A stretch of DNA of 64,000 nucleotides from Bacteroidales bacterium. Its GTDB lineage: Bacteria; Bacteroidota; Bacteroidia; Bacteroidales; UBA12077. Positions 1 to 64,000 of this stretch are shown one piece after another. Position 1 is the stretch's first letter. The number at the start of each line of letters is the position of its first letter. The stretch is taken from positions 1 to 64,000 of the forward strand of contig JANQHR010000062.1 of assembly GCA_028282585.1 (NCBI GenBank), in the 5' to 3' direction. The notes beneath the pieces were generated by a model, which saw nothing but the letters and a program-made list of their open reading frames with translations, did no database searches and was not told the DNA's origin. A program made the translations under genes and the position numbers.

Positions 1-44
1 CTTCGTAAAACTCTGTGTAACTCTTTTTTTTATCACAACATAAC

Positions 45-416
45 TTATAAAATAAGTCGTTTTATTCCATTTTTTAATGACTTTGTATAAAAGGTTAATA
101 ATAAACCTAGTTTAGATTCTGACAATCTCATATACGTTAAAGTTTGAGCGATATGAACATCATTAAATGCTTCAACAACTTTCAGTTCAACCACTACTTT
201 TCTTTCAACCCATAAATCAATTCTGTATCCACAATCAAATTTAATGTCTTCATAAATCAATGGCATAGGTCTTTCAATCTCCACATTCAACCCTTCTTTC
301 TTTAATTCAAAAGCCAAACATTCTTGATATACTTTTTCCAATAAGCCGGGACCTAAAGCAGTATGTACTTTAAATGCACAATCTAAAATTATTTTGCTTA
401 TTTCGTTTTCAGTCAT
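45..416 (-). CDS. GxxExxY family protein (PD-(D/E)XK nuclease-like)
   Basis: Motif GPGLLEKVY followed by RIDLWVE..VVELK. The start is more likely MTENEISK (ATG at 416) than 458, because 417-520 is occupied by a palindromic repeat. Confidence 0.9.
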   Translation of the reverse strand: MTENEISKIILDCAFKVHTALGPGLLEKVYQECLAFELKKEGLNVEIERPMPLIYEDIKFDCGYRIDLWVERKVVVELKVVEAFNDVHIAQTLTYMRLSESKLGLLLTFYTKSLKNGIKRLIL

Positions 417-427
417 ATTTATTAAAT

Positions 428-520
428 TAGTTTCACAAAGTAGCTCAAAGTATTCCACAAAGTCTCACAATTTTCTCTTTTACTTTGTGAGACTCTGTGC
501 TTCCTTTGTGGGACTATGTG
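428..520. repeat. Imperfect palindromic repeat built from CACAAAG/CTTTGTG-like units
   Basis: cacaaagtctcacaa (~456-470) pairs with ttgtgagactctgtg (~485-499) with 1 mismatch; additional units flank both arms. A similar unit lies at 1-25. Confidence 0.7.
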
Positions 521-1561
521 TTACTTATTTCTCTTAACTATTTTATCGTAATCAGCCTTTACCATTAATCGCGCTAATTCATTAAACTTAACTTTGGGTT
601 CCCAACCTAACTCTGTTTTAGCTTTTGTATAATCACCAATTAATAAATCAACCTCTGTTGGCCTAAAATACCTTGGATTAATTCCAACTACCTTTTTTCC
701 CGTAGATTTAAGGTATCCTACTTCATTTATTTCATTGCCTTCCCAAATAATTTCTTCATCAAAATGCTTAAAACAGGCTTCTACAAACTCTCTAACTGTA
801 TGAGTTTCATTAGTTGCTAGAACAAAATCATCTGGTTTTTCTGCCTGCAACATTCGCCACATTCCTTCAACATATTCAGGAGCATATCCCCAATCCCTTT
901 TAGCATCAAGGTTTCCTAACAATAACACTTCATCAATACCAGCCATAATTTTTGCCACTGCAACAGAAATTTTCCGAGTAACAAAAGTCTTTCCCCTTCT
1001 TTCAGATTCATGATTGAATAAAATACCATTACTTGCAAACAAATCATAAGCTTCTCTATAATTAACCACAATCCAATAAGCATATAACTTTGCTGCAGCA
1101 TAAGGACTTCTTGGATAGAAAGGTGTTTTCTCTGTTTGTGGTATTTCCTGCACCTTACCATATAATTCTGACGTTGAAGCCTGGTAAAACTTAGTGTCTA
1201 TACCTGTTTCTTTAATTGCATCTAAAAAACGTAATGTGCCAACTCCGTCAACCTCAGCAGTATATTCAGGAACTTCAAAAGAAACCTGCACATGTGACTG
1301 AGCTCCTAAATTATATATTTCATTTGGATTAATCTTCTCAACTAATCTATTTAAATTACTGGAATCAGTTAAATCCCCGTAATGTAGAAACATTTTTTTG
1401 TTAAGAATATTTTGATCTTTATATAAATGATCAATACGAAATGTATTAAAAGAGCTTGCTCTTCTCATAATTCCATGAACTTCATATCCTTTTTTTAATA
1501 ACAATTCTGTTAAATAAGAACCATCTTGTCCGGTAATACCTGATATCAATGCTTTCTTCAT
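521..1561 (-). CDS. gmd: GDP-mannose 4,6-dehydratase
   Basis: [40 protein letters not shown] motifs. Confidence 0.97.
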
Positions 1562-1562
1562 T

Positions 1563-2852
1563 TTATAAGCTCCAATAATTTAATTTATTAATTTTATCTT
1601 TGTAAATTCCCTTAATATCAACAAATAAGGCATTTTCATTAGTAATGGATTGAAAATACTTTTCCCTTAATTCTTTGTATATATTATGACTAACCGCTGC
1701 TACAACAACATCATATTCATTACCTACATTTTCAGTTAAATTAAACTGATATTCTTCCATTACCTCATTTGCGTCTGCATATGGATCAACAACTTCAACA
1801 GTAACACCATATGATAATAGTTCTCGATAAACATCAATTACTTTAGAATTTCTAATGTCACTAACATCCTCCTTAAATGTAATACCCATTATTAACACTT
1901 TAGAATTTTGAATATGCTTTCCAGCTTTTACTAACTTCTTTACAATTTGCTTAGCTACATAGCCCCCCATCGAATCATTTATAAACCTACCGGCATTAAT
2001 CATTTGAGCATGATAACCTAATTCCTTTGATTTATGCAGCAAATAATAAGGATCAACTCCAATGCAATGGCCACCTACCAAACCCGGGAAGAATTTCAAG
2101 AAATTCCACTTGGTTCCTGCTGCCTCCAAAACCTCGTATGTGTTAATGCCCATTCTATTAAAAATAATGGAAAGTTCATTCATGAAGGCAATGTTAATAT
2201 CGCGTTGTGTGTTCTCAATAATTTTTGAAGCTTCGGCAACTTTTATTGAACTTGCTCTGTGCACACCAGCTTTAATAACCAGTTCATATACTTTTGCTAT
2301 GTTTTCTGCTGACTCTTCATCACAACCGGAACTTACTTTTACAATAGATGTTAGTGTATTAACTTTATCTCCCGGATTGATTCTTTCCGGAGAAAAACCA
2401 ACCTTAAAATCATCTACAAACTTTAATCCTGATTCTTTTTCTAAAACCGGGACACAATCTTCCTCTGTGGCACCAGGGTAAACCGTTGATTCGTATACTA
2501 CATAATCTCCTTCCTTCATAACTTTACCGACCGTTTCCGACGCCTTTAAAACAGGCCCCATATCAGGTAAGTTATGATCATCAATAGGGGTAGGTACTGC
2601 AACGATGTAAAAATTTGCTTCTCTCAAATCTTCAATATTTGCCGTAAACTTTATATCGCAACCTTCAAATGCTTCTGCTGGTAATTCTCGGCTAGGGTCA
2701 ATTTTGTTTTTCATCATTTCGACCCGATCTTCCTTAATATCAAAACCAATAACTGGTAATTTTTTGGCAAATTCAATAGCAATAGGTAATCCTACATATC
2801 CTAAGCCGATAACAGCTATTTTAGCTTCCTTATTTAATAATTTATTATACAT
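1563..2852 (-). CDS. UDP-N-acetyl-hexosamine 6-dehydrogenase (WbpO/TviB/WbpA family)
   Basis: [36 protein letters not shown]. Confidence 0.92.
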
Positions 2853-3809
2853 TTATTTAAGTTTTTTACAAAATGGATGATAATCTCCCTTTAATCCCAC
2901 AGGAGAAGCGTTTCTTATATTATATACAGTATTTATTGATGATTTTGTTTCTTCAAGTCCAAATCCCTGTCCTTGCATAATTTGTTGATAGGACAAGGTA
3001 TGCAAATCCGTAAAACCTCCACTAAATTCAATTTCCTTGCAATCAACAGTAATTGATCGATAGGTTCTTTGACCATTCATTTTAATATTATCAGGAATAT
3101 CATTATAATCCACACTCAAAAACCAACGAACGTTTGCTTTTTTTAATTTCAAATACCCGGCTGCTTTTGATTCTTCTGAAATATGTACAATATTTTCTTT
3201 AACATCTCCAAAAATCCATGTTAACATATCATAAAAATGAACACCAATATTAGTAGCAATACCGCCAGATTTTTGAACATTACCTTTCCAGGAAATATAA
3301 TACCAGTTACCTCTTGATGTTATGTACGAAAGGTCAATATCATAGATCCTATCCTTTGGTCCTTTATCAATTTTGTTTTTTAGTTCAATGATGGACGGAT
3401 GTAACCTAAGTTGTAAAATATTATTAACCTTTTTACCTGTTTCCTTTTCAATTTCCTGCAAGGCATCAATATTCCAGGGATTTAAAACAACAGGTTTTTC
3501 ACATATTGCATCAGCCCGATGTCTTAGTGCAAAACGTATATGAGAATCATGTAAATAATTTGGAGTACAAATACTGACGTAGTCAATTTTAACATCATTG
3601 CGTTTGAGTTTATCGATATGACGGTCAAATCGCTCGTATTCAGTAAAAAAATCTGAATTAGGAAAGTAACTATCTATTTTACCAACACAATCAAATTTAT
3701 CCAGGGAGGCTAATAAATTATTATTAGTGTCTTTTATTGCTCGTAGGTGTCTTTCTGCAATATATCCAGCCACTCCAATTAAAGCAAAGTTCTTATTTTT
3801 CTCACTCAT
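2853..3809 (-). CDS. wbpB: Gfo/Idh/MocA oxidoreductase, WbpB-like UDP-GlcNAcA 3-dehydrogenase
   Basis: FALIGVAGYIAERH, ICTPNYLH, CEKP, TNIGVHFYDML. Confidence 0.85.
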   Translation of the reverse strand: MSEKNKNFALIGVAGYIAERHLRAIKDTNNNLLASLDKFDCVGKIDSYFPNSDFFTEYERFDRHIDKLKRNDVKIDYVSICTPNYLHDSHIRFALRHRADAICEKPVVLNPWNIDALQEIEKETGKKVNNILQLRLHPSIIELKNKIDKGPKDRIYDIDLSYITSRGNWYYISWKGNVQKSGGIATNIGVHFYDMLTWIFGDVKENIVHISEESKAAGYLKLKKANVRWFLSVDYNDIPDNIKMNGQRTYRSITVDCKEIEFSGGFTDLHTLSYQQIMQGQGFGLEETKSSINTVYNIRNASPVGLKGDYHPFCKKLK

Positions 3810-3825
3810 CCTCTAAAAATTTGCG

Positions 3826-3833
3826 CAAAAATA
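3826..3833 (-). promoter_or_regulatory. Bacteroidota -7 promoter element (TAnnTTTG)
   Basis: TATTTTTG on the minus strand just upstream of the wbpB-like start. Confidence 0.45.
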
Positions 3834-3892
3834 TTAATAAAACTATAAGTAACCTAAAAATTCATATCTTTTAAGATGTTTTAAGGCACCCA

Positions 3893-4759
3893 TTAGACCA
3901 GTTTAAGAATTCTTCTTAGATAATCTCCATATCCACTTTTATAATACTTTTCAGCACTCTGCAGCAACTGTTCTTTGGTAATAAAACCATTCAAATAGGA
4001 TATCTCTTCAATACATCCTATTTTTAGTCCTTGTCTTTTTTCTATAACACTTATAAATTCGCCGGCCTCCATTAACGATTCAAAGGTCCCTGTATCGAGC
4101 CATGCTGTTCCCCTGTTCATAATTCCAACATCCAGTTTCCCTTGCTCTAAATACCACTTATTGACATCGGTAATCTCATATTCTCCCCTCACAGAAGGCT
4201 TAATAGATTTCGCAACATCAACAACCTCGTTATTATAGAAATACAAGCCCGGAACGGCGTAATTTGATTTTGGGTATTGCGGTTTTTCTTCAATTGTTAT
4301 GGCCTTGTTTTCTTTGTCAAATTCAACAACTCCATATCTTTCAGGGTCTGAAACCCGGTATGCAAATATTGTTGCTCCGTTAGGTTTTGTTTTACTTCTT
4401 AATAAAGAACCTAATCCTGAACCATAAAAAATATTATCTCCCAGAATTAACGCGACAGGTTCATTTCCAATAAATTTTTCACCGATAACAAATGCTTGTG
4501 CCAAACCATTAGGAATTTCTTGAATTGCATACTCAAACTGACAACCAAGCTGGCTCCCATCTCCTAAAAGTCTTTTAAATCCATTTTGATCTTCAGGTGT
4601 TGTTATAATCAAAATTTCTTTAATTCCAGCCAACATTAAAACCGAAAGTGGGTAATAAATCATTGGCTTATCATACACAGGCAATAGTTGCTTACTTACT
4701 GCCATTGTTAAAGGGTACAGCCTTGTTCCTGATCCTCCGGCTAAAATTATACCTTTCAT
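3893..4759 (-). CDS. rfbA: Glucose-1-phosphate thymidylyltransferase
   Basis: [37 protein letters not shown]. Confidence 0.97.
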
Positions 4760-5814
4760 TATGATCTTAGATTATATTGCTCATTATAATATTCTAAATA
4801 ATCTCCGCTTATAATATTTGTTAACCAAACTTCATTTTCTAAATACCAATCTATGGTTTTTTCAATTCCTTCTTCAAACTGTAAGGTTGGTTTCCATCCC
4901 AGGTTATTTGATATTTTTGAAGCATCAATCGCATATCTCATATCATGACCAGCTCTATCTTTTACAAATGTTATAAGTTTTCCAGATTCACCAAGTTCTC
5001 TATTTAACTTTTTATCCATTACTTTACATAGAACCCTAATCAAATCAATATTCTTCCATTCATTAAAGCCTCCGATGTTATATGTTTCCCCTACTTTTCC
5101 TTTATGAAAAACAATATCAATAGCTTTAGCGTGATCTTCGACATAAAGCCAATCCCTGATATTTTCTCCTTTACCATATACGGGAAGTTGTTTTTTATTT
5201 TTGATATTATTTATAAATAATGGTATTAGTTTTTCTGGAAACTGATAGGGCCCATAATTATTTGAACAATTAGAAATAACAAATGGTAAACCATATGTAT
5301 TATTAAATGCTCTTACAAAATGATCGGAGCCAGCTTTAGCTGCCGAATATGGCGATTTTGGATCATAAGGAGTATCTTCTGTAAACAATCCGGTTTCTCC
5401 AAGAGAACCATATACTTCATCGGTTGAAATATGGTAAAACAGTTTATTATTAAAATCTTTTCCCCAACTTTCTTTAGCCTGATTTAGTAATGCCAAAGTA
5501 CCAATTATATTAGTCTGAGCAAATTCAAATGGATTTGAAATAGACCTATCAACATGTGATTCTGCAGCAAGATGTATTACCGAATCAATTTTATATTTAG
5601 TAAATATTTCCCTATTTTTTTCAATATCACAAATATCTCCTTTTATAAATTTATAATTAGGATAACTTTCAATATCCTTAAGGTTCTCTAAATTACCTGC
5701 ATACGTAAGCTTGTCAAGGTTTATTATTCTATAATCAGAATATTTCTTTACAAACAACTTTACCACATGAGAACCAATAAATCCAGCTCCGCCAGTAATT
5801 AGAATATTTCTCAT
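4759..5814 (-). CDS. rfbB: dTDP-glucose 4,6-dehydratase
   Basis: [45 protein letters not shown]. Confidence 0.97.
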
Positions 5815-5832
5815 ATTTTCATTAATAAAATT

Positions 5833-6879
5833 TTACTTTATATTATAAAATGACTTATACCATTCTATAAATCGCCCTACTCCTATTTTAATATCTGTAT
5901 CAGGTTTATATCTTAAATCGTTAATTAATCCCGAAACATCAGCCCATGTCTTTTCGACATCTCCTGGTTGAATTGGTAGCATATTTTTTTCAGCTTTTCT
6001 ATTTAATGATTTTTCTATTGCTTCAATAAAGTTCATTAATTTAACCGGTGAGTTATTTCCAATATTGTAAATTTTGTAAGGTGCAACCGATTCTGAAGGT
6101 TGTGATATTTTATCTTTACCTGTAGGAATATTCTCCAATACTTTAATAATTCCTTCAACAATATCGTCAATATAAGTAAAGTCTCTTTGCATGTTTCCAT
6201 GATTAAATACATCAATAGGTTTACCCTCAATAATTGCTTTAGTAAATAAAAACAATGCCATATCAGGTCTACCCCATGGTCCGTAAACCGTAAAAAATCT
6301 CAGCCCTGTAGTTGGCATTTTAAATAAATAACTATAAGTATGGGCCATTAGCTCATTTGACTTCTTACTAGCTGCATATAAGCTTATTGGATGATCAACA
6401 TTATCATTTGCTGAAAATGGCATTTGTGAATTTAATCCGTAAACGCTAGAACTACTGGCATATACCAGATGCTTTATAGAATTATGTCTACAAGCTTCTA
6501 AGATATTTGTAAAACCTAAAATATTACTGTTTATATATGCATGTGGATTTACCAAACTGTAACGTACTCCAGCTTGAGCCGCCAAATTAACAACGAGATC
6601 AAATTTTTCTTTATTAAATAATTCCACAATATTATCCTGATCCTCTAAGTTTAACTTAATAAAACTATATTTTTGATGCTTTTCTGATTGTATCAACCTA
6701 TTATATTCTAAAGAATCTTTTTTTATACCAGATTCCTGAAGTCGACCATATTTGAGATTTACATCATAGTAATCATTAATATTATCTAAACCCACTACTG
6801 TATAATCTCTTTCCAATAATGCATTAGATAAATGAAATCCTATAAAACCTGCTGTTCCGGTAATTAATACTTTTGACAT
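5833..6879 (-). CDS. NAD-dependent epimerase (UDP-glucuronate 4-epimerase / CapI-like)
   Basis: [40 protein letters not shown]. Confidence 0.92.
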
Positions 6880-6884
6880 AGACT

Positions 6885-7457
6885 CTATTTTGATTTTTCA
6901 ACAAAACCTTCTTTTAAAATATACCTTTCCTTACTTTCAAGACAAGTAGCAATTCCGCTTTCATCAAATTCCAATCGGTGCCCATACTCACTCATCCATC
7001 CTACTTGTTTCCCTGGATTACCTACCACTAAAGCATATGGTTTTACTTCTTTAGTAATTACAGCACCCGCCCCGATAAAAGCAAATTCTCCGATATCATT
7101 TCCACAAACAATGGTCGCATTTGCGCCAATCGATGCTCCTTTTTTTACAACCGTTTTTTCATATTGATCTCTTCTAATAACTGCGGATCTGGGATTAGTA
7201 ACATTTGTGAATACCATAGAAGGGCCCAAGAAAACATCATCTTCACAAATAACACCTGTATAAATCGAAACATTATTTTGAACCTTTACATTGTTTCCTA
7301 AAATAACATCAGGAGATACTACAACATTCTGTCCAATATTACAATTGTGGCCAATAATGCAGTCTTTCATAATATGAGAAAAATGCCAAATCTTGGTTCC
7401 TTCTCCTATTTGACACCCTTCGTCTATTACAGCAGTTTCATGAGCAAAGTAGTCCAT
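6885..7457 (-). CDS. wbpD: Hexapeptide N-acetyltransferase, WbpD-like
   Basis: [34 protein letters not shown]. Confidence 0.88.
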
Positions 7458-7471
7458 TATCTAATATTTTT

Positions 7472-7930
7472 CTATGATTTTTTAAATAAAGCCTGGCAAT
7501 AAGATTTAGTAGAATTTATAATCTCCATCAGTTTTGGAGCAAAAAAAAATGTCTCTTTAAAGATATTTTTAATATCTTCCATAACATATTCATGTGTTAT
7601 TTCATTTCTTAAATCTTTTATCCGACGAATTTCATCAACACTTTTAAACAACCTTCTTTTATGAGCACGGTTCACAACATCTATCATGGTTCCATGACCT
7701 TCAAATTCTACAGCATCAATACTCCTGAAAACCTTTTGGATTAGGATATCTACTACTCTTGCATACCGACTTGTAAGAGTTTCAAAAATATCGAACTCAT
7801 CAGCAGTATAATTCTCTTTTATTCCAATTCCGGAACACTTTTTATAAGACCTGTTAAACCATGAAAGTGCGTCATCAAGAATATCAAGATTCTCTTTTAA
7901 ATTAGCAATATAATCCTTTTGATTCCTCAT
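7472..7930 (-). CDS. HEPN / nucleotidyltransferase substrate-binding family protein (putative toxin)
   Basis: Helical protein with the RxxxxH motif RNEITHEY; lies directly downstream of an MNT gene. Confidence 0.75.
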   Translation of the reverse strand: MRNQKDYIANLKENLDILDDALSWFNRSYKKCSGIGIKENYTADEFDIFETLTSRYARVVDILIQKVFRSIDAVEFEGHGTMIDVVNRAHKRRLFKSVDEIRRIKDLRNEITHEYVMEDIKNIFKETFFFAPKLMEIINSTKSYCQALFKKS

Positions 7931-7948
7931 TTTCAGTTCATTTAAGAA

Positions 7949-8230
7949 TTACAATAAAATAGCATTCTCCAATGCAATACGAACAAATGGTTTTTTATCA
8001 TCTTTAGCAATTATCATATCTATTTTTTGCTCTCCTATTTTTTTATACAACTGAACTTTTATCTTTAATTTATCACTAAAGCTAAGCTTTTGACTAAAAA
8101 TCAACAAATCAATATCCCCTCCTCTTTTACTATCATCAGTTCTTGAACCATAAAGCCAAACTTCTGCATCTGAATCAAAACATTCAATTGTTTCTTTTAT
8201 TGCTGATATTTCCTTTTCTTTTAATCGCAC
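7949..8230 (-). CDS. Minimal nucleotidyltransferase (MNT, putative antitoxin)
   Basis: LYGSRTDDSKRGGDIDLL (GSx10DxD). Likely GTG start at 8230 (MRLKEKE) rather than 8266, which would overlap the upstream gene. Confidence 0.85.
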   Translation of the reverse strand: MRLKEKEISAIKETIECFDSDAEVWLYGSRTDDSKRGGDIDLLIFSQKLSFSDKLKIKVQLYKKIGEQKIDMIIAKDDKKPFVRIALENAILL

Positions 8231-8255
8231 AAAATGACCTGGTCTGTAATTAACT

Positions 8256-9383
8256 TTATAAACCAAATAAAAAATCTTTTATCGAAAATACAATAAATTC
8301 CTGCTCTTCTTTGGTTATTTCAGTATGAATTGGTAAAGATAATACTGATTTTGATAACTTTTCAGTTATTTCAAAAGTTTCGCCATTATCTTTTATATAG
8401 GCTTTCTGTTTATATAAAGGAACAGGATAATATATCATTGTAGGAATCCCCTTTTCTTTCAAAAAATTCTGCAGATCATCTCTGTTAACGGTCTTGTCTA
8501 AAACAATTGTATACTGATGATATACATGATCTGTATAATTAGCAGCCTGGGGTATTCTTATTTTATCAATATTTCTTAATAAATCATTATAGATATCTGC
8601 AGCTTTCTGTCTGGCTAAAGAATATTCATCAAGGTATTTTAATTTAACATCTAATATTGCTGCTTGTAAACTATCCAGTCTGGAATTACAGCCTATGATA
8701 TCATGATGATATTTTTTACTTTGACCATGATTGGCTATCATTTTGCATTTTTTTGCAAGGTCATCATCACTAATAAAAATTGCACCACCATCTCCATAAC
8801 AACCTAAATTTTTTGAAGGAAAGAATGATGTTGTGCCTATATTTCCTATTGTGCCAGCTCTAACCGTTTTTCCATCCGAAAAAGTGTATTTAGCACCAAT
8901 GGCTTGAGCGGTATCTTCAATTACGTATAAATTATATTTAGAAGCAATTTTCATTAAAGATTCCATATCAGCACATTGTCCATAAAGATGAACCGGAACA
9001 ATCGCTTTGGTTTTTGAAGTTATTTTTTCTTCAATTTGATTTATATCTATTGTAAAATAATCAGGATGTACATCAATAAATACCGGTTCAAGTCTTAAAA
9101 GTGCAATAACCTCTGCAGTAGCGACATATGTATGAACAGGCAAAATAACTTCATCACCTGGTTCTAATCCTAAGGCCATTAAAGCTATTTGCAATGCGTC
9201 AGTACCATTCGCACAAGGAATAACATTTGTTCCACCTAAATATTTGGAAAGATTTTTTGCAAATTCCCATACCTTCGGACCATTTATAAATGCAGTAGAA
9301 TCTAATACGTTTTGAATTTCATAATTTATTTCTTCTCTGATTTTTTCATACTGACTCTTAAGGTCAACCATTTTTATATTCAT
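8256..9383 (-). CDS. DegT/DnrJ/EryC1/StrS aminotransferase, WbpE-like
   Basis: ANGTDALQIALMAL, SFFPSKNLGCYGDGG, NSRLD. Confidence 0.93.
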   Translation of the reverse strand: MNIKMVDLKSQYEKIREEINYEIQNVLDSTAFINGPKVWEFAKNLSKYLGGTNVIPCANGTDALQIALMALGLEPGDEVILPVHTYVATAEVIALLRLEPVFIDVHPDYFTIDINQIEEKITSKTKAIVPVHLYGQCADMESLMKIASKYNLYVIEDTAQAIGAKYTFSDGKTVRAGTIGNIGTTSFFPSKNLGCYGDGGAIFISDDDLAKKCKMIANHGQSKKYHHDIIGCNSRLDSLQAAILDVKLKYLDEYSLARQKAADIYNDLLRNIDKIRIPQAANYTDHVYHQYTIVLDKTVNRDDLQNFLKEKGIPTMIYYPVPLYKQKAYIKDNGETFEITEKLSKSVLSLPIHTEITKEEQEFIVFSIKDFLFGL

Positions 9384-9422
9384 AAAGTTATTTTTTAAAG
9401 AATAAATAGTTTGAATATGGCA

Positions 9423-9821
9423 TTAAAATTCTTTTTTATTTGTAAGTTTCTTTTTACTTGTTAACCAGTTATTTTTTACATATTGTATGAATTTATTTAT
9501 CTTTTTTCCTAAAATCTCATATTCTTCCATAAGTTCTATTAAAGGATTATCAGGAAAATGAATATCACTAATCATATTTAATTGAGAAATGGCTTCATCA
9601 CAAGAGCTTTGAGAGTATGTTAAAAATCTTATAAAGTCATCCTTATATCTTTTTCTTCCATACCCTTCAACAATTGTATCTTTTACACTTTTACTTGATC
9701 TTCTAACCTGGCTTCCTTGTTCATATAACTCGTATTTTGGCAAAGTCAAACTCATTTTATGAACTTTAGCGGCTAGTTTATAATCAATTTGATAAATTTC
9801 TAAATCTCTATAGCTTTTCAT
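9423..9821 (-). CDS. Four helix bundle protein (23S rRNA intervening-sequence protein family)
   Basis: SYRDLEIYQ, SQVRRSSKSVKDTIVEGYGR pattern. Confidence 0.88.
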   Translation of the reverse strand: MKSYRDLEIYQIDYKLAAKVHKMSLTLPKYELYEQGSQVRRSSKSVKDTIVEGYGRKRYKDDFIRFLTYSQSSCDEAISQLNMISDIHFPDNPLIELMEEYEILGKKINKFIQYVKNNWLTSKKKLTNKKEF

Positions 9822-9932
9822 ATTTTATTAAATCAAAACTAGAAACCTGCAACCAGTAACTATTATTTAAACTGTAAAAATAAAAAAAAGCCCCAATAAA
9901 TAATCAGGGCTCTTAAAATTTACGTACAAAAC

Positions 9933-11504
9933 TTATTTAGCATAGTTTATCGCTCTTGTCTCCCTAATAACCGTAATCTTTATTTGACCGGGATAAGTCA
10001 TTTCATTTTGGATTTTTTGTGAAATCTCATATGATAGTTTTTCAGCATCCTCATCACTTACTTTTTCGCTCCCAACTATTACGCGCAATTCTCTTCCTGC
10101 TTGTATAGCATAAGTTTTCATTACTCCAGGATGTTGTAAAGCTAAATCTTCCAAATCTTTTAATCTTTTAATGTACGATTCAACAACCTCACGACGGGCG
10201 CCCGGCCTTGCACCAGAAATGGCATCACAAACCTGAATAATTGGTGATAACAGCGATGTCATTTCAATTTCATCATGGTGAGCTCCGATGGCATTGCACA
10301 CCTCTGGCTTTTCTTTGTATTTCTCAGCGATTTTCATACCCAAGATAGCATGTGGTAATTCTGGTTCATCATCTGGTACTTTACCTATGTCATGCAATAA
10401 TCCAGCTCTTTTGGCTAATTTTGGATTAAGTCCTAATTCCGACGCCATAATCGCAGATAAGTTAGCTACTTCGCGGGAGTGCTGCAATAAATTCTGTCCG
10501 TACGACGAACGATATTTCATCTTACCAATTAACCTGATTATTTCTGGATGCAATCCATGAATCCCCAAATCAATTGCAGTTCTTTTACCAACCTCAACAA
10601 TCTCCTCTTCAATTTGTTTTTGAGTTTTTTGAACTATTTCTTCGATTCTAGCCGGATGAATTCTACCATCAGTTACTAGTTGGTGAAGAGCTAATCTTGC
10701 GGTCTCTCTGCGCACCGGATCAAATGCCGATAAAATAATTGCTTCCGGTGTATCATCTACTATAATTTCAACACCGGTAGCAGCTTCTAAAGCTCGTATA
10801 TTTCTTCCTTCACGCCCAATGATACGTCCTTTAATTTCATCATTATCAATGTTAAAAACAGTAACAGAGTTCTCTATAGCAGTTTCTGTAGCAACTCGCT
10901 GAACAGTTTGTACTACAATACGCTTTGCTTCTTTACTAGCCGTCATTCTGGCCTCCTCCATAATCTCATTAATTTCAGACATAGCTTCGGTTTTAGCTTC
11001 CGCCCTTAAAGATTCAGTAAGCTGATTTTTAGCATCTTCAGCTGAAAGTCCTGAAATTGCTTCCAATTGTTCTACCTGCTGTTTGTGCATTTTATCCAGT
11101 TCTTCACTTCTTTTCTCAACCAAATCCATTTGTACCTGCAGGTTCTCTCGAATTACTTCGGTTTCCTTTCTTTTACGCTGATTTTCTTCAATCCTTTGTG
11201 AAAGTGAAATTTCTTTTTGTTTAAATTTATTTTCAGCAGTAATTAATTTATTCGATCTTTCATTAATCTCCTTTTCATGCTCACCCTTTAACTGAAGAAA
11301 TTTTTCTTTAGCTTGAAGAATTTTGTCTTTCCTAATAACTTCAGCCTCAGCTTCTGCTTCCTTAATTATTTTTCTACTTTTGGACCTTAGAGCTTTATCC
11401 CATAAAAAATAAGACAAAAAACCTCCAATAACCAAAGCAGCAGAAGCAGCAATAATAACAATTATTGCTACCGACATTGCTCCAAATATTGTTGAAATAA
11501 TCAT
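9933..11504 (-). CDS. rny: Ribonuclease Y
   Basis: N-terminal TM helix, coiled coil, KH domain ([13 protein letters not shown]), HD domain (LLHDIGK). Confidence 0.97.
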
Positions 11505-11533
11505 ATCTATATATATTAATTTATATTAAAAAA

Positions 11534-11721
11534 CCCGTATTATTTTCTCTAATTCTCTAAAAACCCCAGATTAACATGGGTGGAGCTGCTATTCGAATTC
11601 GGCCATCCCCTGTTCCCGAAGGAATTCCGACGAATCGGAATGGGGCCCGCCCTCAATCAAATAAGCTTTACTCCAATTAGTAAAGTGTTGAGTTTCACAG
11701 ACATTAAAGAAATAATACGGG
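11534..11721 (-). ncRNA. ssrS: 6S RNA (putative)
   Basis: ~188 nt intergenic element closed by the terminal inverted repeat cccgtattattt...aaataatacggg, with a GC-richer interior; located between zapA and rny, the usual ssrS position. Confidence 0.75.
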
Positions 11722-11750
11722 CAAAATCGTAATTATATTTTAAAGAACGT

Positions 11751-12044
11751 TTAGTATTCTCCTTTTAAAAATTCATTTAATTCGTTATCCAACTCTTTCA
11801 ATTCTTCTAAAACAGGTGATGCTTCTACATTTGTGTCACACTCAATAACCTTAATCACATATTGTAAAGCTGCCATAGCCAAGAAATCTTGCGTATCTTT
11901 ATCCGTATATCTTTGTTTATATTGCAAGACCTTCTCATTTATCATTTTTGCTGCCTTACGAATTTTCTCTTCATCTTTTCTATCTATTTTTAGTGGATAA
12001 TATCTATCAGCAACATTAACCCTTATTGATAATTTATCTTCCAT
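11751..12044 (-). CDS. zapA: Cell division protein ZapA
   Basis: IRVNVADRYYPLKI..EEKIRKAAKMINEK..QDFLAMAAL. Confidence 0.9.
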   Translation of the reverse strand: MEDKLSIRVNVADRYYPLKIDRKDEEKIRKAAKMINEKVLQYKQRYTDKDTQDFLAMAALQYVIKVIECDTNVEASPVLEELKELDNELNEFLKGEY

Positions 12045-12058
12045 TATCTATTCAGATT

Positions 12059-12358
12059 CTATCTGTTTAAAAGAGCAATACATTTGTCGATCTCCCGCAC
12101 AATTCTATTTATCTTTATTTTTGCATCGTGGCTATCGCCCGTTGATGCAACAAGACTTTTTGCTAATTTAAGCTTATTATGTTTATTTTTCAAAAAGTCA
12201 AGTTCTGCTTCTTTATTTTTTAGTTGAGTATTATAATCTTCTATTTGTTTTTTTAATTCAGTATTTTCTGCTTTTAAATTATTGTACAAAGATAATAACT
12301 TTTTAACCTTATCCTTTAAAGTAATTACAATATCTTTTTGTTCAACTTCCATAAACAT
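12059..12358 (-). CDS. ZapB-like coiled-coil protein
   Basis: Short heptad-rich protein ending REIDKCIALLN, directly upstream of zapA. Confidence 0.7.
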   Translation of the reverse strand: MFMEVEQKDIVITLKDKVKKLLSLYNNLKAENTELKKQIEDYNTQLKNKEAELDFLKNKHNKLKLAKSLVASTGDSHDAKIKINRIVREIDKCIALLNR

Positions 12359-12375
12359 TTAATTAAAAGCAAAGG

Positions 12376-12383
12376 CAAAATTA
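12376..12383 (-). promoter_or_regulatory. Bacteroidota -7 promoter element
   Basis: TAATTTTG on the minus strand upstream of the zapB-like/zapA operon. Confidence 0.5.
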
Positions 12384-12446
12384 ATATAGCTAATGTTATT
12401 TTAAAAATATTAATTACGTATTTTTATTATAAAACAAATTAAATTT

Positions 12447-12454
12447 TAGATTTG
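12447..12454 (+). promoter_or_regulatory. Bacteroidota -7 promoter element
   Basis: TAGATTTG upstream of the M23 peptidase gene. Confidence 0.45.
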
Positions 12455-12504
12455 TTGTTTTAAAACGTACATACTAATTAACCTGTATAAATTTATATAA
12501 AATA

Positions 12505-14220
12505 ATGCAATATAAAAAGTCCGGTCTAATAATTTACTTAATTTCAATATTCTTAGCAACATTTGGTCAAAATAATAATCAAAATATAAATTTTGCATCT
12601 CCGGTTGATATACCTATATTTTTATCCGGTAACTTTGGAGAAATAAGATCAACACATTTTCATGCTGGTATAGATATAAAAACACAAGGAGTTATTGGAA
12701 AGAAAATCTATGCTGTTGAAGATGGATTCATATCAAGAATTAAAATTTCTATTAACAGTTACGGGAAAACCCTTTACATTACCCATCCAAATGGTTACAC
12801 TACGGTTTACGGACATTTAAATAGTTTTATACCCGATATTGATTATTTTATTAAGAATCTTCAATATCAAAATGAAGAGTTTGAAATAAATTATTTTCCA
12901 AAACAAGACCAATTCGTTGTTAAAAAAGGTGACCTAATAGGATATTCTGGAAATACAGGAAGTTCTCTTGGCCCTCATCTGCATTTTGAAGTTCGCGAAA
13001 CTAATAATCAAATTCCTGTTAACCCTTTACAATTTAACTTCGACATAAAAGACAATCTTCCTCCTGTTTTATATCATATATTTGTTTACCCTTTGGGCAA
13101 TTCAAGCCATATTAATCAAAATAGACAAAAGAAAAGCTTTAAGCTCAAAAAGCATAATGGAACATATTCATTAGTAGATACAAATAAGATTTATTTATCC
13201 GGACAAATTGGATTTGGTATTGAAATGTATGATTATTTAAATGGCTCAAAGAATCGCTGCGGAGTCCATACTTTATCACTTTTTATTGATAGTCTTTTAA
13301 TATACCAACATGTTATTAATAAATTTTCGTTTTACGAAGCTAGTTTTGTTAAAGGACATATTGATTATGCAGAAAAAGTAAGGTCAAAAAAAACTGTTCA
13401 GAAAATGTTTATATCTCCAAATAATAAACTAAGCATTTATAAAGCCAATAAAAATAAAGGAGTATTTACTTTTCAAGATGATACCACTTACAAAATACAT
13501 CTCATAGTAACCGACACTTATGGGAATGAATCAGAGTTGAATTTCTATGTAACTGGGAAAGAGCCAAATCTTGAATATGATGAATTAATCTCGGATAATG
13601 GAAAACTAATGAATTGGGATCAGGAAAATTTATATGAAAATGATGAGATAAAAGTTCAAATACCGAAAGGGGCATTGTTTGATACTCTTTATTTTAAATA
13701 TTCATCAAAACAACCCGAACTTAAAGCCTACTCCAGTTTACACCAAGTACATAACATATATACACCGGTATTAAAACCATATTCGCTTAATATCAAAACC
13801 AAGAATTTACCTGCCGAATTAAAGGAAAAGGCATTTATTGCCGAAATTCAGGATGATGAGATAAACTCCATTGGAGGAGACATAATAAATGGATATATTA
13901 CCGGCCAAGCAAGATCATTTGGTGATTTTGTTGTTCTAGTTGATACTGTATCACCTATAATTAAACCATTATCAGATTTTAGTAACTTGCAAAATGAAGT
14001 AATAAAATTTAAAATTACTGATAAATTAACAGGTATTAAATCATTTAATGGTTACATAGATAATAAATGGGCTCTTTTCGAATTTGATCAAAAAAATGAT
14101 TTACTATTTTATACAATTGATACAGCTAGAATTGAAAAAGGAATTGAACATGAACTGGAGTTATTTGTAATTGATAATTTGGACAATATATCAACCTATT
14201 ACACCACTTTTTATTGGTAA
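12505..14220 (+). CDS. M23 family metallopeptidase
   Basis: Signal peptide; HAGID, YGHL, GPHLHFEVR. Confidence 0.9.
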   Translation: MQYKKSGLIIYLISIFLATFGQNNNQNINFASPVDIPIFLSGNFGEIRSTHFHAGIDIKTQGVIGKKIYAVEDGFISRIKISINSYGKTLYITHPNGYTTVYGHLNSFIPDIDYFIKNLQYQNEEFEINYFPKQDQFVVKKGDLIGYSGNTGSSLGPHLHFEVRETNNQIPVNPLQFNFDIKDNLPPVLYHIFVYPLGNSSHINQNRQKKSFKLKKHNGTYSLVDTNKIYLSGQIGFGIEMYDYLNGSKNRCGVHTLSLFIDSLLIYQHVINKFSFYEASFVKGHIDYAEKVRSKKTVQKMFISPNNKLSIYKANKNKGVFTFQDDTTYKIHLIVTDTYGNESELNFYVTGKEPNLEYDELISDNGKLMNWDQENLYENDEIKVQIPKGALFDTLYFKYSSKQPELKAYSSLHQVHNIYTPVLKPYSLNIKTKNLPAELKEKAFIAEIQDDEINSIGGDIINGYITGQARSFGDFVVLVDTVSPIIKPLSDFSNLQNEVIKFKITDKLTGIKSFNGYIDNKWALFEFDQKNDLLFYTIDTARIEKGIEHELELFVIDNLDNISTYYTTFYW

Positions 14221-14230
14221 AACTTTAATT

Positions 14231-16003
14231 ATGAAAAAAAGAACACTATTTACCTTAATCGCAATTATTCTTGGAATTTGGTATTCATGTACATCTTCCA
14301 ATGGAAACCCTGAGATAACAAAAGAAGAATTATATAATCATATTAAGTTCCTTGCAAGTGATTCTTTAAAAGGAAGATATCCAGGCACGCCTGAAGATAA
14401 GGTAGCTGCATTATACATTGCCAATGAACTTAAAAAAGATGGCTTAGAACTGATGTTCAATGAAGGTTTGCAAACCTTCGAAATAAGTGGAGGTATAAAA
14501 GCCGGTCCTAATAATCATTTATCTATCAACACAGTTGAATTCAAGTTAGGAGAAGATTTTATTCCCGTTGTTTTTAGTAAAAACAAATTTTTAAAAGCAG
14601 AAGTTGTTTTTGCAGGATATGGGTTCTTTATTAAACAAGGTGATTCGAAATGGAACGATTATAAAAATATTGATGTAAAAGATAAATGGGTTTTAATACT
14701 TCGAGGAGAACCTAAAAATCCTGAAACGGAATTTTCGTTTTCTATGTATAGCGGACTTCGTTCAAAAGCAATTACAGCTAAAGATCAAGGTGCTGCAGGA
14801 GTAATATTTGTTTCAGGAGAAAGATTCGATGAAGGTGATGAACTTTTAACACTTTCAAAACCTGAGGGAGAAATTGATATTCCTGTAATTCAAGTAAAAA
14901 GGGATATTGCTAATCATATTTTAAAGAAACATGGTAAAACTATCAACGAAATTGCATCAAACATAAAAAATGATCATAATTCTTTTTCAACAGAGGTTAC
15001 CTTAAATGGACAAACAGAATTGATGGTTGAAGAAAAAGAAACTTTTAACGTTGTTGCAAAGCTTATAAATGACCCAAAACGTGAATACATTATCATTGGT
15101 GGGCATTATGACCATTTAGGATTTGGAGGGCAGGGAACGGGCACCCGAGCCCCCGGAGTTAATGAACCGCATTATGGTGCAGATGACAATGCATCTGGCG
15201 TAGCATCCATGTTAGAAATTGCCGAAAAACTTTCGAACAAGAAGGATAGTTTATATTACAACTACCTTTTTATAGCCTTTGGTGCTGAAGAAATGGGATT
15301 AATTGGTTCCAAGTTTTTTGTTAATAATTTGCCATTCCCGGATAGTTTGATAAAAGCTATGATAAATTTAGATATGCTTGGAAGAATGAAGGTAGACAGA
15401 AGTCTCCAAATTAGTGGTGTTGGAACATCTGTTGAAGGAGAATCTATTTTAAATGATTTAAACTCAGGTTATAATTTTAAGCTTGGTTTTTCACAAGAAG
15501 GATATGGACCATCCGATCATTCATCTTTCTATTCAAAAGATATACCTGTATTTTTCTTTTCTACAGGAGCGCATATTGATTATCACACGCCTGGGGATAG
15601 TCTTGGAAAGATAAACTTTCCAGGTCTTTTAGAAGCATCAAATTATATTTATGATTTTACGTTGGAGATTTCAAATCCGGATCAAATGATAACTTTCCAG
15701 GAAGCAGGACCTAAAATGCCTAGTGGCAACACAAGAAATCAAAAACTAAAAGTGACATTAGGTATTATGCCAGATTTCTCAGGAGTTGAAAAAAGAGGAT
15801 TAAGAGCTGATTTGGTGATTAAGGATAAACCTGCCGATAAAGCAGGAATGTTATCGGGAGACGTTATTATAGCAATTGATGGATATTCGGTTAGTGACGT
15901 TTATGAGTATATGGAAAGACTGTCAAAGCTAAAAACTGGTCAGATTATAACTCTGGAGGTAATAAGAGATGATCAAAAAGAAGTATTAATTGTACAATTG
16001 TAA
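14231..16003 (+). CDS. M28 family peptidase with PA and PDZ domains, lipoprotein
   Basis: GGHYDHLG, GADDNASG, GAEEMG, SDH, DYH; C-terminal PDZ (LGIMPD). ATG 14231 gives a lipoprotein signal (WYSC). Confidence 0.9.
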   Translation: MKKRTLFTLIAIILGIWYSCTSSNGNPEITKEELYNHIKFLASDSLKGRYPGTPEDKVAALYIANELKKDGLELMFNEGLQTFEISGGIKAGPNNHLSINTVEFKLGEDFIPVVFSKNKFLKAEVVFAGYGFFIKQGDSKWNDYKNIDVKDKWVLILRGEPKNPETEFSFSMYSGLRSKAITAKDQGAAGVIFVSGERFDEGDELLTLSKPEGEIDIPVIQVKRDIANHILKKHGKTINEIASNIKNDHNSFSTEVTLNGQTELMVEEKETFNVVAKLINDPKREYIIIGGHYDHLGFGGQGTGTRAPGVNEPHYGADDNASGVASMLEIAEKLSNKKDSLYYNYLFIAFGAEEMGLIGSKFFVNNLPFPDSLIKAMINLDMLGRMKVDRSLQISGVGTSVEGESILNDLNSGYNFKLGFSQEGYGPSDHSSFYSKDIPVFFFSTGAHIDYHTPGDSLGKINFPGLLEASNYIYDFTLEISNPDQMITFQEAGPKMPSGNTRNQKLKVTLGIMPDFSGVEKRGLRADLVIKDKPADKAGMLSGDVIIAIDGYSVSDVYEYMERLSKLKTGQIITLEVIRDDQKEVLIVQL

Positions 16004-16006
16004 ACT

Positions 16007-16828
16007 ATGAAAAAGACATTATTTTGGACGTTAGCCATAATTATAACGTTAGCATCAGCCTATTATCAGCGAAAAACGGGACCGACTTATCCTAAGAATG
16101 TCGAGGTAGAACTTGAAAGCGAGATTGTTAAATTTAAACTACCAAGAAGTGGAGATTCAAATAAAGATCAGGAAATTAAAATTCCGCTTCAAGATAAATC
16201 CTATAGAGTAATATTGAATTATCGCCGTTATCCAATAAATGAACCTTTCCAAATGACTGATTTTGTGGCAGAGGAAGAAAATCTTGTTGCCTTTCTTCCA
16301 AAACAACCACCCGCAGGTAAATTAGAGTATTATCTCGTTTTTAAAGATTTGAGTAACAATATTATTTTTGAAACTGAACATGCAATTATCAGATTTAAAG
16401 GTAGTGTACCAGCTTGGGCTTTAATTCCGCATGTTATTTTCATGTTTGTTGCTATGCTATTATCCAATATTGCAGGCCTTTTTGCTATAGGTAAAATGGG
16501 AAAACATGTTTTATACGGTAAATTAACTTTACTATTACTTTTAATTGGAGGTTTAGTATTCGGACCCATTATACAATATTATGCATTTGGTCAAGCATGG
16601 ACCGGTGTACCATTTGGATGGGATTTAACTGATAATAAAACATTAGTAGGAGTTCTATTTTGGTTGGTAGCAGTTTTAAGCAATAGAAAGAACCCAAAAT
16701 ACAGATATACTATAATTGCTTCTATAGTATTGCTAATTGTTTATATCATTCCGCATAGCTTATTTGGATCAGAATTGGACTATGAAACTGGTAAAGTCGT
16801 GACAGGATTTATAAAACTATTTTTCTAA
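16007..16828 (+). CDS. Integral membrane hypothetical protein
   Basis: N-terminal hydrophobic segment and about 4 C-terminal TM helices; 3 nt after the M28 gene. Confidence 0.75.
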   Translation: MKKTLFWTLAIIITLASAYYQRKTGPTYPKNVEVELESEIVKFKLPRSGDSNKDQEIKIPLQDKSYRVILNYRRYPINEPFQMTDFVAEEENLVAFLPKQPPAGKLEYYLVFKDLSNNIIFETEHAIIRFKGSVPAWALIPHVIFMFVAMLLSNIAGLFAIGKMGKHVLYGKLTLLLLLIGGLVFGPIIQYYAFGQAWTGVPFGWDLTDNKTLVGVLFWLVAVLSNRKNPKYRYTIIASIVLLIVYIIPHSLFGSELDYETGKVVTGFIKLFF

Positions 16829-16836
16829 AATAAAGA

Positions 16837-16861
16837 AAGCAGGACTGGAGTAGTCCTGCTT
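16837..16861. terminator. Bidirectional intrinsic terminator
   Basis: aagcaggact-ggagt-agtcctgctt between convergent genes. Confidence 0.75.
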
Positions 16862-16884
16862 AAATTTCTTTTTCACTTTCTAGC

Positions 16885-17118
16885 CTATTCCTCAGGAGCT
16901 TCTTCAGCTTCTTCAGTTTCTTCAGCAACTTCTTCCGCTGGTTGAGTTGTATCAGCAACTTCTTCCATTGCTTCTTCAATTTCTTCAGCGGCCTCTTCCA
17001 TTTCTTCTTGTACCTCTTCTACTGCTTCAGCAGCTTTTTCTTTCATATTTCCACAAGAATAAAAAGCTGTAAAACTTACAAGAGCTAAGGCTACCAGTAA
17101 TAATTGTAATTTTTTCAT
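16885..17118 (-). CDS. Small acidic low-complexity lipoprotein
   Basis: Signal ending FYSC; Glu/Ala-rich mature part; TATTTTTG promoter motif at 17156-17163. Confidence 0.8.
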   Translation of the reverse strand: MKKLQLLLVALALVSFTAFYSCGNMKEKAAEAVEEVQEEMEEAAEEIEEAMEEVADTTQPAEEVAEETEEAEEAPEE

Positions 17119-17233
17119 GTTGTAATTTGATTTAATTATAATTTAGGATTCCTAACAAAAATAGCAAAATATTTAAAAAATCAATACGTTAACAATGGTT
17201 TTGTTTTTTATTTTTTTGTTAATATATCGATAA

Positions 17234-19288
17234 TCAATAATCAAATTTAACATTAAATCCAGCCTTAAACCACCTGCCTGGCATTGCTATATTTCCTATA
17301 TCTGAATACGACTTATTAAGAATATTACTGGCTTCTGCAAATACATTAACAATACTAAACCGGTAAGAGATTTTAGCATCAAATAACCAATAAGGATCAA
17401 ATTCCTGATCACCAATATAATCATTTATGTTAAAATCATATTTTAAATAACTACCTGCTCTATCTTGATACCTGAACGACCATAGAAGTTTTAAATTTTT
17501 ATAAATAGTTTGATTTAAATTAATTATCAAATTATGCTTTAAGTAATTTAAGGAGTATTTAGTATCAAAATTATTATTGTCAGTTGAAGCTTCCTGATCA
17601 ATAAAAGTGTAATTTAATCGGATATTATCTACAGTATATTTGTTAAGATTTATCTTGTTATTAAAAGTAAATCCATTAGTTTTAACGTTAGTTAAGTTTT
17701 GTGTTTCCCATTTAAGATTTTCATCTGCCGAAATATCACGTACCCATTCAATAACATTACTAGCATCTCTTAAAAAATAACTCAAATGTGATTGCAGTAT
17801 TTTATTATTATATTTTAATCCTCCTTCAAAGCTCCATGCTTCTTCCGGTTTTAAATCAGGGTTCCCTACGTTACTTGGTCCATTATAATATAAATCTGTA
17901 AAGGTCGGTAGTCGAAGAGATCTGTTTGCTGTTAAAAATAATCTAAAATAATTTTTAAAACTGTAACCTAAATCTACGCCCGGATATATATTAAAATCAA
18001 AATTATTGGTTGATACCCAACTTGCTAACACTCCTGCCGACATACTAAATTTTCCTATAAAGACGGTTTGCTCCAAAAAGTAATTTGATATGGTTCTTGA
18101 ATAATTTCTTGAATAAAATCCATCCGGTTCACCAATTGCATTGATTGTATCATTCATTGATTCTCCCAAAACATTACTCCAAATGTTTTCTGAACGTAAC
18201 TCAGCACCAAAAGAAGTAGTCCCAAGCTTTGTAGTAATTCGTGAATCTAATTTAATACCATAAACATCGGTTAAGTGATAATTATGTCCCGAATACCAGC
18301 TTGCCGGTTCGTAACGAAATAATTCAAATCTATCCTGATGCCTACGAAAATATACCGATGGTATTAATTTTATTTTATCTCCTGTTTCAAATTTTAAACT
18401 GGTAAACGTAGTTTTAATTTCTTCAAATTGATCAGGATATTCCGGAGTATAAAAACTATTCGCCCCAAACTCCTTATTTGTATAACCTATCTGGAAATCG
18501 ACATTCCCATTTTTTGAATTAAAATTTGAATTGTAATATACATTATATTGACGGAAGTCTGTATTTTCTGTATATCCCTTACTTTCTGATCTTGAAACCG
18601 ATAAAAAATGTTTTGTGTTTCCTAATTTATAAGAACTGGTAAAATTTCCTGAAAATAATCCAAAATCTCCAGCCGTAAATCCAACTTTGGTATAATTCTG
18701 TTCTGATTGATTTGTGATGATATTAATTGCACCGCTAAATGCATTAGGGCCAAAAACTCGCGAACCTGGTCCCTCTAAGATTTCTATTCGCTCTACGGAA
18801 TTTAGGTCGATTGGAAGGTTTAAACTATGATGTCCTGTTTGAGGATCTGTAATGTTAACGCCGTTTAGAAGAATTAAATTTTGGTCAAAAGATCCGCCTC
18901 TTATACTTATATCTGATTGTATACCATTTGCTCCTCTCTGTCTAATGTCTAGTCCTGAGAAATTTTCAAGCAACTCATCAACACTTTGAACAGGCATTAG
19001 TTTTATTTCATCGTCATTAATTACGGTCACCATCCTGGATAATTGCGAATATATTATTGGGGCTTTTTGGGCACTTACAACGACTTCTTCTAAATCAAGG
19101 TTTTTTGTTATAGTTGTATCTGTTTGGCTTAAAACCTTAATTGGAAGTAAAACAATTGTGTATGACAATGCTAAAGTTGTAATTTTTATTATTTTCTTTA
19201 ATGAATTAAAAACAGAATAGCTTTTTCTGTTCCAACGTTTAAATACTAAAGTTGAGTTTTCTGATTGTGTTTTAAATTGAGTTTTCAT
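17234..19288 (-). CDS. TonB-dependent receptor
   Basis: LEEVVVSA TonB-box-like motif, plug ERIEILEGPGSRVFG, NPDLKPE, aromatic C-terminus; TAAATTTG promoter motif at 19319-19326. Confidence 0.92.
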   Translation of the reverse strand: MKTQFKTQSENSTLVFKRWNRKSYSVFNSLKKIIKITTLALSYTIVLLPIKVLSQTDTTITKNLDLEEVVVSAQKAPIIYSQLSRMVTVINDDEIKLMPVQSVDELLENFSGLDIRQRGANGIQSDISIRGGSFDQNLILLNGVNITDPQTGHHSLNLPIDLNSVERIEILEGPGSRVFGPNAFSGAINIITNQSEQNYTKVGFTAGDFGLFSGNFTSSYKLGNTKHFLSVSRSESKGYTENTDFRQYNVYYNSNFNSKNGNVDFQIGYTNKEFGANSFYTPEYPDQFEEIKTTFTSLKFETGDKIKLIPSVYFRRHQDRFELFRYEPASWYSGHNYHLTDVYGIKLDSRITTKLGTTSFGAELRSENIWSNVLGESMNDTINAIGEPDGFYSRNYSRTISNYFLEQTVFIGKFSMSAGVLASWVSTNNFDFNIYPGVDLGYSFKNYFRLFLTANRSLRLPTFTDLYYNGPSNVGNPDLKPEEAWSFEGGLKYNNKILQSHLSYFLRDASNVIEWVRDISADENLKWETQNLTNVKTNGFTFNNKINLNKYTVDNIRLNYTFIDQEASTDNNNFDTKYSLNYLKHNLIINLNQTIYKNLKLLWSFRYQDRAGSYLKYDFNINDYIGDQEFDPYWLFDAKISYRFSIVNVFAEASNILNKSYSDIGNIAMPGRWFKAGFNVKFDY

Positions 19289-19494
19289 GTTAAAATATTA
19301 TATTAATTAGTAAGCTTGCAAATTTACGTAAAATGCGTTTGAACTAAATTATACCTGTATATTACAAAACATTTTTAGAAAGGTTTATTTAGTTATATGG
19401 TAATTATAATTTGCTTTAGAAGCAATCATGTTTTTTAATAAATTACAATCGTCATGCAGCGTTAACTTTAAGTTAACGTCTTTTTAATGGAAAT

Positions 19495-20067
19495 ATGAAT
19501 AAACAGGAAAGTATATACATGAATATCCATCAGGATATTATAGACCGGTGTAAATCGGGAGAGCAAAAGGCACAGTTTCAATTATATAAACTGTACTACA
19601 AAGCAATGTACAATACCTGCTTGCGCATTGTAAATGACAGTCTCGAGGCTGAAGATATTATGCAGGAATCGTTCTTAAAAGCGTTTGAAAAAATAAATTT
19701 CTATAAAGGAGAAGTAAGTTTCGGTGCCTGGTTAAAGAGAATTGTAATAAACCATTCTTTGGATGAATTAAGAAAGCGTAGGTTAAATACTAACTCTATT
19801 GAAGATTCGGTATATGAAATAAAAGAAGAAACTTATGAAGACCTGGAAGAAATTGAAGTAAAAGCTGATGAAATTCGCGATGAAATACTAAAGCTTCCGG
19901 AAGGTTATAGAATAGTTGTTTCGCTTTACCTAATTGAAGGATATGATCATGATGAAATAGGTAAAATACTTAAAGTGAGTAGTTCTACATCCAGATCGCA
20001 ATTTGCAAGAGGAAAAAAGAAACTAATCGAAGGTTTGAAGAAAAAAGAAATTAAAAAAATAAACTAA
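19495..20067 (+). CDS. ECF sigma-70 factor
   Basis: AEDIMQESFLKAF, FGAWLKRIVIN (region 2); LPEGYRIV..EGYDHDEIG (region 4). Confidence 0.93.
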   Translation: MNKQESIYMNIHQDIIDRCKSGEQKAQFQLYKLYYKAMYNTCLRIVNDSLEAEDIMQESFLKAFEKINFYKGEVSFGAWLKRIVINHSLDELRKRRLNTNSIEDSVYEIKEETYEDLEEIEVKADEIRDEILKLPEGYRIVVSLYLIEGYDHDEIGKILKVSSSTSRSQFARGKKKLIEGLKKKEIKKIN

Positions 20068-20069
20068 AT

Positions 20070-20627
20070 ATGAAAAATCTAGATAAATTAATACAGGAAA
20101 ATCGTCAAAGTTTCGACGTGTTCGAACCTGGAGATGGCCATTTTGAAAGATTTGAAGCTAAGTTAAAAGAATTCAATACAAAGGAAAAATCATTTACATT
20201 TGGTTTTATACTTAGGGCCGCTGTTGTAGCGGTTTTAGTCGTTCTATCGGGGCTTTGGGTTTATGACAATTTTAGTTCAAAAAACCAAAAAGGAATCGCT
20301 TTAAGTGAAATATCTGAAGAATACGGCGAAGTTGAAATGTATTATACTCATTTGGTAAATCAGAAATACGAGGAACTTCATCAGTTTCAGTTCATGGACA
20401 GTACTCAAAAAGTAATGTTAATACAGGAACTTAGTCAAATGGATTCTATTTATGAAAATCTAAAAAAAGATCTAACTACAAATCCAAACGACCAACGGGT
20501 TATTAATGCCATGATTAGGCATTATCAACTTAAAGTTGAAGTAATGAGTCACATATTAAATCAATTACAACAAGCACAAGATATAAATAAACAAAAATCA
20601 GAAAACTATGAAAGCACCAATATTTAA
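20070..20627 (+). CDS. Putative anti-sigma factor
   Basis: EPGDGHFERFEAKL N-terminus, single TM helix, directly follows the ECF gene. Confidence 0.75.
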   Translation: MKNLDKLIQENRQSFDVFEPGDGHFERFEAKLKEFNTKEKSFTFGFILRAAVVAVLVVLSGLWVYDNFSSKNQKGIALSEISEEYGEVEMYYTHLVNQKYEELHQFQFMDSTQKVMLIQELSQMDSIYENLKKDLTTNPNDQRVINAMIRHYQLKVEVMSHILNQLQQAQDINKQKSENYESTNI

Positions 20628-21690
20628 ATCCGCTTTATTACTAATAACCGTCCAATTATTGGTAATAACCTCAGTATTCGCTCTGAGTGAAGAATTCTCT
20701 AAAAATTTGCAAAAAGATTTTGATGCAGATGAAAATACTCTCTTAGTTATTGAAAATAGGTTCGGAGATGTTGACATAAACAATTGGGATAAAGATCAAG
20801 TAACGATTGATGTTACTATTACAGTTGATCACAGAAATGAAGAAAGAGCTAAAGAACTTATTGATTATATTGAAGTTCATTTTAGTCATTCAGCTAATAT
20901 CATTAAAGCAGTTACAGATATTGATGATAGATTTAGCAGATGGAATTCATTTACATCAAGTGATAACAAAGAATTTAGTATCGACTACAAAGTAAAAATT
21001 CCAAAGAATATTAAAATTGACATTGAAAACCGTTATGGTAGCGTTTTTATAAACGAAATTGATGGTCATGCAAAAATTGCTGTTAAATATGGTAATTTAA
21101 AAGTAAATAAAATGACCAGAGGAAAAACAAAACCTTTTAATGAAGTTTATCTTGGTTATTCAAATGGAATAATTGAAGAAAGTAACTGGTTAAATCTTAC
21201 GTTAAGATATTCAAAGCTGGAAATTGAAGATGTAAGGGCTTTGATGGCTGCAACTAAATATTCAAAATTATATGTTGATAAGGCTAGTTCAATTGTTTGC
21301 GAATCAAAATATGATGAATATAGATTAGGGAAAATTACAAACTTTGTTGCCAGTTCAGGTTACACTGGATTCGATATTAATGAAATTTATAAAAAGCTTG
21401 AATTTGATAATCGATATGGGAGTATAGATGTAGATTACGTTGCGGCAGATTTTGAAAAAATCAGCATTGAAAATGAATATGGAAACATTGACATTGGTAT
21501 CGATCCTGGCGCATCTTACAACATAAAAGGTTATGCAAGATATGCTGATATTGATTACCCGAATGAAGGTAGAGTAAGTAGAATTAAGGAAAGTACCTCA
21601 TTACAAATTGAAGGTTTGGTGGGAACGGATAGTAACACTAAATCCTTTGTTGAAATACAAACAAAATACGGGAATGTGGATTTGGAGTAA
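20608..21690 (+). CDS. Secreted beta-repeat protein (DUF4097/adhesin-like)
   Basis: Signal peptide; repeated N/K-R/K-Y/F-G-x-V/I motifs. Confidence 0.7.
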   Translation: MKAPIFKSALLLITVQLLVITSVFALSEEFSKNLQKDFDADENTLLVIENRFGDVDINNWDKDQVTIDVTITVDHRNEERAKELIDYIEVHFSHSANIIKAVTDIDDRFSRWNSFTSSDNKEFSIDYKVKIPKNIKIDIENRYGSVFINEIDGHAKIAVKYGNLKVNKMTRGKTKPFNEVYLGYSNGIIEESNWLNLTLRYSKLEIEDVRALMAATKYSKLYVDKASSIVCESKYDEYRLGKITNFVASSGYTGFDINEIYKKLEFDNRYGSIDVDYVAADFEKISIENEYGNIDIGIDPGASYNIKGYARYADIDYPNEGRVSRIKESTSLQIEGLVGTDSNTKSFVEIQTKYGNVDLE

Positions 21691-21712
21691 CCCGAATATA
21701 ATAACCAGAGAT

Positions 21713-21740
21713 AAGAGATTGGAATTTCCAATCTCTTTTT
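21713..21740 (+). terminator. Intrinsic terminator
   Basis: aagagattggaa/tccaatctctt stem followed by a T run. Confidence 0.75.
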
Positions 21741-21865
21741 AGTTTATGCATGTTTATATAAAAACAGAATATTTACAACATGAGATAAACCAGGATTGAC
21801 AAAATTATTTTTTCTTTAATATTTTTTCATATCTTCGAAATTTAAACAACTCCTTTATTATAGCC

Positions 21866-22729
21866 TTGCAAATTGATAGAGACATAATTATTGATTTTCT
21901 GTTTGACACTCTTCCAAAGGAGGAAATGTCAAAAGTGGCAAATGCCATACTTTCAGATGATGAATTAAAGAAAATTTACGAAGAAGAAAAAAATAAAATC
22001 ATTACACACCTTTATGTTGATGATGAATTACCACCATACGAACGTATTGAATTTGAATACAAATTAAAAAAAGACAATCAGATCTCAAAAGAAGTGCAAC
22101 TGCAAAAAGGAATTAACAATTCTATAGAAAATCTTAATCTGAAAGAAACACTTGAAGAAGCTTATAGAAATAGCAACCAAAGGAAACATCTTTTCTCGCC
22201 AATCTTATTTGAGAATAGGAAATTTAAACATTGGTTAGTAGCTGCTTCAATAACCATCCTTCTTATTTTTGGAGCAGGAACAACTTATCATTTTCAAACA
22301 AGGGATTCATTAGAAAACAGGCTGTATGCGAAGTTTTATGAGCCTTACAATTATGATGATAACTATATATTAAATAGCAGTTCGTTCAGTTTAGCCAAAC
22401 AAAAATATAAGGAAGGTGATTACATGAATGCCTTATTACTTCTAAAGAAACAACCATCATTAATAACTATCGAAACTGAAAGAGATTTCTTAATCGGATT
22501 ATCATTAATGGAAATTGGCAATTATGATACCGCATCAAAATATTTCGCAAAGGTCCTTTTGGAGCAAAAGGAATTTGAACACATTCCACAGGTCAGGTGG
22601 TATCTGGCACTTTGTTATTTAAAAGGGGGAGATACTGATAAAGCTGAAGAAACTTTTGGTATTATCGTAACTAAGAACAGCTATAACTATAAAAAAGCTA
22701 AAAGAATATTAAAAAAGCTTGGCAATTGA
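21866..22729 (+). CDS. Anti-sigma-like membrane protein with C-terminal TPR
   Basis: TTG start; N-terminal helical domain (HLYVDDELPPYERIEFEYKL); TM helix WLVAASITILLIFGAG; TPR-like C-terminus (WYLALCYLK..KAEETF). Confidence 0.7.
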   Translation: MQIDRDIIIDFLFDTLPKEEMSKVANAILSDDELKKIYEEEKNKIITHLYVDDELPPYERIEFEYKLKKDNQISKEVQLQKGINNSIENLNLKETLEEAYRNSNQRKHLFSPILFENRKFKHWLVAASITILLIFGAGTTYHFQTRDSLENRLYAKFYEPYNYDDNYILNSSSFSLAKQKYKEGDYMNALLLLKKQPSLITIETERDFLIGLSLMEIGNYDTASKYFAKVLLEQKEFEHIPQVRWYLALCYLKGGDTDKAEETFGIIVTKNSYNYKKAKRILKKLGN

Positions 22730-25459
22730 TTTCCTTTTCTTCATTAAAAAAAATAATACTCCTATCATACTAATTATGTAAATCAATCTCTTTAGGTACC
22801 AATTTTTATATAATTCCTTTTGGTTGCCATTTATTACAATTCCTGCCCAAAAACGCGGATGAGCAGATATCGGGTCGGTCTGTTCAAGATATCTTAATTT
22901 AGCAAGCCTTAAGGCTTCATCTTTTCGCATTCCTTTTAGCAGATTCAGGTAAAAAGAATTTAATATGTTATTTGTTGCTTTTTGGGGTGCTAACCATAAC
23001 GACATAACTATCGATTCGCTTCCGGCATACATGAAACTCCGGCTTAGGCTCAAAACACCTTCTCCTTTGGATAGTTTCCCACCCCCGGAATAACACGATG
23101 CTAAAACGACAAGTTTAGCATTTATTTGCAAGTTATATACTTCCCAGGCGTGAAGGTAGCTGTCATTTAAAGAATCATCCGGTTCGGATAAAATTAACTT
23201 CGAATTGGCAGGGTTGAGCGTATCTTCAAAACCATGCGCATAAAGTTGTATAACATCGTATTTGTTAGAGTATTCCTTAAATTTCTGTTCTGTTGCTTTT
23301 TCTCCTGTTAAGGATTTTCCTAACATTAATAATGCAATCTTCCTTACGCTTTTTAATCCTAATGGCATATGTATTAAGGAATCTTTCGAGTTTTCGTAAC
23401 CGGGTGCAATTCCCAAAAATTTGAATCTGTTATTTTGTAATGCGGTTAAACTGTTTTTATATAATGTAGCAGAATATGCATAAGCTATCGGGTATTTCTT
23501 TAATAAAAATGGTTCTTCGCGGTAATAAAGTTCATCAACACTCTTATAGGGTTTATCAACAAGTACGTCAAATGAAATAAAGTTCATTTTATCATCCGGA
23601 ATTATCAGCAGGTTTTTGTTTTGCAATAAAGGTTCTACAGGGAAAATAAGCTTCTTATAAAGATTATATGCCGAATTTCTGTATAAACGATAGTTGGATG
23701 TATGGTCCCGGTGCAAAACGGTTTTGTAGAAATCAAGGCTGGAATGAAATACACTGTCGGTGTCCTGTTTTAATAGTAAAAATGTATCCTGCGTAACAAC
23801 AAAAGTATAAAGTGAACTATCTCCTAATACATACTCCAGAATAGCTTCTTTTTTATCGATGGACTGTTGCAGTTGATTGATACTGACAATTTCCTGATTG
23901 TATTTTTGCTTATAATATTCAGGGTAACCGGATTCAAGTTTTTCAACCAGGTTTTCGAGCTCTTGTGTTAAACTAAATATTTTTTCGTTCCATTTGTCTA
24001 TTTTTACCCTATCAGGAGTTTCCTGTTTGCTTTCTTCTTCCATTTGCATCCTGATACTGCCAATTTGCTCTTTTAACCTTCGCTCATAATTTCCTAAACT
24101 GTCGGGCACTCCTGCAATCCCCCGCGCTGCCTCTTCATTTTTCAGTTCCCTTAAAACAGCATATTTGCTAAGTTCTGCGTACTTAAATGCAATTTCGGCA
24201 TATTTACCATCACCGTTAATTTCATACAAAGAATTGGCAATGTTTATTATCGACAGGTATATATCGTGTTCTTGTGATGCGAGTTGTAATTTTGAACTTT
24301 CGTACAAATATCCCGTTCGTAACTGTTCAATAAAACCAACCGTGAGCTCTAAGGTAGAAAGAGCTGTTTTTAGATTAATTTCTTTATCTTCAAGTTCTGC
24401 TAACTTTTCAAAGGCTTGTGCTTTTGCTTTTAAAATATCAATTAAATCTAGGTCGGGAAATACATCCGGCCACGGGTTTACATAAATGGAACGATCATTG
24501 AAATCATATATTTTGGAAATTAATGATTGCTGGTAATAGTGTAGTGCTTGTTTGTAATTCTCCTTCTTGTAATGTAATTGCCCTAAGTTTTGTACACATA
24601 AAGACGTGTATGGATGTTTTTCGCCAAGCATTTTAATTAAGATTTTATGAGCTTTCTGGTAAAGCTGTTCACTTTTTGAAAAATATCCTGTTTCAGAATA
24701 AAAAACAGCATAATTAACATAAGCCATTGCGGTCATGTAATGCTTTTCTCCGAACTCTTTTTTATATGATTCAATAGCCTTTTTAAAATAAATATTTGCT
24801 TTATCCAAGCTGTCAAGGTTTTGATAAATTAATCCACAATTATAATATGCATTCCCAGCAATTTTAATTTGGTTTTTTTTAGCAATCTGTATACTTTGCA
24901 AACTTTTTTTTAAAGCGAGATTCATTTGCCCAGATTTATAATAGGTGTATCCCTGATTAAGATAATTATTTACAATCCAATGGTATTTATTTACCTTGTC
25001 ACTTTTTTTAAGTATTGATAGTGAACTTTCATAATAAAAGATAGCCTTTGAGTAATCTCCTGTTAAAGAATAAATCATGGCAATGTTTCCATTAATAACT
25101 GATAAAATGTAATCATCATCGGTAAATTCCAGTGCCTTATTATAATAATTAATTGCTTTAGATAAATTACCCTGCCTTTTAAATATCACCCCTAACCTAT
25201 TAAAAACTTTGTAGTAAGCAGGCTGTATATCATTAGGCATTTCACCTTTTAACAAAAGAATTTCATTTAAACCATCAATAGCTCCGTTATAATCCCCTGA
25301 CTGATATAGAACTTTTGTACTATCATAAAGCTTGGTAAGATAATTTTTATCAGTAAGTTGTTGTGCTCCTAACTTTGATACACTAAGGAATGTATTGATC
25401 AACAATAAAATAATTAGTTTGAAAATCAAGGAATTAAATTGTTGTTTAAAAGAATTCAT
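22709..25459 (-). CDS. TPR-CHAT domain protein (caspase-like clan CD protease)
   Basis: Signal peptide, multiple TPRs, CHAT motifs LLIIPD, LYAHG (His), LVVLASC (Cys), GEGVLSL, SLW, HPRFWA; C-terminal TM helix. Confidence 0.92.
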   Translation of the reverse strand: MNSFKQQFNSLIFKLIILLLINTFLSVSKLGAQQLTDKNYLTKLYDSTKVLYQSGDYNGAIDGLNEILLLKGEMPNDIQPAYYKVFNRLGVIFKRQGNLSKAINYYNKALEFTDDDYILSVINGNIAMIYSLTGDYSKAIFYYESSLSILKKSDKVNKYHWIVNNYLNQGYTYYKSGQMNLALKKSLQSIQIAKKNQIKIAGNAYYNCGLIYQNLDSLDKANIYFKKAIESYKKEFGEKHYMTAMAYVNYAVFYSETGYFSKSEQLYQKAHKILIKMLGEKHPYTSLCVQNLGQLHYKKENYKQALHYYQQSLISKIYDFNDRSIYVNPWPDVFPDLDLIDILKAKAQAFEKLAELEDKEINLKTALSTLELTVGFIEQLRTGYLYESSKLQLASQEHDIYLSIINIANSLYEINGDGKYAEIAFKYAELSKYAVLRELKNEEAARGIAGVPDSLGNYERRLKEQIGSIRMQMEEESKQETPDRVKIDKWNEKIFSLTQELENLVEKLESGYPEYYKQKYNQEIVSINQLQQSIDKKEAILEYVLGDSSLYTFVVTQDTFLLLKQDTDSVFHSSLDFYKTVLHRDHTSNYRLYRNSAYNLYKKLIFPVEPLLQNKNLLIIPDDKMNFISFDVLVDKPYKSVDELYYREEPFLLKKYPIAYAYSATLYKNSLTALQNNRFKFLGIAPGYENSKDSLIHMPLGLKSVRKIALLMLGKSLTGEKATEQKFKEYSNKYDVIQLYAHGFEDTLNPANSKLILSEPDDSLNDSYLHAWEVYNLQINAKLVVLASCYSGGGKLSKGEGVLSLSRSFMYAGSESIVMSLWLAPQKATNNILNSFYLNLLKGMRKDEALRLAKLRYLEQTDPISAHPRFWAGIVINGNQKELYKNWYLKRLIYIISMIGVLFFLMKKRKSIAKLF

Positions 25460-25487
25460 TATATTTTGCCCGTGTTCTTAGTTAGAA

Positions 25488-25495
25488 CAAAAATA
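25488..25495 (-). promoter_or_regulatory. Bacteroidota -7 promoter element for the CHAT gene
   Basis: TATTTTTG on the minus strand ~30 nt upstream of ATG 25459. Confidence 0.45.
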
Positions 25496-25518
25496 AGTTT
25501 AATTTAAATTTTATAATT

Positions 25519-25647
25519 ATGAAAACAAGAAAAAAAAGAAAAGTGAAAAAAGGATTCAAAGTATTCAGTATCCTTAAAACAAAAGAATTATTGCAAATCA
25601 GAGGTGGTGATGGAGCCCCAACAGGGAATGATAACGATTTTGATTAG
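25519..25647 (+). CDS. Double-glycine leader peptide 1 (42 aa): MKTRKKRKVKKGFKVFSILKTKELLQIRGG-DGAPTGNDNDFD
   Basis: Manual translation, absent from the ORF track; LxxxELxxIxGG leader motif; paralog 279 bp downstream. Confidence 0.85.
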   Translation: MKTRKKRKVKKGFKVFSILKTKELLQIRGGDGAPTGNDNDFD

Positions 25648-25675
25648 TACTATTAATCATTGTTGTTTAATCCAT

Positions 25676-25782
25676 CCTGTTGGTTGGCCAGTGTCAATAA
25701 GTTAAGGAATATTCACCCTCTGTCCTTTGGACAGGAGGATAGGGGGTGAGCCTTAATTAATTACCATACGCCGGTTGACAGG
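25676..25782 (+). other. Structured intergenic RNA element between the peptide genes
   Basis: Nested stems cctgttggttggc/gccggttgacagg, ttaagg/ccttaa, tcacc/ggtga, ctgtcc/ggacag. Confidence 0.55.
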
Positions 25783-25797
25783 TTAAAATCTTAAATT

Positions 25798-25923
25798 ATG
25801 AAAACAAGAAAAAAAAGAAAAGTGAAAAAAATGGCAAAAGCGGTTCAAATTCTTAAAGCAAAAGAATTGTTAAATATCAGGGGTGGTGGAGACCCAACAG
25901 GGAATGATAACGATTTTGATTAA
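25798..25923 (+). CDS. Double-glycine leader peptide 2 (41 aa): MKTRKKRKVKKMAKAVQILKAKELLNIRGG-GDPTGNDNDFD
   Basis: Manual translation; same leader motif and identical last 9 residues as peptide 1. Confidence 0.85.
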   Translation: MKTRKKRKVKKMAKAVQILKAKELLNIRGGGDPTGNDNDFD

Positions 25924-26056
25924 TTGCATAACCATATTAAACTAACCGGATTGTATTATTGGAGCAGTTTAAAAATTTAACTGCTTATTTAATCAGAACA
26001 ACAGGTAATGTGGGAAACCAAACCTTGTTGAAAGGAAATTGGTAGTATCTAAATAG

Positions 26057-26091
26057 TGTAAAAGGTTCGGAGCAATTCGAACCTTTTATAC
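26057..26091. terminator. Bidirectional intrinsic terminator
   Basis: aaaaggttcg-gagcaatt-cgaacctttt between the peptide genes and the convergent phosphatase. Confidence 0.75.
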
Positions 26092-26102
26092 TGTTTACTT
26101 TT

Positions 26103-27218
26103 TTAATTATCTGCTTGATTGTGCCCTGAAAATACCTTCTTTTCAAAACCAAATGCTTTCATCATTTTTTCAAAGATATCCGTGTTTTCATAAATCCCAC
26201 CAAATTCTTCAGCACCAGGGCCATAAGCGAAAACCGGAACCATGTTCGAAGTATGATGCTCTGTTGAAAAATGAGTTTCAATGGTTCTGGTTTCCATATT
26301 GCCTTCAACTATTGTAAGTCCTCCAGTTTCGTGATCAGAAGTAACTATTAACAAGGTTTCACCATCTGCTTTTGCAAACTCTAGCGCTTTTGCCACCGCA
26401 TTATCAAAATCAATAGTTTCAGTGATAACATAATCGATATCATTATCATGTCCTGCCCAATCAATTTGAGATCCTTCAACCATTAAGAAAAATCCTGTAT
26501 CATTTTTCTTTAAAATCTCGATAGCCTTTTGAGTTGATTGCGGAAGCATATCTCCTCGTCCATTTAATATCTCGGGATTATGACCTTCTGCTGTAAACAC
26601 AGCATATTTTCCATCATTTCTTGTATTCAGATTTTCGATACCGTTCACAATATTATATTTTCTCTGCCTTAGAGAGTCCAATAAATTCAAACCGTCTTCT
26701 CGTTGCACAAAATGTTTTCTCCCTCCTCCGATGAATAAATCAATATCAACATCTAAAAAATCGCGCGCTATATTTTCATAATTATTTCTATGTAGCTCAT
26801 GAGCAATAAACGATGCAGGTGTTGCATGTAAAATTGAACTTGTGGAAACTAATCCGGTAGCTAATTTATATTCCTCAGCATATTCCAATATAGTTTTAAC
26901 TGCATTACCTGCAGTATCAACACTAATACTTTGATTGTTAGTTTTAACTCCTGTTGCTATTGCCGTTCCTGCCGCTCCGGAATCGGTAATATAATCAGAT
27001 GCGGAGTATGTTTTTTGTAACCCAACAACTTTAAATTTTTCCATATGAAGAGGTTTCTCTGAAACAGACATTGCCGCATATAGTTGACTGACACCCATTC
27101 CATCACCAATCATTAATATTATATTTTTTGCCTTTTGGGTCTGAATTTGGTTTGTTTGGTCTTGCTTACATGAAAATAGTAAGGCAAAAACGGCAAGAAC
27201 AATTATGATTCTTTTCAT
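26103..27218 (-). CDS. Alkaline phosphatase, lipoprotein
   Basis: IGDGMG, TDSGAAGTA, VEGSQIDWAGH, SDHETGG; lipobox LFSC. Confidence 0.95.
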   Translation of the reverse strand: MKRIIIVLAVFALLFSCKQDQTNQIQTQKAKNIILMIGDGMGVSQLYAAMSVSEKPLHMEKFKVVGLQKTYSASDYITDSGAAGTAIATGVKTNNQSISVDTAGNAVKTILEYAEEYKLATGLVSTSSILHATPASFIAHELHRNNYENIARDFLDVDIDLFIGGGRKHFVQREDGLNLLDSLRQRKYNIVNGIENLNTRNDGKYAVFTAEGHNPEILNGRGDMLPQSTQKAIEILKKNDTGFFLMVEGSQIDWAGHDNDIDYVITETIDFDNAVAKALEFAKADGETLLIVTSDHETGGLTIVEGNMETRTIETHFSTEHHTSNMVPVFAYGPGAEEFGGIYENTDIFEKMMKAFGFEKKVFSGHNQADN

Positions 27219-29000
27219 TTAATTTTTCGAGTTTAAAAGTTTTTCATCTTTATTTTTAGCTTTTTCCCACCAATCCTTTGGAATTATGGCCCATTCATTC
27301 TTTAATTTAGGATCAATGGTTTCTTTATCTTCAATATATCTCATCAAAAAATATCTAATATCTTTATTTGTGGAATTAATAATTCGTCCTGAGAGCTCAT
27401 CTTTATCTAAGCCAACCCCAACTGTAAAATGGCCTCCCCCTCCGTTCGCTCTATAGCTATTAACTGCAACAGTATAGGTGCTATCTACGAAAAATTCACG
27501 TCCATCTGATAATGTTGAAATAGTAACCTTTTCATTTATCGGTCTGGTTATATCTATTGTATAATTAATTCCGGATGCTACATCAAAATTATAGAATGAC
27601 TTTTCAAGTTGATATGATTGATACCTCTCCGAAAATATCATTTCTCTGTTGTTATCTCTTTTGAAATAAAGAAGGTGATCATTTTCATTATTCATAGTAT
27701 TAAACCAATAAGCGAATGAATATTCAAGATATTTATCAATTTCACTACCAGTTAAATTAATTGTATAAAGAAAATTCTCGTATCGGTATAATTTAAACAT
27801 ATCTCTTACATATACCGGACCCTTTTCTATAACTGCATTAAAAGACAAGGGCGCTGCAAAAGAAATATCCGCATTACTCCTTATGAACTGAACTTCATGG
27901 ATTAAATCCAAAAATTCGGATGGACCATATAACGCTTTATGCGCATAAACATCCTTTTCAAAAACACCTACCTGTTTTGATACAAAATCTTTAACTTCCT
28001 TAAATTCTTTTTCAAACTCTAAATTAAATAAAGAGTCTGCTTTATAATCAGACATCTCAACTACGTTTCCTTTAATATTTTTTTCATATTTACCTTCCGA
28101 ATCTAAATTAAATTCAACTGTAGCCGTTGCAACTTGCTGACCATGTGCACCAGGTCCTAAAATCAATACATCATCACCATTTATATTTTTCACGGTATTG
28201 TTCCAAGTTCTGTGATCGTGCCCAATGAAAATAACATCAAAACCAGGTACCTGCTCTGCTACTAAAACAGAAGCATTTTCATTTTTATAGGTATTCTTAT
28301 CATTGTTACCATACTTATAATCATAACCTGCATGAAACAAACCTACTATCAAATTAGGTTCTTCTGTTTCAAGAATTAGTGGAATCCATTTTTTTGCAGT
28401 AACAATCATGTCTTCAAATTCCATTCCTGACCATAATTTTTCAGGCAACCATTTGGGAATACCTGGAGTAATGAGTCCAAAAACTGCGATTTTAAACCCA
28501 TCTTTATTAATAATGGTATAGGGTTCAAAATAAGGTTCTCCGGTATTTGTGTCAATTGCATTAGCAGCTAACCACGGGAAATTAAAATCCTTTACTAGTT
28601 TATCATAAACCAGGGGCCCTGCTTCAATATCATGGTTTCCAATGGTTGCAACATCATACTCCATATAGTTCATTACTTCAGAGCAAATATGTTTATCTGA
28701 TGTATTTTCAAAATTATAATAATATACAACAGGTTGTCCCTGCAGTATGTCTCCATTATCCATCAAAATAACATTGTTATTGCCTCTTAATTCTTTTACA
28801 TAAGAATGTACTTTTGATAAAGACCCTGAAGAATTTCTATCATTTACAAAATCATAATCGAATATTGCTCCATGTACATCACTAGTTTCAACTAAAATCA
28901 AACTATAAGAATCTGTTTTTGGAGAATCAGAACATGAGTAAAGGAAAGTAAAAAATATTACTGATATTAATAAAAAATAATGGTGTTTTGAGTTATTCAT
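27219..29000 (-). CDS. Bifunctional 2',3'-cyclic-nucleotide phosphodiesterase / 5'-nucleotidase family
   Basis: TSDVHG, DNGDILQG, GNHD, GHDH; C-terminal nucleotidase domain. Confidence 0.92.
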   Translation of the reverse strand: MNNSKHHYFLLISVIFFTFLYSCSDSPKTDSYSLILVETSDVHGAIFDYDFVNDRNSSGSLSKVHSYVKELRGNNNVILMDNGDILQGQPVVYYYNFENTSDKHICSEVMNYMEYDVATIGNHDIEAGPLVYDKLVKDFNFPWLAANAIDTNTGEPYFEPYTIINKDGFKIAVFGLITPGIPKWLPEKLWSGMEFEDMIVTAKKWIPLILETEEPNLIVGLFHAGYDYKYGNNDKNTYKNENASVLVAEQVPGFDVIFIGHDHRTWNNTVKNINGDDVLILGPGAHGQQVATATVEFNLDSEGKYEKNIKGNVVEMSDYKADSLFNLEFEKEFKEVKDFVSKQVGVFEKDVYAHKALYGPSEFLDLIHEVQFIRSNADISFAAPLSFNAVIEKGPVYVRDMFKLYRYENFLYTINLTGSEIDKYLEYSFAYWFNTMNNENDHLLYFKRDNNREMIFSERYQSYQLEKSFYNFDVASGINYTIDITRPINEKVTISTLSDGREFFVDSTYTVAVNSYRANGGGGHFTVGVGLDKDELSGRIINSTNKDIRYFLMRYIEDKETIDPKLKNEWAIIPKDWWEKAKNKDEKLLNSKN

Positions 29001-29128
29001 TTTATTGAAATATAAGTTCCGTATAAGCTGTTTTTAGATTTTATAAAGAAACAATATAATTATAATTTGGTTCTACAAGGATTCTTTAAATTAATGTTAA
29101 CAAATTTAATGGAATTAATTTGAAATAA

Positions 29129-29340
29129 TTAGATTTCTTTAATCTCGGTTGGAATCGTGACGTAAAATATAGTTACTTTGTTAACTTCTGAATCCAACTA
29201 AATCTCCACTCCCAATTGTTCTATTAAGCTTTTTGCCGAGGATAATCCCATATCCGTACCTTTAAAATAATTGAATTATTGGTTAGAGCCTTGTAAAACA
29301 TCTTAAAAATTCTGTCATGGCATTTGGGATCAATTAATCC
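29129..29340 (-). pseudogene. Degraded histidine kinase HATPase_c remnant
   Basis: Minus strand reads IDPKCHDRIFKMFYKA, then a frameshift, then FKGTDMGLSSAKSLIEQLGVEI*LDSEVNKVTIFYVTIP (F and G2 boxes with an internal stop). Confidence 0.75.
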
Positions 29341-29522
29341 TTAAGTATAACTAAAAGGCTTTCAAGTTCTAATTGAGATGAAGCTGCACGATTTACGGGA
29401 GAGTGCAAGGTATCAATAATGCTCTTACAACTTTCACAACAAGATAAAAAATTAATTATCTATCAATCAAATATATTGTTTCTTTATTCTTAATAGCTTA
29501 GATTAAGTAATATTAAATGATT

Positions 29523-31823
29523 TTAAAATAGGTCAACAGAAATATTTTGGATAAAGGCGGTATAAGTAACTTCATTTTCCAAGATGGCTCTTGATAGAAT
29601 AATAATTACGGGAATATCTTCTCCTTCACTATCCGTAATTTCTATTTCTCTGCGCTCTCCTACTAGTTTATCGGCCTTTGGATCAAGAAATGATTTAGTA
29701 AACTCATTATTATAATCGGCTTTAGAAAACAATTTTTTTATGTTTCTACCTAATACAACATCACGCTCCAATTTCCAGAGCTCTTCAGCAGCCTTATTAA
29801 AGAACTTAACTACACCATTTTGATCAATAGTTATAATTGCATCTGCAGCTCCTTCAAGAGTTCTCTCATTACGTAATTTTGCTTGTTCTACTTCTCGAAT
29901 TTGTTTTTCGGCTTGAATCTTATTTTGTTTTAATTGCTCTTTTAATTCAGCTCTTGATTTATTTAATTCTCCCTCTTGTTTTTTAAGAAGTTCTGTTTGC
30001 TTAAGAGTCTCCATTTCCATTAGTTTTTCCTTGGTTTCGTCATAACCAATAAAAATCACTTTAGAAATATCATCATACATATCGCGCACCGGCGATAAAT
30101 TTAATTTTAACCAAAGGCTTTTATCTTCTTTTGTTCTATGTCTTAATGTACCTTCCCAAGATTCACCCAATGAAACTCTTTCCCAAATTTCACGAAGCTT
30201 ATTCAAATCTGACTTATCAATAAAATCAAAAATTGTTTTTTCTTTTAGCTCGTAAAGAGAAAACTCCATAAGGTCTACAAACTTATTATTACATTCCATT
30301 AGATCGCCTGTTGGAAGAAACTCAACCTTTATACTCGATTGATTTAACGCATTTATTTGTGCTTCATGATCAAGACTAACCTTACGCTGCTCTGTAGTAT
30401 CAATAGCTAAAAACAAAATCTTTTCAACGCTTCCATCTTCTCTTCTCATACAAGTATAGGTAGACATTGTCCATAAATCATGTCCCTGTTTGGTTACGTG
30501 TTTCATGAATCCTTCGAAGTGTTTTCCTCCATTTGCAAGGCTATTCCAAAGCTTATTAAACCAATTTCTATCTTTCTCATTTATAAACATCTGGATGTTT
30601 TTTCCTTCTACATCCGAGTTGCTCTCATAACCAAGTTTTTTCAAAAATTTGGTGTTTGCATAAATCAGTGTACCATCATTTTCGTATTCCGCTCTTATTA
30701 ATGTATGGTTCACTGCATTTGTGAAAGTTATAAATTTTTCACTTTGTCGGGCAGCTTCTTCTTGCGTAGCTTGCAACTCTTCCATATTTTGCCGCATTTG
30801 TTCTTCTTGCGCAGCAAGTATTTCTGCTTGTTCCTGAGAATCCTTTAAGAGCTTTGCAGTCTTTGTATTAATTTTTACGTTAGAAATTGTTGATCCAATG
30901 CTCTCAGCAATCTTCTCGACAAAATCAACAGTAAATCTTTCTATATTATGAAAGGCACCTATTTCAAGAACACCATGTACCTCATCATTAAATTTCAATG
31001 GCACAACCAGTAAACAAGTAGGAGTAGCTTCACCTAGTCCCGATGTAATGTGGACATAAGTACTCGGTATGTCTGTCATGTATATTGTTTCTTGCTCCAA
31101 TATCGCTGCTCCTATGGCTCCCTCGCCCCATTCGACTCTTTTATCTGCGAATTTTCTTCTTTCGTAAGCATAACAAGCCGTCATTCTCATATGTTTATCT
31201 GCTTCATTTTCATCTTCAATAATAAATAAAGCACCCTGATTTGCATTTATATATTTTATAAGATTACTTATCAGGTTATATGAAAGTTCTTCAAGATTAT
31301 CCGTATCTTTTCGTAAAATCTCACCAAATTTTGCCAATCCTTCTGCAATCCAATTTCTTTGGTTATCTTCGTTACGCCTTTTTTCTTCTTCATCGCGATT
31401 CTTTTTTAAATTATCTCTCAGATCAAGAATTGATTGCCCTAATACGTCGTCTGCTCCTTGAACCTTATAATCGGCATCAATATTACCTAAACGTATTTTT
31501 TCGACAAATCGAAATATCTTTTGGTTTTTGTCGAATTCTTTTTTTAAAGAAGAATGTAAAGCCTCTGAAGCTGTTGCGTATTTTTTACTTAAAACATATG
31601 CATAAAACGCAAGCACAAATGGTGCTAAATCTAAAATTAAGTATACCGGATTATTACGGTGTAGTTCAGCAATCTCAGAAAAACTTACTTTTTTTATAAA
31701 AAAATCTACAATTAATATAAATAATACCGTTAATAATCCAACAACAAATCCGCTAATTGTATATTTAAAGATTATTGCTTGAGAGTTTCTTTCCTTCATT
31801 GATTGCTTTAAATTTATAGGCAA
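29523..31823 (-). CDS. Membrane GAF + multi-PAS sensor protein with no recognisable output domain
   Basis: Two N-terminal TM helices, GAF (YAYERRKF..GEGAIG), coiled coil, three PAS-like domains. Confidence 0.82.
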   Translation of the reverse strand: MPINLKQSMKERNSQAIIFKYTISGFVVGLLTVLFILIVDFFIKKVSFSEIAELHRNNPVYLILDLAPFVLAFYAYVLSKKYATASEALHSSLKKEFDKNQKIFRFVEKIRLGNIDADYKVQGADDVLGQSILDLRDNLKKNRDEEEKRRNEDNQRNWIAEGLAKFGEILRKDTDNLEELSYNLISNLIKYINANQGALFIIEDENEADKHMRMTACYAYERRKFADKRVEWGEGAIGAAILEQETIYMTDIPSTYVHITSGLGEATPTCLLVVPLKFNDEVHGVLEIGAFHNIERFTVDFVEKIAESIGSTISNVKINTKTAKLLKDSQEQAEILAAQEEQMRQNMEELQATQEEAARQSEKFITFTNAVNHTLIRAEYENDGTLIYANTKFLKKLGYESNSDVEGKNIQMFINEKDRNWFNKLWNSLANGGKHFEGFMKHVTKQGHDLWTMSTYTCMRREDGSVEKILFLAIDTTEQRKVSLDHEAQINALNQSSIKVEFLPTGDLMECNNKFVDLMEFSLYELKEKTIFDFIDKSDLNKLREIWERVSLGESWEGTLRHRTKEDKSLWLKLNLSPVRDMYDDISKVIFIGYDETKEKLMEMETLKQTELLKKQEGELNKSRAELKEQLKQNKIQAEKQIREVEQAKLRNERTLEGAADAIITIDQNGVVKFFNKAAEELWKLERDVVLGRNIKKLFSKADYNNEFTKSFLDPKADKLVGERREIEITDSEGEDIPVIIILSRAILENEVTYTAFIQNISVDLF

Positions 31824-31918
31824 CTAAAAATAATAATATTTTCAACAAATCTTCTAAAAATAAGCGACAATTAAAAATCTTTGCTTTAAAAATTAGATTT
31901 TATTAATAAACGATTTTT

Positions 31919-32995
31919 TTAATTAACAGTTTCAAGAAGGTAAACCGAAATTTTTTCTAATGGTAATACTTTATCCGCTGCCTCAAGTTTTATCGCTTCT
32001 TTGGGCATACCAAAAACAATAGAAGTTTCCTGATCTTGAGCAATCGTTTTAGCTCCTGCTTGCTTCATTTCAAGCAATCCCCTGGCTCCATCATCTCCCA
32101 TACCTGTCATAATTATTCCAATTGCATTAGCACCAGCATATTTCGCTGTTGAACGAAACAATACATCAACCGAAGGGCGATGGCGATTAACAAATGGCCC
32201 GCTTTTTACTTCAACATAATATCTTGCACCGCTTCGTTTAACCATAGTATGAAAATTTCCAGGTGCAATTAAAGCTCTGCCTCTGATAATCGAATCTCCG
32301 TTTTCGGCCTCTTTTACAGTAATTTGGCAGATTTCATTTAATCTATTTGCAAATGATTTGGTAAATTGTTCGGGCATATGTTGCACCATAACAATTCCCG
32401 GGCAATCGGCGGGTAAACCCTGCAAGAAAGTAGTTATGGCTTCTGTACCTCCTGTTGATGCTCCAACTGCTACCACAACTTCAGTTGTTTTTATCATACT
32501 GTGTTTACTGGTTGGAGGAATTATTACGTCAGCTGAATATTTGGGAACTACTTTTATTGATTGTGGTTTGTTAGTTTTACGTCGAATTTTAGCATGAGCA
32601 GCACCTTTAACAGCTTCACAAATTCTAATTTTTGATTCCCGAATAAATTCCTTAGTTGATAAAAAAGGTTTTGTTATAATTTCAACAGCACCATACTCAA
32701 GTGCTTTAAATCCGGTCTCCGTTCCTTCTCCCGTTAAACTTGAAATAACAACTACTGGCATTGGGTGTTGGCTCATAATCTTTTGCAAGAAAGTTAAACC
32801 ATCCATTCGTGGCATTTCTATATCGAGCGTAATTACATCCGGAATCTCTTGTTTTATTTTTTTTGCAGCAACAAAAGGATCTGAGGCCGTGCCCATAACT
32901 TCAAGCTCAGGATCAGAATTAATAATTTCCGTAAGATTTTGACGAACTACAGCAGAATCGTCCACAATTAAAACTCTGATCTTCTTTTTATCCAT
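31919..32995 (-). CDS. cheB: Chemotaxis methylesterase
   Basis: REC domain plus [27 protein letters not shown]. Confidence 0.97.
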
Positions 32996-33041
32996 GCAAT
33001 ATTCGTTTAATTGGTCTTATGTTAAAATTACAAAAAAACAT

Positions 33042-33524
33042 TTACTTTTTTATTTTCTTAATTTCTCTTTTTACATATCGTTGTTTGATTTCTCCGGAAA
33101 CTGTATTCATAATAATCTTTCGCCCATATTTTCCTCCAACACTCGAGCTAACAATAGGAATTCTCAATTCTTCCAAGGTTTCATGTGCCAATTTAATATT
33201 TCTTTCTCCTATTTGAAAATATTGAGTTTCCGTATCTAAAACTTCACCGCCACCAAAAACTTTAGCAACGATATGGTTCTTTTTGGAGCCAAAAGAAATT
33301 ATTTTATCCAGTAATTTTTCTATTGCTATGTTTCCATATTTTGGAGATGCTAATCCTTCTCCATTCCATAGCGGTAACATATAATGTGACATTCCTCCAT
33401 ACTTTAAGATAGGGTCCCACATACATACAGCCACACACGAACCTAAAATCGTACTTATGTTATAAGGCTCTTTTGATGCAAAAATTGCAGAAGGATATAA
33501 GAAATAAGAAGAAGTATTTTCCAT
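33042..33524 (-). CDS. cheD: Chemoreceptor glutamine deamidase
   Basis: TILGSCVAVC, HYMLP, AKVFGGG. Confidence 0.95.
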   Translation of the reverse strand: MENTSSYFLYPSAIFASKEPYNISTILGSCVAVCMWDPILKYGGMSHYMLPLWNGEGLASPKYGNIAIEKLLDKIISFGSKKNHIVAKVFGGGEVLDTETQYFQIGERNIKLAHETLEELRIPIVSSSVGGKYGRKIIMNTVSGEIKQRYVKREIKKIKK

Positions 33525-33533
33525 AAAAATTAT

Positions 33534-34442
33534 TTAAAATGTTTCTTTTTCGCCTTCATCATCTTCAAAGAATAGCTCATTACCATCTAATGCAAATCCT
33601 TGAGTATCAATTTCTGATTCGGGAATTGTAACGGTGAATTCAGAACCTTTATCAAGTTCACTTTCAAGTTCAATTTTACCATCAAAAAGATCAATCAGCG
33701 CTTTATTCACTGATAATCCTAATCCGTGCCCTCTATTTAATGAGTTAATTCCTGAATCAAGTCTTTTAAACCGATCAAAAATGATTTTTTTATTCTCTTC
33801 AGATACACCGCAACCAAAATCTTTTACTGAAATCATTAAGCTTTTATCCACAATCCAAACTTTTAAAATTATCCTGCTTTCATCATCACTAAATTTAATC
33901 GCATTAAATAACAGATTTGCAATTATTAATCTCAACTTTTCAGCATCTGTTTTAAAATAAAAAGGATTTTCAATGGAAGATTCTATTTTAAAATCTAGTT
34001 CAACTTTAATATTCTTCTTATCTGACTCATAAGTAAATGATTCAACAATACTTTCAACTAATTGTAAGATATCTACATTTAGCACCTCCGGTAAAACTTC
34101 TCCAGCTTCCAGTTTTGCTGCAACAAATATGTTTCTTAACTGAAAATCCAGATTAAATGCTTCTGAATAAATTAACGTAACCATTTTATGCACTTCACTC
34201 CAATTTTGTTTCCCAACTTTTATAATGTTTTTTGACAATGCCAAAATAGATGCAAAAGGGTTTATAATCTCGTTGGTAATATTTGAGATAAAATGACTTT
34301 TTAGGGCTTCAGATTCTTCGAGTTTTTTATTAACTTCTTTCAGTTCTTTATTGAGTTGTTGAACTTCCAAAAGAGCTTTTTTTGTTTTATCGAAGCGCTT
34401 CATTAGTTCTTCGATTAGTTCGTGATCTTTTAATTCGCTCAT
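33534..34442 (-). CDS. Cytoplasmic histidine-kinase-like protein lacking the canonical H-box His
   Basis: N box (NLLFNAIKF), G1 (DFGCG) and G2 (GHGLGL) intact; H-box reads FISNITNEIINP. Confidence 0.8.
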   Translation of the reverse strand: MSELKDHELIEELMKRFDKTKKALLEVQQLNKELKEVNKKLEESEALKSHFISNITNEIINPFASILALSKNIIKVGKQNWSEVHKMVTLIYSEAFNLDFQLRNIFVAAKLEAGEVLPEVLNVDILQLVESIVESFTYESDKKNIKVELDFKIESSIENPFYFKTDAEKLRLIIANLLFNAIKFSDDESRIILKVWIVDKSLMISVKDFGCGVSEENKKIIFDRFKRLDSGINSLNRGHGLGLSVNKALIDLFDGKIELESELDKGSEFTVTIPESEIDTQGFALDGNELFFEDDEGEKETF

Positions 34443-34452
34443 AGTTTTTTAT

Positions 34453-35307
34453 TTAATTTCTTACGAAAATTGTGGGTTTTATTTGCTTTAAAGGTAAATT
34501 CATTCCTAAAATAGATTCCGAATGTCCGATAAATAAATATCCTCCTGATTTTAATTTTTGACACAATCTATTTAATACCATTTCCTGGGTTTCTCTGTTA
34601 AAATAGATCAAAACATTTCGACAAAATATCACATCAAAAACATCTGCAACATTATATGATGAATCCATAAAATTTAAACGTTGATATCTTATCTTATCTC
34701 TTAATAATTTAACAACACGAACAGTTTTGTTGTCTTTATTTTTACTTTTTAAGAAATACCTTTTTTTAATGTTCAGAGGAATTACATTAATCCTATCTTC
34801 TTTATAAATTGCTGTATTAGCCTGTTGAAGTATTTTTGTTGAAATATCAGTACCTAAAATATCATAATCGAAACCGGAATATTCATATTTAAATTCGTTC
34901 AAGGTAATTGCAATTGTATAAGGTTCTTCACCACTTGAACAACCTGCACTCCAGGCTTTAAAAATGGCTCTTCTTTCCTTTTCTATGAAATCAGGTAAGA
35001 TTTTATTTCTGAGAAAATCAAAATGAACCGGTTCTCTGTAAAAATCTGTTTTGTTTGTACTAACAGCATCGAGCATATGAACGATTTCATTTTTTTGTCC
35101 CTCATCACTAAAAACAAAATCGGCATATTCCTTAAAACTAAGTATTTCTAATTCTCTTAATCGTTTTTGTAAACGACTTTGCAACATAATCTTTTTAATG
35201 GGAGGCATTTTAATTCCCGATTGTTGAAAAACAAATCTACTCAGACGATTAAAATCATCATCTGTCATTCGTGCATTAAAAATTTTATTTAATAAAGGAT
35301 CCACCAT
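34453..35307 (-). CDS. cheR: Chemotaxis methyltransferase
   Basis: TNKTDFYRE, WSAGCSSGEEPY, IFCRNVLIYF, GHSES. Confidence 0.97.
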   Translation of the reverse strand: MVDPLLNKIFNARMTDDDFNRLSRFVFQQSGIKMPPIKKIMLQSRLQKRLRELEILSFKEYADFVFSDEGQKNEIVHMLDAVSTNKTDFYREPVHFDFLRNKILPDFIEKERRAIFKAWSAGCSSGEEPYTIAITLNEFKYEYSGFDYDILGTDISTKILQQANTAIYKEDRINVIPLNIKKRYFLKSKNKDNKTVRVVKLLRDKIRYQRLNFMDSSYNVADVFDVIFCRNVLIYFNRETQEMVLNRLCQKLKSGGYLFIGHSESILGMNLPLKQIKPTIFVRN

Positions 35308-35326
35308 TTTTTATTTCAGTTTTAAA

Positions 35327-35489
35327 AGGGGGTGTCCAAAAAGTACAATAGTTAAATCTTGTTCTTATTTTTTACTTTGAGTAACTTTGTGTCTTCTCTG
35401 TGGTTCTCTGTGTAACAGCCTTTTATAATTATACCACAAAGTTTCGCAAAGCAGGCACAAAGAACACTAAGACTTTTTGGACACCTCCT
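35327..35489. mobile_element. MITE-like element with 18-bp terminal inverted repeats
   Basis: agggggtgtccaaaaagt ... actttttggacacctcct (17/18 match); no ORF; internal CTTTGTG/CACAAAG palindrome. Confidence 0.65.
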
Positions 35490-35564
35490 GTTTATTAATC
35501 CAAAGAATATAATTACTTAACCCTAACCTTTAATTATAAACCCTTTAGACTAACTTGAATTTAA

Positions 35565-37586
35565 TCAAAAATTTTCGTAATCACCATTTATCTTTTTATC
35601 ATTCATTTGCATATCAATACCAGCCGTTCTGTTATTACTTACCTTAACCTCTATTTTAGTTTCTTTAGGCTTATTTTCAGATGTCTTAAATTCTTTCTTC
35701 TTCTCCTCTATTTTGAAATAAGATATGTTTTGCTTAAGTTGTTCTGCCTGGCTTGCAAGTTCTTCTGAACTTGTTGCTAACTCTTCTGAAGACGCAGCAT
35801 TTTGCTGTGTCACCTGATTAAGTTGTTGAATTGCACTATTTACTTGATCTGCTCCGGAATTTTGCTTTAAACTTGCCAAAGAGATTTCTTGAATAAATTT
35901 AACCGTTTTTTCAATTTCAGGTACGATATCCAGCAACTGCTTTCCTGCCTCTTCTGAGATCTTTACTCCTTCCCGGGACAACTGATCAATTTCGTCAGCT
36001 GCTACTTTACTGCGTTCTGCAAGCTTTCGAACTTCGTTAGCAACAACTGCAAAACCTTTACCATGTTCTCCTGCCCGAGCTGCTTCCACAGCTGCATTTA
36101 ATGCCAGAATATTTGTTTGAAAAGCAATATCATTAACAATTGTAATTTTTTCAGCAATTTTTTTCATTGCATTCATTGAAACTTCGGACGATGAGCTTCC
36201 CTTTTTAATACCTTCAGCAGTTTTTACGACAATTTGCTCGGTTTGCTGTGCATTTTTATTATTTTGCTGTGTATTTGAAACCATTTCTTGCATTGATGAA
36301 GAAACTTCTTCTGCTGAAGATGCTTGTTGATTTGCTCCTAGAGACATTTGTTGAGCGTTTGAACTCATTTCGTGGCTTGCAGAATTTATATTTTCTGCAC
36401 TAATATTTACGCTTACAACTATCTCCCTTAATTTCAATACCATTTGATTTAATGCATTTGCCAGGTCACCTATTTCATCTTTTTGTTTTATATCGAATGT
36501 AGCTACTAAATCGCCACCTGCAACGTTTTGAGCAAAGATTACACCCTTTTTAAGGGCTGTTGTTATAGTTCTACTAATTAAAGAAACTATTACTGCTAAT
36601 ATTATAAGGCCAATTACACCAATAAATATTGAAATTCTGAAATTTCTATTTGCCTTTGCCATAATCTCTGAAACTGGTACTGAAATTGCAAGGGACCATG
36701 GAGTGTTCGTTTTCCCAACATAAACTGGTGTGTATGTTACAAAATTCTCTTTACCATTTTTATCAACACCTATATAATTGAAACTTTCTCCGTTTCTTAT
36801 TTGTTGAATAATATTTTGGTTTTTAACATCTTCTACATATATTTCCTGTATATGTTTACTTAAAAAATCTTTATTAGGATGTCCCGCTATTAATCCACCA
36901 TTTGAAACCAAATAAGCAAAACTGCCTGTATAAGGATTAATCTCTTGTATTAATTTTTGGAAACTTTCCAAGGTAATATCTATAGCCACAATTCCAATGT
37001 ATCTTCCGTTATCTAATATGGGAGCATTAATACTTGTCATAAGAAATTTTTCTGCCTTATTTTCGGCAAAAACATCCTCATAAGGTTCCCAAATAGAGGG
37101 TTTAGTTCGCTTTTTTATCTCTGCATATAACTCAGGATCACCATCTAAACTTCTAAGTTCTGTGTTACTTTTTATCAAACCATTTTCTCTCCAATATATA
37201 ATTACATACCTACCGGTTGGCTGATTCCATTCCGGGTCTATAGCGTTTAGTTCCCAGCTATCCCATAAACTATATATGTGAGGATTACTTGAGAATATTT
37301 CCTCGTACATTTTAGTAAATAACTCTTTCCATTGGTCTGTTGGTAAATATTTGTACGTTCTATATGCTTCAGCTAAAGTTTTAACTATTGATAAATCTGC
37401 ATCAAGTTGGGCTTTTATATCTTTAGAAACTTCTTTTGCATAACTATTTGTTTTGTCAATAGCATCTTTATACGCTGATTTACGAGCATTAAGGCTAATA
37501 TAACCCAAAGCTGATATGTATATAATTATTGAAACTCCTATAATAAACAATTGAACCTTTTGTTGAATTTTTAAATTTACCCTCAT
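35565..37586 (-). CDS. Methyl-accepting chemotaxis protein (dCache-type sensor, HAMP)
   Basis: Two TM helices, [34 protein letters not shown]; ends DYENF. Confidence 0.96.
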
Positions 37587-37670
37587 AGTAATTCACTTTT
37601 TAAGGTTAATCCATATTGTTTCACATAATTGTTACATTTCACATTCTTATTGAACGTACACAATTAAAAA

Positions 37671-39713
37671 TCAGAAGCTTTCGTATTGATTATCAATCTT
37701 TTTATCATTCATATGCAAATCAATACCGGTCGTTTTATCATTGCTTGCTGTAACGTCTATTTTAGTTTCTTTTGGCTTGTTTTCAGATATCTTAAATTTT
37801 TTCTTCTTCTCTCCTATTTTAAAATAGGATATGTTTTGCTTAAGTTGTTCTGCCTGGCCTGCAAGTTCCTCTGAACTAGTTGCTAATTCTTCAGAAGCTG
37901 CAGCATTTTGTTGAGTAACCTGATTCAACTGCTGAATTGCGCTATTTACCTGATCTGAACCGGAATTTTGCTCTAAACTTGCGGCAGAAATTTCTTGAAC
38001 CAGTTTTGCTGTTTTATCAATTTCAGGAGTAATCTCTTCCATTCGCTTTGCTACCTCTTCATTTACGGTTACACTTGATTTTGATAATACGTCTATTTCA
38101 TCAGCTGCTACTTTACTTCGTTCTGCGAGTTTTCGAACTTCGTTAGCAACTACAGCAAAGCCTTTTCCATGTTCACCAGCACGAGCTGCCTCTACTGCAG
38201 CATTTAACGCTAAAATATTAGTTTGGAAAGCTATATCATTTATAATTGATATTTTTTCAGCAATATTGTTAATCGATTTTCTGTTTTCCTGAGCTGCATG
38301 CATAACTGCTATCATGCCTTCTGCAGCTTTTATAGATATCTTTTCTGTTTGTTGAGCGTTATCCGTATTCTGTTGAATATTTGAAGCCATCTCTTCCATC
38401 GAAGAAGAAACTTCCTCTGCAGAAGATGCCTGCTCACTTGCTCCTTGAGACATTTGTTGAGAATTTGAACTCATTTCCAAACTGGCGCCTGCAATATTGT
38501 CAGCGCTCGTTTCAACACTTTCAACAATTTCCTGAAGTTTAATAACCATTGAATTTAATGAATTTGCAAGCACTCCTACCTCATCTTCCTGGTCAATATC
38601 AATAGTTGCTGTCAAATCACCTTCAGAAACTCTTTGTGCAAACTCAACGCCCTTATTTATAGCTTTCGCTACATTTCTAACAACACTGGTAACTATGAAA
38701 ATAAATATTAATACTGCAATAACAACTGATGCAAAGACTGTTAATCTTAAGCTCCTTAAATATTTAAAAAGAATCTCTTCATAAAAAGATGCAACTACAT
38801 ATGAATCTATTTCAGGTATATATTCAAAATATTGAAATTTCCACTTGCCTTCATCCGTTTCGGGCCATTTATATCTTGATTTACCTTTCCTATCCTCATT
38901 GGCTTTAATCTGTTTATAAAAAGTAAATTCAGTACCTTCCTTACCTTCGTCTGTTGGGTGAACAATAAAAGTACCATCAGCACTAATTAAAAATGGGTAA
39001 CCTGTTTCAAAATAAATTTTATTATCGAAAACCCCTTTTAAACTAATTAAATTTTTTTCCTTTATACCTACATATAATATTCCTTGTACTTCTCCATTAA
39101 TCCAAATTGGTTCATAAGCCGTAAGATAATAATCATCAACAACAAAAGCTCTACCTCTGTATGTTTGCCCTGATTCAACTGCCTGAATTACAGGTGAATT
39201 GTTTGGGATATAAGTACCAATAGCTCTTTCTCCATTTTCTTTTAATACATTTGTTGATATTCTTAAATATCCACCAGGGATTTTCTGAAATATGGTAGAA
39301 GTAGCACCTGTCATCTCTTGTACCTTATCAACAAAGGAATAATTATTGTAGATTCTTTCACCTCCAATTATAAAGTCTTTGATTGTAATTTGTGTAGCAT
39401 GTTTAGATATTTGATTTATCGCAGTAACCTGAGAAAATGTATCTTCCATAGAAGGCTCACCTAAGCCCTGAAACATTTCATGTGCCGTTTTTAAAGCATA
39501 ATTTACTCTATTTTGCCTTTCATTCAACTGAACTTTAATAATGCTAACTAAATCACCAAGTTGTTCATACATTCTTATATCCGCATCTTCAGTGATTCTA
39601 GTTTTAGTATCTTTATAAGTTAAAATACCAAGTGTAGAGATCACAATAACAGTTGCTAAACCTAATATAAGGTTTAGTCGAAGCCCTATTTTTAAATTGT
39701 TTAATGATTTCAT
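37671..39713 (-). CDS. Methyl-accepting chemotaxis protein (Cache_3-Cache_2-type sensor)
   Basis: STIFQ..RISTNV..GERAIGT sensor motifs, HAMP, conserved hairpin tip; ends QYESF. Confidence 0.96.
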
Positions 39714-39764
39714 ATCTCTAGTTTTTTTACTAGTTATAATTCTTAGTTTGTTGTTGTTAGGAGT

Positions 39765-40280
39765 TTACTCTTTGTTTTCTATCTTTTTTTCTCCTTCCTG
39801 AGTTTTTTCTTTAACAAGTACAACTTCATCTACCGAGAATACTTTATCCATATCTAAAAGCATAATAAATTTCTCGTCTATCTTTGCCATTCCATAAATA
39901 AAATCCGATTTATATTTGCTTCCGATACCCGGAGATGGCTGAATTTGATTATCAGCAATTTCAAGAACCGCCTGAACCGAATCAACCAGGGCTCCAACCT
40001 GTACCTCATCGCCCTCGATATTTACTTCCATTACTATTATACATGTGTTAGTGGTATATTCGGTAGGTGTCATACCGAATTTTATTCTTGTATCAACTAC
40101 TGGTAAAACCGTACCTCTAAGATTGATAACTCCTTTCATATATTCTGGCGATTTCGGAACTTCTGTAATTTTTGTCATCTCTAAAATATTGAGAACTTTA
40201 CTTACGTGAGCAGCAAATTCTTCCTCGCCTAAATTAAATGATAGGAAAGAGTTAACTTTTTCTATTGTTTCTTTACTCAT
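39765..40280 (-). CDS. cheW: Chemotaxis coupling protein
   Basis: FLSFNLGEEEFA, GVINLRGTVLPVVD. Confidence 0.96.
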   Translation of the reverse strand: MSKETIEKVNSFLSFNLGEEEFAAHVSKVLNILEMTKITEVPKSPEYMKGVINLRGTVLPVVDTRIKFGMTPTEYTTNTCIIVMEVNIEGDEVQVGALVDSVQAVLEIADNQIQPSPGIGSKYKSDFIYGMAKIDEKFIMLLDMDKVFSVDEVVLVKEKTQEGEKKIENKE

Positions 40281-40289
40281 AATTGTCTC

Positions 40290-42353
40290 CTATTTTGATT
40301 CTGTTTTTAGATTATCTTTTGAAAATTGTAATATCATTTTGTTAGTATCCATTACCAATGCGACTGTCCCATCACCAAGAATTGTAGCACCCGAGATAAT
40401 CTCCTGATTTTTAAACAATTTACCTAGTGCCTTTAAAACAGCTTGATATTCTCCAACTACTTCATCCACAACAATTCCTATTTTTTTGTCTTCATAACTT
40501 ACAACAATTATTTGTTCATGCTCTTCTTTATTATTAGGAAGATTAAATTCTTCCCGTAAATAATAAAACGGAATTCGTTCTCCATCAAGAACAATTAAGT
40601 TATTAAATTTATTTACTACACTTTCCTGGTCGGTAGAATATATTTTGCCAACAACAGAAAGTGGAATAATATAATGGTTATCGGAAATTTTAACTAGTAA
40701 GCCATCGATAATGGATAATGTTAGTGGTAATTTTATTGTAATTGTAGTACCTTCATTAATTTCTGAATCAACTTCAACTTCACCCCTAACTTCAGCAAGT
40801 TTTCGTTTAACTACATCCATACCAACCCCTCTGCCTGATACATCAGTTACGTTCTTGGCCGTAGAAAAACCAGGTTCAAATAATAGGTCAAAAATTTCCT
40901 TACGGGATAATTCTGCATCTTTACTTATTAAGCCTTTTTCAACTCCCTTTAATCTTATTTTTTCCGGATCAATTCCGGCACCATCATCTTTAATTTTTAT
41001 ATGAACATTAGTTCCTGAATAGTATGCTTTTAAAAGAATCGTACCTTGTTCGGGTTTACCTGATTTAATTCTTTCATCAGGTGACTCAATACCATGATCA
41101 ATACAATTTCTTAAAATATGTAATAACGGATCAGTTAATGTTTCGATAATGGTTTTATCTAATTCTGTTTCTGCACCTTCTGCTATAAATTTTACACTTT
41201 TATTTAATTCATTCGAAAGGTCTCGAACTAATCTTTGAAAACGGGTTAACATCGTTTCGATTGGAACTAAAACAATATCAAACGCATTATCTCTTAATTG
41301 TCGGGTTATTTTTTGCACATTTTCCGCTATAGAAACCAGTTCCGAACTTCCTGAGTTTTCAGCATATAGGCTTAAGCGGGCCTGCGTAGTTACAAGTTCA
41401 CTTACCAGGTTCATCAAATTGTCCAGTTTTATAGATGAAACCCGAATACTTGATATAATATTTTCCTTTACACTAGGCGCATTTGTAAATCTTTTACTAA
41501 CATCATCTACTTGCTCGTCTGATATTTTTTGCTCAGCATATTTCTTAATGATCGTTTGAATTTCTAATAACCCAACATCGTTTTTAGATAAAGCAAGATT
41601 TGATATTTCTTGCATAATATTTTCGTTTTGAACGATATTATGATCAACAATCTCGTTAATCTCAAGCTTACAATCATCTTCAACAAAAATGAAAACATCT
41701 GATATTGAATTTACGTCTTCTGAAGTTGCCAAAATAGCTTCCCAGTATACATAACATCTGGTTATATCAATATTTTCAGAATCAGGCACTTTATTAAAAT
41801 GAGAAAACACTTTACAATCACCTAACCCATGTAATTCATCAATTAAGAACAATGGGTTCGTACCATCATTAAAAATATAATCGTTGGGCTCGAAATATAT
41901 ATAATAACTCCGTATCCCGGAAGATTCTTTTTCATACTCCCCTTTTTCTTCCCGAATATTATTTTTATTGTCGTCGTCAATTATTTTTTTGATTTGCACA
42001 ACCAGTTCGGTGTGTCTGTTTTTTGTCTGTTGCGAACTTAAATCAGGATCAGATAAAAGAGTTTTAAGATGATCAACAGATGCTAACGTAACATCAAGTA
42101 AATTTCTTGTGATTTTTAATTTACCATTTCGGACTAAATCATAAATATTTTCCAAATCATGCGTGAATTCACTTAATTTGGCAAATCCAAACATGGCACC
42201 ACCACCTTTAAGTGAATGCATATCCCTGAAAACACTCTCAATAATTTCTTTATTTTCCGCATCATTCTCTAAAGCAAGAAGAGATTGTTCAAGGTTTTCA
42301 GTCTTTTCAGCTGCCTCTTCAAGAAATTTACTTCGAAATTTATCTATATTCAT
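40290..42353 (-). CDS. cheA: Chemotaxis histidine kinase
   Basis: Hpt (FRDMHSLKG), RNCIDHGIE, GFSTA..SGRGVGMDVV, C-terminal CheW domain. Confidence 0.97.
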   Translation of the reverse strand: MNIDKFRSKFLEEAAEKTENLEQSLLALENDAENKEIIESVFRDMHSLKGGGAMFGFAKLSEFTHDLENIYDLVRNGKLKITRNLLDVTLASVDHLKTLLSDPDLSSQQTKNRHTELVVQIKKIIDDDNKNNIREEKGEYEKESSGIRSYYIYFEPNDYIFNDGTNPLFLIDELHGLGDCKVFSHFNKVPDSENIDITRCYVYWEAILATSEDVNSISDVFIFVEDDCKLEINEIVDHNIVQNENIMQEISNLALSKNDVGLLEIQTIIKKYAEQKISDEQVDDVSKRFTNAPSVKENIISSIRVSSIKLDNLMNLVSELVTTQARLSLYAENSGSSELVSIAENVQKITRQLRDNAFDIVLVPIETMLTRFQRLVRDLSNELNKSVKFIAEGAETELDKTIIETLTDPLLHILRNCIDHGIESPDERIKSGKPEQGTILLKAYYSGTNVHIKIKDDGAGIDPEKIRLKGVEKGLISKDAELSRKEIFDLLFEPGFSTAKNVTDVSGRGVGMDVVKRKLAEVRGEVEVDSEINEGTTITIKLPLTLSIIDGLLVKISDNHYIIPLSVVGKIYSTDQESVVNKFNNLIVLDGERIPFYYLREEFNLPNNKEEHEQIIVVSYEDKKIGIVVDEVVGEYQAVLKALGKLFKNQEIISGATILGDGTVALVMDTNKMILQFSKDNLKTESK

Positions 42354-42718
42354 TATCTTAATACTTTTTTAAGTGCTGCAATTAGTTTGGCAGGTACAAA
42401 TGGTTTAATAATCCATCCGGTTGCTCCAGCTTCCTTGGCTTCCATTTTTTTAGAAGCCTGAGACTCAGTAGTAAGAAATAAGATTGGAATTCGCTTATAT
42501 TGATCCGTTGCGCGAACGCTTTTTATAAACTCAATACCATTCATTTCAGGCATGTGAAGGTCGGTTATTATTAAATCGATATGTGAACCGTCCAGAAATT
42601 TTAAAGCGTCTTTTCCATCCACTCCGACTAATACATCGTAACCCTCATTTTTAAGAGTGAAGCTTACAACTTCACGTATACTTTCTGAGTCATCGACAAT
42701 TAAGATAGTTTTACTCAT
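42353..42718 (-). CDS. cheY: Chemotaxis response regulator
   Basis: VDDS, ITDLHMP, LTTES, GATGWIIKPF; adjacent to cheA. Confidence 0.92.
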   Translation of the reverse strand: MSKTILIVDDSESIREVVSFTLKNEGYDVLVGVDGKDALKFLDGSHIDLIITDLHMPEMNGIEFIKSVRATDQYKRIPILFLTTESQASKKMEAKEAGATGWIIKPFVPAKLIAALKKVLR

Positions 42719-42731
42719 AATAATATCAATA

Positions 42732-43049
42732 TTATTTAATTATTTTTGTAATATCTGAATTACTGAACAGAACATTCTGTTCTTCATTTAAATCAATGTT
42801 TAAAATCAAATTCTTTTTAGTTTTTTCAGCAGTTTTTTGAATTGATTTTATCAACTGAACAAAGGTTAAATCCATATTCTTTATTGACTTTCCAATAATT
42901 TCGATAGTTTCGTATTTGTTTACTGCATTTATTATATCATTTTTAATATCCTCAATTGAATATATGGTAAGCTCATCAATTAAATTGATTTCTACTTTAC
43001 TTTCTCCTTTTTTTCTTGAGGGTTTAATCTGAATTTTCTTTGTACTCAT
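42732..43049 (-). CDS. STAS-like small protein
   Basis: ELTIYSIEDIK..NMDLTFVQLI; position upstream of cheY. Confidence 0.65.
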   Translation of the reverse strand: MSTKKIQIKPSRKKGESKVEINLIDELTIYSIEDIKNDIINAVNKYETIEIIGKSIKNMDLTFVQLIKSIQKTAEKTKKNLILNIDLNEEQNVLFSNSDITKIIK

Positions 43050-43061
43050 AAGATCGTTATT

Positions 43062-44876
43062 TTAGAAAAACTCTATTTCATCATCTTCTTTAATATCAAA
43101 ATCTATTTCAGCTTCTTCTCCTTTAGCAACTTTGTCATGAATGTTATGCTCCGTTTCCATGGTATAATATTGCTTAATATTTTCCAGATTCTCTTCTCTT
43201 GAAATTCCGTCAAGCTCCTTATTTAACTTAAGTTTATAATTCACTGTATTTAACTCTGTAATAATTTCCTGAATTACCTTTTCGAAATACTCATAGTATT
43301 TAATTCTTGAAATAGAATTTTTAATATTTTTAATTACTACTTTGCTATCGTTGTTATTATTTTGTAGAAGCGTTTCAATCTCATTCCCGGAAGCTTTCAA
43401 CAAGTCAATTTGAGTTCTTAGTTCTGAAAAATTAGTTTCACTCAATAAACCTTGATCTGTTTTATTTACAAATCCTTCAATATTATCTTTTAATGTAAAC
43501 AAATAGTCGTATAATGAATTAAGTTTTTGTGAATTATCTTTTGTTTCTTTCAGCAAATTAATGAATTGGCTATTTGCCTTTTTTAGGTTTGAATCACTAT
43601 TAAAAAGTTCCTCAAAATATTTTTTTGATTCGTTCAGCAATTCTTCTAACTTAAAAGATGATTTTCTAAAGTTTTCAATAATGTTCTCTGACTGAAGGTA
43701 CTTATCGTGAATATTATTTAGTTCTGCATCAAGAATCTTAGTTTGATGGTTATAATTGTCGATAAATAAGTTTGCTTTATTAATATAAGAATCAATTCGT
43801 TCAAACATTCTATTATAGTTAACTTTTCCGTATGAATAAACTCTTTGAGACTTATATGTAATTTCCTGGATATTATCTCCGATTAGAATAAAATTATCAA
43901 TAATAACCTCTATTGCGGATTGATACTCTTTATTTGCCTGTATTAACTGTGCAGCTTGTAATCCGGAAATATCTCGTATTCTTAAAAAACATTTTACTTT
44001 TTCATTTAGTTTATTTGCTTCTAAATTGGTTTCATTAAACTCAACAAGTTCCTTAATTAGATCTTTATGCGTATTCTGGATATGCTCCATCTTTTGTTTT
44101 ATAATGTCCTGATATTGAAGCTTTTTTACTATTTCCGTGTTACTATTTTCTAAACTTCCTATTTTTTCTTTTATATTAGGAATTAAGTTTTTGTTATCCT
44201 CATTTTTTTTATCGATCAGTTCAATGCTTGATTGAATTTCTTTTAATAAGCTTTCAAGATTTACTTCATGTAATCCATTTAAATCCTTAATTCTTTTGTA
44301 AGAACTTTTAGCAATTTTACTTAACTGATTAAATGAGTTAATAATATTATCGGTAATAAGCTTAATACTTTCAATTAACTTTTCGGTTTGCAAATAAATA
44401 TTTTCCAAATATTCGTTTTCTGATCCTTTGCTATATGAAAGGGATACTTTTAAATTTGCAATTAAGTAATTTAAGCTCATTAAATTTTGGCTATAACTTT
44501 TGATTGGGAAAAAAATATGTCTTATATGATTAGATAACTTCTCTAACTGATCAGATATAACAACGATTCTATAATCCAGAACTTCAAACTGGATCTTCAA
44601 TTTTTCGTATAGCTCATTAATTATTTGATAAAGATTATTGTTTTTATTAATATTTGAAGTATTACAAACTACTCCAACATTATTAGTTATTCGGTTAGAC
44701 TGGCTATAAATTTCTTTATAACTTTTGTTCAACTGCAAAAAATCCTCTGCTGACTTATTATGTAATGATATTAATCTCTTATCTATTTTTGTAAATAGAT
44801 CTGTAATATCCTTAACCGAATAAGTTTTCAGCAGTGAATTTAGATGTATAGTAAATTCTTCTTCTCGTTCAGACAT
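43062..44876 (-). CDS. Soluble coiled-coil, divergent chemoreceptor-like protein
   Basis: LQYQDIIKQKMEHI, YTMETEHNIH, C-terminus DEIEFF. Confidence 0.7.
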   Translation of the reverse strand: MSEREEEFTIHLNSLLKTYSVKDITDLFTKIDKRLISLHNKSAEDFLQLNKSYKEIYSQSNRITNNVGVVCNTSNINKNNNLYQIINELYEKLKIQFEVLDYRIVVISDQLEKLSNHIRHIFFPIKSYSQNLMSLNYLIANLKVSLSYSKGSENEYLENIYLQTEKLIESIKLITDNIINSFNQLSKIAKSSYKRIKDLNGLHEVNLESLLKEIQSSIELIDKKNEDNKNLIPNIKEKIGSLENSNTEIVKKLQYQDIIKQKMEHIQNTHKDLIKELVEFNETNLEANKLNEKVKCFLRIRDISGLQAAQLIQANKEYQSAIEVIIDNFILIGDNIQEITYKSQRVYSYGKVNYNRMFERIDSYINKANLFIDNYNHQTKILDAELNNIHDKYLQSENIIENFRKSSFKLEELLNESKKYFEELFNSDSNLKKANSQFINLLKETKDNSQKLNSLYDYLFTLKDNIEGFVNKTDQGLLSETNFSELRTQIDLLKASGNEIETLLQNNNNDSKVVIKNIKNSISRIKYYEYFEKVIQEIITELNTVNYKLKLNKELDGISREENLENIKQYYTMETEHNIHDKVAKGEEAEIDFDIKEDDEIEFF

Positions 44877-44897
44877 GTTAATTCAAATAAAGAAATA

Positions 44898-45278
44898 TTA
44901 TGCTTTTATTGTTAACGCATTACCTATTTTCTCAAGAAATTCCGGAATATTAATAGGTTTTTCAATCACATCAATAGCTCCTAATTCTTTTGCCATCAAT
45001 CTATTTTCTTTATTGGCAAAAGCTGTAACAATAATTATAGGTATATCTTTAAAAATTCCATTTGACTTTAGTCTTTTCAATAAATCAAATCCGTTTTCAT
45101 TCGGCATAAGCAGATCTAACAAAATTAGATTAGGAATGCTTCTTGTTAAAGAAACAAGTGCCTCTTTAGCACTATAAGCCTTTTCTACATTACATCCAGC
45201 ATCTTCCAGAATAGCCTCTAACAAAACCAAATTAGTTTCTGAATCATCCACAATAAGTATGTTATTTCCTTTTATCAT
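44898..45278 (-). CDS. Single-domain response regulator
   Basis: VDDSETN, LLDLLMP, VTA, KP. Confidence 0.92.
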   Translation of the reverse strand: MIKGNNILIVDDSETNLVLLEAILEDAGCNVEKAYSAKEALVSLTRSIPNLILLDLLMPNENGFDLLKRLKSNGIFKDIPIIIVTAFANKENRLMAKELGAIDVIEKPINIPEFLEKIGNALTIKA

Positions 45279-45474
45279 AATGTATAATTTTTATTCAAAT
45301 GTTATAAAAACGCTCTTTCTAAATTAACAATGTAAAAGTAAGGATTGAACATAATTGCATACAAATAAAACATGATGACATAGATTACCACGAAGTGATG
45401 ATTTAAATCACCAAAAATAATAATGATGAGGAGTTTTCAAAAGAATTTAATAAATTTACGGAAATGGCAACCTT

Positions 45475-46158
45475 ATGATTACAAACAAACCTAATGTTCT
45501 TAACACTCTTTTACCGGAAGGTGATATTTTAACAAATCAACAAACTGAATTAATTAAATCGAAAGGTAAAATAATTTCTTTTCAAAAAAAGGATGTTATT
45601 TTTAGACAAGGTACGATTACTTCACACGTAATGTTTTTGGAATCGGGTCTTGTTAAACTTTCCAGGGAAGGAAAAAATGAAAGATCTTTAATAATTAAAA
45701 TCGCTAAAGCGGGTGAATTTATTGGGTTAATATCGATGTTTGATAATGAGATTTACCAATATTCTGCTACCGCTATTGAAGATGCTAAAGTATTTTTTAT
45801 TGATTTTAAAATCTTTAATACAATTCTATTAGAAAATGGAAGCTATACCGTTTATCTGTTAAAAGAAATTGCAAAAGACAATTTAAGTATTTTTGATCGT
45901 ATTATTTCCCAGTATCATAAGCAACTACCTGGTAAGATTGCCGATATTATTTTATACTTTTCTACTCACATTTATAATTCTGAAACTTTTGAATTTCCCA
46001 TAACACGTAATGAATTAGCAGAACTAGCCGGTACCACAAAAGAAAGTTTTATCCGTACTCTTGCCGAATTTAAAAATGATAAAATAATTGAAATTCAAGG
46101 TAAGCTGATAAAAATTAATAGCATAGATATTATAAAAACTCTTAGCAGACTTGGATAA
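45475..46158 (+). CDS. Crp/Fnr family transcriptional regulator
   Basis: cNMP-like domain (GEFIG) and HTH (TRNELAELAGTTKESFIR); no Fnr cysteines. Confidence 0.92.
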   Translation: MITNKPNVLNTLLPEGDILTNQQTELIKSKGKIISFQKKDVIFRQGTITSHVMFLESGLVKLSREGKNERSLIIKIAKAGEFIGLISMFDNEIYQYSATAIEDAKVFFIDFKIFNTILLENGSYTVYLLKEIAKDNLSIFDRIISQYHKQLPGKIADIILYFSTHIYNSETFEFPITRNELAELAGTTKESFIRTLAEFKNDKIIEIQGKLIKINSIDIIKTLSRLG

Positions 46159-46529
46159 TGAGAAAATATAATATTCTAATTGTTGATGACATTTTAATGA
46201 ACAGGGTTTTACTAAAAGAATTATTGCTCGATATAGCAAATGAAATCAAAGAAGCAAAAAATGGCCTTGAGGCATTAGATATAGTAAAAACAAACAACAT
46301 CGACATAATTTTAATGGACATTGAGATGCCAAAAATGAATGGTTTGGAAACAACTAAATATATAAGAACAGTATTACCTCGTCCTAAAAGTAATTTACCT
46401 ATAATCGCGTTAACCGCGCATAACCCGAATGATTTTTTTGAAGATTTTTCGGAAGCGGGATTTAATGATCTTCTAACTAAACCATATTCTTTTGATAAAA
46501 TCAAAAAAGCAATTGATTCAGCATTATAA
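46158..46529 (+). CDS. Single-domain response regulator
   Basis: VDD, LMDIEMP, ALTA, KP. Confidence 0.92.
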   Translation: MRKYNILIVDDILMNRVLLKELLLDIANEIKEAKNGLEALDIVKTNNIDIILMDIEMPKMNGLETTKYIRTVLPRPKSNLPIIALTAHNPNDFFEDFSEAGFNDLLTKPYSFDKIKKAIDSAL

Positions 46530-46543
46530 TAAACTTGTTAAAT

Positions 46544-49129
46544 ATGAAAAAAATAAATCGATTATTTGTAATCTTTATTCTTTCTTCTATTGTATATAGT
46601 AGCTGTAAAGACATTAATCCAAAACTAATTGAACCAGGAGTATCTAAAGAATTAGCGACTCTAAGAGAAAAACAATTAAGTGATATAAAATACTTTTTGT
46701 CTTTTTCAGTTCCCGATTCTGTAAACGAAAAGGTACAAGGACATAGCATTATTGAATTCAATTTTAATAAGGAATTAAACAAACCTCTTATTCTTGATTT
46801 TAGAAACCCGGAGACTTTCGTAAAATCAGTTAAGATTGATAAAAAGGAAATTAATTATGAATTTAAAAACGAACATATTATTATAAATGCCAAATTACTT
46901 CAAAATGGGAAGAACAAACTTGAAATTGAATTTGTAGCCGGTGATCGCGCATTAAATAGAAACACTGAATATTTATATACATTATTTGTACCTGACAGGG
47001 CCTGTACAGCTTTTCCAAGCTTTGACCAACCTTCTTTAAAAGCTAAGTTCCAAACTGAAATAAACGTTCCTGGAGAATGGATATCTGTAGCAAATTCTCC
47101 ATTAATTGATAAAAAAGAAGAAAATAGTCGTTCTATCTATATTTTTGATGAAACAGAACCAATTTCAACTTATATCTTTTCGTTTGTTGCGGGAAAATTT
47201 CAATCTGTTTCTAAAACCTACGATGAAAGAGAAATTATTATGTATCATCGCGAAGATGATTTGGATAAGGTAAAAAATAATACCAATAAGATCTTTGATT
47301 TACATTACGGCTCTCTAAAATGGCTTGAGGAATATACACAAATAGAATATCCGTTCACCAAATTTGATTTTGTAATTATACCTTCCTTCCAATATTCCGG
47401 CATGGAACATCCGGGTGCAATTCTTTATCGCGACTCCAGGTTATTTCTTGAAAAAAATGCTACAATAAGAGAAAAATTGAACAGAGCCAATTTAATTGCA
47501 CATGAAACTGCCCATATGTGGTTTGGAGATTTAGTTACAATGGAATGGTTTAGTGAAGTTTGGTTAAAAGAAGTTTTTGCCAATTTTATGGCAGGCAAAA
47601 TTGTAAATCCTCAATATCCAGAGGTAAACCATGATCTTAACTTTTTAATTAATCATTATCCTTCATCTTACTCTGTTGATAGAACAAAAGGAGCAAATCC
47701 AATTGAACAAGAATTGGATAATATGAAAAATGCAGGAACTTTATATGGAAGTATCATTTATCATAAAGCCCCAATTATAATGAATCAACTAGAAAAAATT
47801 ATAGGGAATGATTTGTTAAAAGAAGGTATCCAGGAATACTTAATCCAAAATATGTATGGAAATGCAACCTGGGATGATTTAATTAATATATTAGATAACA
47901 AAACAGATAAAGATTTAAAAAGATGGAGTCACGCGTGGGTATATGAACCAAGAATGCCTCATTATAACGTTCAAAAAGCATATAATGTCAACAATAAGTT
48001 GGAGTCAATAATCATTGAACAATTAGACCCTGCGGGTAAAGGCAGACAATGGAATCAGGAGATTAAAGTTTTATTGGCACATGAGAAAGGAACCCAAGAA
48101 TTTCAGGTTGAATTAAAAGATACATTTTCTGTTGTTAATCTATTAAAAAAGGAGTTGATACCCGAATATGTTTTCCCAAATTCTGATGGTCTGGGATATG
48201 GTTATTTTGAAATTGATAGTATTTCAATCATTGGTATTTTAAATCAATTATCAGAAATAAAAGATCCTGTATTACGATGTTCAATGTATATTTCTCTTTG
48301 GGAAAATATGTTAAATGAAAATATCAATCCGAGCGATCTTTATAAAACATTTTTAGAAACTCTGGATTCTGAAAACAATGCGCAAAATATTAATCTTTTG
48401 CTCGGATATGTAAAATCTATTTATTGGAAATTTACACCAAATAAACAAAGGGATTTATTAGCTAAAGATCTGGAATCCTTCCTTTGGGAAAAAGTTCTTA
48501 GAGCTGGTTCTGCGGGTTTAAAATCTTCTTTTTTCAATGCTTACAGATCAATCATTTTAACTGAAAATGGTATAAATAATCTTTACCATCTATGGAAAGA
48601 TAAAATTGAAATTTCCAACCTGGAACTTACTGAAAAGGATTTTACAAAGATTTCATTCGAATTAGCGTTAAGAAATATTCCAAACACGGAATCAGTTCTT
48701 GATAAACAGTATGAAAGAATAAAAAACACTGAGAAAAAAGATCGGTTTAATTTTATGAGACAAGCTGTTTCAACTCAAGAAAAAGTTCGTGATAATTTCT
48801 TTGAAAAATTAAAAGACGAAAAGAATAGGGAAAAAGAACCATGGGTTATTGATGCTCTTTATTATTTACATCACCCTTTACGCAGTGAGGGATCTGTAAA
48901 ATATTTAAGACCTTCATTAGATATTCTGGAAGAAATTCAGGTTACCGGCGATATCTTTTTTCCAAAAAGATGGCTAGATGCAAGTTTTGCTGGTCATAAT
49001 TCAGTTGATGCAGTAACAGAAGTTAATTTATTTTTAAATGAAAATCCAGGTTATCCTGACAATTTAAAGAATAAAATTCTTCAATCAACAGATTTAGTAT
49101 TCAGAGCAAGCATTATTAATAATGAATAG
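46544..49129 (+). CDS. M1 family aminopeptidase, lipoprotein
   Basis: SGMEH, HETAHMWFG..WLKE zinc motif; lipobox YSSC; ATG at 46544. Confidence 0.93.
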   Translation: MKKINRLFVIFILSSIVYSSCKDINPKLIEPGVSKELATLREKQLSDIKYFLSFSVPDSVNEKVQGHSIIEFNFNKELNKPLILDFRNPETFVKSVKIDKKEINYEFKNEHIIINAKLLQNGKNKLEIEFVAGDRALNRNTEYLYTLFVPDRACTAFPSFDQPSLKAKFQTEINVPGEWISVANSPLIDKKEENSRSIYIFDETEPISTYIFSFVAGKFQSVSKTYDEREIIMYHREDDLDKVKNNTNKIFDLHYGSLKWLEEYTQIEYPFTKFDFVIIPSFQYSGMEHPGAILYRDSRLFLEKNATIREKLNRANLIAHETAHMWFGDLVTMEWFSEVWLKEVFANFMAGKIVNPQYPEVNHDLNFLINHYPSSYSVDRTKGANPIEQELDNMKNAGTLYGSIIYHKAPIIMNQLEKIIGNDLLKEGIQEYLIQNMYGNATWDDLINILDNKTDKDLKRWSHAWVYEPRMPHYNVQKAYNVNNKLESIIIEQLDPAGKGRQWNQEIKVLLAHEKGTQEFQVELKDTFSVVNLLKKELIPEYVFPNSDGLGYGYFEIDSISIIGILNQLSEIKDPVLRCSMYISLWENMLNENINPSDLYKTFLETLDSENNAQNINLLLGYVKSIYWKFTPNKQRDLLAKDLESFLWEKVLRAGSAGLKSSFFNAYRSIILTENGINNLYHLWKDKIEISNLELTEKDFTKISFELALRNIPNTESVLDKQYERIKNTEKKDRFNFMRQAVSTQEKVRDNFFEKLKDEKNREKEPWVIDALYYLHHPLRSEGSVKYLRPSLDILEEIQVTGDIFFPKRWLDASFAGHNSVDAVTEVNLFLNENPGYPDNLKNKILQSTDLVFRASIINNE

Positions 49130-49132
49130 AAA

Positions 49133-49150
49133 AGCCGGATTTCTCCGGCT
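49133..49150. terminator. Bidirectional terminator hairpin
   Basis: agccgga-tttc-tccggct between convergent genes. Confidence 0.65.
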
Positions 49151-49429
49151 CTATTTTTCATTTAAACTATTTAGCTCGTCAAGTAGTTTCATATTCATTT
49201 CATACATCTCCTCTATAATATCTCTGTAATATTCTTTTTTACTCCCATTTTCCGGTGGGTTGTTAACTTTGTATAATAGATTTCTTCTCAACTGCTCTGC
49301 ATCATGCATAATATCCAAAACATTTTCCTGATTGTTTACAGGAGAATATTCCATATACGAGAAACACTCAAGAATAACTTGATTTGCCAAGAAATTAATA
49401 TCCTTTTTTAAATCTCGACTACTCGCCAT
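49151..49429 (-). CDS. Small hypothetical protein
   Basis: Clean 92-aa ORF (RDLKKDIN..EC) between terminators. Confidence 0.7.
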   Translation of the reverse strand: MASSRDLKKDINFLANQVILECFSYMEYSPVNNQENVLDIMHDAEQLRRNLLYKVNNPPENGSKKEYYRDIIEEMYEMNMKLLDELNSLNEK

Positions 49430-49503
49430 TTCGATCTTAAATAATACAAAATTTAATAGAAAGATAGAAGTAAATATTTAAAAATCAAAATCGTTTATAA
49501 AAA

Positions 49504-49531
49504 AACACTCTGCCGTTTGAAGCAGAGTGTT
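49504..49531 (-). terminator. Intrinsic terminator
   Basis: aacactctgc/gcagagtgtt stem downstream of the LysM gene. Confidence 0.75.
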
Positions 49532-49556
49532 AATAATATTCTCATATATTTTATTT

Positions 49557-51554
49557 CTATTCAATACTTTGCGAATATGAGGTCGTATAGTTTTTAAGCT
49601 CATCGATTCTAAAGATGTTATACCCTTTATAGTACTTTATTATATCAACGTTTACATTCTCAAAACCAGAGTCTTTATACCATTTAACAAATCGATAATT
49701 AGCCTGCAATAAATCAATTTGATGATTGTAAATACAATGCTCAAAATTTTCTCCATAATTCAACATTGCTGAAAGAAAATAAAGCCCCACATCATAGGCA
49801 TGAATTGCCATTTGGTTGGGTTCTGTATGGTAAGTATCTCTAAATTTCTTAATGAATCGCTTTACATCCTCATGATGGTAGTCAATAAAAAACGGAGAAG
49901 CTATACAAAGTTCAAGATTGAAATAATATTCCGGATCAATATTTCTAAAACGTTGCCAGCGTGATAATCCAATAACACGAACTTCTTTACCAAAAGCTCT
50001 TAATGTATTAAGTTTAGTTACAACATTTGTTACAAAAGCTTCTTCATTTGAAGGAACAACAAATACATTTTCAATTTCCTCGCTTAAAGCATGTTCTAAT
50101 ACATAAATACTATCTTCGAAAACAACCTCTTTAAACTGTATATTATTAATCAAAGTATCAATAGATAAGCTCGCAAAGATTTTATCTTTAACCATTTTCA
50201 CATTACTATAACCCAAGCTATCACCGTTATGCACTAGTATGATGTTTTTGTCTCCGAAATCCGAAACAAAACGAGCAAATTCATTAATTTGTGATTCATA
50301 TGATGGATATACCTGAAATAAATAAGGATTCTCATCAACCAGTTTCAAATTATCGCGTAAAGGTGAAACCATTTTAATCCCGTGTTGCTTTGAAAACTCT
50401 GAAACCAATTTAACTTCGTGATTATAAATCGGGCCGATTATTAAATCAGAATATTCTAATTCAGGAAAACTCAATATTTCTTTTATTCTTGCCGTATCAT
50501 TTTGTGTATCATAAACATGCAAGTTAATTGATAGCCCTCTTTGTTTTAAGCTATCGATAGCCATTAATAACCCTTCGTAAAACTCAACAAATGCTATTGA
50601 TTTTGGATAAATATAAAATGGTTCATAAAAAACTTTTTCATAGATTTTTTTTCCGTATTCATCTACTTCCGAAGAATCAATAAAGAATTCCTCATCGTTC
50701 TTTTCTAAGTAAAACGGCAGTAGCAATGATACATGATAAGGTTCACTTTTCGGTCTGAATATTTTCTGACATTCGGTAAAATTCATTGAATCAGAATAAG
50801 CAATGCTGGTACGTTTTTCATAGAAAATAGAATCAGTCACTTGTTCTTCCTGCCTTAATAAAACCGTTGTAGCTTCAAATCCTTCTTCGACAATTGGAAT
50901 CTTTAAAACCTGCCCATACTTTAATCCATCTTTTAAAAAAGGGTTATGTTCATTTAAAATCTCTTCCGTAATATTATATTCACGGGTAAGTGAAAATACT
51001 GTCTCTTTCTGTTCAACTTTATGATAAATAAATTTACTAGGAATTCTTATAGTATCTTCTAATATATTATTTGATGGTGTTAAGTTTACAACATTCTTGT
51101 TTTCTCTCGTTTTTGGAATTCTTATAATTTGATTTACTTTAATTACGTATTCAATTGAAGGGTCATTAAATGCTATTATATCTTCCTTTGGTACATTATA
51201 CATTTGTGAAAGTGAAAACAAAGTTTGGCCAGGTTGAACTCTATGATATAATACATATTTTTCTCCTCCTGATTTTTCCTCGGTTTGTTCTTTAACCACA
51301 GGAATTTTTAGCGCCTGTCCGGGTTGTAAACCTAAAAAGATTTCAGGATTTTCTTTTGCAACTTGTTTTTGACTAACATTATATGCTTTACAAAGTGAAA
51401 ATAATGTTTCTCCCTGTTTTACAATGTGAACATAATAATGCTGTCCTCCAATTATTACTTTATTTTTTGAAATTTCAATTTTAGTCGAATCACTTTGTGC
51501 AAAAGCGTTAAAAGTGATCAGTAGTAAAACGAAAATATTACGAAGCCTTTTCAC
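49557..51554 (-). CDS. LysM-repeat protein with periplasmic-binding-protein type 1 domain
   Basis: Three LysM motifs (HxVxxxE/QTxFSL); VSLLLPF, FYEG, DLIIGP; TAATTTTG promoter motif at 51613-51620. Confidence 0.88.
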   Translation of the reverse strand: MKRLRNIFVLLLITFNAFAQSDSTKIEISKNKVIIGGQHYYVHIVKQGETLFSLCKAYNVSQKQVAKENPEIFLGLQPGQALKIPVVKEQTEEKSGGEKYVLYHRVQPGQTLFSLSQMYNVPKEDIIAFNDPSIEYVIKVNQIIRIPKTRENKNVVNLTPSNNILEDTIRIPSKFIYHKVEQKETVFSLTREYNITEEILNEHNPFLKDGLKYGQVLKIPIVEEGFEATTVLLRQEEQVTDSIFYEKRTSIAYSDSMNFTECQKIFRPKSEPYHVSLLLPFYLEKNDEEFFIDSSEVDEYGKKIYEKVFYEPFYIYPKSIAFVEFYEGLLMAIDSLKQRGLSINLHVYDTQNDTARIKEILSFPELEYSDLIIGPIYNHEVKLVSEFSKQHGIKMVSPLRDNLKLVDENPYLFQVYPSYESQINEFARFVSDFGDKNIILVHNGDSLGYSNVKMVKDKIFASLSIDTLINNIQFKEVVFEDSIYVLEHALSEEIENVFVVPSNEEAFVTNVVTKLNTLRAFGKEVRVIGLSRWQRFRNIDPEYYFNLELCIASPFFIDYHHEDVKRFIKKFRDTYHTEPNQMAIHAYDVGLYFLSAMLNYGENFEHCIYNHQIDLLQANYRFVKWYKDSGFENVNVDIIKYYKGYNIFRIDELKNYTTSYSQSIE

Positions 51555-51637
51555 ACATTAATTATTTAGGTTTAAACTTTAACTTTTAGAGGATAATTTT
51601 ATTGTTCAGTGACAAAATTAATTGAACTCTCGGAATA

Positions 51638-51674
51638 AAAAAATAAGCATGACAATTTTGTCATGCTTATTTTT
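51638..51674 (-). terminator. Intrinsic terminator
   Basis: ataagcatgacaa/ttgtcatgcttat palindrome with A/T tails. Confidence 0.75.
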
Positions 51675-51690
51675 ATGTTTGGTTTAAAAT

Positions 51691-52146
51691 TTAATTTTCT
51701 CTTAAAACATACTCATCATACTCTATTTCAAAACGTAATTTATGTTTTGACTCTTCCTGGGCCAAAACTATAAACACTTCCCTTATCTCCTCATTACTTG
51801 ATGCTTTTGCCAGATCATAATATAATTTAAAAGCCGCCTTTTCTTTACTCATAGCCACTACCAAGGCTTCTGAGTAAGTCATATCCGGCTTTACCGAAAC
51901 CTCTGCTATATAATCACTTATTTTTAAATCAGCAATTTGTTTTTGTTCTATTTTAAATGAACCTTCATTTTTAATTTTTGTTAAACGAGCTTTATGTTCA
52001 ATTTCTTCTTGTGCAAAAGAAGTAAACACAATTCGCATATCTTCCGTTTTTGCATTTTTAGCTAACTCATTATAGAAATCTACAGCTTCTTGTTCTGCAT
52101 TTATTGCAAAATCAAGGATATCGTTAATAGAGTTAAATTCTTTCAT
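51691..52146 (-). CDS. Ferritin-like / rubrerythrin-family protein
   Basis: Duplicated E..FY/LY..EExxH diiron motifs; no rubredoxin domain. Confidence 0.88.
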   Translation of the reverse strand: MKEFNSINDILDFAINAEQEAVDFYNELAKNAKTEDMRIVFTSFAQEEIEHKARLTKIKNEGSFKIEQKQIADLKISDYIAEVSVKPDMTYSEALVVAMSKEKAAFKLYYDLAKASSNEEIREVFIVLAQEESKHKLRFEIEYDEYVLREN

Positions 52147-52482
52147 CTTTTTTTGTATTTAGTTTTAATGTTAACAATATTTAATTCTTTTTGTTTTTGA
52201 TAATTTTATTATGCATTGCAAATCTTACACTTTTCTCCTTTTATTAGCTACTCGGCTGCTATAAGAACACTTTACTTTTAATGATATGAAATTATATATG
52301 GTTATCATTATATAATTATTGAATGTTTCAAGTCTCTTATTTCTACAATACTTTGAGATTTTTAAAATATATAAATTATCAAATAAATGCTTATAATGCA
52401 AGCTTTTCAGATTATTTATTGAAGTTTAATTCTAAATAAATGCATTATAAGATTAGAGCGTATTTTATCAGAGGATCGGAAA

Positions 52483-52514
52483 ATAAGGGATACAATATTT
52501 AATGTATCCCTTAT
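52483..52514 (-). terminator. Intrinsic terminator
   Basis: ataagggataca/tgtatcccttat stem downstream of the oxidoreductase operon. Confidence 0.75.
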
Positions 52515-52530
52515 ATATTGTAATTTATTA

Positions 52531-55500
52531 TTAATTAAAAGCTTCTTTAAAATTATCGTCAAAAACCTTTACTAAATTATCACAACCATGCTTAAATAAC
52601 TTATTCAAGTTATCCTTTTCGGTATAAACAAACTCAAAACCTTCTGTTTTCTTAACATCAGATAGAATATCGAAGATTTCTTTTCTGATATCATCCACAG
52701 ATTCCACCTTAGTTTCGATAAGTTGATTAAAAATTTGATGCAATTGTTGGTAATTCTCCATTTCAATCTTGCCATCAAACTGTTTTTCAAATACCTGAAT
52801 ATTTTTTTGAGTGTTTGTAAAACTTCCGGATGTTTCTACTGGGAAAGTAGCTGGAAGAATTAAATTAGCCTTTTGAGCCGTTTCAGTCATAAAGTAATCC
52901 TGAACCATTACAAATTCCGCATCAGCAAACCATTTTTGCACTTTTTCTTTTTCAGTGGCACATCCAATAGGATCTTCGCCGAAAATGTAGAATTTCTTTA
53001 ATAAACCTTCATTTAATAACTCTTTCATACATTTATCTCCTTGCTCAGGTAAACCATCAACCTTCCAAGTTTTAGCAAGTTTTTTAGCATATTTGGTATC
53101 TGCTAAGTCAACATTGCCAACACCATTTTTAGATGAAACTCCCATGTCAAATAATCCTTGTGAGTTATTTTTTTCTTTCAATGAGATTAATCCATTAGCA
53201 ATTTTACTTAATTTACCAGTTATCATTGCCAAGTTAAATAGCTCACGGCTTACATTCGACGAAACTTCTTTTTCGGAAAATACCAATATAGCATTCATCT
53301 CATTGTTATATGATTTAGCAAAGCTTTCTAAAGTTTCTTTGCTAGTACCGGATTCTTTAACCAATTGGTCGTAATTTTCCGTAGCTAATTCCTTCTTGTA
53401 TTCATCAAAACCAGCGCAATTATCTTTAATGAACATTGCATTTTGCAATCTATTTTCCACTAAATAGTAATTAATTGCCTTAACAAAATGATAGTAAGAA
53501 TTAACCTTAATGGTTTTATCAACTTTATGTTCCAATGCACTTAATTCTCTATTAGTAATTAACTCTATAGGAGTATTTTCAATTTCACGCACATTATTGA
53601 TCATAAAGCTTGCGACCGGATTATCCATATTTACCTCTGATCCTAATATATAAATTCGCGAGGCATCTTTGATTTGCTCAAAAGGAACATTTGCTTCTGA
53701 ATTTCCACTATACCACCTTCCTTGCCCAACATAATGGAAACTTGAAATGTTATTGGTTTTAGCTCCTGCCCTTGCAAGTTTCTGAATCATATACATTTCT
53801 TCATTACTTAAACGAGCTCCAGCGAAAAAACCATTTTCACTAGAGTCAGCTCCTTTAATTTCATCTGCAATTACATCAAATGCCTTTTCCCAACTAATTA
53901 CTTCAAATTTTCCATCCACTTTTATTAATGGTTGAGTAATTCTGGAAGCATCGTTCATAACCGGATAACCAAATCGAGAATAACGGCAAATATTTCCATC
54001 TTTATTTATCTGCCCTTCATATCCATTTACATTCCATACAAATTCTGATTTGTGGTTATATTCAACTTCACAACCAATCGAGCAATAATGGCATAATGTA
54101 TTTGCTTTGTCAAGCTCAACCGGTCCAGGTTTAAAGTTTACATTCTCGGTAATTGCTCCTGTTGGGCATGTTGAAATACATGAACCGCAAGATTCACAAT
54201 CCGTTTCAACCAGTGAATTACCCATACTAGGTGCAATAAATGTATTAAATCCACGATTTACCAACCCCAAAGCATTAGCACCAACTACCTCCTTACAGAT
54301 TCTAACACATCGGGCACAAAGTATACATTTATTGTTATCTATTTCAACATAAGGATGAGAAAAATCTAATTCGTGAGCATGATAATCACCAGCAAAATTC
54401 TTTTGCTCAGCTTCATATTGAGTTGCATATTTTTTTAAGTCACAAGTAAAAAATTCTGTACATCCACATTCCAGGCAACGCTCAGCTTCGTGTTGTGCAA
54501 CATTTTCAGCATAACCCAGTTCAACTTCATTAAAATTAATTCTTTCGTCAGCTGGAAGCACAGGCATTTCCTCACGCAATTGCTTTTGATACCTTCCCAA
54601 AAAATCTTCTGTCTTTAGTTCTTTATAACTATCCTTTTTACTAATAAACTCTTTTGGTTCCGGTGTTAATTCTTCGCCCATTAAAAATTGATGGCAACTG
54701 CGGCTTGCAGTTTTAGCCTGTTCAATTGCTTCAATAATTGTTGCTGGACCTGTAACACCATCACCTGCAGCAAACATAGACTTTATTCCTGTTTGTAATG
54801 TGTTTTTATCCGCATCTATATCACCCCAACGATTAACCTCTAACTTTCCTTCGGTAGCTGATTCATTAATATCATCTAAGAAATTAACCACTGTTTTCTG
54901 TCCAATAGCAGCTAAAATATAATCCAGTTCAATATCAAAATCAGAACCTTCAACCGGTACAGGGCGTCGTCGCCCTGAAGCATCAGGTTCACCCAGCTCC
55001 ATTTTTAAGCATGTCATTGATTTTACTTTACCATCTTTGTCCTTATTAACTTTTGATGGATTAGTCAAGAATAAATATTCTACACCCTCAACTTTCGATT
55101 CGTGAATCTCAATTGGATTTGCGGGCATTTCTTTTTCTGTCCGACGATAAATGACATAAACCTTTTCTGCTCCACATCTCAATGAAGTGCGACAGCAATC
55201 CATTGCTGTATTACCACCTCCAACTACGGCAATCGTTTTTCCTTTAAAGTTGTATTTTTGGCCTGTCATTTCCATATTTCTTAGGAAATCAATACCTGAA
55301 AATACATTCTCTGCATCATCACCTTCGCAGCCAATTAATGTTCCTCGCTGTGAACCAATAGTTAAGATTACAGAATCATAATCACTTTTTAATTCTTTAT
55401 AACTTAAGTTATCACCTAATTTTTTGTTGTAAAAGATATTTGTACCTAATTCAGTTACAGCAGCCACTTCCTGATCTAATATATCATTTGGTAAACGATA

Positions 55501-56223
55501 CTCAGGAATACCATAACGTAACCAACCTCCAGGATTTGGGCTTGCTTCAAAAATATCACATTGGTGACCTTTTTGTTGTAGAAAGTATGCTGATGATAAC
55601 CCACCAGGTCCGGCACCAATGATTGCTACTTTTTTTCCAGTTGATTTCGCTACTTCAGGAACAAATCTTGTTTCTGATAATAAATCTTGGTCAGCTGCAA
55701 AACGCTTCATATAATCAATACCTACCGCAGCCCCCTCATCTAAATGATTACGTCGACAAGCTACCTCACAAGGACGTACACAAACACGACCACAAATTGC
55801 CGGTAACGGATTTGTCTCTTTAATTAACGCAACTGCTTCGTTATATAAGCCTTTTTCTATTAATGCAATATAGCCTTGTACATCAACACCCGCCGGGCAA
55901 GTTTGCTTACACGGAGCCTCACAATCGGCATAATGGTTACTTACTAATAAATCTAAAGCTGTTTTTCGAGCTTTTTTAACTTTTTCGTTTTCAGTCTCAA
56001 TCTTCATCCCTTCCTGGATCTTAGTGGAACAAGAAGGTTGCATGCCTCGCATACCATCTACTTCAACAACACAAACAAAACAGGATGAGAATGGCTTCAA
56101 TCGATTATCATAGCATAATGTTGGAATTTCAATTCCATTTCTTTTGGCTAGCTGAAGAATCGTTTCTCCTGGCTTTCCTTTTATATTTTTTCCGTTAAGA
56201 ATTATATTTAGTTGATTGCTCAT
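52531..56223 (-). CDS. Large Fe-S flavoprotein: 2Fe-2S + GltD/NfnB-like FAD/NADPH module + NuoG/FdhF-like domain (StnC-like)
   Basis: IPTLC, CGRVC, GAGPGG, GGGNTAMD..YRR, CILCARC, CESCGSC, CHYCSIGC. Confidence 0.85.
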   Translation of the reverse strand: MSNQLNIILNGKNIKGKPGETILQLAKRNGIEIPTLCYDNRLKPFSSCFVCVVEVDGMRGMQPSCSTKIQEGMKIETENEKVKKARKTALDLLVSNHYADCEAPCKQTCPAGVDVQGYIALIEKGLYNEAVALIKETNPLPAICGRVCVRPCEVACRRNHLDEGAAVGIDYMKRFAADQDLLSETRFVPEVAKSTGKKVAIIGAGPGGLSSAYFLQQKGHQCDIFEASPNPGGWLRYGIPEYRLPNDILDQEVAAVTELGTNIFYNKKLGDNLSYKELKSDYDSVILTIGSQRGTLIGCEGDDAENVFSGIDFLRNMEMTGQKYNFKGKTIAVVGGGNTAMDCCRTSLRCGAEKVYVIYRRTEKEMPANPIEIHESKVEGVEYLFLTNPSKVNKDKDGKVKSMTCLKMELGEPDASGRRRPVPVEGSDFDIELDYILAAIGQKTVVNFLDDINESATEGKLEVNRWGDIDADKNTLQTGIKSMFAAGDGVTGPATIIEAIEQAKTASRSCHQFLMGEELTPEPKEFISKKDSYKELKTEDFLGRYQKQLREEMPVLPADERINFNEVELGYAENVAQHEAERCLECGCTEFFTCDLKKYATQYEAEQKNFAGDYHAHELDFSHPYVEIDNNKCILCARCVRICKEVVGANALGLVNRGFNTFIAPSMGNSLVETDCESCGSCISTCPTGAITENVNFKPGPVELDKANTLCHYCSIGCEVEYNHKSEFVWNVNGYEGQINKDGNICRYSRFGYPVMNDASRITQPLIKVDGKFEVISWEKAFDVIADEIKGADSSENGFFAGARLSNEEMYMIQKLARAGAKTNNISSFHYVGQGRWYSGNSEANVPFEQIKDASRIYILGSEVNMDNPVASFMINNVREIENTPIELITNRELSALEHKVDKTIKVNSYYHFVKAINYYLVENRLQNAMFIKDNCAGFDEYKKELATENYDQLVKESGTSKETLESFAKSYNNEMNAILVFSEKEVSSNVSRELFNLAMITGKLSKIANGLISLKEKNNSQGLFDMGVSSKNGVGNVDLADTKYAKKLAKTWKVDGLPEQGDKCMKELLNEGLLKKFYIFGEDPIGCATEKEKVQKWFADAEFVMVQDYFMTETAQKANLILPATFPVETSGSFTNTQKNIQVFEKQFDGKIEMENYQQLHQIFNQLIETKVESVDDIRKEIFDILSDVKKTEGFEFVYTEKDNLNKLFKHGCDNLVKVFDDNFKEAFN

Positions 56224-56267
56224 TTTCTTTTTAATTTAATTAATGATCTAATTACCAGGCAGCTTGA

Positions 56268-58046
56268 TTATGATAATAAAACAGCATCAAACTTGCACTT
56301 ACTATAACACATACCGCACTGTATACAGTCCTCTTGTCTGATTTCATGCAATTCTTTTCTTTCACCATCAATTGCGTTGGTTGGACAATTTTTAGCACAT
56401 ACAGTACATCCGGTACAATTTTCAGGGCTAATGGTATATGTAAGTAGTTTCTTACAATGCTTGGCAGGGCATTTTTTATCATTAATATGAGCTTCGTACT
56501 CAGGCCTGAAATATTTAATAGCAGTAAGCACAGGATTTGGAGCAGTTTGCCCTAAACCACAAAGTGAGCTATCCTTAATTTGATAAGCTAATTCTTCTAA
56601 CTTCTCAATATCTCCATCTTGTCCTTCACCTACAGTAATTTTTTCAAGAATTTCAAGCATTCGTTTTGTACCAACACGACAGAAAGTACATTTTCCGCAT
56701 GATTCTTTTACGGTAAAATCAAGGAAAAATCTTGCAATATCAACCATACAGGTTGTTTCATCCATTACCACCATACCACCAGATCCCATAATTGCTCCGG
56801 TAGCTGTAACAGAATCATAGTCTACTTCAGTATCTGCCAGATACTCGGGAATACAGCCACCAGATGGTCCCCCCAACTGTACTGCTTTAAATTTTTTATC
56901 ATCAATAATTCCACCACCTAATTTAAAAATAATATCACGAATAGAAACTCCCATTGGAACCTCAACTGAACCACCATGTTTAATCTTGCCTGTTAAAGCA
57001 AATACTTTTGTTCCTTTACTTTTTTCAGATCCGTATTTAGAATAGGATTCCGGACCATTTAAAAATATATATGGAACATTTGCATAAGTTTCAACATTAT
57101 TATTGTTAGTTGGCTTAGCCCACAATCCTGCTTCTGCCGGAAATGGTGGGCGTTTGCGAGGCATACCCCTTTCTCCTTCAATAGATGCAATTAGCGCAGT
57201 TTCTTCACCGCACACAAAAGCTCCTGCTCCTTCTTTTACAAATAAATCAAAATCAAAGCCTTTCACTCCCATTACATCTTTACCAAGAAAACCTTTTTCC
57301 CTTGCCTGCTCAATGGCAATATTTAACCGCTTAATTGCCAATGGGTATTCAGCACGGCAATAAATCACTCCTTCGCTTGCTCCAATTGCATAACCAGCAA
57401 TTGCTAAACCTTCGAGAACCGCATGAGGGTCACCTTCAAGTAACGAACGGTCCATAAAAGCACCGGGATCGCCTTCATCTGCATTACAAATAACGTATTT
57501 TTGTTCTGATTTATAATTGAATGCGAATCTCCATTTAAGCCCCGTTGGGAAGCCTCCGCCTCCTCTACCACGAATTCCTGAGTCTAAAACAGTTTGAATA
57601 ACCTGTTCCTGGCTAATTTTTTCTTTTAAAATTTTCTCCAAAGCCTTATAACCGCCCTGTTCTTGGTACTCATCAATATTTTCAGGGTCAATTATTCCGC
57701 AATTTCGTAAGGCAATTTTCACCTGTCCTTCCCAAAATGCATCATCCTGGGTTTCAATAAAATCACTTTTAACAATATAATCTTTAACAGGTTCACCTTG
57801 TTTTAAGTGCTTATCGAAAATTGACACGGCTTTTTCTTCATCAATTTCTCCGTATAAATATGAACCTGTATCATCAATTATTTCTACTAATGGTTCACGG
57901 TAACACATTCCGATACAACCTGTTTTTTTTATTTCTATATCAAGTTTATCAGCACCTTGTAATGCCAATAATTTGTTAAATACTTTGTTAGCACCTGCTG
58001 CTATTCCACAACTTGCTAGTCCGACTAAAACTTTTGTTTTTTCCAT
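56268..58046 (-). CDS. NuoF/HydB-like NADH:FMN subunit with C-terminal 2x[4Fe-4S]
   Basis: RGRGGGGFP, NADEGDPGAF, CGEET, ESCGKCTFC, two CxxCxxC motifs. Confidence 0.93.
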   Translation of the reverse strand: MEKTKVLVGLASCGIAAGANKVFNKLLALQGADKLDIEIKKTGCIGMCYREPLVEIIDDTGSYLYGEIDEEKAVSIFDKHLKQGEPVKDYIVKSDFIETQDDAFWEGQVKIALRNCGIIDPENIDEYQEQGGYKALEKILKEKISQEQVIQTVLDSGIRGRGGGGFPTGLKWRFAFNYKSEQKYVICNADEGDPGAFMDRSLLEGDPHAVLEGLAIAGYAIGASEGVIYCRAEYPLAIKRLNIAIEQAREKGFLGKDVMGVKGFDFDLFVKEGAGAFVCGEETALIASIEGERGMPRKRPPFPAEAGLWAKPTNNNNVETYANVPYIFLNGPESYSKYGSEKSKGTKVFALTGKIKHGGSVEVPMGVSIRDIIFKLGGGIIDDKKFKAVQLGGPSGGCIPEYLADTEVDYDSVTATGAIMGSGGMVVMDETTCMVDIARFFLDFTVKESCGKCTFCRVGTKRMLEILEKITVGEGQDGDIEKLEELAYQIKDSSLCGLGQTAPNPVLTAIKYFRPEYEAHINDKKCPAKHCKKLLTYTISPENCTGCTVCAKNCPTNAIDGERKELHEIRQEDCIQCGMCYSKCKFDAVLLS

Positions 58047-58077
58047 TTTATAAATTTTAGGATTCGAGTGGAAATAA

Positions 58078-58596
58078 TTAATTACTTTCGCTAATCTTGA
58101 TTTCCTTTACAATTTTTACAGCTTGTTTTCCGGAAAGTTTTCCGTAAGTCTCATCACCAATCATCATAACCGGAGCAAGAGAACAACAACCGAGACAAGC
58201 AACAGACTCCAGTGTAAAAAGACCATCTTCAGTAGTTTCACCATCCTTGATACTTAAAGCGTCTTCCAAGGCTTCAGAAACAGCAGTAGCGTTTTGCACA
58301 TGGCAAGCAGTACCATGGCAAACTTTAACAATATGTTTTCCAACCGGATTTAATCTGAATTGAGTATAAAACGTGGCAACTCCATACATTTCACTGAGTT
58401 TTAAACCTGTTAATTCAGAAATTTTAATAAAAGTTTCAGCAGGCAGGTATCCGTAAATATCCTGTGTTCCTTGTAAAATTGGAATCAGACTACCTTTTTT
58501 ACTTTTGTATTTTTCAATTAGCGGATCAATTAATGATAGATCCACCGAAGCCTGATTAGCAACTTCTTTTTCTTGTAGTATTCGTTTAACACGCAT
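58078..58596 (-). CDS. NuoE/HydC-like 2Fe-2S subunit
   Basis: VATFY, VCHGTAC, ACLGCC. Confidence 0.93.
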   Translation of the reverse strand: MRVKRILQEKEVANQASVDLSLIDPLIEKYKSKKGSLIPILQGTQDIYGYLPAETFIKISELTGLKLSEMYGVATFYTQFRLNPVGKHIVKVCHGTACHVQNATAVSEALEDALSIKDGETTEDGLFTLESVACLGCCSLAPVMMIGDETYGKLSGKQAVKIVKEIKISESN

Positions 58597-59035
58597 AGCT
58601 TATTACGCTTAGTTTATAATTAATGGTTTCAGAAATAATTGCATAATTTAGAATTAAGATTTATGATAAACAAAATCTAAAATATGTCCTACAATAGTTT
58701 TTCACTAAAACATAGCTATATCAATACTTACAAAAGCTATTTAAATTTATTCTAATATACTTTTTACTTTTATTATAGTTATGCTTATAACCATAATTCC
58801 AAACTCTAACAAATTAGTTCAGCTTATCTTGAATACAAATTGTTTGTTAAAAATTATGTAAATCAAATACATACTTTATCGATTCATTTCATCCTATCAC
58901 TCCATTAAAAAAAGAAAAATCTTTAATTGGAAAAGAAATGTTTAAAACAGATAGAGTCAGCTCACAGCAAGAAGTTATAATGGTAAATGATATTTTGATA
59001 CCAACTTCTGCTTGCTGTGAACCAGAAACATTAAG

Positions 59036-60142
59036 CTATAAATTTAATAAGCTATTTGCATACCTTAGCAACCGAATCATATCAAAGAATTTTCCTAATT
59101 TCCATTGCATAGCGGCTAAGATTCCATGCACTGCAAGTAGTTCTGTTTCAATCAATTTTTCTTCTTGAATTATAAGATTATATATCCCGTTTTTAGCGGT
59201 TTTGTAACCTTCATTTTCATAATTCATAAGAATATCGATGGTATTCTCCTCAGCTGTAATTTCTCTTTTTACAGGTTCATACCCAAGTTTTTTAATCATA
59301 GCTTCAGCTAAAGCCCAAGTCGACCATGGGTTTTGTCCTGTTAACAAATTACCATCTTCACAAATATTTTTGAGATACTGATGACCTCGTTTGAAATAGG
59401 CTCCTTTGGCTATTAACTCATCTTCTAAAAGAAAGGGGAAAATATTTTCTGCATCGGGTATTAAGAATAACTCTTCTTCATTTGTAAAGGAACAAACTTC
59501 TTTACCGGCTAAAAGAAAGCTCCCATCTTTAAGTGTTACATTAACTAATGCTGCCGGCCCATGACAAACCGCGCCAATTATTTTCCCTGATTCGTAATAT
59601 TCCTGAACTATAGACTGAATTCTGGCATTGTTTGGAAAATCAAACATAGTACCCTTTCCTCCTGCGAAATAAATGGCATCATATTCTTTACTATCCACTT
59701 TTTCAATTGGAATTGTATTTAGTACCTTTTGTTGAGCGATTGAATCATTCAGGAAGGCGTAATCATAGATTCCCATGTCTTCAGAATCTATAATTACTGG
59801 TGGATTCCCTCCTTTTATACTCGCTATATCAACTTCAAATCCATTAGTCATAAATACATAATAAGCACGGGATAATTCTGTTAACTCATATCCTGTTTTT
59901 TTACCACTACTTCCCATAATCTCACAACTGGTAACTACAGCAAGAATTTTACCTCTTTTTTCAGGTTTATCCTGGGATATGTATGGGACATCCTTTGGTT
60001 GTATTTTAGTAATATCAACATTCAGATCTTCGGATGGAAGCAAACTCATAAACCATAATCCGAAAGAAACCAATATAATAATCAGACTCAAAAAAATGGT
60101 AAGACTCCATTTCAGGATTGGATACTTTTTAAATTTTAACAT
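59036..60142 (-). CDS. DJ-1/PfpI (type 1 glutamine amidotransferase-like) protein with N-terminal membrane anchor
   Basis: GYELTEL, GGKGTMFD, AVCHGPA, TGQNP. Confidence 0.9.
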   Translation of the reverse strand: MLKFKKYPILKWSLTIFLSLIIILVSFGLWFMSLLPSEDLNVDITKIQPKDVPYISQDKPEKRGKILAVVTSCEIMGSSGKKTGYELTELSRAYYVFMTNGFEVDIASIKGGNPPVIIDSEDMGIYDYAFLNDSIAQQKVLNTIPIEKVDSKEYDAIYFAGGKGTMFDFPNNARIQSIVQEYYESGKIIGAVCHGPAALVNVTLKDGSFLLAGKEVCSFTNEEELFLIPDAENIFPFLLEDELIAKGAYFKRGHQYLKNICEDGNLLTGQNPWSTWALAEAMIKKLGYEPVKREITAEENTIDILMNYENEGYKTAKNGIYNLIIQEEKLIETELLAVHGILAAMQWKLGKFFDMIRLLRYANSLLNL

Positions 60143-60234
60143 AACTTTTAGTTTTTGATTTTTAAATTCTTTTCAAATCAACTACTTATATTTGTCAAAA
60201 TCTTTCGAAATGATCATTTTAACATACTAAATGG

Positions 60235-61269
60235 TCATTTAATCATCTTTTCTCTGTATGCTTTTGGAGTATTTTGAGTATAATGTTTAAAGGCCGCATT
60301 GAAACTAGATATGCTATTGAATCCAACTTCGAATGAAATAGATGCAATAGTGTGGTCTTTATATTTTTCATCCTGAAACATTCTAATGGTTTCTTCAACA
60401 CGAAATTTATTGATGTAACCATTAAAATTCATTTTAGTTTTTGTATTTATAACCATCGATAAAGTCTGAGAAGTAACATTTAACAATTTACTGAGTGATT
60501 TCAGCGTTAAGTTTCCGTTCTTGAATTGTTCCTCATCAACAATAATTCTTTTGACACTTGCAAATAATTGATCAATTTGTTCTTGCGTGGCCGATGTTGT
60601 TTTGTATTTAACAGTTTCAAGGTATCCCTTTTTTATAACAATTATACTAATTACGTATGCAAGAATAGTATATAGAATAGGACCGACAATATAGGGAACT
60701 ACGTCATCAAACAGGTTCAATACATAAACGAGCCATATTGCCAATAATGAGTACCATAATATTCGCATAATAGCAACAGAATTTGGATTTAGCTCCAATT
60801 TTCTTTTGTTTGAAATAAGCCTGTAACAAACTAATAAATAAAACAAATAATGACAGTAATAGAAGGTAAATAGAAATACAAAAAATGACCTTGGTAATGT
60901 TTCATAAATATCTTCATTTATCCACAATCCAAATAGTATTCCCAAAAATGAAGCAGTAAAGTGGATTAAATGAATTGTTTTAAGTTTAAATTTTGGATTT
61001 TCCAGTGATTTGATATAAAAATAAAATAAGGGTCCGATGGCTAATAAAGTTGCCAATCCTATAAAAATGATTCGAACCTCTAGGTTTTCTGTAAACTCCA
61101 ATATAACCGATTTACCTACACGAAAAGAAAAAATTATTAATAATAAGCTCAATAATTTGTTGGAAGTAGTATTGTATTTTGATTCAATATTTAGGAAAAG
61201 AGCCAGAAACACTCCATGGAGCACTCCCATTCCGCTAATAAGTATTAAAAATATATTGAATGCTGTCAT
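60235..61269 (-). CDS. Membrane-bound AraC family regulator
   Basis: About 6-7 TM helices plus C-terminal HTH (VGFNSISSFNAAFK..TPKAYR). Confidence 0.92.
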   Translation of the reverse strand: MTAFNIFLILISGMGVLHGVFLALFLNIESKYNTTSNKLLSLLLIIFSFRVGKSVILEFTENLEVRIIFIGLATLLAIGPLFYFYIKSLENPKFKLKTIHLIHFTASFLGILFGLWINEDIYETLPRSFFVFLFTFYYCHYLFYLLVCYRLISNKRKLELNPNSVAIMRILWYSLLAIWLVYVLNLFDDVVPYIVGPILYTILAYVISIIVIKKGYLETVKYKTTSATQEQIDQLFASVKRIIVDEEQFKNGNLTLKSLSKLLNVTSQTLSMVINTKTKMNFNGYINKFRVEETIRMFQDEKYKDHTIASISFEVGFNSISSFNAAFKHYTQNTPKAYREKMIK

Positions 61270-61782
61270 AACATCTTAAATAACTTACGATTTATTAATT
61301 TTTTATAAATAAAATTAGCATTTATTCTACTGTAAAGTTAGTACATAAAAATTTGAACGAAATAATAAATTATTAAGTTATAATGCACAAAAATGTAGTA
61401 TACAAATATTTTTTCGTGCATAAATAAAACACCTAACAAAAGTATTTACACAAATTTCATAATACTATACAGGTCATTTTATAAGGCTTTTGAATACCCT
61501 GAAATATAAAAAGACTTAATATTAATGCAACTTTTAAAACTATTAAAATAGGTCTTTAGAATATTTGTGCTTAGAGATGCAAGATATTATGAAAAAATAA
61601 AATTTGAGGTGTCAGCATTCGTCCATTATTATAACTATTCCAATTCGTGAAGATTCATTTTTCCAAATATTTGAGTAAGTGTTGGATATGAATTTCTTTT
61701 AAAAAATTCATATAAACTCATTTTCGATTCATATCAATTTGATATTTTTATAGGATTTTTGAGTAATGGGATTTATAATTTT

Positions 61783-64000
61783 ATGCAACGAAAAGAATTT
61801 GTAATAGGCATTGTCGATCATCATTTATTTGGTTTAATAATAGTTCCGTACATTGTTATTATTAAGCCTAATCATGGATTTTATAATATCGAAGCAAAAA
61901 TCTCCCAATTAAATATTAGTCGGTATCTTGATAAATTCTCGGATAAAGAGAAACAACTCATTAAATGGATTGAAGAGTATAGCGATCAGAATCTTCATAA
62001 AGTTTTCTGTAAGAAAAAAGGGCAATCAGTGGTCGATTTTATATCAAAAATAAACAAAGATTTTGCTAAAAAATATATAAGGCCTTACATTGAAAAAAGA
62101 TTGGTAAAGTGTACCGAACTGTTACAAGAGATGGATATTAATCTTTATTTCAAGGAAAAACCTAAATACGTGAACTCTGATGAGATAATTCATGTACAAA
62201 AAGGCTATGCCCAGGCAGTCTTTAATATAAGTAAACTGGAAAATGAAACACAATATTATTTAAGTATAAAACATAATAATAAGGAACTTAGTTTACTTGA
62301 TAAATCAAGCTTTATATTAACCCAGGACCCTTGTAGAATTATTATAGAAAATCAGCTCTTTATTTTTAAAGATATTGATGCCAAAAAACTTTTGCCATTT
62401 TTTAATAAAGATTGCATTCATATTCCAGAATCTTCAGAGAAAAAGTGGTTTGAAACTTTTGCTTTAGAAAGTATTAAACAATACAATGTAAAACCAAAGG
62501 GTTTCGAAATAAATAAGATTATTTCAAACAAAGAAGCTAAATTAAGCTTTGAATATAACTTACAGGGAAATCCAACTTTAATACTCTCATTCGTCTACAA
62601 CAACCAAGTAAAGTTCTTAGCTAACAAAGGCTCGAAATCATTTGTTCGTTTTGAAGAAAGTAATAGAAAATACTTTTTTCATCAAATAGATAGAGATCAG
62701 ATTTGGGAAAATGAAATCATTGATAAATTATTAAAAATTGGTTTAAAAAATTACCAGGATTCTCATTTTAGCCCAATTAACGATAATTTACTTAATAAAG
62801 ATGAGCTTCTTTATGAATTTATTCAATGGCTTAGCGTTCATAAACCCGAAATTGAAGCTCTAGATATTCAATTAACTCAAAAGAATCCCCAATTTTTCTT
62901 ATATAAACCTAGTTTACAATCTGATATAAAAGAAGAAAATGACTGGTTTGATTTAAAAATTATTGTTCAAATTGGCGAGTTTAGTATTCCGTTTCCTAAG
63001 TTTCGGAAAAATATTTTAAATGGTAACCGAGAATATAAACTACCAAATGGGGAAATCGCTGTTTTACCTAAAGAATGGTTTGAGCAATATTTAGAATTAT
63101 TCCAATTTGGCAGAGATTTAGGTAAGAACATTCAATTGGACAAACACCATTTTGGTTTAATTGAAACAAGTATTCCTGAAAAAAGCAAATCGATCGTTGA
63201 GAAATATAGAAACTTGATCGCTAGTTATTCCAAAAACAATTATGAATTACCAAAAGGTTTAAACGCTAATTTACGACCTTATCAAAAAGAGGGATATTCG
63301 TGGATGCAATTGCTACAAGAAAATCATTTTGGAGGCTGTTTGGCCGATGATATGGGGTTAGGAAAAACTGTTCAGACATTAACTCTTTTATTAAACTCAA
63401 AAGGTAAATTGAATGGCGAAGAATATGACCCTGAAGATAAACCAGCTTTATCTCAACTAAGTATCTTTGATCAAATCAATTCAACGAATGTTAGTTCTTC
63501 TATCACCTCATTAATAGTAATGCCAACATCTTTGATCCACAATTGGGAAGAAGAAATTAAGAAATTTACACCGGAGTTAAAATGTTATAAGTTTATTAAG
63601 CAGAACCGTCCAAAAGATTTAAATAAATTTAAAGACTATGATATTATTTTAACTACTTATGGTATTGTAAGGAATGATTTTGAGCTTTTAAGAGCTTACA
63701 AATTCTTTTACATTATTCTGGATGAAAGTCAGTATATTAAAAATCCCGATTCTAAAATATATAAAGCTGTTAATCAACTAAATTCCAAGTACAGATTAGT
63801 ATTAACAGGAACTCCAATTGAAAATTCTTTAACTGATCTTTGGGCTCAAATTAATTTTCTGAACAAAGGTCTTCTAGGTAATTTACGATTTTTTAAAAGA
63901 GAATTTGTTCAACCTATTGAAAGAAATACCGATTCGGATAAAAAAGAAAGGTTACAACAATTTATTCAACCATTTGTATTGCGACGCACCAAACACCAGG
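61783..64000 (+). CDS. SNF2 family helicase (partial; runs off the window end)
   Basis: Not in the ORF track. Frame from ATG 61783 contains LRPYQKEG, CLADDMGLGKT, LDESQYIKN, LTGTPIEN, LRRTK. Confidence 0.92.
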   Translation, partial: MQRKEFVIGIVDHHLFGLIIVPYIVIIKPNHGFYNIEAKISQLNISRYLDKFSDKEKQLIKWIEEYSDQNLHKVFCKKKGQSVVDFISKINKDFAKKYIRPYIEKRLVKCTELLQEMDINLYFKEKPKYVNSDEIIHVQKGYAQAVFNISKLENETQYYLSIKHNNKELSLLDKSSFILTQDPCRIIIENQLFIFKDIDAKKLLPFFNKDCIHIPESSEKKWFETFALESIKQYNVKPKGFEINKIISNKEAKLSFEYNLQGNPTLILSFVYNNQVKFLANKGSKSFVRFEESNRKYFFHQIDRDQIWENEIIDKLLKIGLKNYQDSHFSPINDNLLNKDELLYEFIQWLSVHKPEIEALDIQLTQKNPQFFLYKPSLQSDIKEENDWFDLKIIVQIGEFSIPFPKFRKNILNGNREYKLPNGEIAVLPKEWFEQYLELFQFGRDLGKNIQLDKHHFGLIETSIPEKSKSIVEKYRNLIASYSKNNYELPKGLNANLRPYQKEGYSWMQLLQENHFGGCLADDMGLGKTVQTLTLLLNSKGKLNGEEYDPEDKPALSQLSIFDQINSTNVSSSITSLIVMPTSLIHNWEEEIKKFTPELKCYKFIKQNRPKDLNKFKDYDIILTTYGIVRNDFELLRAYKFFYIILDESQYIKNPDSKIYKAVNQLNSKYRLVLTGTPIENSLTDLWAQINFLNKGLLGNLRFFKREFVQPIERNTDSDKKERLQQFIQPFVLRRTKHQ

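Follow-up and report, generated by a model that had tools for sequence, protein, structure and literature searches.

Two double-glycine peptide genes beside a TPR-CHAT protease gene in a Bacteroidales genome encode candidate ligands of a periplasm-facing sensor

What are two small tandem genes with matching ends doing next to the gene of a large TPR-CHAT protein? The locus lies in a 64,000-nucleotide stretch of a Bacteroidales contig (JANQHR010000062.1), the whole of which is called the window here. Peptide gene 1 (25519..25647, + strand) codes for a 42-aa precursor in which a basic double-glycine leader of 30 aa precedes the 12-aa core DGAPTGNDNDFD, and peptide gene 2 (25798..25923, + strand) for a 41-aa paralogue with the core GDPTGNDNDFD. 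The starts are 279 bp apart and 150 bp separate the two open reading frames (ORFs). Codons 1–11 (33 nt) and codons 34–42 are the same in both, ILKxKELLxIRGG is retained in the middle, and copy 2 lacks codon D31 just after GG and has one more change, A33D. The coordinates of the ORFs, their identical first 33 nt and last nine codons, the retained motif, the one-codon in-frame indel and the acidic, Cys-free cores behind a GG leader were all as described in a first-pass annotation made from the letters alone. Each core contains four Asp and no basic residue. DNA likeness of the two copies is limited to the ORF plus ~15–20 nt upstream; beyond the ORFs, the flanks are identical at 21/60 nt upstream and 25/60 nt downstream. 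A family profile matched both ORFs (E = 2.4e-22 for gene 1, 2.6e-18 for gene 2), and with relatives present in other genomes the pattern exceeds chance. Both ORFs are real genes for double-glycine-leader precursors.

Further copies, which the first-pass annotation had proposed to look for, were found in other genomes, and their frames are open: 51 of the 53 family-HMM matches (56 family genomes) have no internal stop, and the indels seen in the family are in frame. Five more relatives of 40–47 aa are present in the protein database. In a single genome, G016, the peptide was matched 27 times and CHAT 16 times. The tight subfamily to which the window's peptides belong was found only in the window's genus, with 2 of 401 genomes matching at E ≤ 1e-5 in an order-wide profile search that considered at most 18 candidates per genome. 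Leader pN/pS is 0.33 across the family and core pN/pS 0.92 between paralogues; orthologue cores gave pS of 0.86 and 0.73 versus pN of 0.17 and 0.21. By these ratios the leader is evidently under purifying selection and the core diversifies. The identical ends and diverged middle of the two copies had been read as selection on a peptide product. Such selection is not the whole explanation: third-codon positions of copies 1 and 2 differ at 0/24 sites at the ends and at 10/17 in the middle (Fisher p = 1.7e-5), which points to gene conversion or recombination, not peptide selection alone, as the origin of the matching ends.

In the consensus of double-glycine leaders, positions –4, –7 and –12 are hydrophobic, position –8 is Glu and positions –2/–1 are Gly-Gly. 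The leaders ILKTKELLQIRGG and ILKAKELLNIRGG conform to it (L-12, E-8, L-7, I-4, G-2, G-1), and 28 family members show little or no variation at L, E, L/I and GG. The leader is ComC-like, with Pfam ComC matches for 16/28 family members at E ≤ 0.1 (best 2.5e-5) and NCBIfam ComC matches for 10/28. The window's own peptides fall short: peptide 1 scores 16.3 bits against Pfam ComC (PF03047) with a cut-off of 20.4, its bacteriocin-leader matches are also weak and sub-cut-off, and peptide 2 has no Pfam ComC match at E ≤ 1. Because the score lies below the curated cut-off, the peptides are not filed as ComC members (PF03047 or NCBIfam ComC_Streptocco) despite the similar leader. In the Protein Atlas the nearest clusters of the peptide are unnamed small proteins (0.89) and ComC (0.85), which serve as leads only.

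Neither a C39-ABC transporter nor a lanthionine synthetase, radical-SAM or ATP-grasp protein came up in a Pfam scan of the 42 window ORFs of at least 130 aa, in agreement with the first-pass annotation. The genome search for C39-ABC transporters that it had suggested returned three full-length genes outside the window (contigs C125, C149 and C105), each coding for 722–733 aa with a DCG catalytic motif, and two of the three have an adjacent HlyD gene. Since the window holds no C39-ABC gene, the link to an exporter can only be in trans, and maturation of the peptides in trans by these exporters is possible.

Next to the peptide genes, and divergent from them, lies the gene of the 916-aa TPR-CHAT protein (22709..25459, – strand). 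Thirty-seven of the 53 peptide matches have a divergent CHAT-domain match 1.83–2.68 kb away. When loci were picked from the CHAT list alone, a divergent GG ORF was present at 5/5 evaluable CHAT loci. Among 3086 small ORFs in 80 metagenome loci, all 33 leader-HMM matches are located divergently upstream of a CHAT gene; such matches occur in 25 of the 48 evaluable metagenome CHAT loci and in none of the other 23. This conserved divergent synteny strongly supports a functional link between peptide and CHAT protein.

In the predicted layout of the TPR-CHAT protein, an N-terminal signal peptide is followed by ~7 TPR pairs, which a helical linker joins to a caspase-like CHAT domain with H738 and C789, and a membrane anchor forms the C-terminus; Pfam assigns CHAT (3.9e-45) and TPRs. 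Hydrophobic segments are at residues 7–33 and 887–907, and a basic tail follows the C-terminal one. Because of the signal-peptide-like N-terminus and the C-terminal transmembrane (TM) segment followed by a basic tail, the protein, our predicted peptide receptor, is judged to face outward, into the periplasm. In 11 CHAT homologues C789 is invariant and H738 is conserved in at least 90%, and the protease looks intact. In structure it matches DdvA, Csx29 and separase best; Foldseek placed the DdvA entries 8rw5 at rank 1 (E = 9e-12) and 8rot at rank 6 (E = 1e-10), with low TM-scores of ~0.2. A sequence search of solved structures with the same protein returned TPR proteins only, Hop/Sti1 entries among them, and no CHAT entry. 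The genome's other TPR-CHAT gene, on contig C149, lies divergently beside a GG-leader lanthipeptide precursor gene and LanB/LanC/PCAT genes.

Prediction of the complex between peptide 1 and the TPR-CHAT protein gave an ipSAE of 0.64 (runs 0.64, 0.64 and 0.67; best control 0.01), a score that is the model's own confidence and was obtained with small custom alignments. That mark is reached by 116/157 solved complexes and 2/215 mismatched pairs. The runs share at least 39% of contacts, and the pLDDT of the peptide is low (37–39). Since solved complexes of TPRs with acidic peptides exist, the pass may in part reflect generic likeness to them. The predicted interface joins peptide residues 32 and 34–42 to TPR residues 46–249, among them N87, N125, N164, N168, N207 and N249 as well as K49, K84, R88, K94, R95 and K175; D38 pairs with K94/R95, D40 with R88/K49, and a ladder of asparagines with the peptide. 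In distant relatives the groove asparagines are retained at N125 in 42/47, at N168 in 36/47 and at N249 in 36/47.

Residue 88, which touches peptide residues 40–41 in the model, offers a hint of co-variation with the tail. All tails end in D-[FL]-D in 9 of the 11 loci with R88, and the residue is W or Q in 7/7 loci whose tails are E-I-x or E-F-D; residue state and tail type each changed at least 6–7 times on the tree. Under a rule that was defined after the data were seen, and with relatedness allowed for, there are four independent pairs, 3.3 concordant and 0 discordant, which is not significant (sign test p = 0.125–0.5). The metagenome scan contributed one new pair of this subfamily only (L092), whose peptide is the same as the G023 peptide.

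We favor, with about as much belief as doubt, the reading that the exported peptide is the ligand of the periplasmic TPR-CHAT sensor-protease, an autoinducer-like signal and not an antibiotic. We infer that one of the three C39-peptidase ABC transporters would cut after Gly30 and export the unmodified 12-mer and 11-mer cores. In the periplasm the shared tail PTGNDNDFD is predicted to dock into the N-terminal TPR array, whose concave groove is basic and Asn-lined. Peptide binding there would then switch the caspase-like CHAT domain on or off, and the likeliest CHAT target would be the co-conserved TM-TPR membrane protein described below and, through it, gene expression.

The peptides are like the streptococcal pheromones ComC/BlpC (PF03047, NF033214) in having a small precursor, an LxxxELxxIxGG leader and a presumptive short, unmodified, exported core, in the placement of the gene beside that of its sensor, and in the C39-ABC exporters; HisKA kinase and LytTR genes occur at the related G006 and G009 loci, and ComC is the library family that most members match. 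They differ in their Gram-negative host, the acidic 11–12-mer core and the unlinked exporter, and where ComC has a ComD-type histidine kinase, the paired sensor here would be a periplasmic TPR-CHAT protease.

In the RRNPP systems of Bacillota (Rap-Phr, PlcR-PapR, NprR-NprX), the active part of the peptide is the C-terminal end of the precursor, which is bound in a TPR groove. The precursor has a Sec leader, the peptide is imported by Opp, and the receptors are cytoplasmic with an HTH or phosphatase output. Here too the gene of a TPR protein, the predicted receptor, stands beside that of a small peptide, and a genome such as G016 can contain many paralogous pairs; the prediction described above puts the C-terminal part of the precursor in the TPR groove. 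Binding of signaling peptides by RRNPP regulators has been reported (PMC7430634, PMC4873490). The window's predicted receptor was not assigned to RRNPP: its N-terminus is signal-peptide-like, a TM segment lies near its C-terminus and its output domain is a caspase-like CHAT, unlike the cytoplasmic HTH or phosphatase receptors, and its peptide has a GG leader, not a Sec leader.

In architecture the predicted sensor is like DdvA from Myxococcus xanthus, a membrane-anchored, periplasm-facing TPR-CHAT protein thought to sense an unknown extracytoplasmic signal (PMC11506125; PDB 8rot, 8rw5). DdvA is itself the anti-sigma factor of the DdvA/DdvS system, with an N-terminal zinc anti-sigma domain, a TM segment and a His-Cys site described as incomplete; according to that paper its signal is still to be found, and no peptide partner is reported (PMC11506125). 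DdvA heads the structural matches to the window protein; phmmer detected no sequence similarity between the two. The window protein departs from DdvA in its N-terminal signal peptide, its C-terminal anchor, its conserved dyad and its separate TM-TPR partner. We rejected assignment to the DdvA-type anti-sigma factors, in which an N-terminal cytoplasmic zinc anti-sigma domain is fused to the sensor and binds an adjacent ECF sigma factor, as the N-terminus is a signal peptide and the nearby sigma factor gene (19495..20067) is not conserved with the unit. TPR-CHAT architecture with allosteric control of a His-Cys protease is also described for Csx29 and separase (PMC11506125). These match in fold; unlike the window system they are cytoplasmic, are triggered by RNA-bound Cas7-11 or by securin/cyclin, and involve no small exported peptide. 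The predicted binding mode recalls the carboxylate-clamp TPRs of Hop and CHIP, in that a short acidic C-terminal tail is extended in a basic, Asn-lined groove. TPR domains bind the EEVD tails of Hsp70/Hsp90 (PMC2939883, PMC8913300). Hop and CHIP are eukaryotic cytosolic co-chaperones; the analogy is one of predicted binding mode only.

Could the peptides instead be substrates or pro-forms of CHAT, with the TPR groove as a recruiting exosite and the protease trimming them or removing the leader? The conserved adjacency of the genes and the intact dyad would suit this, and the TPR-CHAT proteases separase and Csx29, the best fold matches, dock substrates through non-catalytic surfaces. Against it, the leader is a canonical C39-type double-glycine leader in a genome with C39 exporters, and the confident predicted contacts are confined to TPR 46–249, with none near C789. 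Moreover, with the very C-terminal end predicted as the bound part, no residues beyond it are left for removal. Because the core tail is predicted in the TPR groove and not at the catalytic Cys789, a ligand of the TPR-CHAT sensor fits better than a substrate processed by CHAT, and we regard the latter as unlikely. Of the first-pass suggestion that the CHAT protease processes the cores, the functional link is strongly supported by the synteny, and the processing step is unlikely.

Similarly unlikely, in our judgment, is that the peptides bind another receptor and TPR-CHAT acts downstream. One such candidate is the single-pass membrane protein with a C-terminal periplasmic 3-TPR domain (the TM-TPR protein; 21866..22729, + strand; TM segment 123–141; start at TTG 21866 or ATG 21926), whose gene is convergent with the CHAT gene and overlaps its 3′ end. 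Homologues flank the CHAT gene in nine of the other loci compared, and by this measure the TM-TPR protein is the third conserved member of the peptide/CHAT unit. Its TPR domain, from which the listed fold-search matches came (the search was silent on the N-terminal domain), resembles the TPRs of YbgF (Z = 16.6) and BamD (Z = 15.6), and the ectodomain is of a peptide-binding type of fold. Similarity of the protein to anti-sigma factors is weak and non-significant (NF052375, E = 0.049). Its place in the conserved unit and its fold favor such a receptor, as does an arrangement elsewhere: a second TM-TPR gene and a HisKA kinase gene follow the peptide genes in G006, G009 and G065. What speaks for the CHAT groove over this protein is the high, controlled prediction score.

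Less probable still is that the ORFs are precursors of RiPPs or bacteriocins, matured in trans and antimicrobial, with CHAT as regulator or immunity factor. A conserved leader with a hypervariable core (pN/pS 0.33 versus 0.92) would suit such precursors, two related loci (L040 and L046) have radical-SAM/SPASM genes nearby, and in the same genome the TPR-CHAT gene on C149 has a lanthipeptide neighborhood. However, cores of 11–12 residues with four Asp and no Cys are neither basic nor amphipathic, and no modifying enzyme or immunity gene adjoins them as a conserved neighbor, either in the window or in the other class-A contexts annotated. No modifying enzyme is co-conserved in the contexts annotated, where radical-SAM/SPASM genes occur only near those two loci, and the RiPP reading finds little support. 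Class II bacteriocins have mature peptides of ~25–60 residues that are cationic or amphipathic, usually with an immunity gene. The window's peptides were not placed among them, given the short acidic cores without a basic residue and the lack of an adjoining conserved small membrane ORF resembling an immunity gene. TPR genes are found in some Bacteroidales radical-SAM clusters (PMC10352776).

It is very improbable that the ORFs are untranslated and that the duplicated DNA serves the CHAT promoter region as a regulatory or RNA element: divergent start codons 59 bp apart mean that promoters must overlap coding sequence, and there are strong hairpins (25712–25750 and 26050–26097), but the frames are open, the indels are in frame, the leader pN/pS is well under 1, the likeness ends at the ORF borders and no Rfam family matches.

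Peptide signaling is textbook knowledge in Gram-positive bacteria and, to our knowledge, almost unknown in Bacteroidota; nor do we know of any signal that controls extracytoplasmic TPR-CHAT proteases. Our literature searches found no paper joining the CHAT domain with double-glycine peptides or with Bacteroidetes precursor peptides. For periplasmic TPR-CHAT proteins they returned the DdvA paper only, and for a CHAT domain with ECF and anti-sigma factors only DdvA or CRISPR. In titles and the starts of abstracts on double-glycine peptide quorum sensing in Bacteroidetes, the module did not appear. The pair of peptide and TPR-CHAT sensor looks undescribed in the literature found. We tentatively propose, as possible though rather doubtful, a so far unrecognized form of cell-cell or self-signaling in Bacteroidota: GG mini-peptides would be exported, and a cognate CHAT protease anchored in the membrane would detect them with its TPR groove, outside the cytoplasm, and turn their binding into a proteolytic signal that crosses the membrane. 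Pairs of paralogues, of which one genome has over a dozen, would diversify in a pherotype-like manner through matched changes of tail and groove (e.g. position 88), and the peptides would be the missing ligand class for DdvA-like periplasmic TPR-CHAT sensors. If true, bacterial peptide signals would gain a new class of receptor, and the many Bacteroidota genes annotated as 'TPR/CHAT domain protein' would be explained; small unannotated ORFs beside TPR-CHAT genes would be functional partners missed by current annotation.

Upstream of the TM-TPR gene, an ECF-type sigma factor gene (19495..20067, + strand) is followed by one for a TM protein (20070..20627) and one for an exported protein (20608..21690). 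It is possible that the sigma factor and the next two genes are an output of the peptide/CHAT unit. The sigma factor was rejected as a conserved partner for this subfamily, since it is not conserved with the unit in the closest loci and blastp found a homologue only at the G006 locus (27% identity). Within the 59-bp gap between the divergent start codons, an imperfect palindrome, GTTCTTAGTTAGAAC (25474..25488), is a candidate operator. It abuts a TAnnTTTG box on the CHAT strand (25488–25495), and L035, L036 and L041 also have an element of this kind, GTTCT..AGAAC. We make no promoter claim, because TAnnTTTG boxes are neither enriched in the window (89 found, 107 expected) nor consistently placed across loci.

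Between the peptide genes, a hairpin with a 17-bp stem (25712..25750, + strand) lies within a longer pairing (25676–25783); the fold of 25645–25800 has an MFE of –53.3 kcal/mol (z = –4.69, 0/200 shuffles as stable). This hairpin, for which Rfam has no family, could be an internal terminator, an attenuator or an RNA-stabilizing element. The 146-nt spacer between the copies is unique in the genome, and a repeated mobile element was ruled out for that reason. Downstream of the peptide genes, a hairpin with a 22-bp stem (26050..26097, z = –6.64), which has chance-level Rfam hairpin matches only, is followed by a T run. Transcription of the peptide genes likely ends here, at a terminator that the convergent alkaline phosphatase gene (26103..27218, – strand) shares.

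Codon-by-codon comparison of the two tandem peptide genes, copy 1 (25519..25647, + strand, 42-aa ORF) and copy 2 (25798..25923, + strand, 41-aa ORF), bore out all sequence details of the first-pass annotation, and the observation of tandem peptide genes is confirmed. Codons 1–11 are identical at the DNA level and codons 34–42 are the same in both copies, ILKxKELLxIRGG is retained in the middle, and the D31 codon, directly after the double-glycine (GG) leader end, is missing in copy 2. DNA similarity between the copies was limited to the ORFs plus ~15–20 nt upstream (flank identity 21/60 in the 60 nt before and 25/60 in the 60 nt after). Between the copies is a strong hairpin (25712–25750, z −4.69) and a T-tailed terminator with a 22-bp stem follows copy 2 (26050–26097, z −6.64); Rfam held no family matching these elements. 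The identical ends and diverged middle had been read as selection on the peptide product. The pattern itself held: third codon positions differed at 10/17 sites in the middle (codons 12–28) vs 0/24 at the ends (Fisher p = 1.7e-5), and all positions at 20/51 vs 1/72 (p = 2.3e-8). Selection as the sole cause did not, because peptide selection alone cannot silence synonymous sites, as seen at the ends. The best explanation of the mosaic identity is that the tandem copies underwent gene conversion or recombined, or that the nucleotides themselves are constrained. Orthologues differ from the window copies in the same codons that are identical between the copies; this speaks against a fixed requirement at the nucleotide level.

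Divergent from copy 1, with a start 59 bp from its start, lies a gene for a 916-aa TPR-CHAT protein (22709..25459, − strand; CHAT E = 3.9e-45). Its order is a signal-peptide-like N-terminus, TPR repeats, the CHAT domain, a C-terminal hydrophobic anchor and a basic tail; from this N-terminus and the anchor with its basic tail, the bulk of the protein should face the periplasm. Of the catalytic dyad, C789 does not vary among 11 homologues and H738 hardly does. The predicted model has a mean pLDDT of 73 (85–95 in the TPR part), and its best full-length structural matches were DdvA, Csx29 and separase, with low TM-scores (~0.2), as would be expected with flexible multidomain proteins. In the first 12 contexts, the peptides adjoined a TPR-CHAT-type protein or a contig end in 12/12. 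Among 53 peptide matches, 37 had a divergent CHAT-domain match 1.83–2.68 kb away, 11 further ones lay at contig ends (in 5 of these the TPR part of a TPR-CHAT-type protein is visible) and 3 stood beside a truncated TPR-only paralogue; of the two exceptions, one adjoins a DPP-IV gene and the other contains a stop. When seven loci were chosen from the CHAT list alone, five had a divergent GG ORF, and the other two CHAT genes start at most 152 bases from a contig end. An out-of-sample set of 80 metagenome loci was found with the CHAT alignment (27–63% identity), and the leader HMM was run on both strands over the full set of 3086 small ORFs (E ≤ 0.01). All 33 matches lay immediately upstream of the CHAT gene and on the other strand, at 25 of the 48 evaluable loci; 23 had no match at this threshold. 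We conclude that the peptide-CHAT pairing is conserved.

A complex was predicted from the CHAT ectodomain (residues 34–885) and the precursor, with custom alignments of 11 and 28 rows respectively. The score was 0.64 (runs 0.64, 0.64 and 0.67) vs 0.01 for the best control, passing a mark reached by 116/157 solved complexes and 2/215 mismatched pairs (counts that apply only roughly, because custom alignments went into this prediction). The runs shared at least 39% of contacts, with a partner pLDDT of 37–39. The confident predicted interface joins peptide residues 32 and 34–42 (core tail PTGNDNDFD) to TPR residues 46–249, where contacts comprise an Asn ladder (N87, N125, N164, N168, N207, N249) and a basic rim (K49, K84, R88, K94, R95, K175), a predicted surface whose chemistry suits an extended acidic peptide. 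The ladder is kept in distant metagenomic relatives (N125 in 42/47, N168 and N249 each in 36/47). The passing score may owe something to a general resemblance to solved complexes of TPR domains with peptides, such as Hop-EEVD, which we take to be an analogue for the predicted binding.

In the predicted complex, residue 88 of the CHAT protein touches peptide positions 40–41. Among 18 pairs, in classes set after inspection of the data, this residue is Arg in 11 loci, with all tails ending D-[FL]-D in 9/11, and Trp (5 loci) or Gln (2 loci) with E-I-x or E-F-D tails in 7/7. On a tree of the sequence from residue 331 onward, the residue and tail traits changed at least 7 and at least 6 times; there were 4 independent contrasts, 3.3 the same way and 0 opposite (sign test p = 0.125–0.5). 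Matched specificity between residue 88 and the tail is proposed as a lead only.

We put at about even the chance that the peptides are exported and serve as ligands of the periplasmic TPR-CHAT sensor-protease cognate to them. The components are of known kinds: ComC/BlpC GG-leader pheromones for the peptide, RRNPP for TPR receptors of short C-terminal peptides and DdvA for periplasmic TPR-CHAT sensing. The combination of a GG peptide with a periplasmic TPR-CHAT protein was not found in the literature searched; passages of a study of Bacteroidales RiPP mining mention only TPR genes, in some clusters (PMC10352776).

The peptides might instead be substrates of the CHAT protein, whose dyad is conserved; no confident predicted contact lies near the catalytic Cys in the complex, and we hold this to be rather unlikely. 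Similarly improbable is binding to a different receptor, for instance the TM-TPR protein (gene at 21866..22729, convergent with the CHAT gene), which spans the membrane once and carries a periplasmic TPR domain. That gene is the third one travelling with the peptide/CHAT pair; the predicted interface places the core tail on the CHAT protein's own TPR repeats. The protein-atlas neighbours of the TM-TPR protein, rather than marker genes, point to Bacteroidota as the phylum of the genome. Less probable still is that the peptides are a RiPP or bacteriocin.

The double-glycine leader consensus includes L-12, E-8, L-7, I-4 and GG, all present in the window peptides. In the HMM comparison proposed earlier, ComC and GG-leader bacteriocin families were those most often matched by the 28 family members (ComC by 16/28 in Pfam, best E = 2.5e-5, and by 10/28 in NCBIfam); the window peptides themselves score under the curated cut-offs. 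The cores, DGAPTGNDNDFD (copy 1) and GDPTGNDNDFD (copy 2), have four Asp and lack Cys and basic residues, and the window's 42 ORFs of at least 130 aa include no C39-ABC transporter, lanthipeptide, radical-SAM or ATP-grasp enzyme, as first noted. On other contigs of the genome lie genes for three C39-ABC transporters, each full-length and carrying the catalytic motif DCG; HlyD adjoins two, one of the three belongs to a class-II-like bacteriocin locus and another to a lanthipeptide locus.

Five more proteins of 40–47 aa, identified by a database search, share the leader and have similar acidic tails. By whole-genome searches, relatives were present in 5/36 other genomes of the genus and in 0/24 drawn from 24 other families. 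The 28-member profile matched 16/56 genomes of the family, where the tight subfamily (E < 1e-10) was limited to the window's genome (G000), G023, G019 and G016; at E ≤ 1e-5 it was absent from other families' genomes among the matches listed in an order-wide draw of 401. Open frames were found in 51/53 profile matches, both stop-containing ones lying in G016, which holds 27. Across 23 members with DNA, pN/pS was 0.33 in the leader helix, 0.74 in the basic N-terminus and 0.92 in the core; a conserved leader with a variable core is indicative of exported peptides. Orthologue cores are under purifying selection (window vs G023 and G019, pS 0.86 and 0.73 vs pN 0.17 and 0.21). These comparisons indicate that both ORFs are genes and members of a family, and that they are not translated is very improbable.

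The 6.8-Mb G016 genome, of the same genus, carries its 27 peptide matches and 16 CHAT matches on several contigs (e.g. L038, L041, L044), with up to 5 peptide genes in tandem array per CHAT gene and one CHAT paralogue shortened to the TPR part (526 aa, L044 877..2457). The window's genome encodes, on contig C149 (L066), a second large TPR-CHAT protein (3891..7256, − strand, 1121 aa) with a signal peptide, in which no C-terminal anchor was seen. Divergent from it is a 64-aa GG-leader, Cys-rich lanthipeptide-type precursor (7508..7702, + strand), followed by two LanC genes, a split LanB, a C39-ABC exporter and HlyD, with a TPR-HisKA_3 kinase and a LuxR-type regulator on the other side; the TPR-CHAT/GG-peptide pairing is thus found alongside a true RiPP cluster as well. 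At two more distant loci, L045 (G006:C1) and L046 (G009:C35), peptide genes precede another TM-TPR gene, a gene for a HisKA protein that lacks a sensor, and a pair of LytTR-domain genes, a layout reminiscent of Blp/Com circuits; the former also encodes GG peptides rich in Cys and an exporter of the C39-ABC type, the latter an rSAM/SPASM gene and a MacB-like permease.

Upstream in the window, an ECF sigma operon (19495..21690) was not conserved with the peptide/CHAT unit in the closest loci. Its sigma gene is followed by genes for a 185-aa single-pass membrane protein (20070..20627) and a 360-aa exported protein (20608..21690), neither of which matched a family in Pfam or NCBIfam at the thresholds applied; they may be an uncharacterised anti-sigma pair. 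For the CHAT-linked peptides of the 'WPP' class (with cores such as DGDPxDDDLWPP...; L045, L078–L082, L088–L090), an element GGGTCACCTTTTT-N(~17)-AATAGGTGA is conserved ~60–100 nt before the first peptide ATG; with its inverted repeat TCACCT/AGGTGA, it may be a regulator site or a promoter of the ECF type. Short inverted repeats particular to each subclass occupy the 26–70-bp gap between divergent starts: one type at 25474–25488 of the window and in the L035, L036 and L041 intergenic regions, and another, CATAC..GTATG, at L037, L038, L040, L043 and L044, where one arm takes in the CHAT start codon.
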